Below are positions 1 to 64,000 of a stretch of 64,000 bases of DNA, one piece after another. The stretch comes from an uncultured Anaerolineae bacterium (GTDB taxonomy: Bacteria > Chloroflexota > Anaerolineae > Aggregatilineales > Ch27), in contig CAZGXI010000007.1 in the NCBI GenBank assembly GCA_964529715.1, positions 17,882 to 81,881 on the forward strand, written 5' to 3'. The position numbers were made by a program, and so were the translations under genes. Position 1 is the stretch's first letter; every line of letters begins with the position of its first letter. Under the pieces are notes generated by a model. The model was given only the letters and a program-made list of their open reading frames with translations. It was not told the DNA's origin and searched no databases.

Positions 1-89
1 TGGACGCCCAGGGCCAGCCGGAGACGCGCACCTGGATGGTGGAGCTTTACGACTATAACGGCGATCACCTCATCGAAGCGCCGGTATAG
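1..89 (+). CDS. 3' end of an upstream CDS (partial, product unknown)
   Basis: Open frame from the window edge (codons from nt 3) reads ...DAQGQPETRTWMVELYDYNGDHLIEAPV and ends at TAG 87-89. No recognisable motif. Confidence 0.3.
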   Translation, partial: DAQGQPETRTWMVELYDYNGDHLIEAPV

Positions 90-170
90 GCGACGCAGTG
101 AGTAAATGCAAAGCTGGGCTGCTGACTGCATTTCCCGGCAGTTGCGCGGTAGGCTGAAAGATCGCGCCGT

Positions 171-1844
171 ATGCAAAATCCAACTCAAAACTCAAAACTC
201 AGAACGCTTAACTTTTCTTCTCCCTCCCCCTGGTTGATCTTGGCGCTGGTCGGCGTGCCGGTATTCATTGGTGCGCTGGATGTCACGATCATCTCGGCAA
301 TTCTGCCGGAAGTGCTGGTACAGTTTCAGCTTCCGGTTGAGAGCAGCCTGGATGACCTGGCCTGGGCGGTCAGCGGCTACCTGCTGGCCTACACCATCTC
401 GATGACCTTCATGGGCCGTGTTTCCGATCTGATCGGGCGGCGCAGGACCTATCTGATCTGTTTGGTGATCTTCATCGCCGGATCGGTCTGGGTGGCAACG
501 GCTAACACCCTGCCTGCCCAGATGATCGAGGGGCTGCTCCGGCGGATGGGACAGCGTCCTGACCCCGCCCAGGTTGCCCTGGCATCGCTGGTAATCGGGC
601 GGGTGATCCAGGCGTTCGGCGGCGGGGCGCTCGTGCCGATCAGCATGGCGCTGGTAGGCGATTTGTTCCCGCCGCACCGCCGCGCCCAGCCGCTCGGTCT
701 GATCGGGGCGATTGACACCGCCGGCTGGGTGGTGGGTCACCTGTACGGCGGCGTGATGGTCCAGATCGTAGACTGGCAAACGCTATTCTGGCTGAACGTC
801 CCGGTTGGGCTGGCAGCATTTGTGATTACCTGGCTTGCGCTGCGGCGGGTCGAGCAGCCGCGCGCGCCGGGCCGCTTTGACTTCGCCGGAGCCGTGCTGC
901 TCGGCCTGACACTGGCGGCGATCAGCATCGGCCTGGGCGCAAACACCGAAGTCACTGTCGATGTGACCACCTTCGCGCAGCTTTCTGCCATGCCGCCCTA
1001 CGCCGGGCCGCTGCTGCTATGCGGCGCGGTGGCTTTCGTACTGTTTGTGCTGGTCGAACGGCAGCGCAGGCATCCCCTAATCGACCTGAACCTGTTCCGC
1101 AGGCGAAACTTCGCCAGCGGCAATCTGATCAGCCTGGTGGTCGGTTTTGCCCTGATGATCGGCTTGGTCGGGCCGCCGATCCTGATCAACATCCGCGCGC
1201 CAGATATGGCTCACCTCACCGAGGCGGCACTGCCGGTCGGGATTGTGATGAGCGCGTTGACCATCCCGATGGCGCTGGCGGCGATCCCCGGCGGCTGGCT
1301 GAGCGACCGCTTCGGCCACCGCGCCCCGACCGTGTTCGGGTTGCTGCTGGCAGCGGTCGGCTTCGTGCTGGCCGGCCTGACGTGGTTCGAGACGGTCACA
1401 TATACCGAAATGGCGCTACACATGATCCTGGTCGGCACCGGCCTGGGACTCACCTTCTCGCCGACCAGCGCCGCCGTGCTCAACGCTGCGCCAGACGATC
1501 AGCGCGGCATCGCCTCTGCCATCGACGATATGCTGCGGCTGATGGGCATGACCCTGGCTTCCTCTGCGCTAACGACAATTGCCCTGCGGCGCGTCTCGAT
1601 GCTGGCTGTAAGCCAAATCGGCCAGGAAGTTGCCATGACGCAGGAGGCGGTGAACATGTACGTCACCATCACCGCCCAGGTGATCCGCGAGCTGGCGCTG
1701 TTTGGGGCGCTGCTGTGCCTGCTGGCGCTGATCCCGGCCTGGCTGCTGCGCGGCGGGCGGGCGAAGGATTTCGCCGCCGAACACCCGCAGCCCCAAAAAA
1801 CGATCATCGGCGATATGGGTGTGAGAGAACCGGGAGTAAAATAA
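171..1844 (+). CDS. MFS transporter (drug:H+ antiporter-like, about 14 TM)
   Basis: 557-aa ORF, hydrophobic throughout. MFS motif A-like GRVSDLIGRRRTYL after TM2. ATG start at 171. Confidence 0.85.
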   Translation: MQNPTQNSKLRTLNFSSPSPWLILALVGVPVFIGALDVTIISAILPEVLVQFQLPVESSLDDLAWAVSGYLLAYTISMTFMGRVSDLIGRRRTYLICLVIFIAGSVWVATANTLPAQMIEGLLRRMGQRPDPAQVALASLVIGRVIQAFGGGALVPISMALVGDLFPPHRRAQPLGLIGAIDTAGWVVGHLYGGVMVQIVDWQTLFWLNVPVGLAAFVITWLALRRVEQPRAPGRFDFAGAVLLGLTLAAISIGLGANTEVTVDVTTFAQLSAMPPYAGPLLLCGAVAFVLFVLVERQRRHPLIDLNLFRRRNFASGNLISLVVGFALMIGLVGPPILINIRAPDMAHLTEAALPVGIVMSALTIPMALAAIPGGWLSDRFGHRAPTVFGLLLAAVGFVLAGLTWFETVTYTEMALHMILVGTGLGLTFSPTSAAVLNAAPDDQRGIASAIDDMLRLMGMTLASSALTTIALRRVSMLAVSQIGQEVAMTQEAVNMYVTITAQVIRELALFGALLCLLALIPAWLLRGGRAKDFAAEHPQPQKTIIGDMGVREPGVK

Positions 1845-1846
1845 CC

Positions 1847-2248
1847 ATGACCGACCTCGCGCCTGGATTGACCGGCGAATGTCGGTGGACCGTGACCGAC
1901 GATCTGACCGCCGCCCGGATCGGCAGTGGGCTGGTCGCCGTCTTTTCGACGCCGATGCTGGTCGGCCTGATGGAAAGCGCCGCCGTTGGCGCCCTCAAGG
2001 ACGCACTGGAGCCGGGTCTGACGAGCGTAGGTACGCGCATCGACGTGAAGCACCTAGCCGCGACGCCGGTCGGCTTGCAAGTACGAGCAACAGCGACGCT
2101 CAAGGAAGTGGACGGACGGCGGCTGGTCTTCGAGATCGAAGCCTGGGATGATGTGGAGAAAATCGGCGAGGCGACCCACGAACGTTTTATCGTGAACCTG
2201 CAACGCTTTGAGGCGCGCGCCGCGCAAAAACACACCCGAAAAGAGTGA
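1847..2248 (+). CDS. Hotdog-fold thioesterase (FlK/fluoroacetyl-CoA thioesterase-like family)
   Basis: Only the last 133 aa of ORF 1019..2248 are used (ATG 1847, 3 nt after the MFS stop). Sequence MTDLAPGLTGE...IGSGLVAVFSTPMLVGLMESAAV...THERFIV is typical of this small thioesterase family. Confidence 0.8.
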   Translation: MTDLAPGLTGECRWTVTDDLTAARIGSGLVAVFSTPMLVGLMESAAVGALKDALEPGLTSVGTRIDVKHLAATPVGLQVRATATLKEVDGRRLVFEIEAWDDVEKIGEATHERFIVNLQRFEARAAQKHTRKE

Positions 2249-2408
2249 GAGCGTGTTATGCACTTTCGTAGGCTAAAACGGCCCTCACCCCTGGCCCCTC
2301 TCCCGCAAGGCGAGGGGAAAATGCCGGACCTGCCCCCTCTCCATGAGGAAGAGGGGGTGGGGGTGAGAGCTGAGGCTAAACAAGCATCCAAAGTGCATAA
2401 CACGCTCT
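2248..2408. repeat. MITE-like palindromic element with 18-19 bp terminal inverted repeats and two internal GC-rich hairpins
   Basis: GAGCGTGTTATGCACTTT (2249-2266) is the perfect reverse complement of AAAGTGCATAACACGCTC (2390-2407), extendable by 1 nt each side. Internal hairpins are CCCCTC..GAGGGG and CCCCCTCT..AGAGGGGG. The element is non-coding and lies between two + strand genes. Confidence 0.6.
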
Positions 2409-2486
2409 AACCACCAGACGCACAACGGACGCCAGGATGGCTGTCTTCCGCTGCGTGCTCGTGGCGGCGAAAGAAAGAAGCGGACT

Positions 2487-3017
2487 GTGCTCTACCTCTC
2501 TTACACCCGTGAAGATGCCCTGCTCGCCCTGCGACTGGCCGAGGACCTGGCCGCGCTGGGTGTGGACGTATGGCTGGACCTGGACGAACTCGGCCCGGAA
2601 GCCGACTGGTCCGCTGCCCTGGACGCGGCTATTGCCGCCAGCGAAGGCGTGATTCTGGTGCTTTCACCGGAGGCCATGCGCCGTGAACATATCCGGCGCG
2701 AACTGCGGCAGATTTTCCAGGCCGAGAAACCGTTATACCTGGCCGTCGCCCGTCCATCCCCCTGGCGCGAGTGGCTTCAGGGGCTGCCGTTTGCCGACTT
2801 CACACAGGATTACGAAGCCGGGCTGAATGCTCTGCTGCTGGTGCTCACCGGCGAACCGGGAAGTGCCGATGAAGTGGGGGATGACCCCGCCGAGGCGTTT
2901 CTGCGCGCGGCAGAAGATCAGAAAAGCCGCCCGCAGAAGCCCCATCGAAAAGAGCAAGAAGAACAGCGCCAGAAGCGCGAATCCCTGCTTGGTCGGCTAC
3001 GACGGCGCTTTCACTGA
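2487..3017 (+). CDS. TIR domain protein (TIR_2-like, stand-alone) with a basic low-complexity tail
   Basis: GTG start after a purine-rich stretch. N-terminal LYLSYTREDALLALRLAEDLAALGVDVWLDLDEL...W..AL..AI..SEGVILVLSPEAMRREHIRRELRQ follows the bacterial TIR_2 pattern. The C-terminus is a charged tail (KSRPQKPHRKEQEEQRQKRE). Confidence 0.7.
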   Translation: MLYLSYTREDALLALRLAEDLAALGVDVWLDLDELGPEADWSAALDAAIAASEGVILVLSPEAMRREHIRRELRQIFQAEKPLYLAVARPSPWREWLQGLPFADFTQDYEAGLNALLLVLTGEPGSADEVGDDPAEAFLRAAEDQKSRPQKPHRKEQEEQRQKRESLLGRLRRRFH

Positions 3018-3065
3018 GCGCCCGCAGAACGTCATCTGCACATCGCAGATGACGACACGACACAC

Positions 3066-3863
3066 TCAACAGCCGAACGGGATACTGATGTTCTGCGCCA
3101 CGCCCAGATCGTAAACGTCGTAGCGGACGAACACCTGCCCGGTGACGGGAAGCTGGCTCTCGAACAGCCGCACGTTGGTCACATCCACATTGGCGTAGTA
3201 GCGCACGACCACATTGTGCAGCGGCGCGACCCATAGTTCCCCACTGCTTAATTGGAGCGCGCTGTTCTCGATGGCATGAACAGCAGGCAGAGTCATGCTG
3301 GGCAGGGTGACATCATACCGATACGCCTCCACGCCGTTGAGGACGGCATGGGTGCCGCTGTATGGCGCTGCCGTCACGCCGCCGATCAAAGTCCCGGCTT
3401 CCAAGCCGGCAATGGTGCGGGCGGTATCTTCAACGTTGAGCAAGCAGCGCCCGTTGGCATCCACTAGATAATAGGCATCGCCCAGGCGCACCCCCTCAAA
3501 ACGGCGCGGTTCCGCCACGAAAGAATCGCCTTCAGCTGCCAGCACTACGCGGCGCGCCTGAGCCACATCGTCCCACCAGACCTCGGCACGGATGTAGCCG
3601 GAAGTCTGGCGTGATGTCTGCCCAAAGGCGCCCTCGAAGCGCATCTCGACTGTATAACGATACCCCGGCAGGTCATTCAGGTGGTCATCAACAGATGGGA
3701 AAGCAACCGTCCCGAAGCCGGGCGGCGGTGCGGCGGCAGTCAGCGCCAGGGCAGTCGCCAGCGAATCAGGATCAAATGGCGGCGGTGGTGGTGTCTGCCC
3801 TAAGCCCTGGCAACCCGCCAGGAGAATCACCAGCACGGCGAGGAAAAACCGGGACTTTCCCAT
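3066..3863 (-). CDS. Hypothetical lipoprotein
   Basis: N-terminus MGKSRFFLAVLVILLAGC is a signal peptide plus lipobox (LAGC), followed by a Pro-rich linker. No known domain recognised. Confidence 0.7.
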   Translation of the reverse strand: MGKSRFFLAVLVILLAGCQGLGQTPPPPPFDPDSLATALALTAAAPPPGFGTVAFPSVDDHLNDLPGYRYTVEMRFEGAFGQTSRQTSGYIRAEVWWDDVAQARRVVLAAEGDSFVAEPRRFEGVRLGDAYYLVDANGRCLLNVEDTARTIAGLEAGTLIGGVTAAPYSGTHAVLNGVEAYRYDVTLPSMTLPAVHAIENSALQLSSGELWVAPLHNVVVRYYANVDVTNVRLFESQLPVTGQVFVRYDVYDLGVAQNISIPFGC

Positions 3864-3914
3864 GCGTATCCACCTCCTAAGAAAACACAGTCGTCCGAAC
3901 TTTGACAGAGCGAA

Positions 3915-4415
3915 TCAGTTCCGCCACAGCTTCCTCAGTGCAGCGCGAGTCATGAGTACCTGTTTATATTCTGGGTATTCCCACTCCAGGAGAATATGGT
4001 TGATAAGCGGCGTCAGATTGCTGGTGACCGTCAGATCGGGGGCCTCCAATGCACGCTGTACTTTAGCGATCAGCTCGTCCGGCCTTGACGGCAATACCAG
4101 GTAGTCGTACACCCCCAACCTGATAGACCGCACCAGCAGCTGCGGAGTGATAGGCATGACCGTCATTATGATGGCGCGCGTGGGAACCCGTTCGCGTCTG
4201 AGCGCCTCCACCACATCGTATCCGCTCATGAACGGCATTATGTCGTCTATGAGAGTCACGTCGGGCCGCGCTTCGATGGCCAGCGAGATCGCCTCGGCGG
4301 CGCTGGAGGCTCCTAAGAATCTGGCTTCCGGGAATTTCATGGCCAACACTGTGCGGATAAACACGACCCTAGACAGACTGTCGTCAACAGCAAGGATAGT
4401 CAACGGTTGGGCCAC
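3915..4415 (-). CDS. Stand-alone response-regulator receiver protein (atypical, conserved Lys replaced)
   Basis: GTG start with AAGGAG 7 nt upstream. Motifs ILAVDDS, VTLIDDIMPFMSGYD and AIIMTV are present. The usual DYLxKP reads DYLVLP. Confidence 0.85.
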   Translation of the reverse strand: MAQPLTILAVDDSLSRVVFIRTVLAMKFPEARFLGASSAAEAISLAIEARPDVTLIDDIMPFMSGYDVVEALRRERVPTRAIIMTVMPITPQLLVRSIRLGVYDYLVLPSRPDELIAKVQRALEAPDLTVTSNLTPLINHILLEWEYPEYKQVLMTRAALRKLWRN

Positions 4416-4532
4416 AAATCAACTCCTTCGCGGACGCAGGCTGCGCCTGACACGATTAGCCTCCCCTGTTGATCACCCGTTGAAGAACCAATCTGACCTG
4501 TTTCTTTCGGGCAGCAAAAGAAAACATGCTCT

Positions 4533-5729
4533 TTAGAATAACTGCATCGGCGGGCGCAGCACCGGCTCGACCAGTTGGAGTGGATTCGGCACAAAAACCA
4601 GCACGAAGATCGCCAGCGTCAGCACGGCCAACGCACGGCGGCGACCATCTAGCGGCGTGATCATATCCAGCGGCGTGGCGTAGACTCGCCCAAACAGCAG
4701 CAACAGAAACACCCACAACATCCAGGCTTCAGAAACAAACAATGCCAACGCCGCCATGATCAGGATCGCCGGGCCGTAAAGCTGGCGCGCCCGGTTGCCC
4801 AACAGCGTAAACAGGACGTGCCCGCCATCAAGCTGCCCAATCGGGATCAGGTTCAACCCGGTGACAAACAGGCCGGTCCAACCCGCCTGGGCCAACTGAT
4901 TTAAGAACACATCCACACGCCCATCAGGTAAAAAGCGCCCGTAAGTGACCACTTTGGCGAGCGCGTACAGGATCGAATTTCCTTCGAGGAGATAGGGTTC
5001 GCCCGTCGGCAAAGGACGCACTTCCGCCGTCGCCAGACCGATCAACAAGATGGGAATGGCGAACACCAGCCCGGCCAGCGGCCCCGCCGCGCCCACATCG
5101 AACAACGCCTTGCGGTTGCGCATCGGCGCGCGAAGCTGAATGAACGCGCCAAGCGTTCCAAAGAAGCCAAATGGCAGCGGGATAAAGTACGGCAAAGTTA
5201 CGGGCACACGATGATGGCGCGCAGCAAAATAATGCCCCAACTCATGCGCGCCTAGAATGAGGACAATACTCAGCGCGTAGGGCCAGCCGCGCCAGATTTC
5301 GGTTAACTGGCGATTCGGATCGGTCAGCAGGGCGTCGCCCAGAGCGATGCCTGCTCCCACATACAGCAGGCTGAGCACTGTCAGGATGAACAACACCAGA
5401 TTGGGCCACCAGGCGCGCGGCGGCGGGTTGATCCGACCGCTCATGATCTGGACCTGCTGCACATCTCCCTGCTCCCGGAAAGCCGCAGTGTAGTTCAGCG
5501 TAGCCAGACGTTCATCAAGCTGTGCATAAGCGTCCTCGGAATCTAGCAGCAGCCGACCCGTAAAAACCGCCGTTATACCGGGCAAGGGATGAAACTGCTC
5601 TGCCTCAATCAGAAAGACCTCGGCCACCGCCCGGCGCAGCGCATCAAACTGCCGCTCTTCAGCTGGTGGAGTGATCGTTTCCGGCAGAACGGGATTATCA
5701 TGATTGTAAGAGGCCATTTCGTCGAGCAT
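4533..5729 (-). CDS. Site-2 protease family (peptidase M50) membrane metalloprotease
   Basis: HELGHYFAARHH (HExxH) lies inside a TM segment. The protein is polytopic. A second motif region is GQLDGGHV. Confidence 0.85.
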   Translation of the reverse strand: MLDEMASYNHDNPVLPETITPPAEERQFDALRRAVAEVFLIEAEQFHPLPGITAVFTGRLLLDSEDAYAQLDERLATLNYTAAFREQGDVQQVQIMSGRINPPPRAWWPNLVLFILTVLSLLYVGAGIALGDALLTDPNRQLTEIWRGWPYALSIVLILGAHELGHYFAARHHRVPVTLPYFIPLPFGFFGTLGAFIQLRAPMRNRKALFDVGAAGPLAGLVFAIPILLIGLATAEVRPLPTGEPYLLEGNSILYALAKVVTYGRFLPDGRVDVFLNQLAQAGWTGLFVTGLNLIPIGQLDGGHVLFTLLGNRARQLYGPAILIMAALALFVSEAWMLWVFLLLLFGRVYATPLDMITPLDGRRRALAVLTLAIFVLVFVPNPLQLVEPVLRPPMQLF

Positions 5730-5780
5730 GTAACCGTTGACCCTACCTCATCTTGTCTTAAGCCAACACCACACTCCCGA

Positions 5781-6920
5781 CTATACCGCTGCCCGGCCAT
5801 TTTGTCGCGCCTGAGAATCCACCGGTATGGTCGTTGCGGCGTCTTCCTGCCGCATCCAGACGATCATCAACGCCCACACCAGCAGCAAGAAAGCAGGCCA
5901 ATAATATCCCTGCCCCCAGTAAAGCAGCTCCCGCGTCGCCAGGAACGGCAGGTCGATCAGCAAGATCAGCAGCCCACCGATCCGGGGGCGTTCCTGAAAC
6001 AGCGGGATAATTCCAACGGCAAGCACCGTGAGAATGCTGTTCCCAGCGGAATACGGAGCCAACAGCAGGGATGCACTGATCAACATGGCCGCCTTCGCCC
6101 GCGAGAACGTCGGGCCACTTTTCCAGGCCCAATACAGTGTGGCAGCCAGAAACGCCATCCCCACCCCTGCTCGTATGGTCAGCGAGGCAATCCCGGCACG
6201 CTCCAGCGTCGCCCACAGGCTGATGTCCATCACACTGCCGCGCTGGTAGATGCCGAAAACGGCGGTCAGCCAATCGCCGCCCTTCCACAATAGGCCGGGA
6301 ACGATCACCAGCGCCAGGAGGCCGCCCAGTTGAAGCCACGCCGGACGGGGCCAGGTCCGCAACACCGACAACGCCAGCACGAACAACAGCAACGCCGATT
6401 CCTGTGGCTTGGCGCAGACGAGCAGGATTCCCGCCGCCAGGGTATAGGCATTGCGCCGCCTGTAGCCGTGCACGCACAGCAGCGCCCCGGCGATAATCAT
6501 CGCCTCGAAATTGCCGTCGGCAGCATGGCGCAGCGCCAGAAACGATGTGGTCAGTAGAAAAACGCTGAGGAAAAACAACGCCCGCCGGGGCGTACGGGGA
6601 ACGCTGAGGACCAATACGACATACGTGAGAAAAACCAGCGCCCCCCAGCCAGCACGCATCGGCAAAAGGCCCAGCGGCAGGATGAGCAGTAGATTCCAGG
6701 GCGGGATACGCACCCCGGTCTCGCCGCCCAGATAGTTCGGCTGCCCGCCCTGGATGGCATGCCAGATGCCGCCCCAGTCTATCGCCAGCGTTGTGCCCTC
6801 GATAGGCATCTGTTGGAAGAAGGCGATAAAAAGCAGGGCCGCCGCCGCTAACCCGACCAACAAAACAGCCCAACCGATGACGCGGCCTGCGCGAAACGCT
6901 TGAACACTCATGCCCGGCAA
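5781..6920 (-). CDS. Polytopic integral membrane protein (possibly GT-C/DUF2029-like)
   Basis: 379-aa ORF with about 10 hydrophobic segments. This frame was chosen over the overlapping 5758..6873 frame because of its membrane-protein-like composition. The function call is weak. Confidence 0.55.
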   Translation of the reverse strand: MPGMSVQAFRAGRVIGWAVLLVGLAAAALLFIAFFQQMPIEGTTLAIDWGGIWHAIQGGQPNYLGGETGVRIPPWNLLLILPLGLLPMRAGWGALVFLTYVVLVLSVPRTPRRALFFLSVFLLTTSFLALRHAADGNFEAMIIAGALLCVHGYRRRNAYTLAAGILLVCAKPQESALLLFVLALSVLRTWPRPAWLQLGGLLALVIVPGLLWKGGDWLTAVFGIYQRGSVMDISLWATLERAGIASLTIRAGVGMAFLAATLYWAWKSGPTFSRAKAAMLISASLLLAPYSAGNSILTVLAVGIIPLFQERPRIGGLLILLIDLPFLATRELLYWGQGYYWPAFLLLVWALMIVWMRQEDAATTIPVDSQARQNGRAAV

Positions 6921-6932
6921 GCCCCTCGGTCT

Positions 6933-7505
6933 TCAGTCGCGTGGGACGATATGGTGTTCCCGACAGCGCGCCTCGTAGGCTTCCGCCGCGCCGACCATGA
7001 TTACCGGATCATGATAATGGGCTGGACGCCCGTCCACCAACCGCTGCGTGCGGCTGGCGGCCTCGCCACAGACGACACAAATGGCGTGCAACTTGGTCAC
7101 TTCCTCTGCACGGGCCATCAGGATCGGCATCGGGCCGAACGGTTCTCCCCGAAAGTCCATATCCAGTCCGGCCAAGATGACCCGGATTCCGCGCGCAGCC
7201 AGCGCCTCGACTACGCCCGGCAGCGCATCGTCAAAGAACTGCGCCTCGTCGATGCCGACGACGGTCGTATCCGGTTCGAGATGCCTGAGGATGTCTTCGG
7301 CAGCGCCGACAGGCAGGGCGTCGAAGCCCTGACCGTTATGAGATACAACCTGGCGATGATCGTAGCGGTCGTCTAAAGCAGGCTTAAAGACCTGCACCTT
7401 CTGTCGGGCAATCTGGGCGCGCCGCAACCGCCGGATCAACTCCTCCGTCTTGCCGCTGAACATACTGCCGCACACAATTTCCGTGCGGCCACTGTGGTGA
7501 ATCAT
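6933..7505 (-). CDS. tdk: Thymidine kinase
   Basis: [16 protein letters not shown]-loop. C-terminal Zn ribbon [13 protein letters not shown]...EARCREHH. Confidence 0.95.
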
Positions 7506-7560
7506 GGCTCATCCTCAAAAACACTATCCACGATTCGTCTTCATATGTGGCCAGGGTACT

Positions 7561-7596
7561 TAAAAACAACAGAGCAGGCGCTTTTAGCGAGCCTGC
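7561..7596 (-). terminator. Rho-independent terminator downstream of the L31-fusion gene
   Basis: On the minus strand, GCAGGC-loop-GCCTGC (7574-7579/7591-7596) is followed by TCTGTTGTTTTTA. Confidence 0.6.
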
Positions 7597-7622
7597 CCTG
7601 TCGATCTGCATTTTGACGCGAC

Positions 7623-8096
7623 TCAACCCTCAGCCGGCACGTCTTCGGGGAGCTGGTAGCCGCGCGCACGCAGTTTCTTTTTCATCTCGGAGAGCGCCTG
7701 GCGTCCAAAACCGGGAAAGCCCAACAGCCCTTCATCGCCCTGCTGCGCCAGCCGCCCCAACACGTCACCGACGGTCTTGAGTCCGTTCTGGGTTAAGATA
7801 TTGACGCGGCGCGCGTCAAGGCCGAGTTCGACCAACGACACCTCAAGCGAAGTCCGAGACGTCTCGCGGGCGGCTGCATCGGCCTGGTACTCGTCGCGGG
7901 CTTGCAGCCGCTTATAGAAGCGGTCCACCTGTCCTTCGGTGTCCACGATACGCTGTTCGCCGGTGAAGAAGGGGTGACACACCGAGCACACGTCCACGCG
8001 GAGTTCTGGCTTAGTTGCACCGGTTGTCCACGTATTCCCGCAGGCGCAGATCACGCGGGCCTCAGGATACCACTTCGGATGGATGTTTTCCTTCAT
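7623..8096 (-). CDS. rpmE: Ribosomal protein L31 (Zn type) fused to a C-terminal RNA polymerase alpha-CTD-like helix-hairpin-helix domain
   Basis: MKENIHPKWY...ICACGNTW...VCSVCHPFFTGEQRIVDTEGQVDRFYKRL is a full L31. About 90 extra aa follow, with LELGLDARRVNILTQNGLKTVGDVL...LLGFPGFGRQALSEMKKKLRARGYQL, resembling the RpoA C-terminal domain. ATG at 8096 with AAAGGTG upstream. Confidence 0.85.
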   Translation of the reverse strand: MKENIHPKWYPEARVICACGNTWTTGATKPELRVDVCSVCHPFFTGEQRIVDTEGQVDRFYKRLQARDEYQADAAARETSRTSLEVSLVELGLDARRVNILTQNGLKTVGDVLGRLAQQGDEGLLGFPGFGRQALSEMKKKLRARGYQLPEDVPAEG

Positions 8097-8159
8097 GCGA
8101 TTGTGCACCTTTCGCGTCACGGACCACGACGGGTTGGCGTGACGGCTGGATATGCCATG

Positions 8160-8456
8160 TCAGCTATTCTGCACGGCGGATTCGGTCTGCGCCGGCTGAG
8201 GCGGTTCCGGGTAAACACTGATGCGCTTGCGCCCGCCGCGCATAAACTCGAAGCGCACATACCCTGCGATAGTGGCAAAAATGGTGTAATCCTTGCCCAT
8301 ATCGACGTTCACGCCGGGGTGGAACTTGGTTCCACGCTGGCGAACGATGATATTGCCAGGGATAACGAACTCGCCACCGTACCGCTTGACACCCAGGCGC
8401 TTGGACTGGCTGTCGCGCCCATTGCGGCTGGAGCCGCCGCCTTTCTTGTGAGCCAT
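8160..8456 (-). CDS. rpmA: Ribosomal protein L27
   Basis: [48 protein letters not shown]. Confidence 0.97.
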
Positions 8457-8483
8457 GACCGCTGTCTCCTTCGAGTAATCCCG

Positions 8484-8798
8484 CTACGCCGGGTTGATCT
8501 GATCGATGCGCAACCGGGTGTAATACTGACGGTGCCCACGACGCCGACGGATGCGCTTCTTCGGCCTGTACTTCCAGACGAGAATCTTGCGGGCACGGTA
8601 CTGGTCAACCACCGTCGCCCGGACGCTCGCGCCTTCCACGAGGGGGCGTCCGACGACTGCCTTCTCGCCATCGGCCAGCAGTAGCACTTCGGTCAGATCG
8701 ACGGTCGCCCCGACTTCATAGGGCAACCGCTCGACATCGATAGTCGCACCCACTTCGGCGCGGTACTGGCGTCCGCCAGTGCGGATGATCGCATACAT
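8484..8798 (-). CDS. rplU: Ribosomal protein L21
   Basis: MYAIIRTGGRQYRAEVG... is the internal start of ORF 8484..8960 (ATG 8798, TGGAG upstream). Confidence 0.95.
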   Translation of the reverse strand: MYAIIRTGGRQYRAEVGATIDVERLPYEVGATVDLTEVLLLADGEKAVVGRPLVEGASVRATVVDQYRARKILVWKYRPKKRIRRRRGHRQYYTRLRIDQINPA

Positions 8799-8913
8799 GG
8801 TGAAGAACTCCAATCTTCTCTTTGCCGCCGCTGGCGTCAATAACAGGTGGACGCACGCACGGGGAAAATTGGGATAGATGAAACGCCGTTCCCACAACCA
8901 CCGGAACAGGGCT

Positions 8914-8942
8914 ATTATAGCGGCCTGGCCGGGGAGCGTCAA
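8914..8942 (-). promoter_or_regulatory. Near-consensus sigma-70-type promoter for rplU-rpmA, overlapping the pepA stop codon
   Basis: Minus strand reads TTGACG (8942-8937), a 17-nt spacer, then TATAAT (8919-8914). This leaves a leader of roughly 110 nt before the rplU ATG. Confidence 0.5.
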
Positions 8943-10468
8943 TGCTCTTTTGGCCTCCAACGGCGGACGAATTCCGTCAACAGGCGGACGCCATAACCCG
9001 TCGCGCCCTTACCCGGCATGTAGGGGTTATCTTTGGCCTCGAACTCCAGCCCTGCCATGTCGATGTGCGCCCAGGCCGGGTAATCGACGAAGTGTTTGAG
9101 GAACATGGCCGACGAGCCAACCCCACTCCCCGCCCCGCCGCTGTTCTTGATGTCGGCCACATCGGACTCAATCGTTTTCTCATATTCTGGGAATAGCGGC
9201 AAAGGCCACAGTTTTTCGGCGGTGGCATCGGCAGCAGTCAGCAGCCGGTCTCGCAGGGCATCATCCGTGCTGAACAGCCCCGCCGCCACCGCCCCCAGCG
9301 CCGTGAGGCACGCACCGGTCAGCGTAGCAATGTCCACCACCGCCGCAGGCTTGAAGCGTGCCGCGAAGACCAGCGCATCCGCCAGCAACAACCGTCCTTC
9401 GGCATCGGTGTTGCTGACCTCGATGGTCACGCCGTTGCTGGCCGTCAGCACCTCCTGCGGGCGATAGGCATGGCCACTGATCATGTTATCGGCGGCGGGC
9501 ATCAGCCCGACCACGTGCAGCGGCACATCGAGCAGCGCAATGGCGCGCATCGCACCCATCACGGCAGCAGCGCCCGCCATGTCGCCTTTCATGCTGTTCA
9601 TGCCCTGCGAAGTCTTGAGGTTGTAGCCACCCGTGTCGAACGTCACCCCTTTGCCAACCAGCACGACTGTATCCAGTTCTCCGGCACGGGCACCGTGATG
9701 TTCCAGAATGATAAAACGCGGCGGGGAATCGCTGCCGCGTGCCACGCCGAGCAACGCCCCCATGTTGAGCGCCTCTATCTGACCTTTTTCGAGCACCTGA
9801 ACGCGCAAGCCGACCTCCTCTGCCAGGCGGGTTGCCGTTTCGGCCATGTAGGCCGGCGTACAGACATTCGGCGGTGTGTTGACCAGATCGCGCGTGAGGG
9901 TCACGCCAGAAGCAATAGCCTGTGCCGTCACCAGGCCGCGCTGTACGGCGGGCAGGTCCGCGTCCTTAAAAACGCACAGTTCCAACACATTGGGAAAAGC
10001 GTTTTCCGTCTCGGCCTTCTTGTAGCCGCGATAGGTGTACAACGCCAGCAAACTGGCCTCGGCCACCGCCTGCGCCGCTACCTCCACGTCCAGCCCACCT
10101 GCGTCGGCCCCGTGCAGGATCGTGGCGACTCGCTGGGCTTTCAGCTCGCGCGCCTTCGTAATCGCATAGGCTGCTGCGCGACGAGCCTGATCGAGTGTGA
10201 AGCTATCCTGCGCCCCCAGACCGACCACGATCACGCGGCGGGCAGGGATCGCGCCGCGTGGATAGAACACGGCCACCTGCCCGGCCTTGCCGCTGAAATC
10301 GCCGCCGGCAATCAGGTCCTGGAGCGCGCCACCCAGGGCAGCATCGACCGCGCCGGTCGCGCCGCCGGGTTGGGCGTTTTCAAAAAGATTGACGACGATA
10401 GCATCGGCGTCACTATCCTGGATGGCTCCGCATATGGCTTTTACATCCACGAGGCGTCTCTCCTGCAA
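8939..10468 (-). CDS. pepA: Leucyl aminopeptidase (peptidase M17)
   Basis: 509 aa. VGKGVTFDTGGYNLK and NTDAEGRLLLADAL motifs. Confidence 0.93.
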   Translation of the reverse strand: MQERRLVDVKAICGAIQDSDADAIVVNLFENAQPGGATGAVDAALGGALQDLIAGGDFSGKAGQVAVFYPRGAIPARRVIVVGLGAQDSFTLDQARRAAAYAITKARELKAQRVATILHGADAGGLDVEVAAQAVAEASLLALYTYRGYKKAETENAFPNVLELCVFKDADLPAVQRGLVTAQAIASGVTLTRDLVNTPPNVCTPAYMAETATRLAEEVGLRVQVLEKGQIEALNMGALLGVARGSDSPPRFIILEHHGARAGELDTVVLVGKGVTFDTGGYNLKTSQGMNSMKGDMAGAAAVMGAMRAIALLDVPLHVVGLMPAADNMISGHAYRPQEVLTASNGVTIEVSNTDAEGRLLLADALVFAARFKPAAVVDIATLTGACLTALGAVAAGLFSTDDALRDRLLTAADATAEKLWPLPLFPEYEKTIESDVADIKNSGGAGSGVGSSAMFLKHFVDYPAWAHIDMAGLEFEAKDNPYMPGKGATGYGVRLLTEFVRRWRPKEH

Positions 10469-10662
10469 GGTAGCGTAAGGATTCCGTTTATCAGCGCGCT
10501 GCCGCCGCGTTGAAGTACCTCAGTTTTACCCCAGATCATTTGCTTTTCATATTTGTCCGGTTATAGCTTTCTTCGAATTATGGGCAATCAAGAAGAGGGG
10601 AACTTGTGGCAGCCATGCAAAAAGAGTAGAACGTAGAAAACAGGTGAACACGGTTGATTTTC

Positions 10663-12240
10663 ATGGCAGCCGAACTCTACCGGGCAGCAGTGAACGCCCT
10701 GCGCGATGGCGACTGGTATCGCGCAGCAGCACACCTGCTGACTCTGGTCTTCGATGAACAGGACCCAGGCGCCAGGGGCGCGCTGGTCACCCTGGAAAAA
10801 GCGCATCCCGGCGACTATTGGCGCGCCGCTTTCAGCTTTGCCCTGGAACGCGGTGCCTGGGATCACGCGGCATCTGCCCTTGCCAGGCTCGGTGAACTGG
10901 CGACGCCGTCGTCCGATCTGGCGCAGCTTCACGAACAGCTCCAGACCGCGCGCGCCTCTGGGATCATCTCAAAACCCCGCCAGGCTCAAGAAGCACCGTC
11001 CAGCCGGGATCGCCCAGACATAAACCAGGCCGGCGTTGTGCTCCCCCTCGGCCCGAACAGCTTGCAGTCACAGCCAAAACCAGGCCGAACCGCCGCTGCT
11101 GCACCGTCCGAAGAATTCACCTTCGACAACATCAACGGCGTCGGCCAGGAAGTCGAGCCGAAGTCGATTTCTGTACTACTGCGGCTGCCTGGTCGCCAGG
11201 CAGCCCAACGGGACAGGCCACTCCCGCCGGACGCCTTCGCGCCGCCGGGCTTCGAGGATCAGCCGACGTCCCCCGGCCATGCACCACCCTCGCTGCCGGA
11301 GATGAACACCCCATCTTCGACCACGCCGCCAGAAGCGCGCCGGGTGTTAAAGTCGGTGGCCTTTGGCAACAACGACAACCTGGCGCTGGGCGTTTCGACC
11401 GGTCCGGTTTATAACACGCTGGGAGAACCGCGCGCCCTCAAGCTGCCAGCTTTTCTGGAAGCAGACCTGCCCAAACCGAATATCGAAGATACGCCTCCCC
11501 TGCCGCACGCGCCACTCAACGAGCCAACCCGTTCGCCGCAAGACACACCGCCTCACCCCCAATTGGCAGCCGCGCTTGGGGCTTCGTCCGCTCAGGGAGG
11601 ACTGCCGGAAGACCTGTTCGGAGAACACTGGGACGCAGCGATTGGCCTGTCTGAAGATACGGTCCCTACCAGCCCTCCTACGTCGATCCCACAGCGCCGA
11701 CCGCCGGATCGCCTGGGCCGCCTGCTGATCGCCATTGGAGGCTTGCTGATCGTCCTGGTGCTGGGAATCGGCCTGGCACTGCGCGCGCAAGGCGACCTCG
11801 CGGCAGTTGCAGACACGATAGAAGATGCGCAGCAGAACACACCTCAGCCAGAACAGACCGGCGAGGCGATGGACAGAGCAGACGAACTGACGGCGCTGAT
11901 CGGGCAGATCGACGCCTGGCTACAAAACCCTAACCATGCTGAAGCCTCGGCCCGACTGCGCGATTCCAGTGCAGTGGTGCTGCGCCTGACCGAAGAAAAA
12001 AGTCCGCTGCGAACAGCCTTACTGGCCTGGATCGAGGCCGGGGCCGCAATGCTAGCAGCAGATGTGCGCGTCGCTGAAGCGTGCGCCGCACCAGACGAAC
12101 AGGTTATGTGCACCGACGCCCGGCTGGATTACCAGGCCCGCGCCGCCGAGACCCACCTCGCCCGCCAGGCCGTTTGCCTGCTGGCACCCTGCCCTACGCT
12201 CCCACAGTCGCTTCCCAGACCGGAACGCTGTGACCCGTGA
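10663..12240 (+). CDS. Hypothetical single-pass membrane protein with a Pro-rich cytoplasmic region
   Basis: ATG 10663 (the track ORF starts at TTG 10654). Helical N-terminus, a long Pro/Ser-rich middle, one TM (LLIAIGGLLIVLVLGIGLAL) and a helical Cys-containing C-terminal domain. No known domain recognised. Confidence 0.6.
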   Translation: MAAELYRAAVNALRDGDWYRAAAHLLTLVFDEQDPGARGALVTLEKAHPGDYWRAAFSFALERGAWDHAASALARLGELATPSSDLAQLHEQLQTARASGIISKPRQAQEAPSSRDRPDINQAGVVLPLGPNSLQSQPKPGRTAAAAPSEEFTFDNINGVGQEVEPKSISVLLRLPGRQAAQRDRPLPPDAFAPPGFEDQPTSPGHAPPSLPEMNTPSSTTPPEARRVLKSVAFGNNDNLALGVSTGPVYNTLGEPRALKLPAFLEADLPKPNIEDTPPLPHAPLNEPTRSPQDTPPHPQLAAALGASSAQGGLPEDLFGEHWDAAIGLSEDTVPTSPPTSIPQRRPPDRLGRLLIAIGGLLIVLVLGIGLALRAQGDLAAVADTIEDAQQNTPQPEQTGEAMDRADELTALIGQIDAWLQNPNHAEASARLRDSSAVVLRLTEEKSPLRTALLAWIEAGAAMLAADVRVAEACAAPDEQVMCTDARLDYQARAAETHLARQAVCLLAPCPTLPQSLPRPERCDP

Positions 12241-13063
12241 ATTCAAATCCAAAGCGGCGATACAACCGCTGCGATGTTGTATTGCTCCGCTGCGTGTTGA
12301 GCGTGATCGCTTCTACACCTGCTGCTTCCAGAGACAACAGCGCCCGCCGCAGCAGTGTCCCACCGACGCCCTGTCCCTGCATTGCCGGCGCGGTCGCCAG
12401 TCGGGCAATGTGCCCACCTTCGGCGTACTGCGCTGAAATCTCATATCCCACCACACTGCCGCCATGTTCCGCCAGCGTGAAAGACACAGGCTGGCGCAGC
12501 ACGGTATACAGGTCCTCCTCCTCAAGCTGCCAGGGAACATCGAAAGCCGCGTGATCGACCGCCAGCACGGCAGGCAGATCGCGCGCTTCTACCGGGCGCA
12601 GAATCAGGTCGGCGCGTGGCAGCGGCAGTTCCCGCCCTGCCCTGTTAGCCCGCCGCAGCGTAACCACATCCTCTACGTGAGCGAATGCCAACGTTTCAAC
12701 AGCCTGTTCCAGCCAGATATAGCCCGCCAGCACAAACACCCGGCACGCACCCGCATTGGTCAGCGCCGGGCGTAGATACCCCCACAACGCCCGCAGCGCC
12801 GCCTGCACAGGCACGCCGCTGTCCAGGGCGATCAGGCGCAGCCAGCTTGCGCCTCCACGCGGCGTCGAGGCAGCCATCAGCGCAGCGAGACTGCGGCCTT
12901 GCCAGCCTAAGTAGACCAGCGCCGCCGGGCCGGTGAGCCATGTATCGACATCCTGCCAATCCAGATGTAGGTGCAGGCGAGCATGGTGGGTCAGCAACCG
13001 CTGCACCGCCGGACGATGCTCTGGCGCATAGGTAGTCACGGTCAAAGAAAGTGAGTTCAGCAT
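12194..13063 (-). CDS. GNAT family N-acetyltransferase (two-lobed)
   Basis: Internal ATG 13063 (MLNSLSL...). The C-terminal half has the acetyl-CoA motif RLATAPAMQGQGVGGTLLRRAL...SQRLYRRFGFE. The longer ORF would overlap the upstream gene. Confidence 0.75.
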   Translation of the reverse strand: MLNSLSLTVTTYAPEHRPAVQRLLTHHARLHLHLDWQDVDTWLTGPAALVYLGWQGRSLAALMAASTPRGGASWLRLIALDSGVPVQAALRALWGYLRPALTNAGACRVFVLAGYIWLEQAVETLAFAHVEDVVTLRRANRAGRELPLPRADLILRPVEARDLPAVLAVDHAAFDVPWQLEEEDLYTVLRQPVSFTLAEHGGSVVGYEISAQYAEGGHIARLATAPAMQGQGVGGTLLRRALLSLEAAGVEAITLNTQRSNTTSQRLYRRFGFEFTGHSVPVWEATVGA

Positions 13064-13130
13064 GAAAAAAGTGTAGCGACGGATCAGTTCCGCCGCTACT
13101 TGAGAAAGTATTCGGCGCAACAGGCGCACT

Positions 13131-14174
13131 CTACGCGCCATCCCCCTGCCCGGCCAGCAGTTGATCCAGGGCGACACGGGCCGGCGTGAAGTGGGGATTG
13201 AACGCCAACACCGTCTGAAAGTTAGCGGTGGCGCGGTCTGTCTCGCCACGCGCGGCGCGGGCTAGTCCGGCATAATAATACGTCTCCTCGACGTAAGTCG
13301 TTGTGCCCAGGTTCACCTCCACCAGCGCCAGCACGTCGTCGTAACGCCCGACCTGGTAGTACGCCTCAAACATTCCGAACTGATACCACAGCATCCGCCA
13401 GGGCAGCCCTGGACCGGCATTGCGCGCCTGGTCATAGGCGATGGCAGCTTCCTGGTACATTCCCAGCAGCACGTAGCTCGTGCCCATGTTGAACCAGGCA
13501 AAGGGATCACTTTGATCGGCGACAGCCTCCTGACGGGCAGCTTCCAGGGCGCGAGCGGCATTCGCCTGTTCATCGGCATCCTCGCCCAGCAGAGCCAACA
13601 GTTCGGCCTCGCGCTCTGGTGTATAAAGCACAATGTACACACGGTTGAAGTGCCGCCAGTAGTGATCGACTTCTTGCCGGGTAAGTGTCCGGTTCGGCCC
13701 CAGGAAAGAATCCTGCATGGTGAACGTTCCCACACCATCATCGTAGCCAACGATCAGCTCGTAATGGCCCATCCAGTCATAGCCCTCCGGCTCAAATCCG
13801 GCCTCGATAAGAACCGGGAAATCGTTGGCGATCAACCGGCGCAAGGTGTCGAGCGTCCCGCCGTAGCGGACCAACGCCCGAACAGGCGTCTGCGTGTTGA
13901 CGAACTCGACCATCTGCCAGGGTGAGACATTTTTATCCTCAGGGTTCGGCTTAAGCCAGTTCGCCGCCGTGTACTGGTCATTTGCCCAACCGAAGAAGCT
14001 CAGGCCCATCGTCAACGTGGCCGGGCCGCAGTTGTTCCAACCCTGGTATTCGTGGCGGATGCCGGTCAACAGCGCCGACGTGGGCAGCACATCATCCCCC
14101 CCACCCTGCGCCAGAGTCGGGAATACGTTTGCCAGAAGCAATGCTAATAGCAGAACAACAGTCAAACGACGCAT
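13131..14174 (-). CDS. Secreted C39-like cysteine peptidase domain protein with C-terminal TPR repeats
   Basis: Signal peptide MRRLTVVLLLALLLANVFPTLAQ. QGWNNCGPATLTMGL matches the Peptidase_C39_2 catalytic Cys context. TPR-like repeats in the C-terminal third. Confidence 0.75.
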   Translation of the reverse strand: MRRLTVVLLLALLLANVFPTLAQGGGDDVLPTSALLTGIRHEYQGWNNCGPATLTMGLSFFGWANDQYTAANWLKPNPEDKNVSPWQMVEFVNTQTPVRALVRYGGTLDTLRRLIANDFPVLIEAGFEPEGYDWMGHYELIVGYDDGVGTFTMQDSFLGPNRTLTRQEVDHYWRHFNRVYIVLYTPEREAELLALLGEDADEQANAARALEAARQEAVADQSDPFAWFNMGTSYVLLGMYQEAAIAYDQARNAGPGLPWRMLWYQFGMFEAYYQVGRYDDVLALVEVNLGTTTYVEETYYYAGLARAARGETDRATANFQTVLAFNPHFTPARVALDQLLAGQGDGA

Positions 14175-14363
14175 CGAATCACCTCGTGTCGTGAAATCGG
14201 TTTTCGGACTCAGTATGCCACATTCGGCCTTGTGCTGCCCGCCGCCTGGCTGACGCCTGTCCTACGCGAACCCGGCCACCAGCGGTCAGCATTCAGCAAT
14301 CAGCCGTCGGCAAGGTTTTACCGCTCCCAGGCCAGGCCAGAAATGCGATTTTAAGTTAAGCTG

Positions 14364-15692
14364 ATGCCACCGACTACCGGACTGACTGACGAAAGTGGAC
14401 CGCCGATGACTGCCGATTCACTCGCCGATTTGCTCCTCCTCAACGCCGGGCAGTTGTGTACGATCCCACCGCACAATGGTGGGCCACAGCGCGGGCGCGC
14501 CCTGGGCGCCCTCGGCCTGATTGCAGGCGGCGCGCTGGCCGTCAAGGACGGCCTGCTTGTGGACGTTGGGCCGACGCGCCGGATCGAGTCCCGCTGGCGG
14601 GCAGACACGATCCTCGATGCACGGGGCCGCCTGGTCACGCCGGGGCTGGTCGATCCGCACACGCATCTTATCTGGGCAGGGAATCGGGCGGAGGAATTCG
14701 AGCGGCGGATCGCAGGCACGACCTACCAGCAGATCATGGCCGAGGGCGGCGGCATCCTCCACACGATGCGCGCCACACGCTCCGCCGGGCCGGACGCCCT
14801 GGCCGAAAAAGCGACTGTTCGCCTCAACACGGCCCTGGCGCACGGCACGACCACGCTGGAGATCAAGACAGGTTACGGCCTGACCCCCGGCGCGGAGAGC
14901 GCCATGTTGGAAGCCATCGCCCTGCTGAGCACACGGCATCCGGTCCGGCTTGTGCCGACCTTTCTGGGTGCACACGCCGTGCCGCCCGAATACCAGGACG
15001 ATCCCAACGCTTATGTGGAGCAGATCATCGCCGAGATGCTTCCCGCTGCTGCCGCCTGGAAGACCCGACGCTGGCCCGGCGACCTGTTCTGCGACGTGTT
15101 CTGCGAGGACGGTGCGTTTACCCTGGAACAAACGGGCCGCATCCTACAAGCGGCACGCGCTGCCGGGTTCAAGATCAAAATCCACGTGGATGAGTTCAAG
15201 GCGCTGGGCGGGACGACCCTCGGTGTCGAACTGGGCGCCGTCTCGCTGGATCACCTGGATGCCACGCCGGATGAGGAGATCGCTCTGCTGGGCCGCAGCA
15301 ATACGGTTGCCGTGCTGCTGCCGCTGGTGCCGTTCAACCTGGGTCTAACGCGCTTCCCTCCAGCGCAGAAATTCCTTGACGCGGGCGCAATTGTCGCCCT
15401 GGCGACCGACTGCAACCCCGGCACCGCGTGGTGCGAAAACCTGCAAATGGCGATGGCCGTCGCGGAACGCTATCTACGCCTGACGCCAGGACAAGCCCTG
15501 GCCGCCTGCACCCTCAATGCTGCCTATGCCGTCGGCCTGGGCGACCGCGTGGGCAGCCTCCAGGTGGGCCGCACTGCCGACGTGGTCATCTGGGACACCG
15601 ATGATTATCGAGAGTTGGGTTATCACTTCGGCGTGAACTTGGCGCAGACGGTCGTCATCGGCGGGCAGGTCGTGTTTGCAGCCACGTCGTAA
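14364..15692 (+). CDS. hutI: Imidazolonepropionase (amidohydrolase superfamily)
   Basis: GLVDPHTHL, KIHVDEF and ATDCNPG motifs. ATG 14406 (MTADSL...) is an alternative start. No hutH or hutU nearby. Confidence 0.85.
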   Translation: MPPTTGLTDESGPPMTADSLADLLLLNAGQLCTIPPHNGGPQRGRALGALGLIAGGALAVKDGLLVDVGPTRRIESRWRADTILDARGRLVTPGLVDPHTHLIWAGNRAEEFERRIAGTTYQQIMAEGGGILHTMRATRSAGPDALAEKATVRLNTALAHGTTTLEIKTGYGLTPGAESAMLEAIALLSTRHPVRLVPTFLGAHAVPPEYQDDPNAYVEQIIAEMLPAAAAWKTRRWPGDLFCDVFCEDGAFTLEQTGRILQAARAAGFKIKIHVDEFKALGGTTLGVELGAVSLDHLDATPDEEIALLGRSNTVAVLLPLVPFNLGLTRFPPAQKFLDAGAIVALATDCNPGTAWCENLQMAMAVAERYLRLTPGQALAACTLNAAYAVGLGDRVGSLQVGRTADVVIWDTDDYRELGYHFGVNLAQTVVIGGQVVFAATS

Positions 15693-15789
15693 CATTCGTG
15701 CCTTTCCGGGCGTCTAACCCTCAGACGCACACAAAACGGCGACGACGGCTTGAAGCCGCCGCCACAAAATCCTTTGGAAAGGCACGCTC

Positions 15790-16218
15790 ATGCTGATCGA
15801 CGTTATCCGCGCGCACCCGGCGCCTGTGCTGCTGATCGTGTTTGCGGCAGCGTTCCTACTGCTGCACATCATCCTCTACATCCACCCCAGCCCCATCGAC
15901 TCCCCGGCGGCGCTCCAGGCCCGGCTGAACGGCGGGCGCCCTGTGCTGCTGGAAATCTATTCCAACCTTTGAACAATGTGCACCGTATCGAAGCCCATCG
16001 TGGATGGGCTGGAAACGGAACTGCAAGGTCGGGTCGAAGTGTTGCGGGTGGACCTGCTGGGCGAAGTCGGGCGCGATGCAGCCCGACAGTACGGTGTGCG
16101 GCTCGTGCCAACACTGCTGCTGTTCGACGGCGCAGGAAACGTGGTCGCGCGTCACGAGGGCATTCTATTGGACGCGGGGGCCATTCGCAGCGCGGCCCTG
16201 GCCCTGCTAGAACGCTAA
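15790..16218 (+). CDS. Membrane-anchored thioredoxin-fold protein, candidate selenoprotein (TGA 15970-15972 read as Sec, UxxC motif)
   Basis: ORFs 15790..15972 and 15976..16218 share one frame. The junction reads PVLLEIYSNL-TGA-TMC-TVSKPIVDGLE. Pro lies 5 residues after the second Cys and the cis-Pro motif RLVPTLLLF is present. The N-terminus is a TM helix. Confidence 0.65.
15983..16018 (+). promoter_or_regulatory. SECIS-like stem-loop downstream of the in-frame TGA
   Basis: Upper stem AGCCCATC (15992-15999) pairs with GATGGGCT (16003-16010), with loop GUG. Lower stem CCGT (15983-15986) pairs with ACGG (16015-16018) across an internal loop. The upper stem starts 19 nt after the TGA. Confidence 0.5.
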
Positions 16219-16224
16219 CGATCA

Positions 16225-16249
16225 GGGGCGCGCCATCATAGCGCGCCCC
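16225..16249. terminator. GC hairpin between convergent genes (possible bidirectional terminator, no U-tract)
   Basis: GGGGCGCGC-catcata-GCGCGCCCC. Confidence 0.4.
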
Positions 16250-16276
16250 CACGAAAGCTCTACGACAAACCTGCCC

Positions 16277-19180
16277 TCACTGCTGCCGGGCGAAGTTCAC
16301 AAAGTCGTCCACTTGCGATGTGCGCACAGCGCGGTGGCACAGCGTCTGTCCGCCGCTCAACGGCACCTGCTGAAAACCGGGGCACGTCCCACTGACGATA
16401 GCGATTTCCACCTGGAGGCGCGTCAGCAGCGTCACAGCTTGCTGGTCACTGGGAGTGCACAGGCGGCTGACCGCGCCGATGGGCGCGCTGCGGTTGAAGG
16501 CGCCGATGATCTGGCCGGCATAGTCGCCGCTGGTGCACACGCCCGCTGCCCGGATGACCGTCCAGAGATCGGGGTTGCGGTCGGCCAGAGGCGGTGTGGG
16601 CACTGCCGCGACATTGCCCAGCGTCACCACGCAGTCGCCCAGGCTCAGCCAGCCGACCATGCCGTTTGAGAGTTCGACCAGCACCCACTCGCCATTGTCG
16701 TCGCGCTCGATCACATTCAGGTAGCCCGTCTCCGCCGAGAGCACCGTCATCACTTCGGCGTTGCGGGTGGGATTGCGGCGCAGATTGACATTGCAGATCA
16801 CATCTGCCAGCGGCGGGCCGCTGTAAGGCGCAGCCGTCGGCTGCACGGGCAGACCGAGCACATTGCCCTGAGTGACCAGGCATTCGCCGTAGGCCGTCCA
16901 GCCCTGCACGCCGTCTGCCCGCTCCACGAAGACCCAACTTGTGTTCTCGTCTCGCCCCAGGATGGACAAAACGCCATCCTCAGGCTGCAAAGTGGTGATC
17001 GCCGTGCTGTTCACGTTGGGCTGCTCGCGCAAGAACTGCGGACAGGCGACCATCGCTATCGGCGGACCGCCGTAGGTCGGCAAAAGCGGATACGGGATCA
17101 CGGGCGCTTCGTCCAGGTTGCCGCGCACCGTCACGCAGGCACCGCTCGCCGCCCAGCCGACTGTGCCGTTCTCAAGCGCAATCCGCATCCAGGCATTATC
17201 AGGAGTCCGCCCGGTGATGCTCAGCGTGCCTTCCAGTCCGGTGAGCACCCACACTTGCTGCGATTCCTCGCTGGGCAGAGCGCGCAAGAACTGGGTACAC
17301 GTCAGTGCGCCAATCGGCGGTCCGCTGTAGACTGGGAACGGCTGCTCGACGACTGGAGCATCGGTCAGGTTGCCGCGCACGCCAATACACGCCCCAGTTG
17401 CCGCCCAGCCCACCGTGCCATCGGACAGCATGATCTGCATCCAGTCCAGATCGGCGGTGCGCCCGATAATATAAAGAGTACCCTCAGAACCGTCGAGTAC
17501 CCGCACAGTTTGGGAGTCCTGGGCCGGGACAGTGCGGAGATACTGCGTGCAGGTCAGCACGCCAATCGGTGGACCATCATAGCCAGCCATCTCGATCACC
17601 GGGGCTGCCAGCACATCGCCGCTCACCCGTAGGCAGTTGCCGACGCCAACCCAGCCTTGCAGGCCATCGTAACGCAGGATGAGCAGCCACGAAGCATCCT
17701 CTGTCCGACCGACGACATTGTACGGTCCTGCGCCAGCCGGCATCACGTCCAGGATACGGCCTTCGGTGCTCGGATAGGCGCGCAGCCGCTGTGGACAGGC
17801 CAGTTCAACCACTGGCGGCCCGCTATAAGCAGCCGACGAGAAGATCGGCAGCCCCAGCACCTCCCCGACGACGTTCAGACAGTTCCCCCAGGCGGCCCAA
17901 CCCTGGTAGCCGTTGCCGTTCAGGTAGAGCCAGCTTGTGTCCGCGTTGCGCCACAGGATACTGTACGGCGCATCGCCGGGACGCATGGTCGCCACCGCCG
18001 TCGCTGCGGCATCCGGCTCGAAGCGCAGGTATTGGTTACAGGAAACGGTCGCATAAGGCTCGGCGATCCCGGCAGCCCCGACCGGTCCCGTTACCACCTG
18101 GGTTGCTCCAGTCACTTCCGGCAACAGGATAGGCGTCTCCAGAACGTTGCCGAGCACGTTCAGGCAATTTCCATTCGCCATCCAGCCTTCCAGACCACTA
18201 TCTGCGCGCACATACAGCCAGGTTGCCGGCTGGTTGCGCCCGACGATCTGCACCACGCCGCTGGTCGCATCCAGGATAGAAATGCGGCGTCCGTCGGCGC
18301 TGGGATAGGCCCGTAGATACTGGGAACAAACCACGTTAGCGACGGCAGGGCCGCTGTACGCTGGCTCAGAAACGACCGGAACAGCGTTCAAGTCGCCCAA
18401 CAGATTCACGCACTCCCCGCCGAAGGCCGTCCAACCGACCAGACCGCCGTCGCTGTTCGTCACCACGAACCAGCTATTGTCGGCGTTGCGCCCGGTGATG
18501 AGCCAGGGATCGTCAGCGGGCTGCATCACGGCGACACGCGCCGCCTGGGTGTTCGGCTGCGCACGCACGTACTGGGAACAAAGCACGTCCAGCGCGGGCG
18601 GGCCACTGTAAGGTTCGGTCGGTTGCACGATAGGCACGGCCAGGAAGTTGCCCGCCACCTGGATACATTCGGTGTAGGATGTCCAGCCGACCTGCCCGGT
18701 CAGAGTCGTGACCAGCATCCAGGTGTTGTCGGCGTTGCGTCCGCCGATGCTCAGGGGTGAATCCGCCGCGCTGAGGGTCGCCAGCACCAGGCCATCGGTC
18801 GAGGGATAGCGGCGCAAGTACTGCGGACAAACGACCGTCCCGACGGGCAGCCCTGGAGTCGCTACTTGGGTCGGGTTGATCGTCGGAACCGTGTTCAGGT
18901 CGCCGCTGACAGCCAGGCAATCTCCGTCGTACGCCCAGCCTTGGAAATTCGGATCGATCTGCAACAACAGCCAGCCCGCATTCTGCCCAACGACGGCAAA
19001 CACGTCTCCTGGGTTCATCAGGCCGACGTGCGGCGCATCTTCAGAAGGCAGCGAGCGGAGATATTGGCTACAGACCACCGTCACCGCAGCGCCGCCTTGT
19101 TGCGCGCGCGCTGGGCCACCGGATAACACCAGCGCGCTCGCCAGGAGCGCCCATAACAGCCAGCGAATCGGTTTGCTCAT
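16277..19180 (-). CDS. Large secreted protein with ten tandem SH3b-like Cys-pair repeats and a Cys-rich C-terminal domain
   Basis: Start at ATG 19180 (MSKPIRWLLWALLASALVLSGGPARAQ signal peptide) with AAGGAGAAAGAGG directly upstream. There are ten repeats of about 83 aa with the pattern V.C.QYLR..P......V......G.......GR......W........G..GW......C..V.G.....P. Confidence 0.85.
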   Translation of the reverse strand: MSKPIRWLLWALLASALVLSGGPARAQQGGAAVTVVCSQYLRSLPSEDAPHVGLMNPGDVFAVVGQNAGWLLLQIDPNFQGWAYDGDCLAVSGDLNTVPTINPTQVATPGLPVGTVVCPQYLRRYPSTDGLVLATLSAADSPLSIGGRNADNTWMLVTTLTGQVGWTSYTECIQVAGNFLAVPIVQPTEPYSGPPALDVLCSQYVRAQPNTQAARVAVMQPADDPWLITGRNADNSWFVVTNSDGGLVGWTAFGGECVNLLGDLNAVPVVSEPAYSGPAVANVVCSQYLRAYPSADGRRISILDATSGVVQIVGRNQPATWLYVRADSGLEGWMANGNCLNVLGNVLETPILLPEVTGATQVVTGPVGAAGIAEPYATVSCNQYLRFEPDAAATAVATMRPGDAPYSILWRNADTSWLYLNGNGYQGWAAWGNCLNVVGEVLGLPIFSSAAYSGPPVVELACPQRLRAYPSTEGRILDVMPAGAGPYNVVGRTEDASWLLILRYDGLQGWVGVGNCLRVSGDVLAAPVIEMAGYDGPPIGVLTCTQYLRTVPAQDSQTVRVLDGSEGTLYIIGRTADLDWMQIMLSDGTVGWAATGACIGVRGNLTDAPVVEQPFPVYSGPPIGALTCTQFLRALPSEESQQVWVLTGLEGTLSITGRTPDNAWMRIALENGTVGWAASGACVTVRGNLDEAPVIPYPLLPTYGGPPIAMVACPQFLREQPNVNSTAITTLQPEDGVLSILGRDENTSWVFVERADGVQGWTAYGECLVTQGNVLGLPVQPTAAPYSGPPLADVICNVNLRRNPTRNAEVMTVLSAETGYLNVIERDDNGEWVLVELSNGMVGWLSLGDCVVTLGNVAAVPTPPLADRNPDLWTVIRAAGVCTSGDYAGQIIGAFNRSAPIGAVSRLCTPSDQQAVTLLTRLQVEIAIVSGTCPGFQQVPLSGGQTLCHRAVRTSQVDDFVNFARQQ
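16570..19085 (-). repeat. Diverged tandem coding repeat array (10 units of about 250 nt) inside the SH3b-like protein gene
   Basis: Periodicity is seen at protein level (CSQYLR/CPQYLR/CTQYLR ... GW ... C ... G(D/N)(L/V) ... P). Array boundaries are approximate. Confidence 0.7.
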
Positions 19181-19248
19181 CGCCTCTTTCTCCTTCATTC
19201 CATGCGCTCCATCCTATGCGGACCGGGCGAATGACGCAAGTCGGCAGG

Positions 19249-22025
<2,777 letters not shown>

Positions 22026-22135
22026 GAAAGCCTGCTTTCCCTTAGCCGCGCTACACTCCACAGTGTAAACCGAAAGTTGGACTAAAATCAAGTTAGAATC
22101 ACGAATCAAGGCTAAGGAACACAGCCGGACGCGCT

Positions 22136-22762
22136 TTAGCGTTCCTCAACGCGAATGCGGGCGATCACATCCCCCGGCGGCGGCGCAGGAACGGCTTCAG
22201 GGGCACGCAGCGTGATGTTCATCAGAGTATCCATGCCCTCGATCACTTCGCCGAAGATCGTAAACGTGCCGTTCAGGTGAGGGGCCGGCCCAAAGGTGAT
22301 GAAGAACTGGCTGCCTGCCGAGTTGGGTGCCGCCGTATGCGCCATGCTGATCAAGCCCGCGCGGTCGAAAACGAGGCCGTTATTGTGCTCATCCTGAATC
22401 CGGTAGCCGGGGCCACCTGTGCCTGTCCCGGTCGGGTCGCCGCCCTGAGCCATGAAGCCTGGCAGCACACGGTGGAAGGTAACACCGTCGTAAAAGCCCT
22501 GGCAGGCCAGAAAGACAAAGTTGTTGACGGTAATTGGCGCAGCCTGTGGATTCAGGTCCAGCACGATCTGCCCGCCGTTTTCCATTGTGATGGTAGCGAT
22601 GTAGTCATGGCCCGACCGAATCACCTGGGCAGGGCCGCTGAACTGGTCCGGCTCACTGCCGGTTGGGTTGCAGGAAAACTCCGCCGGAGCCTGCGAAGTC
22701 TGTGGGGCCGCCGTACAGGCTACCAGAAGCAAAACGACCAGGGCGATAGCATACTTATTCAC
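22136..22762 (-). CDS. Cyclophilin-type peptidyl-prolyl isomerase, lipoprotein
   Basis: LLLVACTAAP lipobox. FHRVLPGFMAQGGDPTGTGTGGPGY. Confidence 0.93.
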   Translation of the reverse strand: MNKYAIALVVLLLVACTAAPQTSQAPAEFSCNPTGSEPDQFSGPAQVIRSGHDYIATITMENGGQIVLDLNPQAAPITVNNFVFLACQGFYDGVTFHRVLPGFMAQGGDPTGTGTGGPGYRIQDEHNNGLVFDRAGLISMAHTAAPNSAGSQFFITFGPAPHLNGTFTIFGEVIEGMDTLMNITLRAPEAVPAPPPGDVIARIRVEER

Positions 22763-22836
22763 AGGAATATGCCTCCTCCACCTCGAATCGATGCCATGCG
22801 CTGGGGATTGTGCCGACAGAATCCCAAAGGCGCAAC

Positions 22837-23457
22837 CTATCCGCTGATCAGCGGTGGAGTGGGGGATGAAGTAAACGTCGGCGTGACCGTCGGCGGCGTG
22901 GCAGGGTTTGCGGTGAAGGTCGGCGGCGGCGTGGGCAAGGGCGTATCGCTGGGAACGGGCGTCAACGTCGGCAAGGGAGTCATCGTGCGAGATGGCGTGG
23001 CTGTCGGGTTGACGGCGCGGATCACGCTCTCATGCATGAACGCCAAGTCCAGGAAAAAGGCGCTCGCTTCCAGGTCCACGCGATACCATTCGGTATTTAC
23101 CGGATCGCGTTCCAGCACACACACTTCGTCACCTTCATGACGCACATCCCGAATAGCGCAGCGTGTGCTGGCGCATTCACGGATGATCGCTTCGGGCACC
23201 GTCACCCGGAATGGCTGGCAGGGCGGCACAGGCGTCCAGGTCGGTGCGGGGGTAAACCGCAAGGTCGAGGTCGGTTGAACATAGGCCGTCGCCGTTGCCT
23301 GAGCCACCTGGGTCGCTTCCATGACGCCACGCAGCCCAGAGGCCAGGAAGCTCTGCAAGCCCTGCCAGATCAGATACCCGCCGATGACCAGCGCGCCTGC
23401 CGCCAAAAAGACCAGCCAGGCCGGCGGGCCGCGCCGCCCAGGATCAAAATACGCCAT
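22837..23457 (-). CDS. Hypothetical membrane-anchored protein with an SH3-like core and a Pro/Thr-rich tail
   Basis: One N-terminal TM (WLVFLAAGALVIGGYLIW). Cys-containing core (IRECASTRCAIRDVRHEGDEVCVLE...WYRV). The C-terminal tail is TPLPTLTPVPSDTPLPTPPPTFT. Confidence 0.6.
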   Translation of the reverse strand: MAYFDPGRRGPPAWLVFLAAGALVIGGYLIWQGLQSFLASGLRGVMEATQVAQATATAYVQPTSTLRFTPAPTWTPVPPCQPFRVTVPEAIIRECASTRCAIRDVRHEGDEVCVLERDPVNTEWYRVDLEASAFFLDLAFMHESVIRAVNPTATPSRTMTPLPTLTPVPSDTPLPTPPPTFTANPATPPTVTPTFTSSPTPPLISG

Positions 23458-23547
23458 CGTCCAAGACCGCCCTTCCGCCGCTGGTATTCCGTAACGATCA
23501 TAATCGCTTGTAAAGGGATGATCAGCGACGCTTGCCCGACGGATAGG

Positions 23548-24636
23548 CTACGCTCGGATGCCGCGCAGGTTATACACGACAATCGGTTCGCTCTTACCGG
23601 AGAATGTCCGCGCTTCCAGGCGTTCAGCATCCAGCAACGGCTCGGCCAGGCGGTAAGTCGCCTCGCTGATCAACACCTGCCCGCTTTGCGCCGCCTCTTG
23701 GATGCGCTGGGCCGTGTTGACCACATCCCCGATGACGGTATAGCTCATCACGCGCTCTGAGCCGACGTTGCCAACGGCCACCTCGCCGCTGTGCAGACCG
23801 ATGCCCAACCCTATCGTTTTCAGTTCCGGTAGGTCCAGGCCATCCCGTACCCGGCAGAAGACCCGTTGCATTTCCAGGGCGGCTTGCAGCGCGTTCAACA
23901 CGTCATCGCCAGTCGCAACAGGCGCGCCGAAGAAAGCCATCAACTCATCGCCGACATATTTATCGAACGTGCCATGATGGGTAAAGATCACCTCGGTCAG
24001 TTCGTTAAAAAACCGATTGAGGATTTGAAGCACTTCGTGCGCCGGACGCCGTTCGGCAAAAGCCGTAAAACCGCGAATATCGGCAAAGAACACCGTCACC
24101 GTGCGTGTGTCGCCGCCGAGTTTGAGGTACTTGTCTGGGTCCACCAGGATCACGTCCACGATGTCTTCGTTGACATAACGGTTCAGCACACGGCGCAACA
24201 GAGCATTACGGTTCTCTAGCTCGTCGTGCAACTGCTTGATGCGCAACAGGCTGCGGACGCGCGTGAGCAGCATCAGCGAGTTAAACGGCTTGGTCAAAAA
24301 GTCATCTGCTCCAGACTGGATGGCACGGATTTTATCATCCTCGGCTTCCAGGGCCGTCACCATCACCACCGGCGTGAAGCGGGTCAGTTCATCGCTTTTC
24401 AGACGAGCACACGCCTCATAGCCGCTCATGCCGGGCATATTGATGTCCAACAGAACCAGGTCGGGCGGCGTTGCCTGGGCCAGTTCCAATGCCCGTGCAC
24501 CACTGTGGGCGAGGATCACGTCGTACCCGGCATCCGTGAGGTAGGCTTCCAACACCTCACGGTTCATCCAATCGTCATCCACGACCATCACCAATGGGGG
24601 AGCATCCCTGTCTCTCACAGTCATCATGAAGACCAC
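23548..24636 (-). CDS. Response-regulator receiver fused to a class III adenylate/guanylate cyclase domain
   Basis: Receiver: VMVVDDD, LVLLDINMPGMSGYE, DDFLTKPF. Cyclase: VTVFFADIRGFTAF, FDKYVGDELMAFFGAP, YTVIGDVVNTAQRI. Confidence 0.9.
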   Translation of the reverse strand: MVFMMTVRDRDAPPLVMVVDDDWMNREVLEAYLTDAGYDVILAHSGARALELAQATPPDLVLLDINMPGMSGYEACARLKSDELTRFTPVVMVTALEAEDDKIRAIQSGADDFLTKPFNSLMLLTRVRSLLRIKQLHDELENRNALLRRVLNRYVNEDIVDVILVDPDKYLKLGGDTRTVTVFFADIRGFTAFAERRPAHEVLQILNRFFNELTEVIFTHHGTFDKYVGDELMAFFGAPVATGDDVLNALQAALEMQRVFCRVRDGLDLPELKTIGLGIGLHSGEVAVGNVGSERVMSYTVIGDVVNTAQRIQEAAQSGQVLISEATYRLAEPLLDAERLEARTFSGKSEPIVVYNLRGIRA

Positions 24637-24839
24637 TTCACTAACACGGTGTGGAACATACCTGCGATTTTAGCACGCGAACCACCCTATCGACCAGTCA
24701 GAACACCCTGGTAACAGCGGCCTATGGAGCAAGGGATGATTAATTATTTAGAAAAGGATTGTTTCACAGTCGTTGTATCTGCAAATATGAACTTTTTATG
24801 AAAAAAAGGTTTGAATACCGAATCATGCCCCGGCTCGCA

Positions 24840-24868
24840 TTGACGAAACATTGATCCGGTGCTATTGT
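24840..24868 (+). promoter_or_regulatory. Candidate sigma-70-type promoter of the flp pilin gene
   Basis: TTGACG (24840-24845), a 17-nt spacer, then TATTGT (24863-24868), inside the only markedly AT-rich stretch of the window (about 24720-24925). AGGAGGA SD at 24911-24917. Confidence 0.5.
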
Positions 24869-24925
24869 GTATATATCCCGACAAAGCGGGTTTCGTGAGC
24901 ACACTTTATTAGGAGGAATCTATCT

Positions 24926-25072
24926 ATGCTGTACCTTCCGCGTGAAGAAGGCCAGGGTCTCGTCGAGTATGCTCTCATCCTGGTTCTGGTCGCCGTCGTC
25001 GTGATCGTCATCCTGGCCCTGCTTGGCCCGGCCATCGGCAACATCTTCAGCAACATCGTCCGCGCCCTGTAA
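24926..25072 (+). CDS. flp: Flp/Fap family type IVb pilin precursor (48 aa, below the ORF-track cutoff)
   Basis: MLYLPREEGQGLVEYALILVLVAVVVIVILALLGPAIGNIFSNIVRAL. Contains the G-xxxx-EY Flp processing motif (G9-QGLV-EY) followed by a hydrophobic helix. Strong SD 8 nt upstream and a terminator downstream. Confidence 0.8.
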   Translation: MLYLPREEGQGLVEYALILVLVAVVVIVILALLGPAIGNIFSNIVRAL

Positions 25073-25120
25073 TTGAATCCAGGCGGCGTCTAAAGCGCCG
25101 CCTCCAGCATCGTAGACAAC

Positions 25121-25152
25121 AACGCCCGCTCTTATGAGTGGGCGTTTTGTTT
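25121..25152 (+). terminator. Rho-independent terminator after flp
   Basis: An 11-bp stem AACGCCCGCTC/GAGTGGGCGTT (one G-U pair), loop TTAT, followed by TTGTTT. Confidence 0.65.
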
Positions 25153-25161
25153 GGTGGCTGC

Positions 25162-26100
25162 TTATGGCAACAGGCCGGTTTGTTCCAGAACCTGCGCGCG
25201 GCTTGCGACAGGCAAAGGGATCAGCCCCAGGTCGCGGATGACGACATCTGCTTCAGCACTGAGAAGATAGCGCACGAACTGCGCCACTTCAGGTTGGGTC
25301 AGCGCCCCAACGGCGGCATATACGCGCAGGACACGAGTCAGGGGAGCGTAACTGCCATTAAGCACGGCGGCCTCGTCGGGCATCACACAGGGCGCCCCCA
25401 CACCATCGCCAAAGGCCAGTGGCAACAGGCGCAACGATCCTTGCAGTCGTAGCGCCTCACCCAGTTCCAAGAAGCCGACGGCATCCGATCCGACGGGCAC
25501 CCCCTCATACGTTGGGCGCGTCGCACCGCCAGACAGCACGCGCTCCTGAAAAAGATTATAAGCCAGCGAATCGTCGGGCGGCGCATAGACTGCCAGCGGC
25601 ACATCGGGAAATTGCAGATTCACCTGCCGCCAAGACTGCATGGCACTGCCCGCGCGCCAGATACCCGCCAACTGGGTCAGATTGAGACATCCGGCAAACG
25701 CATTTTCGACCGGCACGACGACAGCAATGGCCTGGTATGCCAGAGGAATTTCGTGCAAGGCAACACCGTTGGCCCGGCAAAGTGCCGCCTCCTGAGCATC
25801 AATAGAGCGGAGCGCGTTCAACAGCGAGAACTCACCCGCGCACAAACGCGCAAATCCGGTCCTTGTGCCGGATGCACCGACAATGACCCGAACTCCCGGA
25901 GATGCCTGTTGAAATGCCACCGCCAGACGGGCAGCCAGCGGCTGCATCAGCGCGGAACCGTCGATCTGGATTGGCAGAGGCGTGAGCGCAGGTGGCGAAG
26001 GAAAATCGGGCGTGGGCGTGAGTAGGCCCGGCCCCTCCCGATAACATCCGGCCAGGGCTACCGACAGCAAAATCATCAGCACGAGGTGGCGACAGATCAA
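25162..26100 (-). CDS. PstS-like (PBP-like_2) substrate-binding lipoprotein; start uncertain
   Basis: DGSALMQPLAARLAVAFQQASPGVRVIVGASGTRTGFARLCAGEF is typical of the phosphate-binding PstS family. Lipobox LSVALAGC. The 399-aa ORF is over-extended; a TTG at 26100 would give the signal peptide MICRHLVLMILLSVALAGC. No pstCAB nearby. Confidence 0.7.
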   Translation of the reverse strand: MICRHLVLMILLSVALAGCYREGPGLLTPTPDFPSPPALTPLPIQIDGSALMQPLAARLAVAFQQASPGVRVIVGASGTRTGFARLCAGEFSLLNALRSIDAQEAALCRANGVALHEIPLAYQAIAVVVPVENAFAGCLNLTQLAGIWRAGSAMQSWRQVNLQFPDVPLAVYAPPDDSLAYNLFQERVLSGGATRPTYEGVPVGSDAVGFLELGEALRLQGSLRLLPLAFGDGVGAPCVMPDEAAVLNGSYAPLTRVLRVYAAVGALTQPEVAQFVRYLLSAEADVVIRDLGLIPLPVASRAQVLEQTGLLP

Positions 26101-26313
26101 CCGGCGGTGGAAACGCCAGGACAGGAAGTTTGCACATCCAAACGCCTCTATAGCTCGGACGCCAGCTTGCCCCGAAAAAACAGGCGCATCTGGCTTTATC
26201 GCTCTGTTTGAACACACCCTGTCCGACATACTCCACCTTGACAGCCGCCGCACAGACGAGTAAGGTTGCAGGAATCGTGGTTTGAAACCGAGAAAAGAGC
26301 AAGAGGATACCGG

Positions 26314-26742
26314 ATGAGTCGTGTCATCAATACTGACAGTACAGGCAAAAACCGCAACCAACTGATGCGTACCTGTGCCGAACTGCTACGCCACCTGAGC
26401 CAGAAGCCCGCCATTGACGACGACGCCAAAGACATGGCCGCCTATCTGGTCATCTGCCTCCAACGCATTGAGGAAGGCATAGACGAATCGGCCAGTGTGT
26501 GGGAAAAGCGCGACTATTGGATCAAGGCAGAACAACTCCGGCAGCGTTGGGCCTGGGTTGGCAATGCCGCCGCCCGGCTGGAAAACCTCATTCGTAAGGA
26601 CTCCTGGGACCGTCTGCCGGAACTGCTGACCGGCCTGTTTTCCCACTTTGCCGAAGTCAAGATCACGCGCCTGACCCGCTCTGCGGACCTGTGGCAAGGG
26701 GCATACCAGGAACTCCTGCGGCACGACCGCCAGCGCGGATAG
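26314..26742 (+). CDS. Hypothetical cytoplasmic protein (142 aa)
   Basis: ATG 26314 with AAGAGGA 7 nt upstream (MSRVINTDSTGKNRNQL...). Helical and Trp-rich. No known domain recognised. Confidence 0.6.
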   Translation: MSRVINTDSTGKNRNQLMRTCAELLRHLSQKPAIDDDAKDMAAYLVICLQRIEEGIDESASVWEKRDYWIKAEQLRQRWAWVGNAAARLENLIRKDSWDRLPELLTGLFSHFAEVKITRLTRSADLWQGAYQELLRHDRQRG

Positions 26743-26751
26743 CCCACACCG

Positions 26752-27717
26752 TTAGTCGAAGCGTTCTTCAAGCCAGGGGATAATGGCAGCGTAATTGGGG
26801 ACAGCGTTTCCCTCCGGCGAACGCTGGACCAGATCGCGGTCGATCACCAGACGGTCGATGCCGCCACTGACGCCATCGCGCAGGATCGGTGGCGCGATCA
26901 GCAACAGGTCCGTCAGGGTCAAATCGGTATCGACCGTCTCTCCAAACACAGTCAACACGGCAGGCAGCCGCAGCCAGTTCTCCGGTCTGAACAATGCCCG
27001 AAAGATAGCTTCTACAACCTGCTGCTGGCGTCCGGCGCGGCGGTAGTCGTCGTCGGCGTGACGGGTACGCGCGTAGGCGAGCGCCGTTTCGCCATCCATG
27101 TGTTGCCAGCCCGGTTCAAAGATAATCGTCGTCGTTCCCCAGTCCGGCGTAGGATACTGGGTATCGACCAGCCGGGCGGGAACTTCCACGTCGATACCGC
27201 CGAGCACGTCCACCACCCGGACAAAACTGTTGAAGTTGACGCGCACGTAGCGATCCGGCTGAACCTGAAAACTTCGGGCGATGGCCGCTCCGACCAACGC
27301 CGCCCCTGTCCCCGGTGCGTCCTGCTCACCGAGGACATTAATCGTGTTGGCGCGCTGGAGTCCATATGCCGGTGTGTCAATGAATAGGTCGCGTGGGATC
27401 GAAAACAGGCTCACATTCAGCTCGGCGGGATTCACACCCAGCACCATAATGCTGTCGGTGCGGGTGGCATAGCCTTCGCCAGAGCGAGCATCCACCCCCA
27501 GGATCAGCAAGTCCAGTGGCGCAGGAGGAACCAACAGATAGAGCAGCACTCCTACACTGCCGAGAAAGATCGGGATCACGAACACCAGTGCACCACCGAC
27601 CACCGCCCACAGGCAGCCCACACGCCAGCGTCGCCGCCGACGCAACGGCAGACGCGGTCGCACGGGCAAAGGGGGAGGCGGCAAAAATCCCGTTCCGGTG
27701 ATAGAAGGTCCACTCAT
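26752..27717 (-). CDS. LytR-CpsA-Psr (LCP) family cell-envelope phosphotransferase
   Basis: Arg-rich N-terminus plus one TM. LLILGVDARSGEGYATRTDSIMVLGVNP...SIPRDL and YARTRHADDDYRRAGRQQQV. Confidence 0.85.
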   Translation of the reverse strand: MSGPSITGTGFLPPPPLPVRPRLPLRRRRRWRVGCLWAVVGGALVFVIPIFLGSVGVLLYLLVPPAPLDLLILGVDARSGEGYATRTDSIMVLGVNPAELNVSLFSIPRDLFIDTPAYGLQRANTINVLGEQDAPGTGAALVGAAIARSFQVQPDRYVRVNFNSFVRVVDVLGGIDVEVPARLVDTQYPTPDWGTTTIIFEPGWQHMDGETALAYARTRHADDDYRRAGRQQQVVEAIFRALFRPENWLRLPAVLTVFGETVDTDLTLTDLLLIAPPILRDGVSGGIDRLVIDRDLVQRSPEGNAVPNYAAIIPWLEERFD

Positions 27718-27744
27718 ACCCGACTCAATTCCGTAGCCAACACC

Positions 27745-27773
27745 TTGACTAATGCCCTTGCATCCTCTAAAAT
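27745..27773 (+). promoter_or_regulatory. Near-consensus promoter of the ffh-rpsP-rimM operon
   Basis: TTGACT (27745-27750), a 17-nt spacer, then TAAAAT (27768-27773), 27 nt upstream of the ffh ATG. Confidence 0.55.
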
Positions 27774-27800
27774 GCTACCCTGCCCTATGGGGATCAAGCA

Positions 27801-29123
27801 ATGTTCGAAAGCCTGACTGATAAACTGCAAAGCGTTTTCGATCAACTGGGCCGTCACGGCAAACTGACCGAGGCCGATGTCGATAGGGCCATGCGCGAGG
27901 TGCGTCTGGCGCTGTTGGAAGCCGACGTCAATCTGAAGGTTGCTAAAGACTTCATCAGCCGGATCAAAGAGCGGGCCGTCGGCGCAGAAGTGACCAAGAG
28001 CCTGACTCCCGCGCAGCAGGTCGTGAAGATCGTCCACGAGGAGTTGATCGAAACGCTGGGTGAAGCCGGACGGCTGGAACTGGCCGGGCCAAGCCCGCGC
28101 GTGATCATGTTGGTCGGGCTGCAAGGCTCCGGCAAGACGACTACTGCCGCCAAGCTAGCCCTATACCTGCGGCGCGACGGCAAAAAGCCGTTTCTGATCG
28201 CCGCCGATACCTATCGTCCGGCAGCAGTGGACCAGCTCGTCACGCTGGCAAAGCAGATCAATGTCCCTTACTGGGAAGAGGGCACCCAGGTGGCGCCGCC
28301 GGTCATCTGCGAGAACGGTCTGCGCGCGGCACGCGAAAGCGGGGCGACGGTGGTTTTGATCGACACTGCCGGGCGCTTGCAGATCGACGACGACATGATG
28401 GCCGAACTAGAAGCCATCAAGGCACGCACGAACCCCGCCGAAGTGCTGCTAGTAGCCGACGCAATGACCGGACAAGAAGCCGTCCGCATTGCCGAGGGCT
28501 TCAACCAGCGTGTCGGCGTGACCGGGCTGATCCTGACCAAAGTGGACGGCGACGCGCGCGGCGGTGCAGCCATCTCGATGCGCGCCGTCACAGGGGTGCC
28601 GATTAAGTTCCTGGCAACCGGCGAAAAGCTGGACGGGCTGGAAGTCTTTTATCCGGATCGCCTGGCCTCGCGCATCCTGGGCATGGGCGACGTGCTCAGC
28701 CTGATCGAGAAGGCCGAGGCCGCTTTCGACGAACGGGAAGCCGAACGTTTACAGAAGAAGCTGCTGCGCAACGAGTTCACACTGGAAGACTTTCTCCAGC
28801 AGATGCAGCAGGTCAAACGCCTGGGCAGCATCGGCCAACTGTTGGACATGATCCCCGGCATGAGCCGCCTGACCAAGCAGATCGACATGGCCCAGGCTGA
28901 TCAGGAATTCAAAAAGGTCGAGGCAATTATTCGCTCGATGACGCCGAAAGAGCGGCAAAACCCACGCATCCTCAACGCCAGCCGGAAGCGACGCATCGCC
29001 GCCGGAAGCGGCGTCGAGGTGCAGGATGTAAACACGCTGCTCAAACAGTTTCGTCAAATGCAGGATATGATGCAGCAAATTGGCAAAGGCCGTCTGCCCA
29101 GGCTGCCCGGCGTATTCCGCTGA
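27801..29123 (+). CDS. ffh: Signal recognition particle protein Ffh
   Basis: [33 protein letters not shown]. Met-rich M domain. Confidence 0.97.
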
Positions 29124-29163
29124 CGGGTCGGCAGGCAGATCGAAAGGAGCAAGGCACTTCAAG

Positions 29164-29574
29164 ATGGTTCGCATTCGTCTACGCCGCGTTGGTTCCAAAA
29201 AGCAACCCAGCTACCGGATCGTCGTTGCCGACGCACGCAGCCCGCGCGATGGCCGCTATATCGAGGTGATCGGCTTCTACAATCCGCGCACCGAACCGGC
29301 GACGATGGAGATTCAGGAAGATCGCGCCCTGTACTGGCTCAACGTCGGGGCGCAGGCCAGCGACACAGTGAACTACCTGCTGGAAACGAACGGCACGCTG
29401 GCCCGCTATGCACGTCTGCGCCAGGGAGAGGCTCTGGACGCCCTGGTCGCCGAAGCGCAGGCCCAAGCCGCCAGCCGTGCACCGATCAGCCCTAAGACCA
29501 CGACGCCGTCGCCCGTGCGGTCACGCAAAAAGGCCCGGAAAGCCGAGGGCGCAAGCAGCGAGTCGCAAGCCTGA
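29164..29574 (+). CDS. rpsP: Ribosomal protein S16 with an Ala/Pro/Lys-rich C-terminal extension
   Basis: [41 protein letters not shown]. Internal ATG of ORF 29080..29574. Confidence 0.95.
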
Positions 29575-29666
29575 TCGGGCACAGGTCCTATCGCTCCTGT
29601 CTGGCCTGGCAAATGCCGGGCCTGTTGTGTCCTGTTTGCCCGCCCTGGCGCGCGGATATGTCGTAA

Positions 29667-29906
29667 GTGGAGGACGGGGTGAAAACACTGGTGGAATATA
29701 TCGCCAAGTCGCTGGTCGATGATCCTTCCCAAGTCAGCGTCGTTGAGCACGGCGGGGGGGCGTCCGTCACATTGGAACTGCACGTCGCCCCGGAGGATAT
29801 GGGCCGCGTCATCGGGCGGGATGGGCGTGTTGCCAACGCCATGCGCGCGCTGCTGCGCGTGCTGGCCGCCAAAGAGGGCAAGCGCGTTAACCTGGAAATC
29901 ATCTAG
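29667..29906 (+). CDS. KH-domain RNA-binding protein (YlqC/UPF0109 family)
   Basis: VKTLVEYIAKSLVDDPSQVSV...MGRVIGRDGRVANAMRALL. GTG 29679, preceded by GGAGGA, is a likely alternative start. Confidence 0.85.
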   Translation: MEDGVKTLVEYIAKSLVDDPSQVSVVEHGGGASVTLELHVAPEDMGRVIGRDGRVANAMRALLRVLAAKEGKRVNLEII

Positions 29907-29923
29907 GCTTCCCGGCCCGTAAC

Positions 29924-30505
29924 ATGTCTCCCCTCTTTCCGCAGCAACCCTCACCGGAGGCGAACCGGCGGTCCGCCTCCGCTCCCCATTTCCTGATCCT
30001 GGGGCGTATCCTGCGCCCACACGGCGTCCGGGGAGAACTGCGCGTCGAGATCGCCACACAGTTTCCGGAACGGGTGAGCGACCTGGAAACTGTCTTCGTT
30101 GGGTCGGACCCTTACGACGCCGAAGCGGCATTTCCTTTTACGCTGACGGCAGCCCGCCGCCACCGCGACCTCCTCCTGGTCACGCTAGAGGAAATCACAT
30201 CGCGCGAAGAGGCCGATCCCCTGCGCGGGAAGCTACTCATGGTTGCGCTGGAAGATGCCGTTCCCCTGGAAGAGGGGGAGTACTATACCTTTCAAATCCT
30301 GGGCGCGCGCGTGGTCACCTCCGCCGGGGAAGAGTTAGGCCGGATCGAGCAGGTGCTCGAAACCGGCGCTAACGATGTTTTCGTGGTACAAGGCGGCCCG
30401 CGCGGCGAGGTGTTGATTCCCGACGTGCCTCATGTCGTCGTGGATGTGGACATCGAAAATCAGGTCGTCACGGTCGATCCTCTGCCCGGCCTGTTACCGG
30501 AATAA
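29924..30505 (+). CDS. rimM: 16S rRNA processing protein RimM
   Basis: LILGRILRPHGVRGELRVEIATQFPER...PRGEVLIP (PRC barrel). Conserved position after rpsP and the KH gene. Confidence 0.9.
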   Translation: MSPLFPQQPSPEANRRSASAPHFLILGRILRPHGVRGELRVEIATQFPERVSDLETVFVGSDPYDAEAAFPFTLTAARRHRDLLLVTLEEITSREEADPLRGKLLMVALEDAVPLEEGEYYTFQILGARVVTSAGEELGRIEQVLETGANDVFVVQGGPRGEVLIPDVPHVVVDVDIENQVVTVDPLPGLLPE

Positions 30506-30569
30506 CACATACGCCCGGCCTGTGCCCCGTTCCACGCCTTGACAGCCCTCAGCACGCCTGCTATCCTGT

Positions 30570-31712
30570 TTGCCACCTGGTAGTAAGGGTGGCGATGTGA
30601 GCGCGCGCAAATATTGGATCGGATTCAACCATGTAGCCGGTGTCGGTCCACGGCGGCTGGCAGCCCTCCGGCAGCGGTTTGCCAGCCTGGAAGAAGCCTG
30701 GCATGCCGACGAGCACGCTCTGCAAGCAGCCGGTTTGGATCAGCGCACACTTAAAAACCTGAGAGAGGCGCGCCGCACGCTTGACCTGAATGCACTTCAA
30801 CACAAACTGGACGATCTGGGCGCAGCGGCGCTGACTCTGGAAGATGCCGATTATCCGACCCTATTGAAGGAACTACCGGATGCGCCGCCCGTCCTTTACG
30901 TGCGCGGATCGCTGAGCACACAGGATAACTGGGCCGTCGCCATCGTCGGCACGCGCAAAGCCAGCACCTACGGGCGCAACATGGCCTCCCAGCTCGCCGC
31001 CGACCTGGCCCGCGCCGGGGTGACGGTCGTCAGTGGCTTGGCCGTCGGCATCGACGCCGCCGCACATCGAGGCGCCCTGGAAGCCGGAGGACGCACCCTG
31101 GCCGTGCTGCCATGCGGCATCGACCAGATTTATCCTCCAGAAAGCGCGGCTCTGGCCCGCCAGATCGCCGATCATGGCGCGTTGTTGACGAAATTTCCGC
31201 CCGGCACGACGGCAGAAGCCAAAAACTTTCCGCCCTGCAACTGGATCATCAGCGGGCTGTCGCTGGGCGTGATCGTGGTCGAGGCGGGGATCAAGAGCGG
31301 CGCGCTGATTACCGCCGACTGGGCTGCCGAGCAGGGGCGCGATGTTTTTGCCGTTCCGGGCAACACGACCGCAACGGCCAGTCAGGGCACAAACCGCCTG
31401 ATTCAGGATGGGGCCAAACTGGTCATCACCGTAGATGACGTGCTGACGGAACTGAACCTGTCACGCGAGGGGTCCATCACCCAGACGGCGGTGCAGAGTA
31501 TCACCCCGGAAAATGAACAGGAGCAGCGCATTTTACAACATCTCGGTGAAGAACCGACCCACATCGATGACCTGTGCCGCCTGCTGGATACGCCCATCGC
31601 GGCGCTCAGCAGCGCCCTGATGCTGATGGAACTCAAGGGCATGGTCAGGCAGGTCGGCGGGATGCAATATATCCTCGCAAGAGGCCGCGCTGCGCCTTAT
31701 GTTCTAGATTAA
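30570..31712 (+). CDS. dprA: DNA processing protein DprA (Smf)
   Basis: AIVGTRKASTYG, SGLAVGIDAAAHRGALEAGG, GALITADWAAEQGRDVFAVPG. GTG 30597 is an alternative start. Confidence 0.9.
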   Translation: MPPGSKGGDVSARKYWIGFNHVAGVGPRRLAALRQRFASLEEAWHADEHALQAAGLDQRTLKNLREARRTLDLNALQHKLDDLGAAALTLEDADYPTLLKELPDAPPVLYVRGSLSTQDNWAVAIVGTRKASTYGRNMASQLAADLARAGVTVVSGLAVGIDAAAHRGALEAGGRTLAVLPCGIDQIYPPESAALARQIADHGALLTKFPPGTTAEAKNFPPCNWIISGLSLGVIVVEAGIKSGALITADWAAEQGRDVFAVPGNTTATASQGTNRLIQDGAKLVITVDDVLTELNLSREGSITQTAVQSITPENEQEQRILQHLGEEPTHIDDLCRLLDTPIAALSSALMLMELKGMVRQVGGMQYILARGRAAPYVLD

Positions 31713-31725
31713 CGTGAGATAAGCG

Positions 31726-32817
31726 ATGCTGCTGAAACATTTCTACGCTCTCGTCATGGCGGGCGGCGGTGGAACCCGCCTGTGGCCGCTGAGCCGCCAA
31801 ATTCGCCCCAAACAGATGCTCCCCCTAATCGAGGAGGAGCAGACAATGTTCCAGATGACAGTGCGCCGCCTGCCGCCATTGTTGCCGCCGGAGCGAGTCT
31901 TCGTGATCACGGGGCAAGATCAGGTGGACGCCCTGCGCGCAGATGTGCCAGAAATTCCGGCGGAAAATTTCATTGTGGAACCCTTCGGGCGCGACAGCGG
32001 CCCCGCTGCCGGCTTGGGCATTCTGGCGATTGCTGAGCGCGACCCCGACGCCATTGTCGCCGTCCTCTCTGCCGACCATCACATCGCGCAGACCGAACGG
32101 TTCCGCGCCGTGCTGCACAGCGCCGCGGAACTGGCCCAGCGGAACATGATCGTCACCCTGGGCATCCCGGCCTACCGTCCAGCCACCGATTTTGGCTACA
32201 TCCGGCGCGGCGAATTTCTGGAACGGCTGCACGGCTTCGACTGCTTCCACGCGGAACAGTTCACCGAAAAGCCGGACCGGGAACGGGCGATGAAATTTCT
32301 CAAATCCGGGCTGTATAACTGGAATAGCGGCATGTTCATCCTCGGCGCGCGTGACGTGCTGGAGGAATACCGCCGTCAACAGCCAGAGATGTACGCCCTG
32401 CTGATGCAGATTCGCCCTCTGCTCGGCGCGCCAGATTTCACCGCTCAGATTACGTCGTATTGGGAGAAAATGCCCAAGCTGTCCATCGACTATGCCATCA
32501 TGGAAGGTGCAACCAACATCGCAGTCATTCCGGTAGACATCGGCTGGAGTGATGTGGGGACATGGGGAATGCTGTTCGATGTGTTGGAGGGCGACGAGAA
32601 CGGTAATATCATTCGCGGCGCAGGCAATGGACACATTCTTCTGGATACCGTTCAGACGCTGGTCGTCAGCAACCGCATGGTCGTGACTATCGGTCTGGAA
32701 GACCTGGTTGTTGTCGATACCGATGATGTGCTGCTGGTCTGCCACCGCGATCACGCTCAGGATGTGCGCAAGGTCGTGAAACAGTTGCGCGATCAGGGGA
32801 AAGACTCTTATCTTTAG
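31726..32817 (+). CDS. Mannose-1-phosphate guanylyltransferase (NDP-sugar pyrophosphorylase)
   Basis: LVMAGGGGTRLWPLSR nucleotide-binding motif. The ...DYAIME...IGWSDVGTW pattern is typical of ManC/GMP enzymes without the isomerase domain. Confidence 0.88.
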   Translation: MLLKHFYALVMAGGGGTRLWPLSRQIRPKQMLPLIEEEQTMFQMTVRRLPPLLPPERVFVITGQDQVDALRADVPEIPAENFIVEPFGRDSGPAAGLGILAIAERDPDAIVAVLSADHHIAQTERFRAVLHSAAELAQRNMIVTLGIPAYRPATDFGYIRRGEFLERLHGFDCFHAEQFTEKPDRERAMKFLKSGLYNWNSGMFILGARDVLEEYRRQQPEMYALLMQIRPLLGAPDFTAQITSYWEKMPKLSIDYAIMEGATNIAVIPVDIGWSDVGTWGMLFDVLEGDENGNIIRGAGNGHILLDTVQTLVVSNRMVVTIGLEDLVVVDTDDVLLVCHRDHAQDVRKVVKQLRDQGKDSYL

Positions 32818-32869
32818 GGCCATCTATGTAGCCGGTGTGTTTGTGGAAAGTGGATTGAGAACAGGCTCC

Positions 32870-35290
32870 ATGAGTGAAACCTTTGAAGCCTACTGCGTGA
32901 AATGTAAGACCAGGCGCGTCATGGTTGACCCGCAAGCCGAATATGCACAAAACGGGACACCCAGAACACGCGGTAAATGTGCCGTCTGTGGGACAACGAT
33001 CTTTCGGATAGGCAAAACCCCGGCGCACGAGGGAATCGCCAGACCGGAAGTCATCACGAAACCGGTCCGGCGCAAGAAATCGGGTGCGGACAAGGGCCGG
33101 AAAAACAGCGCCGGTAAAAAGGCCGCCGACGGTGGCAGGCGACGATATGGCCGCCTGGTGATCGTCGAGTCCCCGGCCAAAGCGCGCACGGTGGGTCGTT
33201 TCCTGGGCAAAGGGTATACCGTGCAGGCCTCGGTGGGCCATGTGCGCGACTTGCTGCGTTCCCAGCTTTCGGTGGACGTGGAACATGACTTCGCGCCAAA
33301 GTACCGTGTGCCCAACGAAAAGCGCAAGGTCGTCAAGGAACTGAAGGCAGCGGCAGCAAAGGCCCAGGAAATCTACCTGGCGACCGACCCAGACCGCGAA
33401 GGCGAGGCCATCGCCTGGCACCTGATCGCCGCCGCCGAGATCGAGGAAAGCCGCGCTCGGCGCGTCGTCTTCCACGAGATCACCGAACGGGCCATTCAGG
33501 AAGCCTTCGCACACCCGCGCCAGATCAACATGCCGCTGGTCAACGCACAGCAGGCCCGCCGCATCCTGGACCGGCTGGTCGGCTACAACATCACCGAACT
33601 GCTGTGGGACAAGGTACGCAACCGCCTTTCCGCCGGGCGTGTGCAGAGTGTGGCCCTGCGGCTGGTGGTGGACCGCGAGCGCGAGATCGAAACCTTCATC
33701 CCTCAAGAATACTGGACGCTCGATGCCGAGCTTGCCAAGTTGAATCTAAACGGTTCGGCGGCAGCGCCGAGTTTTGTGGCGCGGCTGGTGAAAATCGCCG
33801 GGGAGCCGGTCGATTTCCACATTGAAGACGATGTTCGGCCTCACCTGGAAGCATTGGAAAAAAGCCAGTATGTCGTCCAGGAAATCAAACGTGGCACCAA
33901 ACAGCGCCGCCCCGCCCCACCCTTCACCACCAGCACCTTGCAGCAGGAAGCCTCGCGGCGGCTGGGCTTTAGCGCCCGGCGAACCATGCAGGTCGCCCAG
34001 GCGCTGTACGAGGGCATCGACATCAATGGCGGGACCGTCGGCCTGATCACCTACATGCGCACCGACAGCACGACTGTCGCTGCCGAGGCGCAACATGAGG
34101 CCAGCGCCTTTATCCGCGAGCAATATGGCAAGGACTTTGCGCCTTCCAGCCCGCCCATCTACCGCACAAAGGCCAAAAGTGCCCAAGAAGCCCACGAGGC
34201 CATCCGACCGACCAGTGTCTATCGCACGCCAGACAGCATCAAACATGCCCTGACAGGCGAACAACTGCGGCTCTATACCTTGATCTGGCAGCGTTTCGTC
34301 GCCAGCCAGATGGTAAATGCCGTCTATGCCACCCAACGGGTAGACATCCTGGCCGGTCCGGCAGATGAGCCACAGAAGCCCTATCTGTTCCGCGTATCTG
34401 GCAGCATCGTGCGATTCCCCGGCTTCCTGCGCGTCTACGAGGAGGCGCGGGATGACGACACCACCGACGAAGACCTGAACCGGATCATCCCGGATATGGA
34501 GCCGGACGAAGTGCTTCGCCTGCTGCGGTTGCTGCCAGAGCAGCACTTCACGCAGCCGCCGCCGCGCTACACCGAAGCCACGTTGGTCAAGGCGCTCGAA
34601 GAAAAAGGCATCGGGCGGCCCAGCACCTACGCACCGACTGTCGCCGTGATCCAGAACCGCGACTACGTCACCCGTGAGGGTCGCCAGCTTGTGCCCACCC
34701 CAACCGGGCTGCTGGTCAATGACCTGTTGGTGAAATACTTCCCGGACGTGCTGGACCCGAACTTCACGGCGCAGTTGGAAACCCGGCTGGACCAGATCGC
34801 CGCCGGGGGCAACGCGTGGGTGCCCATGTTGCGGGACTTCTACGGCCCGTTTTCGCAGCAGCTTGACCATGCCCGTCGGGAGCTCCCCTCGCAACGGCAG
34901 GTCGAGATGATCGGGCGCGACTGCCCAGAATGCGACAGCCCGTTGATCCTGCGCTACGGGCGCTTCGGCAAGTTTATTGGTTGCTCACGCTATCCAGATT
35001 GCCGTTACAAAGAACCCTGGCTAGAAAAAACCGGTGTAGCCTGTCCGCACTGCGGCGGGGAACTGGTGGAAAAACGCAGCAAAAGGGGACGCCGCTTTTA
35101 CGGCTGTGCGAACTTCCCAGCGTGTGGCTTCGTTTCCTGGAAGCGCCCGCTGCCCACACCCTGTCCCAACTGCGGTGGGCTGCTGGTCGATTACAACAAA
35201 CAGTATGCCCAATGTACCCAGTGTAAGCAGCGGATTGAGAAAGAAGAGGCGCCCGAATCCTCCGACGAGATGCCGGAGCAAGCCTTCTAG
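32870..35290 (+). CDS. topA: DNA topoisomerase I with an extra N-terminal Zn ribbon plus basic linker and three C-terminal Zn ribbons
   Basis: Toprim LVIVESPAKARTVGRFLG starts about 105 aa into the protein. ITYMRTDS active-site Tyr region. N-terminal CVKC...CAVC ribbon. C-terminal ribbons CPECDS..CSRYPDC, CPHCGG..CANFPAC, CPNCGG..CTQC. Confidence 0.95.
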   Translation: MSETFEAYCVKCKTRRVMVDPQAEYAQNGTPRTRGKCAVCGTTIFRIGKTPAHEGIARPEVITKPVRRKKSGADKGRKNSAGKKAADGGRRRYGRLVIVESPAKARTVGRFLGKGYTVQASVGHVRDLLRSQLSVDVEHDFAPKYRVPNEKRKVVKELKAAAAKAQEIYLATDPDREGEAIAWHLIAAAEIEESRARRVVFHEITERAIQEAFAHPRQINMPLVNAQQARRILDRLVGYNITELLWDKVRNRLSAGRVQSVALRLVVDREREIETFIPQEYWTLDAELAKLNLNGSAAAPSFVARLVKIAGEPVDFHIEDDVRPHLEALEKSQYVVQEIKRGTKQRRPAPPFTTSTLQQEASRRLGFSARRTMQVAQALYEGIDINGGTVGLITYMRTDSTTVAAEAQHEASAFIREQYGKDFAPSSPPIYRTKAKSAQEAHEAIRPTSVYRTPDSIKHALTGEQLRLYTLIWQRFVASQMVNAVYATQRVDILAGPADEPQKPYLFRVSGSIVRFPGFLRVYEEARDDDTTDEDLNRIIPDMEPDEVLRLLRLLPEQHFTQPPPRYTEATLVKALEEKGIGRPSTYAPTVAVIQNRDYVTREGRQLVPTPTGLLVNDLLVKYFPDVLDPNFTAQLETRLDQIAAGGNAWVPMLRDFYGPFSQQLDHARRELPSQRQVEMIGRDCPECDSPLILRYGRFGKFIGCSRYPDCRYKEPWLEKTGVACPHCGGELVEKRSKRGRRFYGCANFPACGFVSWKRPLPTPCPNCGGLLVDYNKQYAQCTQCKQRIEKEEAPESSDEMPEQAF

Positions 35291-35296
35291 CAGTGG

Positions 35297-36799
35297 CTAT
35301 ACGAGCAGCCGCCGGGCCAAGGCCAACGCCTCGGCAGCGGTATGAATTTCCCCTGCTGCTTGCGCCTCGCGGAGCTGTTCCAGCAGCAAACCGATCTGCG
35401 GACCGGGCGGGAGCGCCAGCGCGCGCATCAGGTCATCGCCCGTGACCAGAGGCGGCAGACTGGTCAAGGCCGGTGCATCCGCCTGATAAGCTGCTTCCAA
35501 GAGCGTGCCGACCGTTTGCAACAGATGGCTCCACGCGCCGGTTTCCAACGCCGGCCCGACAGTTGCTAGGTGATCGGCCAACGCCAACAGGCACACGTCT
35601 ATCCCGGCGGGGCCGCAGTCGCGCCAGAAGCGATATACCGCCCGCCGGGAGAGGATTGGTTCCCCATCGAGCAGCAGCGGACGCAGGTGATGTCGCACGA
35701 TGCCGCACAGCCGAACAATTTCGCCTTTGCTCAGTTTCAGTGCCCGGCCCCGTTCTTCTGCCAGAACCGCCCCCGCCGCATCGTGTCCCCAAAAACGGAT
35801 GCGCTCACCATCGACTTCCTGCGTGGCGGGTTTGCCGCTGTCGTGCAGCAGCGCCGCCAGGGTCAGCAAGGCCGTGTGCGGGCGTTCATCCGGCCAGGCC
35901 TGGGCCAGATGCGTCTGAAGCTGTGAGCGAAAGCGGTCCAACGCATAGACGATCAACCCCAAGCCGGCCTGCGCGGCATTGTCTTCGGTCCGCTGTGGGC
36001 TGATGGTATGCAGAACGGCAGCCAACCGCTCAACCGTCGCCAGAGTATGCTCCCACACATCGGAGCGATGCGGCAGACTCTGCTGGACGCCCCGCATGGC
36101 ATTCACTTCCGGCACAATCAGCGCCAGCAGGCCGAGCGAATCCAGCACGCGCAGCCCTGCCGCCGGACGTGGGTCACCCAACAGCGCCATGAATTCATCT
36201 CGCACGCGCTCGGCAGAGGCAGCAATCAATCGCGGTCCTTCTCGCCGCAGATCAGACAGGGTCGCCGGTTCGATGCGCAGGTGAAAGCGTGTGCTCAACC
36301 GCACCGCGCGCAAGGCACGGATAGGATCGTCCGCCAGGGAAGTCGGGCTACATCGTCGCAGAATGCGGTTCTGAGCATCCGACAGGCCGTTCAAGGGATC
36401 GATCACGCCGTCCAGACTGCCGGCCAGAGGCACAGCCACCGCATTGAGCGTAAAATCACGCCCCTGCAGGTCTGCCAGCAGATCGCCCCCGCGAAAGTTG
36501 GCGACATCTACCACCCATCGTTTGCCCTCGCGCCAGAAGATCGCCCGACCCGTTTCACGTTCCGGATCCAGCTTGTAAAATTTTCCGCCCAGCGCGTCGG
36601 CAATCCGCCGCGCCACACGAAACCCGCCTCCAGGAACGACCAGATCAACGTCGTGAACCGGCAGCCCCCAGAACGCATCGCGGACAACACCGCCGACCAG
36701 GTAAACGGATGCCGCGTCCTCGCTCAGAATGCGCTGCAGGGTATTGACGACAGGCGTCCAATAGAGCGGACGCAGCGGCGGCTGAGTTTGCATGATCAC
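35297..36799 (-). CDS. cca: CCA-adding tRNA nucleotidyltransferase / poly(A) polymerase family with HD domain
   Basis: LVGGVVRDAFWG and DVDLVV motifs. HD region LLHDSGKP. The start overlaps the hpt stop (ATGA). Confidence 0.88.
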   Translation of the reverse strand: MIMQTQPPLRPLYWTPVVNTLQRILSEDAASVYLVGGVVRDAFWGLPVHDVDLVVPGGGFRVARRIADALGGKFYKLDPERETGRAIFWREGKRWVVDVANFRGGDLLADLQGRDFTLNAVAVPLAGSLDGVIDPLNGLSDAQNRILRRCSPTSLADDPIRALRAVRLSTRFHLRIEPATLSDLRREGPRLIAASAERVRDEFMALLGDPRPAAGLRVLDSLGLLALIVPEVNAMRGVQQSLPHRSDVWEHTLATVERLAAVLHTISPQRTEDNAAQAGLGLIVYALDRFRSQLQTHLAQAWPDERPHTALLTLAALLHDSGKPATQEVDGERIRFWGHDAAGAVLAEERGRALKLSKGEIVRLCGIVRHHLRPLLLDGEPILSRRAVYRFWRDCGPAGIDVCLLALADHLATVGPALETGAWSHLLQTVGTLLEAAYQADAPALTSLPPLVTGDDLMRALALPPGPQIGLLLEQLREAQAAGEIHTAAEALALARRLLV

Positions 36800-37371
36800 G
36801 GCGTTTCGTCGGGCACGGCATAAGCGCCTTGCCGCACCACACCGATGAACGGCAGGTTGCGGTAGAACTCGTCCAAGTCCAGGCCATAGCCGAAGACAAA
36901 CTTATTGGGAATTTCAAAACCCACGTAATCGACCAGGATGGGCACTTCCCGACGTTCTGGCTTGCTCAGCAGCGTGCATATCTTGATACTGGCAGGCTGG
37001 CGAGCCTGGAGCAAACGGAGAATGTAGTCAAGCGTATTGCCGCTGTCGATGATGTCTTCGATGATCAGCAAGTGACGGTTGGCGATGTTGGTATGCAGGT
37101 CCATATCGATGCGCACAGCGCCGGTGGTTTCGCGTGCAGCTCTGCCATAGCTCGAAACGGCCATAAAGTCAATGCAATGGGGCAGGGTGATGTGCCGCAT
37201 CAGGTCCGCCAGAAAGAGCATCCCCCCCTTGAGCACACATACCAACAACAGGTTTTCCGTCCCCGCATAGTCGGCGGAAATCTGCCGCCCCAGCTCAGCG
37301 ATACGGGCCTGCAATGTCTGCTCGTCAATCAGCACTTCGTCCAGATAAAATTCGTAGGGCTTGGGCTTCAT
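36796..37371 (-). CDS. hpt: Hypoxanthine phosphoribosyltransferase
   Basis: LLIIEDIIDSGNTL PRPP motif. FVFGYGLDLDEFYRNLP. ATG 37371 (MKPKPYEF). Confidence 0.93.
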   Translation of the reverse strand: MKPKPYEFYLDEVLIDEQTLQARIAELGRQISADYAGTENLLLVCVLKGGMLFLADLMRHITLPHCIDFMAVSSYGRAARETTGAVRIDMDLHTNIANRHLLIIEDIIDSGNTLDYILRLLQARQPASIKICTLLSKPERREVPILVDYVGFEIPNKFVFGYGLDLDEFYRNLPFIGVVRQGAYAVPDETP

Positions 37372-37506
37372 GCGCGTCCTCACTCTGGTTTTGAGGGGAT
37401 GATTATACCGCGTCCCGGCGGAATTTTAGGGTCTGCCTTGACCGGAGAGCGATCCCGGTGTACGCTAACGCTGTCTTTAACGGGACGGATGTCGAGGACA
37501 GTAGCA

Positions 37507-37977
37507 ATGGCGGATGAACGATACCTGACCAGAGAAGGCGCAGAAGAACTGCGCCGCGAACTGGACGAACTGATCCGGGTCAAGCGGCCTGCGCTGGCGC
37601 AACGGCTCAAAGAAGCGATTGCGCAGGGCGATCTGTCTGAAAATGCCGATTATCACGATGCCAAAGAGCAGCAGGCGTTTCTAGAAGGCCGTATTCGCTA
37701 TCTGGAAACCACGCTCCGCACGGCGACAATCATCGACGGCAGCAGCGACGGTCCTGATGGGACGGTGCGCGTTGGTATGCAGGTCACGCTTGAGTCGAAG
37801 GATGAGCCGGACGAGACGTATACCATTGTCGGCGCCGCAGAGGCCAACCCCAGGGAAGGCAAAATTTCCCACGAAAGCCCACTTGGCGCGGCGCTGATGG
37901 GCCGCAAGGTCGGCGACAGAGTGTCCATCGATGCCCCGGCAGGTAAACTGACCTTCAGGATCAAAGCGATCCGATAG
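37507..37977 (+). CDS. greA: Transcription elongation factor GreA
   Basis: MADERYLTREGAEELRRELDEL...GDLSENADYHDAKEQQ...SHESPLGAALMGRKVGD. Only the last 156 aa of ORF 36829..37977 are used. Confidence 0.95.
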   Translation: MADERYLTREGAEELRRELDELIRVKRPALAQRLKEAIAQGDLSENADYHDAKEQQAFLEGRIRYLETTLRTATIIDGSSDGPDGTVRVGMQVTLESKDEPDETYTIVGAAEANPREGKISHESPLGAALMGRKVGDRVSIDAPAGKLTFRIKAIR

Positions 37978-37996
37978 CACGGGTCAAGAAAACCAA

Positions 37997-38021
37997 AGCC
38001 CCGCCACGCGGCGGGGCTTTT
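37997..38021. terminator. Bidirectional rho-independent terminator between greA and the convergent membrane-protein gene
   Basis: AGCCCCGCC-acgc-GGCGGGGCT, flanked by an A-run upstream and TTT downstream. Confidence 0.7.
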
Positions 38022-38061
38022 CGATTCGGCGAGCAGGCCTGCCTGAGGAACGAGCCGCGCA

Positions 38062-39162
38062 CTACACCGGATAGGCCACATCTTCCCTGGAATAGGCCGC
38101 CAGATCGAGGGTCAGGCGTTCAAAGAAGCTGTTGGGCGGCAATGCCCCTGTACCGTATTCCATATCCCGGATGGTTGCCACAACGCGCAGCGTTTGCGTC
38201 TCCAAGACCACCTGGGCGCCGGGCTGGGCCAGCACCGGCTCGCCTTTGGGGGCGAGTTTGGCGCGAATGCCCTCGTCGTTATAGGCGTGCTGAGACATGA
38301 TCACTTTTGTCACGGTGCGGATGTCATTCTTGTCGAACAGCCAGACCTCGGCTGCTGTGACCTTCTTCGGTGAGCCGACGCCGATAGTCTCCGAAATGCC
38401 TGCGCCACACTCTCCCAGGAACTGGTTGTTGGCATCCTCAATGCTGAACGAGTCATCGAAGAAATCGTCGCCCTGACGATACACCGAGAGGAATTGGGCA
38501 ACTGGCGGCGCGCCGCCGGCCTGCACGACCGCAGCAGCCTCAGCCTCACGCTGGCGAATAGCTTCCTCGCGCGCCTGGCGAATTTCCGCCGAACTAGCCG
38601 CCGTGCTCACGCTCTCGTCCCGGCGGCGGCGCTTGAAGGGATTGAACAGCTTGATCATGCCCTTGAGCGTGTTGCCGTACATGCCCCAGAAGATGATCGC
38701 CACCGCGCCGACCAGCGCAATGATCAACACCAGCACGATGGGACTCATCTGCTGGAGAAAACCCGGCTTGAGTTTGTCCAATACGATATTCGTGGAGGTT
38801 GCGCCTGACCCTTCGGCAATCGGGCGGATGGCGTTAAGGCGTCCGACCAACTGGGCATCTCCGGCGTTTTCGCTGATGAGCCGATCAATGATACTGACGG
38901 CGTCACCGACCATCGCCAGTTGCCGCCCGGCGTTAATCCGGTCGTTGGTCTGGGCAAACTGGGCCGCGACCATTTTGACCCATTCGTCCTGATAACTCCG
39001 TTCCAGGTGGACCGGCTCGGCGTTTAGCCAGATAGTCGGCGCGACCCCGTAGGCCCAGATCAGGCCGATGATCAGACCGATGAGAATCAGTCCCAGCCCG
39101 ATCAAGCGGGACCGGGAGTTGCCGATGATCACTCTCCACTGTTCCGGTGATAGCAAGGACAT
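38062..39162 (-). CDS. Hypothetical two-TM membrane protein with a charged linker and an uncharacterised C-terminal beta-rich domain
   Basis: TM1 LIGLGLILIGLIIGLIWAY. TM2 IVLVLIIALVGAVAIIFWGM. Linker RRRRDES...EIRQAREEAIRQREAEAAA. C-terminal region FLGECGAGISETIG...EVWLFDKNDIRTVTKVIMSQHAYND. No family recognised. Confidence 0.65.
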   Translation of the reverse strand: MSLLSPEQWRVIIGNSRSRLIGLGLILIGLIIGLIWAYGVAPTIWLNAEPVHLERSYQDEWVKMVAAQFAQTNDRINAGRQLAMVGDAVSIIDRLISENAGDAQLVGRLNAIRPIAEGSGATSTNIVLDKLKPGFLQQMSPIVLVLIIALVGAVAIIFWGMYGNTLKGMIKLFNPFKRRRRDESVSTAASSAEIRQAREEAIRQREAEAAAVVQAGGAPPVAQFLSVYRQGDDFFDDSFSIEDANNQFLGECGAGISETIGVGSPKKVTAAEVWLFDKNDIRTVTKVIMSQHAYNDEGIRAKLAPKGEPVLAQPGAQVVLETQTLRVVATIRDMEYGTGALPPNSFFERLTLDLAAYSREDVAYPV

Positions 39163-39372
39163 ACCCTTTGACCTTTCTCATCAGGCGGCGCGGCGCGGTC
39201 CCCAGGTTATCCAGGGCAACTATCGTTCGCCTTATTGTACAAGACGGCCCAAAGCGGGCACAAATGCCGCAAAAAAACGGGATATAAACAGACTATATAC
39301 GATTCGCCAATCCACGCAAGCCAAAACGCCGCCGGGAACGCTCCCTCGGGCAAAGGCTACGCCAAACGACGA

Positions 39373-39933
39373 TCATTCCCCTGGCCGCTCAAAAAACCAC
39401 AACAGCGTATTACCATAGATACGCTCATCATAGCTTTCTAACACGTCCAACGGAACCGTCTCCTGCTCGTTTGGATCGATCTGCACCACCACGATGCCGT
39501 CGGGATTCAACCAATCCGGCTGCTCGTCTAGTTGAACGAGCGCCTTCTTCCATAATCCCTGATACTGCGGCGGGGCAATGTACACCACATCGAACGGCTG
39601 CGCCGGTCCGCGCGCGAGGTATTCAAACACATCGGCGCGCACGACCTCGGCATCCTCCGCCAGGCCAGTCAGGGCCAGGTTCGCGTGAATGGTCTGCACG
39701 GCCAGCCGCGCATTGTCTACAAACACGGCGCGAGCCGCACCCCGGCTGAGCGCCTCGATGCCCACGCTCCCCGTCCCGGCGAACAGGTCCAGCCAGACAC
39801 TGTCATGCACCACTGGCGAGAGAATGTTGAATAGCGCCTCTTTGACGCGATCCATCACCGGGCGCGTGCCTTCTCCTGGCACCATCTTCAACCGTCGCCC
39901 TTTGGCTTTGCCAGCAATCACGCGGATAGACAC
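39373..39933 (-). CDS. rsmD: 16S rRNA (guanine966-N2)-methyltransferase RsmD
   Basis: MSIRVIAGKAKGRRLK..., LDLFAGTGSVGIEALSRGA, VYIAPPQY. Confidence 0.88.
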   Translation of the reverse strand: MSIRVIAGKAKGRRLKMVPGEGTRPVMDRVKEALFNILSPVVHDSVWLDLFAGTGSVGIEALSRGAARAVFVDNARLAVQTIHANLALTGLAEDAEVVRADVFEYLARGPAQPFDVVYIAPPQYQGLWKKALVQLDEQPDWLNPDGIVVVQIDPNEQETVPLDVLESYDERIYGNTLLWFFERPGE

Positions 39934-39960
39934 CGCCGTCGAGGCCCCTTTCTGTGGCGC

Positions 39961-40950
39961 TCAGGCCATTTGATCGACCACCGCGCGGATGGCGCGAATA
40001 TTCGACAGCGGCGTCGTGGTCATGATGACGCAGCCCGTAGAGAGAATAAAACGGCGACCACCGGTCTGCTCGATGGCATTGCGCGCCTGCTCGCGGACCT
40101 CGGCGGGGGTGCCATTGTGCACCGGGTTCCAGCGCGCCAGTCCCCCACACACCGCGCCGGGAAATTTCGTTTTGCCCAGCGCCAGGTCAGGGTCAGTCTC
40201 ACGATCATGCCAGTTAAGCGCCTGTACGGGGTAATCGGCTACCAGGTCGAACATCGGCGACTCGCCATGCAGATGCACCATGTTCAGCCACCATCGGCTG
40301 CTCAACGCCTCCAGAATACGCAGGTCATAGGGTCGTCCAAAGGCCCGGTACTCATCCTCGCTAAGCAGGTCATAACTGGCGTGCTGGATGGCGTAAAAGA
40401 TGCCGTCGATGCCGGTACGCTGTAGTTCTTCGAGGAAGCGGAGCGTGCTTTCCGTGATGGTATTCAGGCCCGTATGGAGGCGCTCCGGCGCGGTGCGGAG
40501 GTGATTGATCAGGCGCGCGCCGCCGGCGATATTTTTGGCCTGAGCCAGCGGACTGAAGATCGTTTGCAGGACGGGGGTTCCGCCCTGCAAGCCTTCGACG
40601 ATCAGCCGCACACACTCCAACTGCCGACCCAATGCACCACGCGCCGGTTCCAGCACGCGCAGGCGCGTCCAGTCTAGCGATCGTTCGACGGCGCGGCGGG
40701 TATACTCGCGGGTGCCCTCCAGCGACCCGACCCACTGATCCTGCACCCCATAGTCACTGATACAAAAGCTGCTGGCCGGGGTGATCTTGACGAAATCGAA
40801 GTCATAGCGGCGTTGAAACTCCAGGGTCGATTCGGCCAGGTCCGCCGGGCGCTGGTCATCGCCGGGCCAGTGCCGCCACAGGGCCACCGGCACACGATCA
40901 ACAGCTTCGCCGGCAATCGCCCGTTCCAGGCGCTCTCGTTTGGATGTCAT
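39961..40950 (-). CDS. Uroporphyrinogen decarboxylase (URO-D) family protein, MtaA/CmuA-like
   Basis: 329 aa. N-terminal ...GEAVDRVPVALWRHWPGDD. Length and pattern match the URO-D-like TIM barrel family. Specific substrate unknown. Confidence 0.75.
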   Translation of the reverse strand: MTSKRERLERAIAGEAVDRVPVALWRHWPGDDQRPADLAESTLEFQRRYDFDFVKITPASSFCISDYGVQDQWVGSLEGTREYTRRAVERSLDWTRLRVLEPARGALGRQLECVRLIVEGLQGGTPVLQTIFSPLAQAKNIAGGARLINHLRTAPERLHTGLNTITESTLRFLEELQRTGIDGIFYAIQHASYDLLSEDEYRAFGRPYDLRILEALSSRWWLNMVHLHGESPMFDLVADYPVQALNWHDRETDPDLALGKTKFPGAVCGGLARWNPVHNGTPAEVREQARNAIEQTGGRRFILSTGCVIMTTTPLSNIRAIRAVVDQMA

Positions 40951-41279
40951 CCCAGGATTTCCTGAAGCGCGACAATCTGCTGGTTAACCATCCGGGACAT
41001 GATTGTCACGCGGTTTGCCGCGTCTTCCATGCTGACATCGACGCGCGCAAGCAGATCAAGCACACGTTGGAAGTTTTCCAGGGCCGCCTGCGATTGCCCG
41101 GCGCTTTTCTGCGACAGGGCCAGGCCGTAGAGGGTATCGATGTCGTCAGGCCGTTGCTCCAACAGCTTATTGAATTCTGCAATAGCCAGGTCATCCTTCC
41201 CTTGTACGTGATAAGTCCACGCCTGTCCTAGCGGGCTACTGTAACGCTCAGCGGCAGGACTCGACGATTGCTTGGTCAC
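40947..41279 (-). CDS. Small TPR-repeat protein
   Basis: GTG 41279 preceded by GAAGGAGG. AWTYHVQGKDDLAIAEFNKLLEQRPDDIDTLYGLALSQKSAGQSQAALENFQRVL. Confidence 0.65.
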   Translation of the reverse strand: MTKQSSSPAAERYSSPLGQAWTYHVQGKDDLAIAEFNKLLEQRPDDIDTLYGLALSQKSAGQSQAALENFQRVLDLLARVDVSMEDAANRVTIMSRMVNQQIVALQEILG

Positions 41280-41372
41280 GGAAGCCTCCTTCGATGAGCA
41301 CGGATACACATGGCTGCCAAAACGCTGCTGAATTTAAAGGGCATTATATCCTGCCCGATCCGGCAGGCAAAG

Positions 41373-43799
41373 TCAGGGCGTGATGGTCATGATGACCGGC
41401 AGTGCCAGGCTATCCCCCAACGGCGCGCCGCGCTCATCGAAAAACGCCAGCCGTCGAGCCGGCTGACATGTGCCAATCCCGGCGACCTGGCATTGCCATA
41501 ATTCCACTACCAATAGATATGTTCCTGGCCTCAGGGATGGGGGAATCTGAAGTCGATGCGCGTCGCGCACATAGCGATCCCTAGGCCAGCGCGAAGTCGG
41601 ATAACCGCCGATATGCCGCCGGTACGACTGCACGGCGCGCAGTCCATTATTTGCATCGACCAGGCTGACGGTGATCTGGAAATTGTCGTGGATGGGCCGC
41701 ACGGCGCCCCAGTATAACGTCAGGTCAACGGCGTCGCCCGGTGCCAAGACGGTACGCTCCAGACGATAGGCCAGCAAGTCGAATCCGGTCTGGACATAGC
41801 GTCGAAACGGTGCAGAAGCCTCCTGCACCAAACCGCGCAGCGACCGGGGCCAGATCAGACCGGACTGTCCAGTCAGCAGCACCAACACCACCAGGAATGC
41901 GCCCAGCGTTCCTGCGGCGACCAATGCCTGGTGGAAAGACAACAGCGGCAGCTCGGCAACAGATGCTTTTCCTGCCTGTCCCCTGACAAGAGCTAAGCCG
42001 AGCGCGACGGCGGTGAGCAGCGAAACCAAGCTAAGCCCCCACCCTACATCGCGCGCAGGAGTGGAACCGAAATAGATCTGCACGTCGTGCACGCCGGCGG
42101 GCGTCTCTACGTAGAGCAGGCCATTGGCGTCAGAAAGATCGAGCGGGGTATCGTGCCCGTCCAGCACGACGCGCCAGCCAGGAAAAGCACTAATGTAGAA
42201 CGGAATCCGCAAAGGGACTGCTGCGCTGACCAACAAATGCACCCATGCTCCACGTTGCTCAATCACGTTTACCTGTCCCGCATCCAGGACGGTTCGGTTC
42301 ACCCTATCGACTGATTCGCTAATATAAGACTCCACCAACAGGCGCGACGGCTGGGGCAGTGTAGGCATCGGCAGCGGAACCGCTCGACCCGGCGGTACCG
42401 TCGCCAGGCCGTAATCGTTCAACTCGAACTGGAGCCGTGCCATAGCATCTGTACCACCAAAGTCCGACGGCCAAAACGCCGGGTTGAGCAGTGGCAGGGC
42501 GCTCATCAGCGGCAAAGCCACCAACAGCGCCAGCCCGATCCCCTTCGACAGTCGGCGCAACACGTCCAGCCAGATTGTCGCGCGCCCGGCCATCACCGCC
42601 AAGAGAAACGCCAACACCCCCAGAACAAGCTGTGGTTCAACAAGCTCGGTCGGGTTAAGCGCAAGGATGAGCAGCAGCCCTGCCAGCAACACTACATAGA
42701 GCCAACAACGATCCTGGAGCGGTAAAGAGAAGCGCCTGCCATGGCGAGACCGGACACACAGCACCCCTCCAACCGCACCCAGGGCGAGCGTCCACGTTGC
42801 CAGACCCAAATTGCGTTGCACGACCGGGTTAAACAGGCTCTGGTCGGCGCTACGGGCAGGGGCCAACAGTTCGCCAAGAGTCGGCGGCGACTCCACGACC
42901 GTCGGTTCCAGACCAAACCAGAAAACCTGCTGCTGCTCTACCAGAGCTGGCAGCCAGAAGATTGCCGCCAACCCGATCCCCAGGAGCAGAGCGCCCCAGG
43001 CCAGACGGTAACTGCCCCCGCGCTCCATCAGGCCAAGCCAGATCAGCCACCCAACAACGACAAGCAACAGCCAGGGTGCGCTTTGCTCGTCGGACAGAGC
43101 CAGCAGCGCAATTATCCCAGCGGATATCCACAGGTCACGCGCACGGTTGTAGATGAGCAGGCGGTCGATGGCCCAGAACGCGCCGGGCAGCAATTGCAGC
43201 CCCAGCAAAAAAGGCAGGTCGCCGTACCCGTGCGGCAGCAGATGCAGCAGGGGTGGGCTGAGCGTATAGGTCTCGACGGCGACCAACCCAGCCAGCGGCC
43301 CCCAGCGCCGCCGAACAAACGTGAACATTCCCGCCGCGCCTGCCAGCGCCCCCATGATCAGGACAAAACGCACCCCATCGACGGCGCTGTTCTCGGTAAT
43401 CAACTGAAACAACGCCGCCAGGTATGGAGCAGCAGGCGCCGTATAGTTGAATAGTGGGAGGCCGTAACCGTAGAGGGCATCGGAGGCCCAACGTGGATAA
43501 ACCGCCCCGCCCCGCAGGGCGTCGGCCATTTCTGCCGCGCGGTAAACGTGAAATTCCAGCGCCGTACCGCGCGGCAATCCGCCGCGCGTGATAAACGGCC
43601 AGACGCTCAGCAAGCCCAACACCAACGCCAGCAGGATACCCCAATCGATCCGGCGGCGCGGATGGCGCATCCAGGTCGGCAGGTCGTCAGGGTCAAGACC
43701 CGGCGGCAAGGCGAGATCGGTTCGTGGTTCCACGCTTTGATGCTCGCTACAGAAAACAGATTTGGGGAGCGCGGAAAGCCCTCTTTGATGGCAGCTCAT
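41373..43799 (-). CDS. Large polytopic membrane protein (PTPS-related/GT-C-like) with a C-terminal extracytoplasmic domain
   Basis: [36 protein letters not shown] resembles the membrane PTPS-related domain. More than 12 TM. The C-terminal domain is shared with the two GT39 proteins. The ATG overlaps the sucD stop (ATGA); M44 is an alternative start. Confidence 0.7.
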
Positions 43800-44653
43800 G
43801 CCACCAGATCGGCAATCTGGTCCGGCGTTTCTGCCACACGCACGCCCACGTCTTGCAGAAGCGCGATCTTTTCCGCCGCCGTGCCCACGCCGCCCTCAAC
43901 AATCGCGCCCGCGTGCCCCATGCGGCGTCCCGGCGGGGCATTGCGTCCGGCAATGAAGGCAACCACCGGTTTGCTCATGCGCTGCGCAATGAATTCCGCT
44001 GCCCGCTGCTCGTCCGTGCCGCCGATCTCGCCGATCAGGACCACCTTTTCGGTCTCCGGGTCATCTTCAAACAGTTGCAATACGTCGATAAAGCTCGTCC
44101 CGTTGACCGGATCACCGCCGATGCCCACGCAAGTCGTCTGGCCGATCCCGCGTTGGGTCAGGGCATAGATCGCCTCGTAGGTCAGCGTGCCGCTACGAGA
44201 GACGACCCCCACCGGCCCCGGCATAGCGATGTGCCCCGGCATGATCCCCACTTTACACTGGCCGGGCGTCATCAGGCCGGGGCAGTTCGGCCCGATCAGG
44301 CGGCTGCTGCTGCGATCCAACACAGCGCGTACTTTCATCATATCCATCACCGGAATTCCCTCGGTGATAGCGACGATGAGCGGTATTTCTGCATCAATGG
44401 CTTCCAGGATTGCATCTGCGGCGAACGGCGCAGGAACGAAGATCACCGTTGCATTGGCATCCGTCGCAGCTTTGGCCGCGCGCAGCGTGTCGAACACGGG
44501 CTTACCCTCGACCCATTCGCCGCCCTTGCCCGGCGTGACGCCGCCCACAATATTCGTCCCGTAGCCGAGCATTTGGCGGGTGTGAAAAAGCCCCTGCTGC
44601 CCGGTAATGCCCTGGACGATCAGGCGCGTGTTCTTATCGATCAGGATAGCCAT
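43796..44653 (-). CDS. sucD: Succinyl-CoA synthetase alpha subunit
   Basis: [21 protein letters not shown]...SRSGTLTYE...GHAGAIV. Confidence 0.97.
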
Positions 44654-45814
44654 CTAGCGCGCCTCCTTCACCGCAGCAACGGCCTTCTGTGCTGCCTCAG
44701 ACAGGGTAGCTGCCGTGATCATGTTGGGAATATCGGCTTCCTGCAACAAACGGCGGCCTTCTTCCTCATTCGTGCCCACCAGCCGGACGATTTTGGGAAT
44801 ATCCGTCTGAATTCCGCTGAACGCCTCAATGACGCCTTTCGCCACCTCGTCGGCGCGTGTGATGCCGCCGAAGATGTTTAGCAGAACCGCCTTCACTTTC
44901 GGATCGGCCAGGATGATGCGCAGCGCCGCCGCGACTTTTTCTGCATCTGCCCCACCGCCGATGTCAAGAAAATTGGCCGGGCCGATACCGTCTGCCTGGC
45001 CGTATAAAGCGGTCATATCCATCGTCGCCATAGCCAGCCCCGCGCCATTGACCATGCAGCCGATCTGCCCATCCAGCTTGACGTAGCTGAGATCGGCCTC
45101 GCGGGCGCGGGTTTCCTCCGGTGGCTCAGCAGACGTATCGCGCAGGGCAGCCAGGTCGGGGTGGCGGAACAGCGCGTTGTCGTCAATACTCATTTTGCCG
45201 TCAACAGCGAGCAACTGGCCTTCCTGGGTAATGATCAGGGGATTGATCTCACACAGAGTCGCGTCGCTCTCCAGATAACAGCGATAGAGTCCCTGAGCGA
45301 TTTTGCCGAACTGCCGCCACAACGACCGAGGCAACACGATCCCACCGGCGATGTTGTTGACCTGATAATCGCGCAGGCCCAGCAGAGGATCGATCCACTC
45401 GCGGATGATTGCCTCTGGCTTGACGCGGTTGACCTCCTCGATGTCCATGCCGCCTTCGGCGCTGCACATGATGACCGGCTTGCGGGCGGCGCGGTCGTTG
45501 GTAATGCCCAGGTAAATTTCTTGCCGGATGTTGGAAGCGGGATCGACCAGCACCCGGCGAACAATATGCCCCCGGATATTCAGACCCAGAATGGCCTGGG
45601 CGCACTGCTCGGCTTCCGGCGGTGTTTTCGCCAGTCTGACACCGCCTGCCTTGCCGCGTCCGCCGGTGAGCACCTGCGCTTTGACGACGACAGGACCGCC
45701 GATTTCTTCTGCAATTTGGCGAGCTTCCAGGGGCGTTGTTGCCACACTGCCATGCGGGATGGGAATCCCGAACTCCTCAAAACGGAACTTGGATTGGTAT
45801 TCGTGTAGATTCAA
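44654..45814 (-). CDS. sucC: Succinyl-CoA synthetase beta subunit (TTG start)
   Basis: [18 protein letters not shown]... ATP-grasp. TTG start with GGAGAGG 7 nt upstream. Confidence 0.97.
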
Positions 45815-45948
45815 CGGTTGCCTCTCCGGTTAACGTGGGCAAAGTGGGCACCTGTATTAAGGGGAACAGTCGGTGTCAGTATAACATTTTGCCCTGGATT
45901 GCTCCAAATCCCACAGACGGCAGCGGCAGCAGGCAGGAAAAGCGCCGA

Positions 45949-47829
45949 TCACCGCGCTCCAACAGTGAATGTCGTCAGGAGCAACGCGCCGTCGATCTGG
46001 GAATCGCCCTGCACGGGGAGGCGGGTGGTATCCGGCCAGGCGTATAGCCCAACGGCCAGTGTATAGGTTCCCGGTGACAGATCGGGCGGCAAGGGAATAG
46101 CATAGCGATCCTCGATCACATCGCCCGCACGCCAGGAATTGGTCGGAGAGGCCCCACCACGCGGTTCGGCGTCCGTCTGGGCGACCAACTGCCCGGCATC
46201 GTTGAGGACATAGTTACCCACCGTGTAGCGGGCAGGTGGAACTGCCAACGCTTCCCACCGCAGCGACAGGCGCAGCACATCGCCCGGCAGCGCGTGGTCC
46301 GGCGCCAGACGATAGCCCGTCAGTCGGATGCTCTCGCCGAACTGCGTATTCATGGGGATTAACGGCGCGGCATCCTCGCCCAGTACATACAACGACACCG
46401 TACCGCCGTCATAGGAGAAAAAACGCTGCCGGAAGCCGTGTTCCGCCAGCCAGGTGGGAACCAGGCGCATCGAGTCATAACCGATGGGGTCGCCATATTC
46501 CACCAGCCAGATGCGCGTCGCCTCTCCCACCACCTGCGCCAGGTAGGCGTCGGTGCGCGGGCTGTTGATTTCCGCCGTGCTGAGGACGCTGTTGGGCACA
46601 GCCGGCGGCGCATAATAACCACGCAGCGCCATCTGTTGTTCATTGCTGAAAAGAATCAGATCGCCCGGCGCGGCCTCCGCTGCAATCATGCGCATCGCAC
46701 CGGCATAAGTGATCTGTGCTTCCGATAGGCCGACAGCCAGGCGGAGATTGCCTGCCAGCCCTCCGACGACGAACAGCCCGCCCAGCATCAAGCCAGCCAG
46801 GAAGCACCTTCGAGCGCCACGGTAGATTCCCCAGGCCACCAGAAAGAGAAAGGCCGCACTCCCGGCAATGGCGAACCGCTCGTGAAAGAACGGCATCAGC
46901 GGGTCCATCAACGCGACCAGCAGCAAGGTCAACCCGACCCAGCCGCCCAGCAGCATCCCCTGCCAACGGGCAGAACGCCACGCCGCCCACAGGCCGATGC
47001 CCGCAGCGATCAGCCCAGCCAACAGCGCCAGCACTGGCAGGAAACCCGCCATATCCGACTCGCCGGCAGTCCACGAGCGCAGGCTTTGCCCCCAGATGTC
47101 CACAACCCGTTCCGGCAACAGGGCATAACCGCCCCGCGATCCGCCGCGTTCCAGGATAAACGGCGCCTGGACGACAACCCAGGGCAGGTAAAGGAGCGCC
47201 AGAAGCGCCTGTCCGCCGATCCAGCGGAGGCGGCGTCCACGCCAGGGTGCGCCGAACAGGGCCACCACGTTCTGCGCGGCGATCACCCAGAAGGCGTTGT
47301 AGTGGGCGCACATCGCCGCCAGCGTGATGCCCAGGTAAAACAGCCAGACGGCGCGGCCCGGCTTTTGCGTCAGAGCGACAAAAGCGAGCACGCTGAGGGC
47401 GCTGGTCAGGACCAGCAGGCTATACATGCGCAGTTCGCCGGCGTAGTAAACCTGCAAGGGCGAGACGGCCATGAGCAACAACACCAGCAACGCCACCGCC
47501 CTGCCAGCCAGCCGCCGCGCCAGGGCATACGTGACCGGCATGGCCAGCATCCCCAGGATAAGCGATCCAAAGCGGATCGGGAAGGGATCGATGCCCTGCA
47601 CCGGGATCGTCAGCCCGGCCAGGCGAAGCCACAACGTCATCCACAGATGATATAACGGCGGGTGGGTATCGATGTTGGGCCGGATCATCTCCGCAACGGG
47701 AAGCTGCATCACCGCCACGCTGAACGCCTCGTCGCCCCACAGGTCACGCCCCGGCAGGCTGCCCACCCGCAGGCCGAACGCCAGCAATAGCACGCTCAGG
47801 ATCACCAGGGCATCGCTTCCGTTGCGCAT
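45949..47829 (-). CDS. GT39/ArnT-like (GT-C) membrane glycosyltransferase
   Basis: ATG 47829 (MRNGSDALVILSVLLLAFGLRV...LWGDEAFSV...THPPLYH is the typical GT-C first loop). Polytopic. C-terminal soluble domain. Confidence 0.85.
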   Translation of the reverse strand: MRNGSDALVILSVLLLAFGLRVGSLPGRDLWGDEAFSVAVMQLPVAEMIRPNIDTHPPLYHLWMTLWLRLAGLTIPVQGIDPFPIRFGSLILGMLAMPVTYALARRLAGRAVALLVLLLMAVSPLQVYYAGELRMYSLLVLTSALSVLAFVALTQKPGRAVWLFYLGITLAAMCAHYNAFWVIAAQNVVALFGAPWRGRRLRWIGGQALLALLYLPWVVVQAPFILERGGSRGGYALLPERVVDIWGQSLRSWTAGESDMAGFLPVLALLAGLIAAGIGLWAAWRSARWQGMLLGGWVGLTLLLVALMDPLMPFFHERFAIAGSAAFLFLVAWGIYRGARRCFLAGLMLGGLFVVGGLAGNLRLAVGLSEAQITYAGAMRMIAAEAAPGDLILFSNEQQMALRGYYAPPAVPNSVLSTAEINSPRTDAYLAQVVGEATRIWLVEYGDPIGYDSMRLVPTWLAEHGFRQRFFSYDGGTVSLYVLGEDAAPLIPMNTQFGESIRLTGYRLAPDHALPGDVLRLSLRWEALAVPPARYTVGNYVLNDAGQLVAQTDAEPRGGASPTNSWRAGDVIEDRYAIPLPPDLSPGTYTLAVGLYAWPDTTRLPVQGDSQIDGALLLTTFTVGAR

Positions 47830-47921
47830 GGCTTGTCTCCCCCAACGAAAAGCGTCCCGCGCCTCAGGCTGAGGGATCGTCGGGACGCCGCCGCATGTCG
47901 AATCTTGGGCTGCCGCCAGAC

Positions 47922-48326
47922 TTACGCGGCGCTCTCGCCCGCAGCCTCCGCCCGACTCGCCAACGTTTCCAGGAGGTGAGACAGCGACCGCGCCGTGATC
48001 AGCAACACGCCCGCCGTCAGGGTCAGCCCGCCGATTCCGGCAGCCAGCTTGACACGCGGCGGCATGTTCTGCACCCGCCCCCACAGCGTGCGCGTCGCAC
48101 GCTTATGTCCGACCAGTTCGCGGTACAGATCATCAACAAAGGACGCTGCCGGCGACACCGTCACCAGCACTTCGTGGAGTTGATCAGCCAGCGCGGCCAG
48201 GTCGCGCGCCTGCTCCGCCGCGACGCCATAGCGGGCCAGCAGCACATCCAGTGGGGCGACGCCACTGGCGTAATCGTTGAGCAGATCGGCGATCCGATAA
48301 TCTTCCGGGATAAACGTTTGGGGCAT
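47922..48326 (-). CDS. Putative anti-sigma factor (single C-terminal TM)
   Basis: Starts 12 nt downstream of the ECF sigma gene. 134 aa with one TM (LAAGIGGLTLTAGVLLITA). No HxxxCxxC motif, so the call rests on context only. Confidence 0.55.
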   Translation of the reverse strand: MPQTFIPEDYRIADLLNDYASGVAPLDVLLARYGVAAEQARDLAALADQLHEVLVTVSPAASFVDDLYRELVGHKRATRTLWGRVQNMPPRVKLAAGIGGLTLTAGVLLITARSLSHLLETLASRAEAAGESAA

Positions 48327-48338
48327 GAGTGGAGCACC

Positions 48339-48977
48339 TTACCTGAGTGACTTCTGGCGATGACGCCGCGACCCGCGATCCGAGATAGTGACTTTCTGTT
48401 GCAACTGACTCAATTCATCGCGCAGAGCAAGCAGCGTGCGGTGATACAACGACTTGACTGCGCCCTCGGTTCGATTCATGATCTCGCCGATCTCCGCGTT
48501 GGAGAGATGCTCGACATACTTCAAGATCAACAACTGCTGTCGGTCCTCCGGCAAACTGCGGATGGCCGCTAACAAGGCTTCTCGCTCTTCCCCAGATTCG
48601 GCGCTGTGTTCCGGCGCTTCGCCGGGTAACTCGTTGCCGATATACTCTTCCAAAGAAATAATCTGGCGGCGGCCATGATCGCGGTGCCAGTTGGCGACCA
48701 GGTTGTGCGCAATCCGGTACAACCAAGCCGAAAACGGGATGCCACGATCGGTATATGAGTCGATATGCGCCATCGCGCGATAAAACACCCGCGCGGTCAG
48801 GTCTTCAGCGTCGTGGTGATTGTTGGTGCGGTAGTAGACGTAGTTGTAAATCTTTTTAACGTACCGCCGGTAGAGTTCACCAAACGCCTCCGGGTCGTGC
48901 CGCGCCCAGGCCACCAGTTGGGCATCCTCTGCCTGCCCATAATCTCGTCCAGGTGGCATTGTCATCGTTAAAAACAC
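48339..48977 (-). CDS. ECF-type RNA polymerase sigma-70 family factor
   Basis: Region 2: FGELYRRYVKKIYNYVYYRT...AEDLTARVFYRA...FSAWLYRIAHN. Region 4: LSNAEIGEIMNRTEGAVKSLYHRTLLALR. Confidence 0.9.
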   Translation of the reverse strand: MFLTMTMPPGRDYGQAEDAQLVAWARHDPEAFGELYRRYVKKIYNYVYYRTNNHHDAEDLTARVFYRAMAHIDSYTDRGIPFSAWLYRIAHNLVANWHRDHGRRQIISLEEYIGNELPGEAPEHSAESGEEREALLAAIRSLPEDRQQLLILKYVEHLSNAEIGEIMNRTEGAVKSLYHRTLLALRDELSQLQQKVTISDRGSRRHRQKSLR

Positions 48978-49128
48978 CTCTTACGCTCAAAGGTTGCGCT
49001 CTACGCCGCATTTGAATGGCGAGTATACCCCACGCCATATACGAAAACACCCAGGCGACGGTTGTCGTTAGCATGGGTATACTTGAAAGCGTCGCGTCCT
49101 GTTCATCGCAGACCGCAAGGAGTATTCG

Positions 49129-49947
49129 ATGCTCAAAAAGCTGGCTTGGCTCACGCTGTGCGTGTTTTTCCCGGCTATTCTGGCGTGGAACTCCCCCATC
49201 GCCGCGCAGGAAAACCTGCGCCTGCAAGAGCTACAGGTGCGGCTATGGCCGGAATATGACCGGGCAGCGTTGCTAGTTATTCTGGAGGGAACACTAGCGA
49301 ACACGGCCTCTTTCCCCGTCACGCTCAGCCTGCGCATCCCGGCGCGTGTGCCTGCGCCGTTTGTCGTCGCCGCGCTACCGGCTCCGACCTCGACAGCCAT
49401 CGATGAGGTCGAGTACGAGAATGCGGCGGCAGGCGAATGGCGCACGATCACGTTTCAGGCGGGCGGGCCGCGCTTCCAACTCGAATATTACGACTCGCTG
49501 GCGCGCCAGGGCGACGCGCGTGCGCCGTCGTTTACCTGGCCGGGGGATTACGCGGTGGACAGCCTGCTGATCCAGCTTCAGCAGCCGCCCCACACCGACA
49601 GCCTCTCGATCACGCCACAACTGCCCCAGGCGCGAGTCAGTTCCAGTGACAACCTAACCTATCATACAGGCACATTCGGCCCCTTGGCTGCTGGGGAGAC
49701 CTTTACTATTCAGATACAATATACGCGCAGTGAAGACGGGCTGACGGCAGACCTGCTCAGCGCGCTCCAATCGAGCGGGAACACGGCAACGTCAGGCAGC
49801 GCGCCCGCCGCCGAGCAGAACAGCGCGTTCGGGCAGACCGAAATCCTGATCACGGCAGCGGTGGCGGTGGTGTCGTTCCTGCTCGGCGCGGCCTCGATGC
49901 GCCTGGCGATCAACTGGCAGACCAGTCGTCGCTCTTCCCGAAAGTAA
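49129..49947 (+). CDS. Hypothetical secreted protein with a C-terminal TM anchor
   Basis: Signal peptide MLKKLAWLTLCVFFPAILAWNSPIAAQ. C-terminal TM ILITAAVAVVSFLLGAA followed by RRSSRK. Divergent from the ECF sigma gene. Confidence 0.6.
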   Translation: MLKKLAWLTLCVFFPAILAWNSPIAAQENLRLQELQVRLWPEYDRAALLVILEGTLANTASFPVTLSLRIPARVPAPFVVAALPAPTSTAIDEVEYENAAAGEWRTITFQAGGPRFQLEYYDSLARQGDARAPSFTWPGDYAVDSLLIQLQQPPHTDSLSITPQLPQARVSSSDNLTYHTGTFGPLAAGETFTIQIQYTRSEDGLTADLLSALQSSGNTATSGSAPAAEQNSAFGQTEILITAAVAVVSFLLGAASMRLAINWQTSRRSSRK

Positions 49948-49959
49948 AAGGGTTCATCA

Positions 49960-49994
49960 CAAGCGCGCAAAGACTTGCCCTTTTTGCGCGCTTG
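49960..49994. terminator. 12-bp hairpin between convergent genes (bidirectional terminator candidate)
   Basis: CAAGCGCGCAAA, an 11-nt loop, then TTTGCGCGCTTG. Confidence 0.55.
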
Positions 49995-50013
49995 GCAATC
50001 TTTGCGGTGCGTC

Positions 50014-52386
50014 CTAATTCCGCGAAGTCGAAATCCAGAGCATCTGCCCGTCGGTGGCGAATTCGACCGCGCCCTGCTCGTCGGTGCGGTACAAGGGTGT
50101 GTCGCCCAGGCGGGCCACCACGTCGGCGGCGGGGTGGCCAAAGCGGTTGCCCGGATCGACCTGCACGACCGCGACCTGCGGGACGGCAGCGGCCAGAAAC
50201 GCCGCGCCGGAAACACGATTCGCGCCGTGCGAGGGCAATTGCAACACCGTGCCGTGCAAGTCCCGCCCGCTTGCCAGCAACGCCGCCTCCGCCGCTTCGT
50301 TCAGGTCGGGCATCAGCAGAAAAGATGCCTGCCCATAACTCACCCGCAGCACCAACCCCGCCGATTCCGGCTCGTCGCCAGGGCCGGGCGCGAGCTGTGG
50401 GTGCAGCACGTCCAGACGGACCCCGTCGGACGTTTCCACCGCATATCCCGCTGTCACCGTTAGCACGGGAATACCGCGCCCGGTGATTGCCTGCTGCAAG
50501 GCGATGAAGTTCTCCGTGTCCGAAGCCTGTCCGTTCGCCAACACCTGCCGCACAACATAGCGTTCCAACACTGCCGGGACGGCGGCAAACTGTGCATCTT
50601 TGGGCTGTGTCAGAACCAGCAAATCGATCTCGCGCTCCCAGAACGGCAAGTGATCGCCCAGTGCGGTCAGCAGGCGCGTGGGATAGCGCCCGCCATCGAT
50701 CAGAATGGTGGTGCCGTGTGGTGTCTCGATCAAGACGGCGTTGCTGTGCCCGGAGTCGAGAAAGCTCACATGCAGCAAGCCATCCGGCAATTGGAAGGCT
50801 GCGATCCACAGCAGAGCCGCCGTCGCTGCACCCGCCGCCAGCACCGCCAGCGCCGCGCCGCGACTTTGCAGCAGTGGCCGGACCTTCCTCAGCCAGGCAG
50901 GGCGCGTCCCACGCAGGATGGCCCACAGCGCCACGCCCACGAAAAACAGAGCTACCAGACGCTCATCTACCCCTGTCGAAAGCGATGCGCCGGGCAGCCG
51001 GGCAAAAACGCGCACCACCTCCACTGTCCAGGCCAGGAACAGCCAGCTTACCCAGTAGACCGGCAGGGCCAGCGGCGCAACGACCAGCCCGATCAGCGTC
51101 GCCAGCCCGCCCAAGACCAAGATCGGCGGCTGGACAGGCAGGATCAGCAGGTTGACGATCAGCGATACCAGCGACACCCTCCCAAAATAGAGCATGATCA
51201 GCGGCAGTGTGGTGATCTGCGCCGCCAGAGAGACGATCAGCGGCTCGCTGAGCAGGCGCAACAGGCGCTCCGCCGTTTCCGCACGGAACAGTCGGGAGAA
51301 CAGGCGGCGGAAGCCGTCCTCAAGCGGCGACGTGAACAGCGCCAGGCCGAGCACGGCAGCAAAGCTCAGTTGAAAGCCCACGTCCCACAGCACGAACGGA
51401 TCCAGCGCGCTCATCACCAGGGCGGCGAAGGCCAGCGAAGCCGGGGTATACACCCGCCGACGGAACAGTGGCGCAACGATCAGCAAAATGCTCATGATCG
51501 CTGCACGCACGACCGACGGACCTGCTCCCACAAAAAGTGTGTAGACCAGGATCGCCGCTGCGCTGATCGCCGTCGCCGTACCCCGCCGCCGGGGCAGAAC
51601 CAGCTTCAGCGACCGGCTGAGCAGACTCGCCAGCAGAGTCATGTTGAAGCCGGAAATCGCAATGACGTGCGCCGCGCCGGTCAGGTTGAACGCCTCACGC
51701 ACGTCCGGTGCGATGCCCGTCTCCACGCCAAGCAAGATACCGGTCAGCAGGGACGCCTGCGGCTCTGGCAGGGCAGCGGCAATCGTCTGCTGTGCCCGCC
51801 GCTTGAGTGAGAGCATGACCTCCGTGAAGGCATCGCCGTGTCCCCGGCTCAGGATTTCGACCCCGGCATTGGGGATCAGGGTATAGACGCCCTGGCGGGC
51901 CAGGTAGTCCCGGTAGGAAAAATCGTCGAACTCCGGCGGCGTGAGGGGCGTGCCCGCGACGCGCACCCGATCGCCGTAGGCGTAGTCGCCGTAGCGGGGG
52001 GCCTGGACGAGCGCCGTCCCACGCACAACAACGGCATCCGCACCATCGGTCATCGAATCCATCGCCACACGCAGATTCACCTGCTGATCCCGCACATCCG
52101 GCTCGGCCACGATGATGCCTTCAAAGACGCGCCAGCCCTGGCCGTTGTAACTCGCCAGGGCGCCGGGACCGGGCGGCGCGTTGGCCAAGCCGATCCGCAG
52201 CGCCCCCAGCGCGCCCGCCGCAACGCAGACCAGGATCAGCCGCCGCGTTCGGTTCCTTCGGAAAAGCACCGCGCCAGCCGCAGACAACGCCGCCACCGCG
52301 AGCCATACGACTCCAGGCATGTCGGCAGCATTCTGTCCCACGATGATGCCGGCGATCCAGGCGAGAGACAGGTAGATCAGGGTCAT
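50014..52386 (-). CDS. comEC: DNA internalisation competence protein ComEC/Rec2 with a metallo-beta-lactamase domain
   Basis: ATG 52386 (MTLIYLSLAWIAGII). Polytopic competence domain (GAAHVIAISGFNM). C-terminal MBL-like region VSFLDSGHSNAVLIETPHGTTILIDGG. Confidence 0.9.
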   Translation of the reverse strand: MTLIYLSLAWIAGIIVGQNAADMPGVVWLAVAALSAAGAVLFRRNRTRRLILVCVAAGALGALRIGLANAPPGPGALASYNGQGWRVFEGIIVAEPDVRDQQVNLRVAMDSMTDGADAVVVRGTALVQAPRYGDYAYGDRVRVAGTPLTPPEFDDFSYRDYLARQGVYTLIPNAGVEILSRGHGDAFTEVMLSLKRRAQQTIAAALPEPQASLLTGILLGVETGIAPDVREAFNLTGAAHVIAISGFNMTLLASLLSRSLKLVLPRRRGTATAISAAAILVYTLFVGAGPSVVRAAIMSILLIVAPLFRRRVYTPASLAFAALVMSALDPFVLWDVGFQLSFAAVLGLALFTSPLEDGFRRLFSRLFRAETAERLLRLLSEPLIVSLAAQITTLPLIMLYFGRVSLVSLIVNLLILPVQPPILVLGGLATLIGLVVAPLALPVYWVSWLFLAWTVEVVRVFARLPGASLSTGVDERLVALFFVGVALWAILRGTRPAWLRKVRPLLQSRGAALAVLAAGAATAALLWIAAFQLPDGLLHVSFLDSGHSNAVLIETPHGTTILIDGGRYPTRLLTALGDHLPFWEREIDLLVLTQPKDAQFAAVPAVLERYVVRQVLANGQASDTENFIALQQAITGRGIPVLTVTAGYAVETSDGVRLDVLHPQLAPGPGDEPESAGLVLRVSYGQASFLLMPDLNEAAEAALLASGRDLHGTVLQLPSHGANRVSGAAFLAAAVPQVAVVQVDPGNRFGHPAADVVARLGDTPLYRTDEQGAVEFATDGQMLWISTSRN

Positions 52387-52526
52387 ATCGGGTCGAATAT
52401 GAGGATAACCGGTGCAGGGCCATTCTAGCATCAGGCGAAAAACCGTGCTATGCTTGCCTCGATGAAACGGCCTTTACTGACCTTCTTTCGCCCCAGCCCG
52501 ATAGAAAGCGATTGCTCGTGGAACGG

Positions 52527-53132
52527 ATGAACCAGGCCCGGCTTCGTCGGCGGCGTGTTACCCGCTCTATCTTGCTGGCGATCATCGTCGCCACCTTACC
52601 CTGTTACTGCCTGGGCGCGATCATGTTAGGGTTGGCGCGGCCAAACCGTACCTCTCCGGCCACGCTCACCGCGCAGGCTGTTCCCAGCCAGGTCACCGTG
52701 ACATCTCAGTTTCCGGGAATGACATATACGCCCTTCCAGGGTGTCACGCCGCTGCCGAGTGGCCCGCCGCCAACCTGGACACCTTCCCAGAGCGGACCAC
52801 TCCTCACACCGGGTCAGTTCGTGCCGACTTCGACGCCTTTGATCTTGCCGCCGACGGCGACGCTGACCTTCACCTTTATCCCGATCCCGACCTCGACGCC
52901 GTTTCCCACCTCCACGCCGCCGGTGATCGTCATCACCCTGACACCCACGCCGACATTAACGTTCACCCAACCACCCACCAATACTGATATGCCGACGCTG
53001 ACGCCAACCCTCACCGAGACGCCCACCGAAACGCCCACCGAAACGCCGCCCCAAGCTCCGACTGTCGAGATTCCAACAATAGATCCCTTTGCCACTCCCA
53101 CTCAGGAAAATTTGCCCGCCAGCGGCCCCTAA
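52527..53132 (+). CDS. Hypothetical membrane-anchored Pro/Thr-rich protein
   Basis: MNQARLRRRRVTRSILLAIIVATLPCYCLGAIMLGLA is an N-terminal anchor. The rest is PT-rich low complexity, including ETPTETPTETP. Confidence 0.55.
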   Translation: MNQARLRRRRVTRSILLAIIVATLPCYCLGAIMLGLARPNRTSPATLTAQAVPSQVTVTSQFPGMTYTPFQGVTPLPSGPPPTWTPSQSGPLLTPGQFVPTSTPLILPPTATLTFTFIPIPTSTPFPTSTPPVIVITLTPTPTLTFTQPPTNTDMPTLTPTLTETPTETPTETPPQAPTVEIPTIDPFATPTQENLPASGP

Positions 53133-53204
53133 GAGCGAACGTATTGAGTTTTAAGGGTGGCGTTGTTATAGTAGGTCTGTCACCCGGCAGTCTCACCGCT
53201 GTAT

Positions 53205-54359
53205 TTGCAGTTCAACTCTATATCCGCAGCTATTGCAAAGGATGTGCCTTTGGACCTGAAAGAGCACCTCACACGATTGTGCCAGGCACACGGCCCGTCC
53301 GGTTACGAAGGGCCGGTGCGGGATGTTTTACTAACAGACTGGGCCGGCCTGGCAGACGAATTCAAGACGGATGCCCTGGGAAACTTCATCGGCCTCAAAC
53401 GTGGTTCTGCGGAAGCCGAACCTCGGCGCAGGATCATGTTGGCGGCACACATGGACGAAGTCGGCATGATCGTCCGCCAGATTGATGGCGCGTTTTTGCG
53501 CGTGCGCAACCTGTGGGGCGTGGACGGGCGTGTGATGCTGGCCCAGCCTGTGCTTGTGCACGGCAAAGAGACCCTGCCGGGCGTGGTTGCTGCCACGCCG
53601 CCGCACGTGCTGCCCGCCGATCAACGCAACGCCTATCCCGACGTTGACGATCTGGTGATTGATGTGGGCCTCGGCGCAGAGGAACTTGCCCGTCTGGTCC
53701 AGATCGGCGACCCGGTCACGGTCGATGTGCCGCTGCTCGCACTGCAAGGCAACCGTGTGGCCGGTAAGGCCATGGACGACCGGGCCTGTGTTGCGGTGAT
53801 CACGGTCTGCCTGGAAGAACTGCAAAAACGCCAGCACCGATGGGATGTGCTGGCAGTGGCAACCGTCCAGGAGGAGGTCGGACATCGCGGCGCGCGAACG
53901 GCAGCCCATCATCTGCACCCGGATATTGCCATTGCACTCGACGTGACCTTTGCCAAACAGCCCGGTGTCGGTGATGGCGAAGGGGCCTTTGCCCTGGGAA
54001 GCGGTCCAGCTCTCAGCCTGGGGCCAAACTTTCACCCCAAGCTGTATGAAAAACTCCAGGAAACGGCCAAACGGCTTGAAATGTCGGTTAACATCGACCC
54101 CATCCCCGGACGCAGCGGAACCGACGCCTGGGACATCCAGGTCGCCCGCAGCGGCGTGCCCACCGCGCTGATCGGCCTCCCGCTGCGCAACATGCACAGC
54201 CCGGTCGAAATCGTAGACCTGGACGACATCAGGCGCGCTGGGCGGCTGCTGGCCGAGTTTATCAGTAGCTTGGAAGACGATTTTCTGACGACGATTGCCT
54301 GGGACGATCCACTGGCCGAAGAGACCGATCAGGAAGGGAAAGGAAGCGCCAAATGCTGA
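53205..54359 (+). CDS. M42 family aminopeptidase (FrvX/TET-like), copy 1; start uncertain (53205-53250)
   Basis: LKEHLTRLCQAHGPSGYEGPVRD..., MLAAHMDEVGMIV, VQEEVGHRGA. Confidence 0.88.
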   Translation: MQFNSISAAIAKDVPLDLKEHLTRLCQAHGPSGYEGPVRDVLLTDWAGLADEFKTDALGNFIGLKRGSAEAEPRRRIMLAAHMDEVGMIVRQIDGAFLRVRNLWGVDGRVMLAQPVLVHGKETLPGVVAATPPHVLPADQRNAYPDVDDLVIDVGLGAEELARLVQIGDPVTVDVPLLALQGNRVAGKAMDDRACVAVITVCLEELQKRQHRWDVLAVATVQEEVGHRGARTAAHHLHPDIAIALDVTFAKQPGVGDGEGAFALGSGPALSLGPNFHPKLYEKLQETAKRLEMSVNIDPIPGRSGTDAWDIQVARSGVPTALIGLPLRNMHSPVEIVDLDDIRRAGRLLAEFISSLEDDFLTTIAWDDPLAEETDQEGKGSAKC

Positions 54360-55396
54360 TCAAAGAACTCTCCGAAGCAATGGGCGTTTCCGGGGCAGAA
54401 GACGAAGTCCGCGCGATCATCCTCAAGGCGATCAAGGATCACGTCGAGGACATCCGCATCGACCCGCTGGGCAACGTCCTGGCGGTCAAGCGCGGGCGCC
54501 ATCCCCACGAGAATCCCCTGCGTGTGCTGGTCGCTGCGCACATGGACGAAGTGGGCTTTATGGTGACGGGCATCGAGAGCGATGGCACACTGCGCATAGG
54601 GGCCGTCGGCGGCTTCGATGACCGCATTTTGCCCGGTCTGCGAGTGGTTGTGGGTAAATCGAAAACCCCCGCCGTGATCGACTGGAAACCGATTCACCTC
54701 AACCAAGACAATCATGTGGTCAAACTAGACCACTTGCGCCTGGACATGGGGGCAAATTCGCGGGAAGAGGCCAACGGCAAGGCCAAACTCGGCGACATGG
54801 CGACATTCGATACCATCTACACCGAAAAAGGGCGCATCGCGCGGGGCAAGGCCTTCGACGACCGGATCGGCTGCGCCATTCTGATCGAACTCATCCGGGG
54901 CGAACCATTTCCCTTCGACCTGCATGTGGCCTTCACCGTGCAGGAAGAAGTCGGGCTGCGAGGGGCGCAGGTCGCGGCGCAGGCCATTCAGCCAGACGTG
55001 GCATTTATTTTGGAGTCAACCACTGCCAACGACGTGCCGCCGCCGCGTCCTGATCCCGAAGCGCCGCAGGTCTCACCGGCGACGGAGCTGGGCAAAGGCC
55101 CGGCTCTGACGCTGATCGACCGTTCGGTGATCGTGGATCGCCGCCTGCTGAACCATTTACGCGATACTGCCATCGCCGAAGGTATTCCGTTTCAGTACCG
55201 ACGGACCAGCGCCGGAGGCACCGATGCCGGGGCCGTATACGTCGCCAATGCGGGTGTGCCGAGCGCCGTCGTCTCCACCCCTTGCCGCTATATTCACGGC
55301 CCAGCGGCGCTGTGCAACCTGGACGACGCGGACAATGTTCTGAAGCTGATGCGGGCGGCGCTGGAGCGTCTCACGCCCGCAGTACTGGCGCGTTAG
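54353..55396 (+). CDS. M42 family aminopeptidase, copy 2
   Basis: MLIKELSEAMGVSGAEDEVR..., VAAHMDEVGFMV, VQEEVGLRGA. The start overlaps the copy 1 stop by 7 nt. Confidence 0.9.
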   Translation: MLIKELSEAMGVSGAEDEVRAIILKAIKDHVEDIRIDPLGNVLAVKRGRHPHENPLRVLVAAHMDEVGFMVTGIESDGTLRIGAVGGFDDRILPGLRVVVGKSKTPAVIDWKPIHLNQDNHVVKLDHLRLDMGANSREEANGKAKLGDMATFDTIYTEKGRIARGKAFDDRIGCAILIELIRGEPFPFDLHVAFTVQEEVGLRGAQVAAQAIQPDVAFILESTTANDVPPPRPDPEAPQVSPATELGKGPALTLIDRSVIVDRRLLNHLRDTAIAEGIPFQYRRTSAGGTDAGAVYVANAGVPSAVVSTPCRYIHGPAALCNLDDADNVLKLMRAALERLTPAVLAR

Positions 55397-55407
55397 CGAG
55401 GATAACC

Positions 55408-56406
55408 ATGAAAGATACGATCAAGAAGCTGGTCGAAGCCTGGGGACCAAGCGGCTTTGAGCATCACGTCCGCGCCCTGATCCAGGAGGAAATCGCCGGG
55501 CTGGCCGACGAGGTGCGCACCGACCCGGTGGGCAACCTGATCTGCCGGATGGGCAGCGGCGGCACCAAAGTCATGATCGCCGCCCATATGGACGAGATCG
55601 GCCTGATGTTAACCTATCAGGACGACCGGGGCTTCTTCCGTTTCAGCAACCTGGGCGGCCTGCGGCCAGACACACTGCTGGGCAACCGCATCCGCTTTGA
55701 AAACGGCGCTATCGGTGTAATCGGGCGCGAGGGCCGCTTCTGGCCAGACAGCGTGCCTGCACTGGACGCCTTTTACGTAGACCTGCACGACGGGAACGAT
55801 GGTTCGGCGGGGGTGCAGGTGGGCGATGCCGCAGGTTTCCATCGCCCCCTGGAAGAGCGCGGCAACCGCCTGATCGCCAAGAGCTTCGACGACCGCATCG
55901 GCTGTGCCATCGCCATTGAGACGATGCGCCGTCTGCACAATGGCCGCAGCACGCCGCACGAAGTCTACTTCGTCTTCACGGTACAGGAAGAGGTCGGGCT
56001 ACGTGGCGCGCGTCCGGCGGCGTTCGGCCTGGCCCCAGACCTGGGAATCGCAGTAGACATCACCACCAGCGGCGACACACCGCGCGCGATGGAGCGTATG
56101 GAAGTGGCGTTGGGCAAAGGCACAGCGATCAAGGTTCAGGATGCTGGCCTGATTGTGCCGCCTGCCGTCAAGAAACTCATGATCGCCCGCGCCGAAGAGG
56201 CGAGCATTCCCTACCAGTTGGAACTGCTCCAGGCCGGATCGACCGATGCGGCAGGGATCAGCATCAGCGGAGCAGGCGCGCCAAGCGGCTGTATCAGCAT
56301 CCCCACGCGCTATGCCCACACCGTTAGCGAAACCATCGACATGCGCGACGTCACCGCCAGCGTGGACCTGCTGGTGGAAATCCTCGCCAAGCCGATTGCC
56401 CTGTAG
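55408..56406 (+). CDS. M42 family aminopeptidase, copy 3
   Basis: ATG 55408 (MKDTIKKLVEAWGPSGFEHHVR), IAAHMDEIGLML, VQEEVGLRGA. Confidence 0.9.
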   Translation: MKDTIKKLVEAWGPSGFEHHVRALIQEEIAGLADEVRTDPVGNLICRMGSGGTKVMIAAHMDEIGLMLTYQDDRGFFRFSNLGGLRPDTLLGNRIRFENGAIGVIGREGRFWPDSVPALDAFYVDLHDGNDGSAGVQVGDAAGFHRPLEERGNRLIAKSFDDRIGCAIAIETMRRLHNGRSTPHEVYFVFTVQEEVGLRGARPAAFGLAPDLGIAVDITTSGDTPRAMERMEVALGKGTAIKVQDAGLIVPPAVKKLMIARAEEASIPYQLELLQAGSTDAAGISISGAGAPSGCISIPTRYAHTVSETIDMRDVTASVDLLVEILAKPIAL

Positions 56407-56434
56407 CTTCTCTCATCAGCCGGGCAACGCCACA

Positions 56435-56458
56435 GGGGTACGGGATGCCCCGTACCCC
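56435..56458. terminator. 10-bp GC hairpin between convergent genes
   Basis: GGGGTACGGG-atgc-CCCGTACCCC, ending on the stop codon of the minus-strand lipoprotein gene. Confidence 0.45.
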
Positions 56459-57162
56459 TATTCGCTGGTGATCGCAGCCAGCACATCCGCCGGCGGGAGC
56501 GCCTCCCCGTCCAGCGTAACGGAAGAGAGAATAGCCGCCAGCGTCGGCTGGAAATCCTCCCATCGACTGCCCCCTGCCGTCCCCTGAAGCCAGACAAAGC
56601 GGTCGCGGTTCGTGTTCATCACCACCAGGCTTACACCCGCCCCCGCGTTATCGGCGGCGCGCCATCGGATCAAAGCAGCGTCGTGCGCTCCCCACAGAAA
56701 CCGATGTGCATCATCCGGCGACAAAGCAGCTTCAGGCGGCAAAACGCCATACTCGATCATGCCCTGATTCTGCGCGCTGAGGGCATAAGGAGACATCGCC
56801 TCCATGCTCTCGTCCAGGCCAAAACGGCGGCTCAACTGGATGAAGACGGCCAGACTCGGCGGAGTCTCGACGCCCGTCGCAGCGGCAGCGTCGAAGGCGA
56901 TGGCATACTGCCCGCGTTCCTCCGTATCCCACCCCTGCGGACAACGGAAGGCAACGACCGTACCCATGAACTCGCGCGTGACGACGTGAGGCAGGTTCAT
57001 CGCCAATGGATCAGGAGTCGCGGTCGGCACAGGAGTAGTAGTCGGTGTGACGGCGACCGTCGCCAGGAGAACCCCGGCCTGTGTCTCGACGCCACAACCT
57101 GTCAGCAGCGCCAGCCCCAGAATCGCCGTACAGAATAGAAGCATGGTCATTCGTGCAGTCAT
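56458..57162 (-). CDS. Hypothetical lipoprotein
   Basis: MTARMTMLLFCTAILGLALLTGC (lipobox LTGC). No known domain recognised. Confidence 0.65.
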   Translation of the reverse strand: MTARMTMLLFCTAILGLALLTGCGVETQAGVLLATVAVTPTTTPVPTATPDPLAMNLPHVVTREFMGTVVAFRCPQGWDTEERGQYAIAFDAAAATGVETPPSLAVFIQLSRRFGLDESMEAMSPYALSAQNQGMIEYGVLPPEAALSPDDAHRFLWGAHDAALIRWRAADNAGAGVSLVVMNTNRDRFVWLQGTAGGSRWEDFQPTLAAILSSVTLDGEALPPADVLAAITSE

Positions 57163-57336
57163 CAGGCCGACGTCCTATCAGATGCACCCAGAAAACGGCC
57201 AGTAAACATTATCACAGCGCCGGGATGCCTGCCAGAAACGGCAGGCAGGCTGCGCCGTGATCATCACGGTCGCGCGAGGTGTGGTATCATCATCATACGA
57301 GCAGCAACACCGGCTGAGAACGAGGGAGTAACAGGG

Positions 57337-58293
57337 ATGAGCACAGAAGCAGCCAGGTTGTTACAAGAAGGGATTGCCGCTTTTAAAGCCGGACGCAAAG
57401 ACGAGGCGCGTCAACTGCTTACCCGCGCCACCGAACTGGATGAGCGAAACGAAAACGCCTGGCTCTGGCTGAGTGCGGTCGTCGATTCGCTCGAAAACCA
57501 ACAGATCTGCCTGGAAAACGTGCTGGCGCTCAACCCCAACAATACACGCGCGCTGAAGGGCCTGGAGGCGGTCACTAAAAAACTCGCCAGACAGCAGCAA
57601 AGTCAGGCCGCCAAACCGACGCCGCCCCCCTCACCTGCCGCTTCGCCGCACGTCTCCCCATTCGACATGAGTATACCTGCGCCCCCTATAGACGTCCCCT
57701 ACAGCCCGTCGCCGAAAGATGCCGAAGGTGGCTATCATGGTAGTGGCAAGCAGGTGGAGCTGCCATCCGCTGCCGAATACGATAACTGGCTCGACGGCCT
57801 GAAATTGGAACGCGGCAGGCAGCCTGCCAGCGATCCCTTTGAACTCAGCACCGGGCCATTCCGGCAGAATGCCGATTTTCCCGGCGATGAGAATGCCCCG
57901 GTAGTGTCACCCTTTGCCAACATGGTCAGCCCTGGCTACGAAGAAGAAGAGGCCGAGGCTTATGCCGGCGGCGCGCGCCTGGACCCGTTCGACCTGTCGC
58001 AGGCGAGCGCGCCGTCTTACGTGCCCATGTACCCAGATGAAGACGAAACCGATCCGTTCGCCGGCGTGACGGGGGAATACAGCAGCGCCAGCCCCTTCGG
58101 TGACTTTGACGAAGGAGTTCAGGTAGCGGACGACCTGATTCGCTATTTTGACTCGATCCCAGCAGAGATCAGGGCGACCCACCTCCCCGGCGCAGGGTCG
58201 CTCTATCCGCGCGGCGTGCTGATCGGCCTGATGGTCGTGGGAATCGGCATCGCTGCCGCGTTGATCGTCCTCGTGATCCAGCTGGTGTCCTGA
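57337..58293 (+). CDS. TPR-containing, acidic, C-terminally membrane-anchored protein
   Basis: N-terminal TPR (GIAAFKAGRKDEARQLLTRATELDERNENAWLWL...ALNPNNTRALKGL), an acidic disordered middle and a C-terminal TM (VLIGLMVVGIGIAAALIVLVIQLV). Confidence 0.6.
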   Translation: MSTEAARLLQEGIAAFKAGRKDEARQLLTRATELDERNENAWLWLSAVVDSLENQQICLENVLALNPNNTRALKGLEAVTKKLARQQQSQAAKPTPPPSPAASPHVSPFDMSIPAPPIDVPYSPSPKDAEGGYHGSGKQVELPSAAEYDNWLDGLKLERGRQPASDPFELSTGPFRQNADFPGDENAPVVSPFANMVSPGYEEEEAEAYAGGARLDPFDLSQASAPSYVPMYPDEDETDPFAGVTGEYSSASPFGDFDEGVQVADDLIRYFDSIPAEIRATHLPGAGSLYPRGVLIGLMVVGIGIAAALIVLVIQLVS

Positions 58294-58961
58294 TGTTCTC
58301 GACGGAGGCGTTCTTGACAACACTCAACCCGACAAACTCACTACGCGCTATCTTGGGCCGCCGCTTCATCTGGCCAAGTGTAGCTCTTTTGGGTGCCGTA
58401 ACGGCCCTGATCGCCGTCACGGCGCCTGCCGAACGCACACTTGGCGGGCCGAACGCCCGGCTGGTGTATTTTCACGGCGCGCTGGTGTGGGCAGCAATCC
58501 TGACCTGGTTTATCGCGGCGGGCGTAGGCGCGCTGGCCTTTCTGCGCCGCAATGAAGGATGGCATCGGCTCAGCCGGGCGCTGGGACGTGTGGGGCTGCT
58601 GTGGTGGGGGCTGTATATCCCGGTCAGCATCCTGGCAGCCAACGCGACTTGGGCCAATAATTCCTGGAATCTTACCTTTCTGATGGAGCCGCGTTTCCAG
58701 ATGGCTTTCCAGGTGATGGCGCTGGCGTTACTGGTGCAAGCTATACAGGTTTTCGACGCGCGCCCGTCGGTCGGCAGCGCCGGAAATATCCTGCTGGTGT
58801 TAGTGATGGTTTTCCTGATGGGAGTTACAGAGCGCGTGCTGCATCCCCCCGCCCCAATCCGTGACACCGAATCGCTGCGCATCCAGTTGGCCTTCGGCGC
58901 GATGCTGGTCTTACTAATGGCAGCAGGCTTCCAACTGGCACGGCTGGGCAGGCGCGCCTGA
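58293..58961 (+). CDS. Integral membrane protein (about 6 TM), function unknown
   Basis: The start overlaps the upstream stop (TGATG). Hydrophobic throughout. The weak resemblance of RLVYFHGALVW to the CcmC/CcsA His-loop is not sufficient for a call. Confidence 0.55.
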   Translation: MFSTEAFLTTLNPTNSLRAILGRRFIWPSVALLGAVTALIAVTAPAERTLGGPNARLVYFHGALVWAAILTWFIAAGVGALAFLRRNEGWHRLSRALGRVGLLWWGLYIPVSILAANATWANNSWNLTFLMEPRFQMAFQVMALALLVQAIQVFDARPSVGSAGNILLVLVMVFLMGVTERVLHPPAPIRDTESLRIQLAFGAMLVLLMAAGFQLARLGRRA

Positions 58962-59003
58962 CGCCGACCTGCACCCTACCCCAAGAACCGCCCTCAATCC
59001 GCC

Positions 59004-61463
59004 ATGCAGACCGACCCTCTCTACCCCCCGCCGCTGCTGACCCGACGGCACACCGCGATCATGCTGTGCCTGACCGTGTTGCTGGCCGGGGTTTACTGGT
59101 TCACTTACAGCGGCAAGGTGATCAGCCAGGATGAACTGTTCATGTTCGACGCCGCCGAAAGCCTGGCCCGGCGCGGCAACAGCGAACTGGACATCGTCTC
59201 GAACTTCCACATCTTCACAGAATACCCCGTCGGGGATCAGCCGCACGTCACCTTTGCGAACGCCGAACCCTTGCAAATCCTGGCCGGGGCGCTGCTCTTT
59301 GCTCTGGCCGATGCCACGCCGAACATCGGCCTGCTGCACACCGTCTGGCTGCTCAATGTGATCGTCTGCGCCCTGACAGGGGCGGTGTTCTTCCTGTATG
59401 CCCGGTTGCTGGGCTATTCGGAGCGGATCGCGGTCCTGGGGACGCTGGTCTACGCTCTAGGGACGATCCTCTGGCCGTATAGCAAGACCTTCTTCCGCGA
59501 ACCGCTGGCGGCGCTGTTGTTGTTTGGCGCGGCGCTATGCCTCAACGCCTGGCGCGAACGCTGGGGGCAGCGGCGGAACTGGCTCTGGTTGATCGGCTTC
59601 GGCGCCTGCTATCTACTGGCGCTGTTTACCAAAGAGGCTGCCCTGCTGGTTGCACCTGCCCTGCTGGCAATTGTCTTTCCGCGCGTCTCCACCGCAGGCG
59701 GCTGGCGGCGGCTGGCGACCATTCTGGCGGCAGCTGCCGGGTTCACCGTGATCGCGGCGGCGGCGATCCAGCTCGTCATGGAGGCTGTACCCGTCCTGCG
59801 CAGTTATAACCCGCTGCACTACCTGCAAACGCTGGGGGAAAAGGCCGATTTCATCGGTTATGCCCTGTTAGGCTACCTGGTCAGCCCCGGACGCAGCCTG
59901 TTCGCCTTCTCGCCAGTGTTACTGCTGGCGCTGCCCGGCCTGGGGCTGATGCTCCGTGCACGGCGCTGGCGTGAGGCCCTGACACCACTGCTGATGATCG
60001 GGGCGTTCGTGGTCGGCTACGCCGTCGTGCGCAACGACCAGTGGTTCGGCGGGCAGGCCTGGGGGCCGCGCTTTCTGGTGCCCGTGACACCGTTCGCCAT
60101 GCTGGCCGTGCTGCCCGTCTTGCAGAAGGCTGCGTCGCCCGGCGCAGCGCGGTGGGTGCGGATCGCCGTCGTCGGTGTGATCGTCGCCAGCGTTCTTGTG
60201 CAGGTGAACGGGATTCTGCTGCACCCGCCGGATTACTTTGAAGAACTGGGACGGCGCGGAGTCATCCCCTGGCAAGGGGGGACATGGGACCCAACTCAAT
60301 CGCCACTGTTCGTTAACGTCACGTTGCTGAACCGCTATCCCCTTGATCTGGCCTGGTTGCGTGCAGAAGGGGCCGGCCTCTGGTTGCCCCTGGCAGCGAT
60401 CCTGCTGGCAGCCAGCGCGGGAATCACGCTGCGGCGCTGGCTGCGCCGCGATCCACCCAGCGGGCGGCGGCTGGCGTTGATCGCGCTGGGTTTCGCCCTG
60501 GGCACAACGGGCGCGTTCTATGTGGGGCTGCGCAGCATCGACAACGACCCGCGCTATCTGGGCGGTTTTGCGGCGCTGCGTCAGGCCGTCGCGGAACTGG
60601 ACCAACAGGCCCGCCCAGAAGACATCTTGGTCCTGAGCAGCGAGGTCTACCAGGGTTTTTTCTACAACTACTACCGTAATCGGGATGTACTGGTATACAC
60701 CCTGCCGATGTCGGTTGGGGAGCGCCCCAGCCCGGAACAACCTCCGCTGGTAGAAAGCAACAACCCGGACCTGCTGATCGAGCCGCGCTACAGCACCTTT
60801 CTCACCAACCTGCCGGAATACACCGACCGCGTGTGGGTATTGGAGAGCAGCGGCCCGTTCACTGGCTTCACCGTCCGCCCGGTAGAATGGTTCATGGCGC
60901 GCCACTACTTTCCGCTGGCGTCATTCGAGCCGGATCAGTCGGTGCGGCTACTGCTGTTCGACGTGAATCACGACGCGCCACCTGATCAGGCTATGCGCTG
61001 GCCAGAACATCTGACAGATGCGCAGTTCGGAACGGCGGTCGAACTGGTTGGCTACGACCTGCCCACGCCGCGCGTGCGCGTCGGCCCGTTTGCAGGCCCC
61101 GATCCCCGGCGGACGGATTACGCTCCCGGTGAAGTCATCGCCGTGTCGCTGCTATGGCGCGCGTTGGAAACCCCGTCCAGCGATTACAACGTGGGCGTTT
61201 ACGTGGTCAACGCAGATGGGGTGGTGGTGGCCCAGCGCGACAGCCCACCGCAGGCTACCTTCCGCCCGATGAACACCTGGCAGCCGGGAGAAACCGTCCG
61301 TGACAACCATGCCCTGCTGCTGCCCGCCGATCTTTCACCGGGGACCTACGCGCTGTGGGTGAAAGTGTACGCCTGGCAGACGGGAGAGAACCAGGTGGTC
61401 TCCGGCGAAAATCGGACCGCCGAGGGGCAGGCAGCGCAGTTAACGATGATCCGCGTCCGCTAG
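59004..61463 (+). CDS. GT39/ArnT-like (GT-C) membrane glycosyltransferase with a C-terminal soluble domain
   Basis: 819 aa and polytopic. First-loop pattern QDELFMFDAAESLARRG. The C-terminal 150 aa are paralogous to the C-termini of 45949..47829 and 41373..43799. Confidence 0.85.
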   Translation: MQTDPLYPPPLLTRRHTAIMLCLTVLLAGVYWFTYSGKVISQDELFMFDAAESLARRGNSELDIVSNFHIFTEYPVGDQPHVTFANAEPLQILAGALLFALADATPNIGLLHTVWLLNVIVCALTGAVFFLYARLLGYSERIAVLGTLVYALGTILWPYSKTFFREPLAALLLFGAALCLNAWRERWGQRRNWLWLIGFGACYLLALFTKEAALLVAPALLAIVFPRVSTAGGWRRLATILAAAAGFTVIAAAAIQLVMEAVPVLRSYNPLHYLQTLGEKADFIGYALLGYLVSPGRSLFAFSPVLLLALPGLGLMLRARRWREALTPLLMIGAFVVGYAVVRNDQWFGGQAWGPRFLVPVTPFAMLAVLPVLQKAASPGAARWVRIAVVGVIVASVLVQVNGILLHPPDYFEELGRRGVIPWQGGTWDPTQSPLFVNVTLLNRYPLDLAWLRAEGAGLWLPLAAILLAASAGITLRRWLRRDPPSGRRLALIALGFALGTTGAFYVGLRSIDNDPRYLGGFAALRQAVAELDQQARPEDILVLSSEVYQGFFYNYYRNRDVLVYTLPMSVGERPSPEQPPLVESNNPDLLIEPRYSTFLTNLPEYTDRVWVLESSGPFTGFTVRPVEWFMARHYFPLASFEPDQSVRLLLFDVNHDAPPDQAMRWPEHLTDAQFGTAVELVGYDLPTPRVRVGPFAGPDPRRTDYAPGEVIAVSLLWRALETPSSDYNVGVYVVNADGVVVAQRDSPPQATFRPMNTWQPGETVRDNHALLLPADLSPGTYALWVKVYAWQTGENQVVSGENRTAEGQAAQLTMIRVR

Positions 61464-62635
61464 TCGGATTGCGGGTGATCAGCGCCGGGGTCCGTTGTCA
61501 CCTCGGCAGCAGGTTGTGCTGCCTCTGCCGATTGCTCCTCAAGGCTTTGGGGGGAGGTCGGCAACTTCTCCCCGGCCTGAGGCACAGATGGAGGAGGCCG
61601 GTCGGCAGACATACCCATCATGCGCCGAATCGCTTCCAGTTCCTCTGGCTTTAAGGACCCCTGGCCGTTGCGAAAGGCCGCGTCAAAGGCCATCTGCTGA
61701 AAGAGCGTGATGCCTGCCATCGTGGGCAGCGGTGTGGCGTCTGGTTGGACGCCCTTCGGGTTCTCCTCGTGCCGCATCAACAAAATGCTGGCCACCAAAA
61801 AGCCGACGCCAACCCACTGGATCGAGGTCAGCCGTTCGCCCAAAAAGGCAAAAGCCAACAGCAGCGCCACGCCGATCTCCATCATATTGATCAAAGCGGT
61901 TTGCAAACTGCCCAACTTTTTGACGCCGATGAACATGGTCAGCCGGGCCAGGGCCGTGCTGATCGCCAGCGCAACGATAGGCCCCAATGCGCCAACCGTA
62001 TCCACCTCTCTGGCTGTTGCATAGAGGCCGTAGCCCATCCGCATCATCGTGACCACGACGGCCATCGTGCTGATGGAATACAGTGTCACCGTGCGTGCGG
62101 GCATCTCAAACAGCACACGCTGGCTCAAGACCACCGTTCCGGCGAACATCAGCGCATTGCCGAGCATCAATCCCACACCCAACCAGTTCACACCGCCCAG
62201 GCCTGCACCGGTCAGCAAAATAAGCGCCAACAGCGTCAGCGTGATTCGTAGTTTGGTTCGCCAGGTGATCTGCTGTCCGCCAAATCGGACCAGCAAGGCG
62301 GCAAATACGATATACATCCCATTGAGCAATTGGGCCAGACTGGCGTCCAACAGGTTAAGGCCAGCATAATACATCAGCGAGCCGATGCCGTTGACCGTCC
62401 CGACTACCACACAACCTAACAAGCCTGCAGGATAAATGTAGATGTACTGGCGCCAGAAGATCAGGTACAGCGCCCAGAGGATCAGCGCGGCGATCACGGT
62501 GCGGGATGCTGCAACCGTAAAAGGATCGGCCCCTGCCCGGTAAGCCAGCTTACCGAACAAGGGGGCAACACCGAGGAAGAAGGGAGAAAGAAACGGCAAT
62601 ACCTTCAGCCGCAGCGCACGCGGGTCTTCACTCAT
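61460..62635 (-). CDS. EamA/DMT-family transporter with a cytoplasmic tail of about 100 aa
   Basis: Ten TM arranged as two EamA-like halves, followed by a hydrophilic Pro/Glu/Ala-rich tail. Confidence 0.85.
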   Translation of the reverse strand: MSEDPRALRLKVLPFLSPFFLGVAPLFGKLAYRAGADPFTVAASRTVIAALILWALYLIFWRQYIYIYPAGLLGCVVVGTVNGIGSLMYYAGLNLLDASLAQLLNGMYIVFAALLVRFGGQQITWRTKLRITLTLLALILLTGAGLGGVNWLGVGLMLGNALMFAGTVVLSQRVLFEMPARTVTLYSISTMAVVVTMMRMGYGLYATAREVDTVGALGPIVALAISTALARLTMFIGVKKLGSLQTALINMMEIGVALLLAFAFLGERLTSIQWVGVGFLVASILLMRHEENPKGVQPDATPLPTMAGITLFQQMAFDAAFRNGQGSLKPEELEAIRRMMGMSADRPPPSVPQAGEKLPTSPQSLEEQSAEAAQPAAEVTTDPGADHPQSD

Positions 62636-62658
62636 GATCTCCCTTCCCGGCGCTGCTC

Positions 62659-62695
62659 CACCGGTCTAGGACCGGTGCGCAGGTCGAGCCTGCGC
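62659..62695 (-). promoter_or_regulatory. Twin GC hairpins between the Fur-family gene and the EamA transporter gene
   Basis: CACCGGTC-tag-GACCGGTG (62659-62677) is followed immediately by GCGCAGG-tcgag-CCTGCGC (62677-62695). No U-tract. Confidence 0.35.
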
Positions 62696-62716
62696 TCTGA
62701 GGGGCAGCGCACACGC

Positions 62717-63190
62717 TTAATCGCCCGTCTGAGACTGCTGGCGTTTTCGCGTGCATTCCGCGCAGTAGCCGGTATAACAGGCGTGGGCCGACAGCAGGGT
62801 AACGCCGTTTTCGCTGGCCCATTGCTGTGCGATCTCTTCAATAAGATGTGGGTCTACCGGGACCATAGTTCCACATCCCCGGCAGGTCAGATAATGGTAT
62901 TCCAATCCTCCAACAATGCGGTAGTATTCACGTTTGTGTTCCGGGTCCAGATAATGAGCCTCGACCAGCCCCAGTTCCACAAACAACTGGAGCGTGCGAT
63001 ACACCGTCGCCAGACTGGTGTCGATCTGATGTTGCTCGGCCAGGGCAAAAAGCTGTTCGGCGTCGATGAACGTCCGCTGCCTGCGCAGGAGGTCCAGCAA
63101 CAGTTGGCGCTGGGAAGTCAGGCGATAGCCCGACAGGCGGATCAACTCTTCGGCAGTTTCGGAAGAGTGAGATAGAGATTGTTGAGCCAT
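62717..63190 (-). CDS. Fur family transcriptional regulator (Fur/Zur/PerR not distinguishable)
   Basis: ATG 63190 (MAQQSLSH...). GYRLTSQRQLLLDLL winged helix. CRGCG ... CAEC structural Zn site. Confidence 0.88.
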   Translation of the reverse strand: MAQQSLSHSSETAEELIRLSGYRLTSQRQLLLDLLRRQRTFIDAEQLFALAEQHQIDTSLATVYRTLQLFVELGLVEAHYLDPEHKREYYRIVGGLEYHYLTCRGCGTMVPVDPHLIEEIAQQWASENGVTLLSAHACYTGYCAECTRKRQQSQTGD

Positions 63191-63371
63191 GTGTCGAATC
63201 TCTTGCGATGGATTTGCAACGATTATGCGAAAGAGTGCCGCCACAAGCAATGATTCTTCGACAATTTTGAGTATACTATAGGTTACGCCTTTTTTTGCTT
63301 AGAATTCGGGCGGCCTGCGGTTCAGGATGGGTATAAACATCCCTGGATCGGGGAACATTCGAGGACAGGGC

Positions 63372-64000
63372 ATGACCGAACTGCTTTACCAGACCGATAG
63401 TTACCTGCGCCAATGCGAGGGCGTCGTGGCGACCGTGGAGGCCGGGCAAAGAGCCGTTGTCTTGAGCCAGACCATCTTTTATCCTGGTGGGGGAGGCCAG
63501 CCGCCAGATCGGGGTCGCCTGATTGCCGGCGACCGAATCTATGCCGTCAGCGGGGCAAAAAAGGTCGGCGCCGACGTGCTGCATTTCGTCGAAGGCGACG
63601 ATCTGCCTGCCGTCGGCGCGGCGGTACACGGGGAAATCGACTGGGACCATCGCTACGCGCTGATGCGTACACACACGGCGCTGCACATCCTGTGCGGCGT
63701 CGTCTGGCGCGACTACAGGGCCAGTGTCACCGGGGGCAACATGGAACCGCTCAATGGGCGGATGGATTTCGAGTTTGAACGGCTTCAGGGCGAGCTGGTG
63801 CGCGAGATCGAGGAAAAAATCAACGCCGAAGTTGCCGCCGCGCGCCAGATCAGGGTCGCCATCTTGCCGCGCGCCGAGGCGTTCCAGATTCCCGACCTGA
63901 TCCGCACCAAAATCAGCCTGCTGCCAGAAGGGATCACCGAAGTCCGCACCGTCGAGATCGAAGGACTGGATTTGCAGGCGGACGGCGGCACGCACGTCGC
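63372..64000 (+). CDS. alaX: Alanyl-tRNA editing protein AlaX-like (3' end beyond the window)
   Basis: MTELLYQTDSYLRQCEGVV...IFYPGGGGQPPD...MRTHTALHIL...ADGGTHV. Open to the window edge, so absent from the ORF track. Confidence 0.85.
   Translation, partial: MTELLYQTDSYLRQCEGVVATVEAGQRAVVLSQTIFYPGGGGQPPDRGRLIAGDRIYAVSGAKKVGADVLHFVEGDDLPAVGAAVHGEIDWDHRYALMRTHTALHILCGVVWRDYRASVTGGNMEPLNGRMDFEFERLQGELVREIEEKINAEVAAARQIRVAILPRAEAFQIPDLIRTKISLLPEGITEVRTVEIEGLDLQADGGTHV

Follow-up and report, generated by a model that had tools for sequence, protein, structure and literature searches.

In this study, we report that two consecutive open reading frames of an uncultured Anaerolineae bacterium very probably (probability roughly 0.86) form a single gene for a membrane-anchored selenocysteine (Sec) thioredoxin of about 142 residues, the UGA codon between them being decoded through a downstream SECIS hairpin. 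This reading, put forward in an earlier note on the window (the whole stretch of DNA analysed here, 64 kb in length), is supported by a Pfam domain match that runs across the TGA, by a column of relatives in which the TGA alternates with Cys codons, and by a conserved, covarying hairpin. The kind of gene is well known, UxxC Sec-thioredoxins being an established selenoprotein family, and the finding leaves the current understanding of Sec decoding unchanged.

In the proposed mechanism, the UGA at 15970-15972 would be passed over as a stop during translation, giving an active site U61-T-M-C64. The hairpin at 15992-16010, whose GUG loop lies 27 nt past the UGA, would act as a bacterial SECIS and bring SelB with its Sec-tRNA(Sec) to the ribosome, with the insertion of selenocysteine as the outcome. 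The selenolate would then be the attacking nucleophile in thiol:disulfide (selenylsulfide) exchange, and Cys64 would resolve the intermediate. We infer the dependence on SelB and tRNA-Sec, the actual incorporation of selenium, and the topology and substrates of the protein.

Gene and reading frame

The upstream ORF (15790..15972, 60 aa) and the downstream ORF (15976..16218, 80 aa) lie in one frame, as the earlier note had stated, and the gap between them consists of the TGA (15970-15972) plus one codon. The junction likewise reads as claimed, ...GRPVLLEIYSNL-(TGA)-T-M-C-TVSKPIVDGL.... The features of the gene are listed below.

15776..15782, + strand: possible ribosome-binding site GGAAAGG, 7 nt 5' of the ATG at 15790, proposed from reading the sequence
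15790..16218, + strand: proposed selenoprotein coding sequence, 142 codons including the Sec-UGA, with the stop TAA at 16216-16218 and a frame unbroken except for the TGA
15826..15882, + strand: predicted N-terminal transmembrane anchor, residues 13-31, VLLIVFAAAFLLLHIILYI, Kyte-Doolittle mean 2.93 over 19 residues
15925..16155, + strand: thioredoxin-fold domain, residues 46-122, spanning the UGA, from Pfam and PDB sequence matches
15970..15972, + strand: in-frame UGA, probably read as Sec, residue 61, the probable attacking residue of UxxC; the column holds TGA or Cys codons, never TAA or TAG
15979..15981, + strand: TGC, second (resolving) Cys of UxxC, residue 64; TGC or TGT in 156/156 aligned sequences
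15992..16010, + strand: putative bacterial SECIS hairpin, stem 15992-15999/16003-16010 and loop GUG 16000-16002, within the coding sequence over the codons K-P-I-V-D-G-L
16108..16110, + strand: cis-Pro codon CCA, P107 in VPTLLLFDG, invariant in both family alignments and aligned to IPTLLLF of solved thioredoxins

TGA is the most frequent ordinary stop in the window (23/53 genes), and reassignment of UGA in the genetic code is therefore absent. Scanning the window for in-frame TGA codons with coding-like sequence on both sides revealed no further selenoprotein genes; the candidates at 1501 and 35924 were antisense artefacts, and those at 39963 and 58959 were ordinary neighbouring genes sharing a frame. 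No conserved operon partner that would explain the function of the window gene was found. The recurrent neighbours (TrxA, methyltransferase, Metalloenzyme, MerR and CsoR-like) are each limited to 12-38 of 123 loci and are not adjacent to the window gene.

Thioredoxin domain and membrane anchor

The read-through protein matched Pfam PF00085 with 36.1 bits (gathering cut-off 23.5) over residues 46-122, across the TGA. A phmmer search against the PDB placed thioredoxins at the top (E = 6e-11), with the U column falling on the first Cys of WCGPC. Residue alignment to solved thioredoxins showed the redox motif following beta-1 and opening helix 1, with the cis-Pro loop before beta-3. Cys64 is invariant in both family alignments. 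The two prolines that the earlier note had pointed to, one five residues past the second Cys (P69) and one in the cis-Pro motif (VPT, P107), are both present, are invariant in the family, and match the thioredoxin positions in the PDB sequences. As structure model we used the AlphaFold prediction of a Cys homolog, P0007 (pLDDT 90.9), which stands in for the read-through protein. In this model the CxxC at 85-88 opens a helix (86-101) after a strand (76-81), and the closest PDB folds are thioredoxins.

A hydrophobic N-terminal segment comparable to the predicted anchor is found throughout the family (Kyte-Doolittle median 2.13). The flanks of the anchor carry on average 2.2 K/R residues on the N-terminal and 0.9 on the C-terminal side, the N-flank exceeding the C-flank in 78/120 sequences and falling below it in 19/120. 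This charge distribution across the family suggests an N-in/C-out topology, and the redox domain would thus sit on the outer face of the cytoplasmic membrane. Use of Sec is documented in Chloroflexota (PMC1794560; PMC13326102), and the present gene suggests for this phylum a selenolate-based thiol:disulfide oxidoreductase at the membrane, probably on the outside.

The UGA column among relatives

The comparison covered 160 sequences, namely the window, 3 loci found via the split ORF, and 156 from scans, the nearest contigs of the genome scan having 54-57% identity. At the UGA column, 123 of the 160 carry TGA and 33 carry TGC or TGT; TAA and TAG occur in none, and 4 sequences are unaligned there. 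Protein sequence is kept on both flanks of the TGA, and full-length read-through orthologs were recovered at loci L001, L002, L003 and L080. The 123 TGA forms include 40 loci from 39 species-representative genomes and 79 metagenome contigs. The genomes belong nearly all to Chloroflexota, mostly to Anaerolineae, Ardenticatenia, Thermoflexia and Dehalococcoidia. MAGs with a Sec form include JBDOIF01, JANXCY01, DAOUGI01 and CBDFKP01, and those with a Cys form include JBFMFR01 and JACPVF01. The conserved motif around the UGA is PV[LIV][LV]EF[YF]SN[TLY]-U-x-x-C-L-x-A-K-P-[IV]-V-D-[GR]-L. Homologs with Cys in place of the UGA, for which the earlier note had asked, are thus present in the 33 TGC/TGT loci, and CxxC is found in 114/125 proteins retrieved from databases.

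The downstream hairpin

The hairpin described in the earlier note was recovered as an 8-bp stem, AGCCCATC (15992-15999) and GATGGGCT (16003-16010), closed by the loop GTG (16000-16002) and beginning 19 nt 3' of the TGA. By itself the 19-nt hairpin has a folding energy of -11.8 kcal/mol, and the 76-nt region around it one of -27.9 kcal/mol (z = -3.25), with 0/200 shuffles folding as well. The bSECIS model describes an apical loop of 3-9 nt, an upper stem of 4-16 bp, a G within the first two loop positions, a distance from UGA to loop of 16-37 nt and an MFE no higher than -7.5 kcal/mol (PMC13188914). With a 3-nt loop that has G then U at positions 1 and 2, 8 bp, 27-nt spacing and the above energy, the window hairpin has the bacterial SECIS layout that the earlier note had named for it, and it falls within all four constraints of the consensus bSECIS (bSECISearch). 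It differs from that consensus in its loop of minimum size, in a lower stem and internal loop that lack conservation, and in the absence of an Rfam match. The apical loop of 3 nt stands at the lower limit of the model. A search of the whole window against Rfam release 15 at gathering thresholds gave no match, and a permissive scan of 15900-16100 gave just two chance-level matches to unrelated families. The CCGT/ACGG extension below the stem, also proposed earlier, does form in the MFE structure of the window, but 3 of its 4 pairs are paired in just 32-51% of 120 distinct relatives, and it is therefore no conserved feature.

The hairpin itself is conserved in register in 118 distinct sequences, with compensatory changes, and 109/116 hairpins of the family fold at -7.5 kcal/mol or below. 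Of all stem cells in the family 95.3% are paired, a share that drops to 23-45% on sliding the 3' partner. Changes on both sides occur in four hairpin pairs, two of which show 47-49 double changes with no broken cells: pair 36-46 (CG 67, UA 45, UG 4, GC 2; broken 0/118) and pair 37-45 (GC 64, AU 49, GU 5; broken 0/118). These two pairs join synonymous third positions (Pro, Asp) with first positions (Gly/Arg, Ile/Val). The covariation score was 0.312, against 0.168 in shuffled alignments (0/500 as high) and a maximum of 0.118 in slid ones, and RNAalifold recovered the core 5 bp of the hairpin.

The hairpin also constrains the protein. Asp is followed by an NGG codon in 114/116 Sec forms (GGG 69, AGG 43, CGG 2), although in the window genes Arg is encoded by AGG in only 3% and Gly by GGG in 23% of cases. 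Because the hairpin requires NGG here, the residue is limited to Gly or Arg. Among the Cys-form proteins only 47/114 have Gly or Arg after Asp (Fisher p = 3e-24 versus Sec forms), and the other 67 carry a residue that breaks the stem core. These data support selection of the hairpin at the RNA level in Sec forms, and the family offers a worked example of a coding-region SECIS that restricts protein sequence, through rare AGG and CCU codons, with the restriction relaxed in the Cys sister clade.

The Cys sister group

The Cys sister group is large, its members being mostly about 160 aa long, and a motif scan found QSP[YF]CxxC in 114/125 retrieved proteins. Chloroflexota 'thioredoxin family protein' entries of about 160 aa (e.g. 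P0004, P0007 and P0081) share 37-44% identity with the window protein over the thioredoxin domain. Common to both are the KP[IV]VD and PT[FL] motifs, membrane anchoring and the phylum, and the QSPY context of the Cys family is also seen in the Sec forms L029, L034-L037, L040, L045 and L046. The Cys family differs in having Cys for Sec, two predicted N-terminal helices instead of one, and a relaxed RNA constraint. Its neighbours are also different and more conserved, comprising an EF-G-like GTPase, a SAM methyltransferase and a Metalloenzyme-superfamily protein.

The hairpin, which lies over the conserved peptide KP[IV]VD, was looked for in six Cys-form genes selected for having KP[IV]VD[GR]L. 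A hairpin of 6-8 bp (-5.9 to -9.2 kcal/mol) was formed by 4 of the 6, with 3 reaching the -7.5 kcal/mol of the model, so that the hairpin occurs outside the Sec forms as well. Where the peptide of a Cys form has diverged, no hairpin is seen (0 to -2.9 kcal/mol). A statement that Cys forms are without the hairpin, drawn from three loci, proved too broad, as those having KP[IV]VD[GR]L often keep it. The hairpin in Cys forms could be a remnant, a pre-adaptation or a sign of a second role. Because it persists in 4/6 peptide-sharing Cys genes and the Sec clade tolerates only Gly/Arg (NGG), a bolder proposal may be made, which we consider unlikely: the hairpin would be older than Sec use or do more than recruit SelB, a pre-existing coding structure (e.g. 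a pause coupled to anchor insertion) having been co-opted as SECIS and easing repeated switching from Cys to Sec, and the family would be a widespread exported selenothioredoxin of Chloroflexota with its selenolate on the outer face of the membrane.

Alternative explanations and the Sec-decoding machinery

The evidence computed here shows recoding at a Cys column, which is a different matter from the chemical identity of the inserted residue. The UGA might accordingly be recoded to something other than Sec, either to Cys by a tRNA(ReC)-like tRNA in a SelB/SECIS-dependent way, or by hairpin-stimulated near-cognate read-through (Trp, Cys or Arg); tRNA(ReC)-like tRNAs that recode UGA with a SECIS have been reported, MAG surveys included (PMC13582414). 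We hold this to be very unlikely, as retention of a UGA and a costly NGG constraint across 39 species-level genomes would be hard to explain if only Cys were gained, given that TGC/TGT is viable in the sister clade, and UxxC thioredoxins with Sec as the attacking residue are already known (PMC13188914).

No match to E. coli SelA, SelB or SelD was obtained by tblastn in the 64 kb window, no tRNA and hence no tRNA-Sec was found there, and the 30 largest ORFs of the window contained no Pfam domains of the Sec machinery. Of the 22 tRNAs that aragorn found in all loci together, none was a tRNA-Sec; a fragment of selD lies at a distance of 3 kb from the gene on L140, the contig of one relative. A selA match in another relative (L022:5241-5429; tblastn, E = 0.019) turned out to be an antisense ORF overlapping the thioredoxin gene itself. 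The selB matches in L031 and L047 were also rejected, covering only the N-terminal GTPase region of SelB at ~26% identity, an EF-G-like gene being a common neighbour of the family. Lack of Sec machinery within the window, together with the frequent loss of selenoproteins in bacteria (PMC1794560), would suit a gene that encodes a selenoprotein elsewhere in the family and is decaying as a pseudogene in a genome that has lost the machinery. However, 64 kb is far too little of a genome to expect sel genes; the window shows no damage to the frame, the second Cys, the cis-Pro or the putative SECIS with its perfect 8-bp stem, and relatives with 92% and 74% identity retain the same intact arrangement. 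Decay in this genome is thus hardly probable.

The possibility of two genuine genes, in which the UGA would end a membrane peptide of 60 residues and the ATG at 15976 would re-initiate, by translational coupling, a truncated thioredoxin-like protein of 80 residues, agrees with the deposited calls of the three close relatives checked, which are split in the way that the earlier note had expected of gene callers, and with the presence in the window of an ATG one codon past the TGA. That ATG is not a family feature, since only 10/120 distinct relatives have one within two codons after the UGA and 68/120 have no in-frame ATG in the following 30 codons. Two separate genes in relatives, which the earlier note had named as grounds for giving up its reading, were not what we found: the stop is always TGA, homologs carry a Cys codon in its place, and the coding sequence is maintained to either side of it. 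The upstream piece has been kept as the N-terminal portion of a single domain, and the downstream ORF by itself lacks not only the nucleophile, as had been observed before, but also beta-1, the domain match spanning the TGA. We regard two genes as extremely unlikely.

Least probable of all is a hairpin that is no SECIS but is kept for the peptide KPIVDGL or for another RNA role (e.g. translational pausing in membrane insertion) and follows the UGA by coincidence, for although Cys-form genes with the same peptide often retain it and its loop GUN is an invariant Val codon, the synonymous-site covariation (0 broken pairs/118) and the rare AGG/CCU codons go beyond peptide conservation, 67/114 Cys forms have a residue that breaks the stem core, and those with a diverged peptide form no hairpin.

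Comparison with known systems

The window protein can be set beside known thioredoxin-fold families. Known selenoprotein families include the 'thiol:disulfide interchange protein' (PF13098, UxxC) and the 'UGC-containing TlpA family' (PMC13188914). With the TlpA/ResA/DsbE-CcmG type the window protein shares a similar architecture, an N-terminal anchor followed by a thioredoxin-fold domain that is probably outside, and a redox motif that opens helix 1. The corresponding models were nevertheless not matched (DsbE TIGR00385, 14.6 bits vs 123; ResA NF002854, 14.8 vs 170), and in sequence and fold the protein stands closest to classical thioredoxin instead of the TlpA/ResA/Redoxin branch. Its best matches by PDB sequence and by Foldseek are all Trx1 or Trx-m, and it does not have the extra insertions seen in TlpA/ResA.

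The scores against canonical TrxA equivalogs were also below cut-off (TIGR01068, 42.8 vs 96.8; NF006898, 37.7 vs 138), and where soluble TrxA has WCGPC, the window protein has SNL-U-TM-C and a transmembrane segment. No dedicated NCBIfam model matched the window protein. As three deposited calls are split or truncated, none of the 125 database proteins retrieved contains a U residue, and a dedicated NCBIfam match is lacking, the selenoproteins of Chloroflexota may be under-counted in protein catalogues.

The Sec thioredoxins with PF00085 and UxxC, such as that of Treponema denticola, are listed among the experimentally characterised prokaryotic selenoproteins, ahead of the group headed 'Predicted with high confidence' (PMC13188914, PMC9312934). 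They have in common with the window protein the domain family, Sec at the first residue of UxxC, and a coding-region SECIS just 3' of the UGA. The window protein differs from this type in its N-terminal anchor and in having SN[TL]-U-x-x-C, with variable xx, instead of WCGPC, and its family forms a clade of its own that is essentially confined to Chloroflexota.

Reading frame and fold of the interrupted gene

The gene under study lies at 15790-16218 (+) and has an in-frame TGA at 15970-15972. ORFs 15790-15972 (60 codons) and 15976-16218 (80 codons) share one frame and are separated only by this TGA and one Thr codon, the junction being GRPVLLEIYSNL-[TGA]-T-M-C-TVSKPIVDGL. With Cys substituted for the TGA, the 142-residue product scored 36.1 bits on Pfam Thioredoxin (PF00085; cut-off 23.5 bits) over residues 46-122, a match that spans the stop, whereas the downstream ORF by itself scored 21.1 bits, below threshold. 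A phmmer search against all PDB sequences gave thioredoxins as matches (best E 6e-11), with the TGA column aligned to the first Cys of WCGPC and window 'VRLVPTLLLFDG' aligned to 'IRSIPTLLLFKN', the cis-Pro loop of PDB thioredoxins. An earlier note had described two same-frame ORFs split by TGA plus one codon, forming one thioredoxin fold with its cis-Pro motif at the expected place; this observation was confirmed in coordinates, junction, Pfam match and PDB alignment, and its selenoprotein interpretation is supported. TGA is the most frequent ordinary stop in the window (23 of 53 coding-like ORFs; G+C 61.6%), and the genetic code is therefore not reassigned. We place the probability that 15790-16218 is a selenocysteine (Sec)-decoding gene at roughly 0.86.

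The TGA column in relatives

Searching proteins with the read-through query returned three close homologs, all fragments of 78-80 residues, as well as two proteins of 160 residues that are full-length and contain CxxC. Each fragment was preceded on its contig by a same-frame ORF of ~60-65 codons (junctions YSNL*TMC, YSNL*TQC and YSNT*MSC); the deposited calls of all three relatives inspected are therefore split just like the window, as had been predicted of gene callers. Probing species-representative genomes and metagenome contigs with conserved peptides from both flanks of the TGA yielded a further 156 loci, and the query was aligned to the in-frame translation of every locus. The codon at the window's TGA column was TGA in 123 sequences (Sec forms), TGC or TGT in 33 (Cys forms) and TAA or TAG in none, while four gave no alignment; as the sample is biased to the window's own clade, 123:33 is not a measure of overall Sec/Cys frequency. 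The second Cys codon of the motif was TGC or TGT in every case.

The 123 TGA sequences comprised 40 loci from 39 GTDB species-representative MAGs, 79 metagenome contigs, 3 loci reached via a split ORF, and the window itself. The MAGs were labelled Anaerolineae, Ardenticatenia, Thermoflexia, Dehalococcoidia, Chloroflexia or Chloroflexota, with one Roseobacter sp. (JAYTNY010000656.1); all other TGA genome matches being Chloroflexota, this contig is probably mis-binned. The stretch after the TGA measured 71-85 residues (median 79; 120 complete genes). The base 3' of the UGA was A in 86 loci, G in 25, C in 12 and U in none.

That the UGA is a true stop, with the ATG just after it starting a second, coupled gene, would account for the window's two ORFs, but an ATG occurs within two codons of the UGA in only 10 of 120 distinct relatives, and 68 of the 120 have none in the 30 codons that follow. 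This start is not conserved, and two coupled genes are therefore discounted as highly improbable.

The probable SECIS hairpin

The Sec-decoding reading is further supported by a hairpin downstream of the UGA:

15992-16010 (+), hairpin AGCCCATC / GUG / GAUGGGCU

In isolation it has an MFE of -11.8 kcal/mol, and its stem starts 19 nt, and its loop 27 nt, from the UGA. The stem position, 8 bp and GUG loop are as first described, and the general bacterial SECIS (bSECIS) layout fits; the lower-stem extension also proposed is not conserved among relatives. On every criterion of the consensus model in a 2026 review (PMC13188914) the window hairpin lies within the stated values.

Consensus bSECIS model (PMC13188914) and the window hairpin
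Apical loop: model 3-9 nt; window 3 nt (GUG)
Upper stem: model 4-16 bp; window 8 bp
G in first two loop positions: required, usually G[G/U]; window G then U
UGA-to-loop spacing: model 16-37 nt; window 27 nt
MFE: model <= -7.5 kcal/mol; window -11.8 kcal/mol

An MFE of -7.5 kcal/mol or lower was found in 109 of 116 distinct family members. When 118 distinct sequences were aligned without gaps, the 8 stem pairs were formed in 95.3% of cells, falling to 23-45% when the 3' arm was slid by 1-3 columns. Two pairs covary heavily and are broken in no sequence: 36-46 (CG 67, UA 45, UG 4, GC 2), which joins the synonymous third position of Pro CCN to the first position of Gly/Arg, and 37-45 (GC 64, AU 49, GU 5), which joins the synonymous third position of Asp GAY to the first position of Ile/Val. 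Both occur in all combinations and so do not represent one inherited haplotype. A 5-bp core was recovered independently by RNAalifold.

Constraint of the hairpin on the protein

Because each base of the Gly/Arg codon is paired with a base of the Pro codon, the Gly/Arg codon must be NGG; in Sec forms it was GGG in 69, AGG in 43 and CGG in 2 (114/116), opposite CCC, CCU or CCG. These are not the genome-preferred codons, as seen in the window's long genes, where GGG makes up 23% of Gly, AGG 3% of Arg and CCU 11.5% of Pro codons. In Cys-form proteins the same residue is Gly/Arg in only 47 of 114 (Fisher p = 3e-24), being otherwise Glu, Ala, Asp, Asn, Gln, Ser, Lys or Thr. Judged from these sequences, Sec forms require the hairpin whereas Cys forms can do without it, and this constraint of RNA on protein is the attractive side of the case.

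The hairpin was absent (0 to -2.9 kcal/mol) from three Cys-form genes whose peptide has diverged (RPQVDS, RPTVDE, RPTVDA). Among six Cys-form genes selected for encoding KP[IV]VD[GR]L, it was disrupted in two and retained in four (6-8 bp, -5.9 to -9.2 kcal/mol), matched CCG/CGG and CCU/AGG codon pairs being among them. A comparable finding is reported for [NiFeSe] hydrogenases, whose close Cys-form relatives carry SECIS-like structures, interpreted as a remnant of Sec use or pre-adaptation (PMC13582414); the Cys-form hairpin here could be either, or could serve a second function.

Cys-form homologs

A profile built from 25 diverse read-through sequences matched 679 database proteins at E <= 1e-5. 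A motif scan of the 125 retrieved found a U residue in none and QSP[YF]CxxC in 114, which place Cys at the motif, are mostly of ~160 aa and are named 'thioredoxin family protein [Chloroflexota/Anaerolineae]'. The QSPY/F context recurs in some Sec forms (L029, L034-L037, L040, L045 and L046); the two forms are therefore interleaved, a common pattern in selenoprotein families.

Flanking genes of the Cys-form clade are conserved. In the six loci carrying the selected genes (L162-L167; gene at 5001-5486, in L167 at 478-960), the next gene downstream is a SAM methyltransferase (weak TPMT/TehB matches) in 6/6, often overlapping the stop; on the upstream side an EF-G-like GTPase is encoded divergently in 4/6, and a Metalloenzyme-superfamily (PF01676) gene comes after in 3/6. 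In L162, ~2 kb from the Cys-form gene, a reverse transcriptase (RVT_1) adjoins a bAvd/23S_rRNA_IVP gene (7533-8916, -), a pairing typical of a diversity-generating retroelement.

Selenocysteine machinery

Within the 64-kb window there was no tRNA, no Rfam match, no tblastn match to E. coli SelA, SelB or SelD (from NC_000913) and, by scan, no second candidate selenoprotein gene; the sel-gene negatives cover 64 kb and are uninformative for the whole genome. No sel-related Pfam domain occurred in the 30 largest ORFs, which are housekeeping (Ffh, TopA, DprA, SucCD, ComEC, aminopeptidases, DNA methylase, T2SSE ATPase). In one relative (L140), ~3 kb from the Sec-form gene, 6304-6609 (-) encodes the C-terminal ~100 residues of SelD, cut at the edge of the fetched locus; it matched SelD models only (E = 3.5e-13) and contains DAQTSGGLL. 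Sec use is documented in Chloroflexi/Chloroflexota, where 46 and 49 selenoproteins are listed for two Dehalococcoidia (PMC1794560; PMC13326102). Together these lend indirect support to Sec decoding.

Predicted topology, function and standing

In the window protein a minimal thioredoxin fold comes after a single hydrophobic segment (residues 13-31). In the predicted model of a Cys homolog (P0007; pLDDT 90.9), a pair of N-terminal helices precedes a beta-alpha-beta-alpha-beta-beta-alpha fold whose helix 1 begins at CxxC; the solved structures closest to this model are classical thioredoxins (Trx1, Trx m; target-normalised TM-score about 0.75-0.80). Family-wide, Lys+Arg averaged 2.2 in the 15 residues before the anchor vs 0.9 in the 15 after, with the N-flank richer in 78/120 and poorer in 19/120, and the C-flank looks acidic in the alignment rows displayed. 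The positive-inside rule then predicts an outward-facing redox domain. The protein is probably a thiol:disulfide oxidoreductase tethered to the membrane; Sec61 would attack substrate disulfides and Cys64 would resolve the selenylsulfide.

'Thioredoxin (Trx), PF00085, UxxC' is an experimentally characterised prokaryotic selenoprotein in current inventories, which list several further Trx-fold UxxC families as predicted (PMC13188914; PMC9312934). Scoring above the PF00085 threshold, the window protein is of this known kind; it is neither a TrxA equivalog nor of the TlpA/ResA/DsbE type, and matched no dedicated NCBIfam model (release 20.0). A UxxC thioredoxin selenoprotein is no surprise to a specialist, and the case is textbook-clean; we rate as its new element a membrane-anchored Chloroflexota clade within the known group.

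Gene neighbourhood

Recurrent neighbours occur in part of the family only: among the 123 Sec loci, a canonical WCGPC thioredoxin directly upstream in 38, a SAM methyltransferase in 21, a Metalloenzyme-superfamily protein and a MerR regulator in 13 each, and a CsoR-like repressor in 12. The upstream thioredoxin, for example in L117, is soluble (PF00085, 111.5 bits) and lies ~200-675 nt before the UGA on the same strand. None of these five adjoins the window's gene, which is flanked by an amidohydrolase gene and a convergent SH3-repeat protein gene. Features around it are:

15739-15765, 12-bp G+C-rich hairpin in the intergenic spacer that separates the selenoprotein start from the amidohydrolase gene; the terminator scan scores it as terminator-like only for the minus strand, on which a T-run follows
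16225-16249, 9-bp hairpin GGGGCGCGC...GCGCGCCCC right after the selenoprotein stop, between the convergent genes; unreported by the terminator scan because it has no T-run
16277-19198 (-), 973-residue protein (PF08239, 168.9 bits) of many tandem bacterial SH3 repeats, each with a C-x-QYLR-like motif, and a signal-like N-terminal segment
19249-20523 (-), N6/N4 DNA methylase with RAMA domain
20520-22109 (-), T2SSE-family secretion ATPase, its start overlapped 4 nt by the methylase gene
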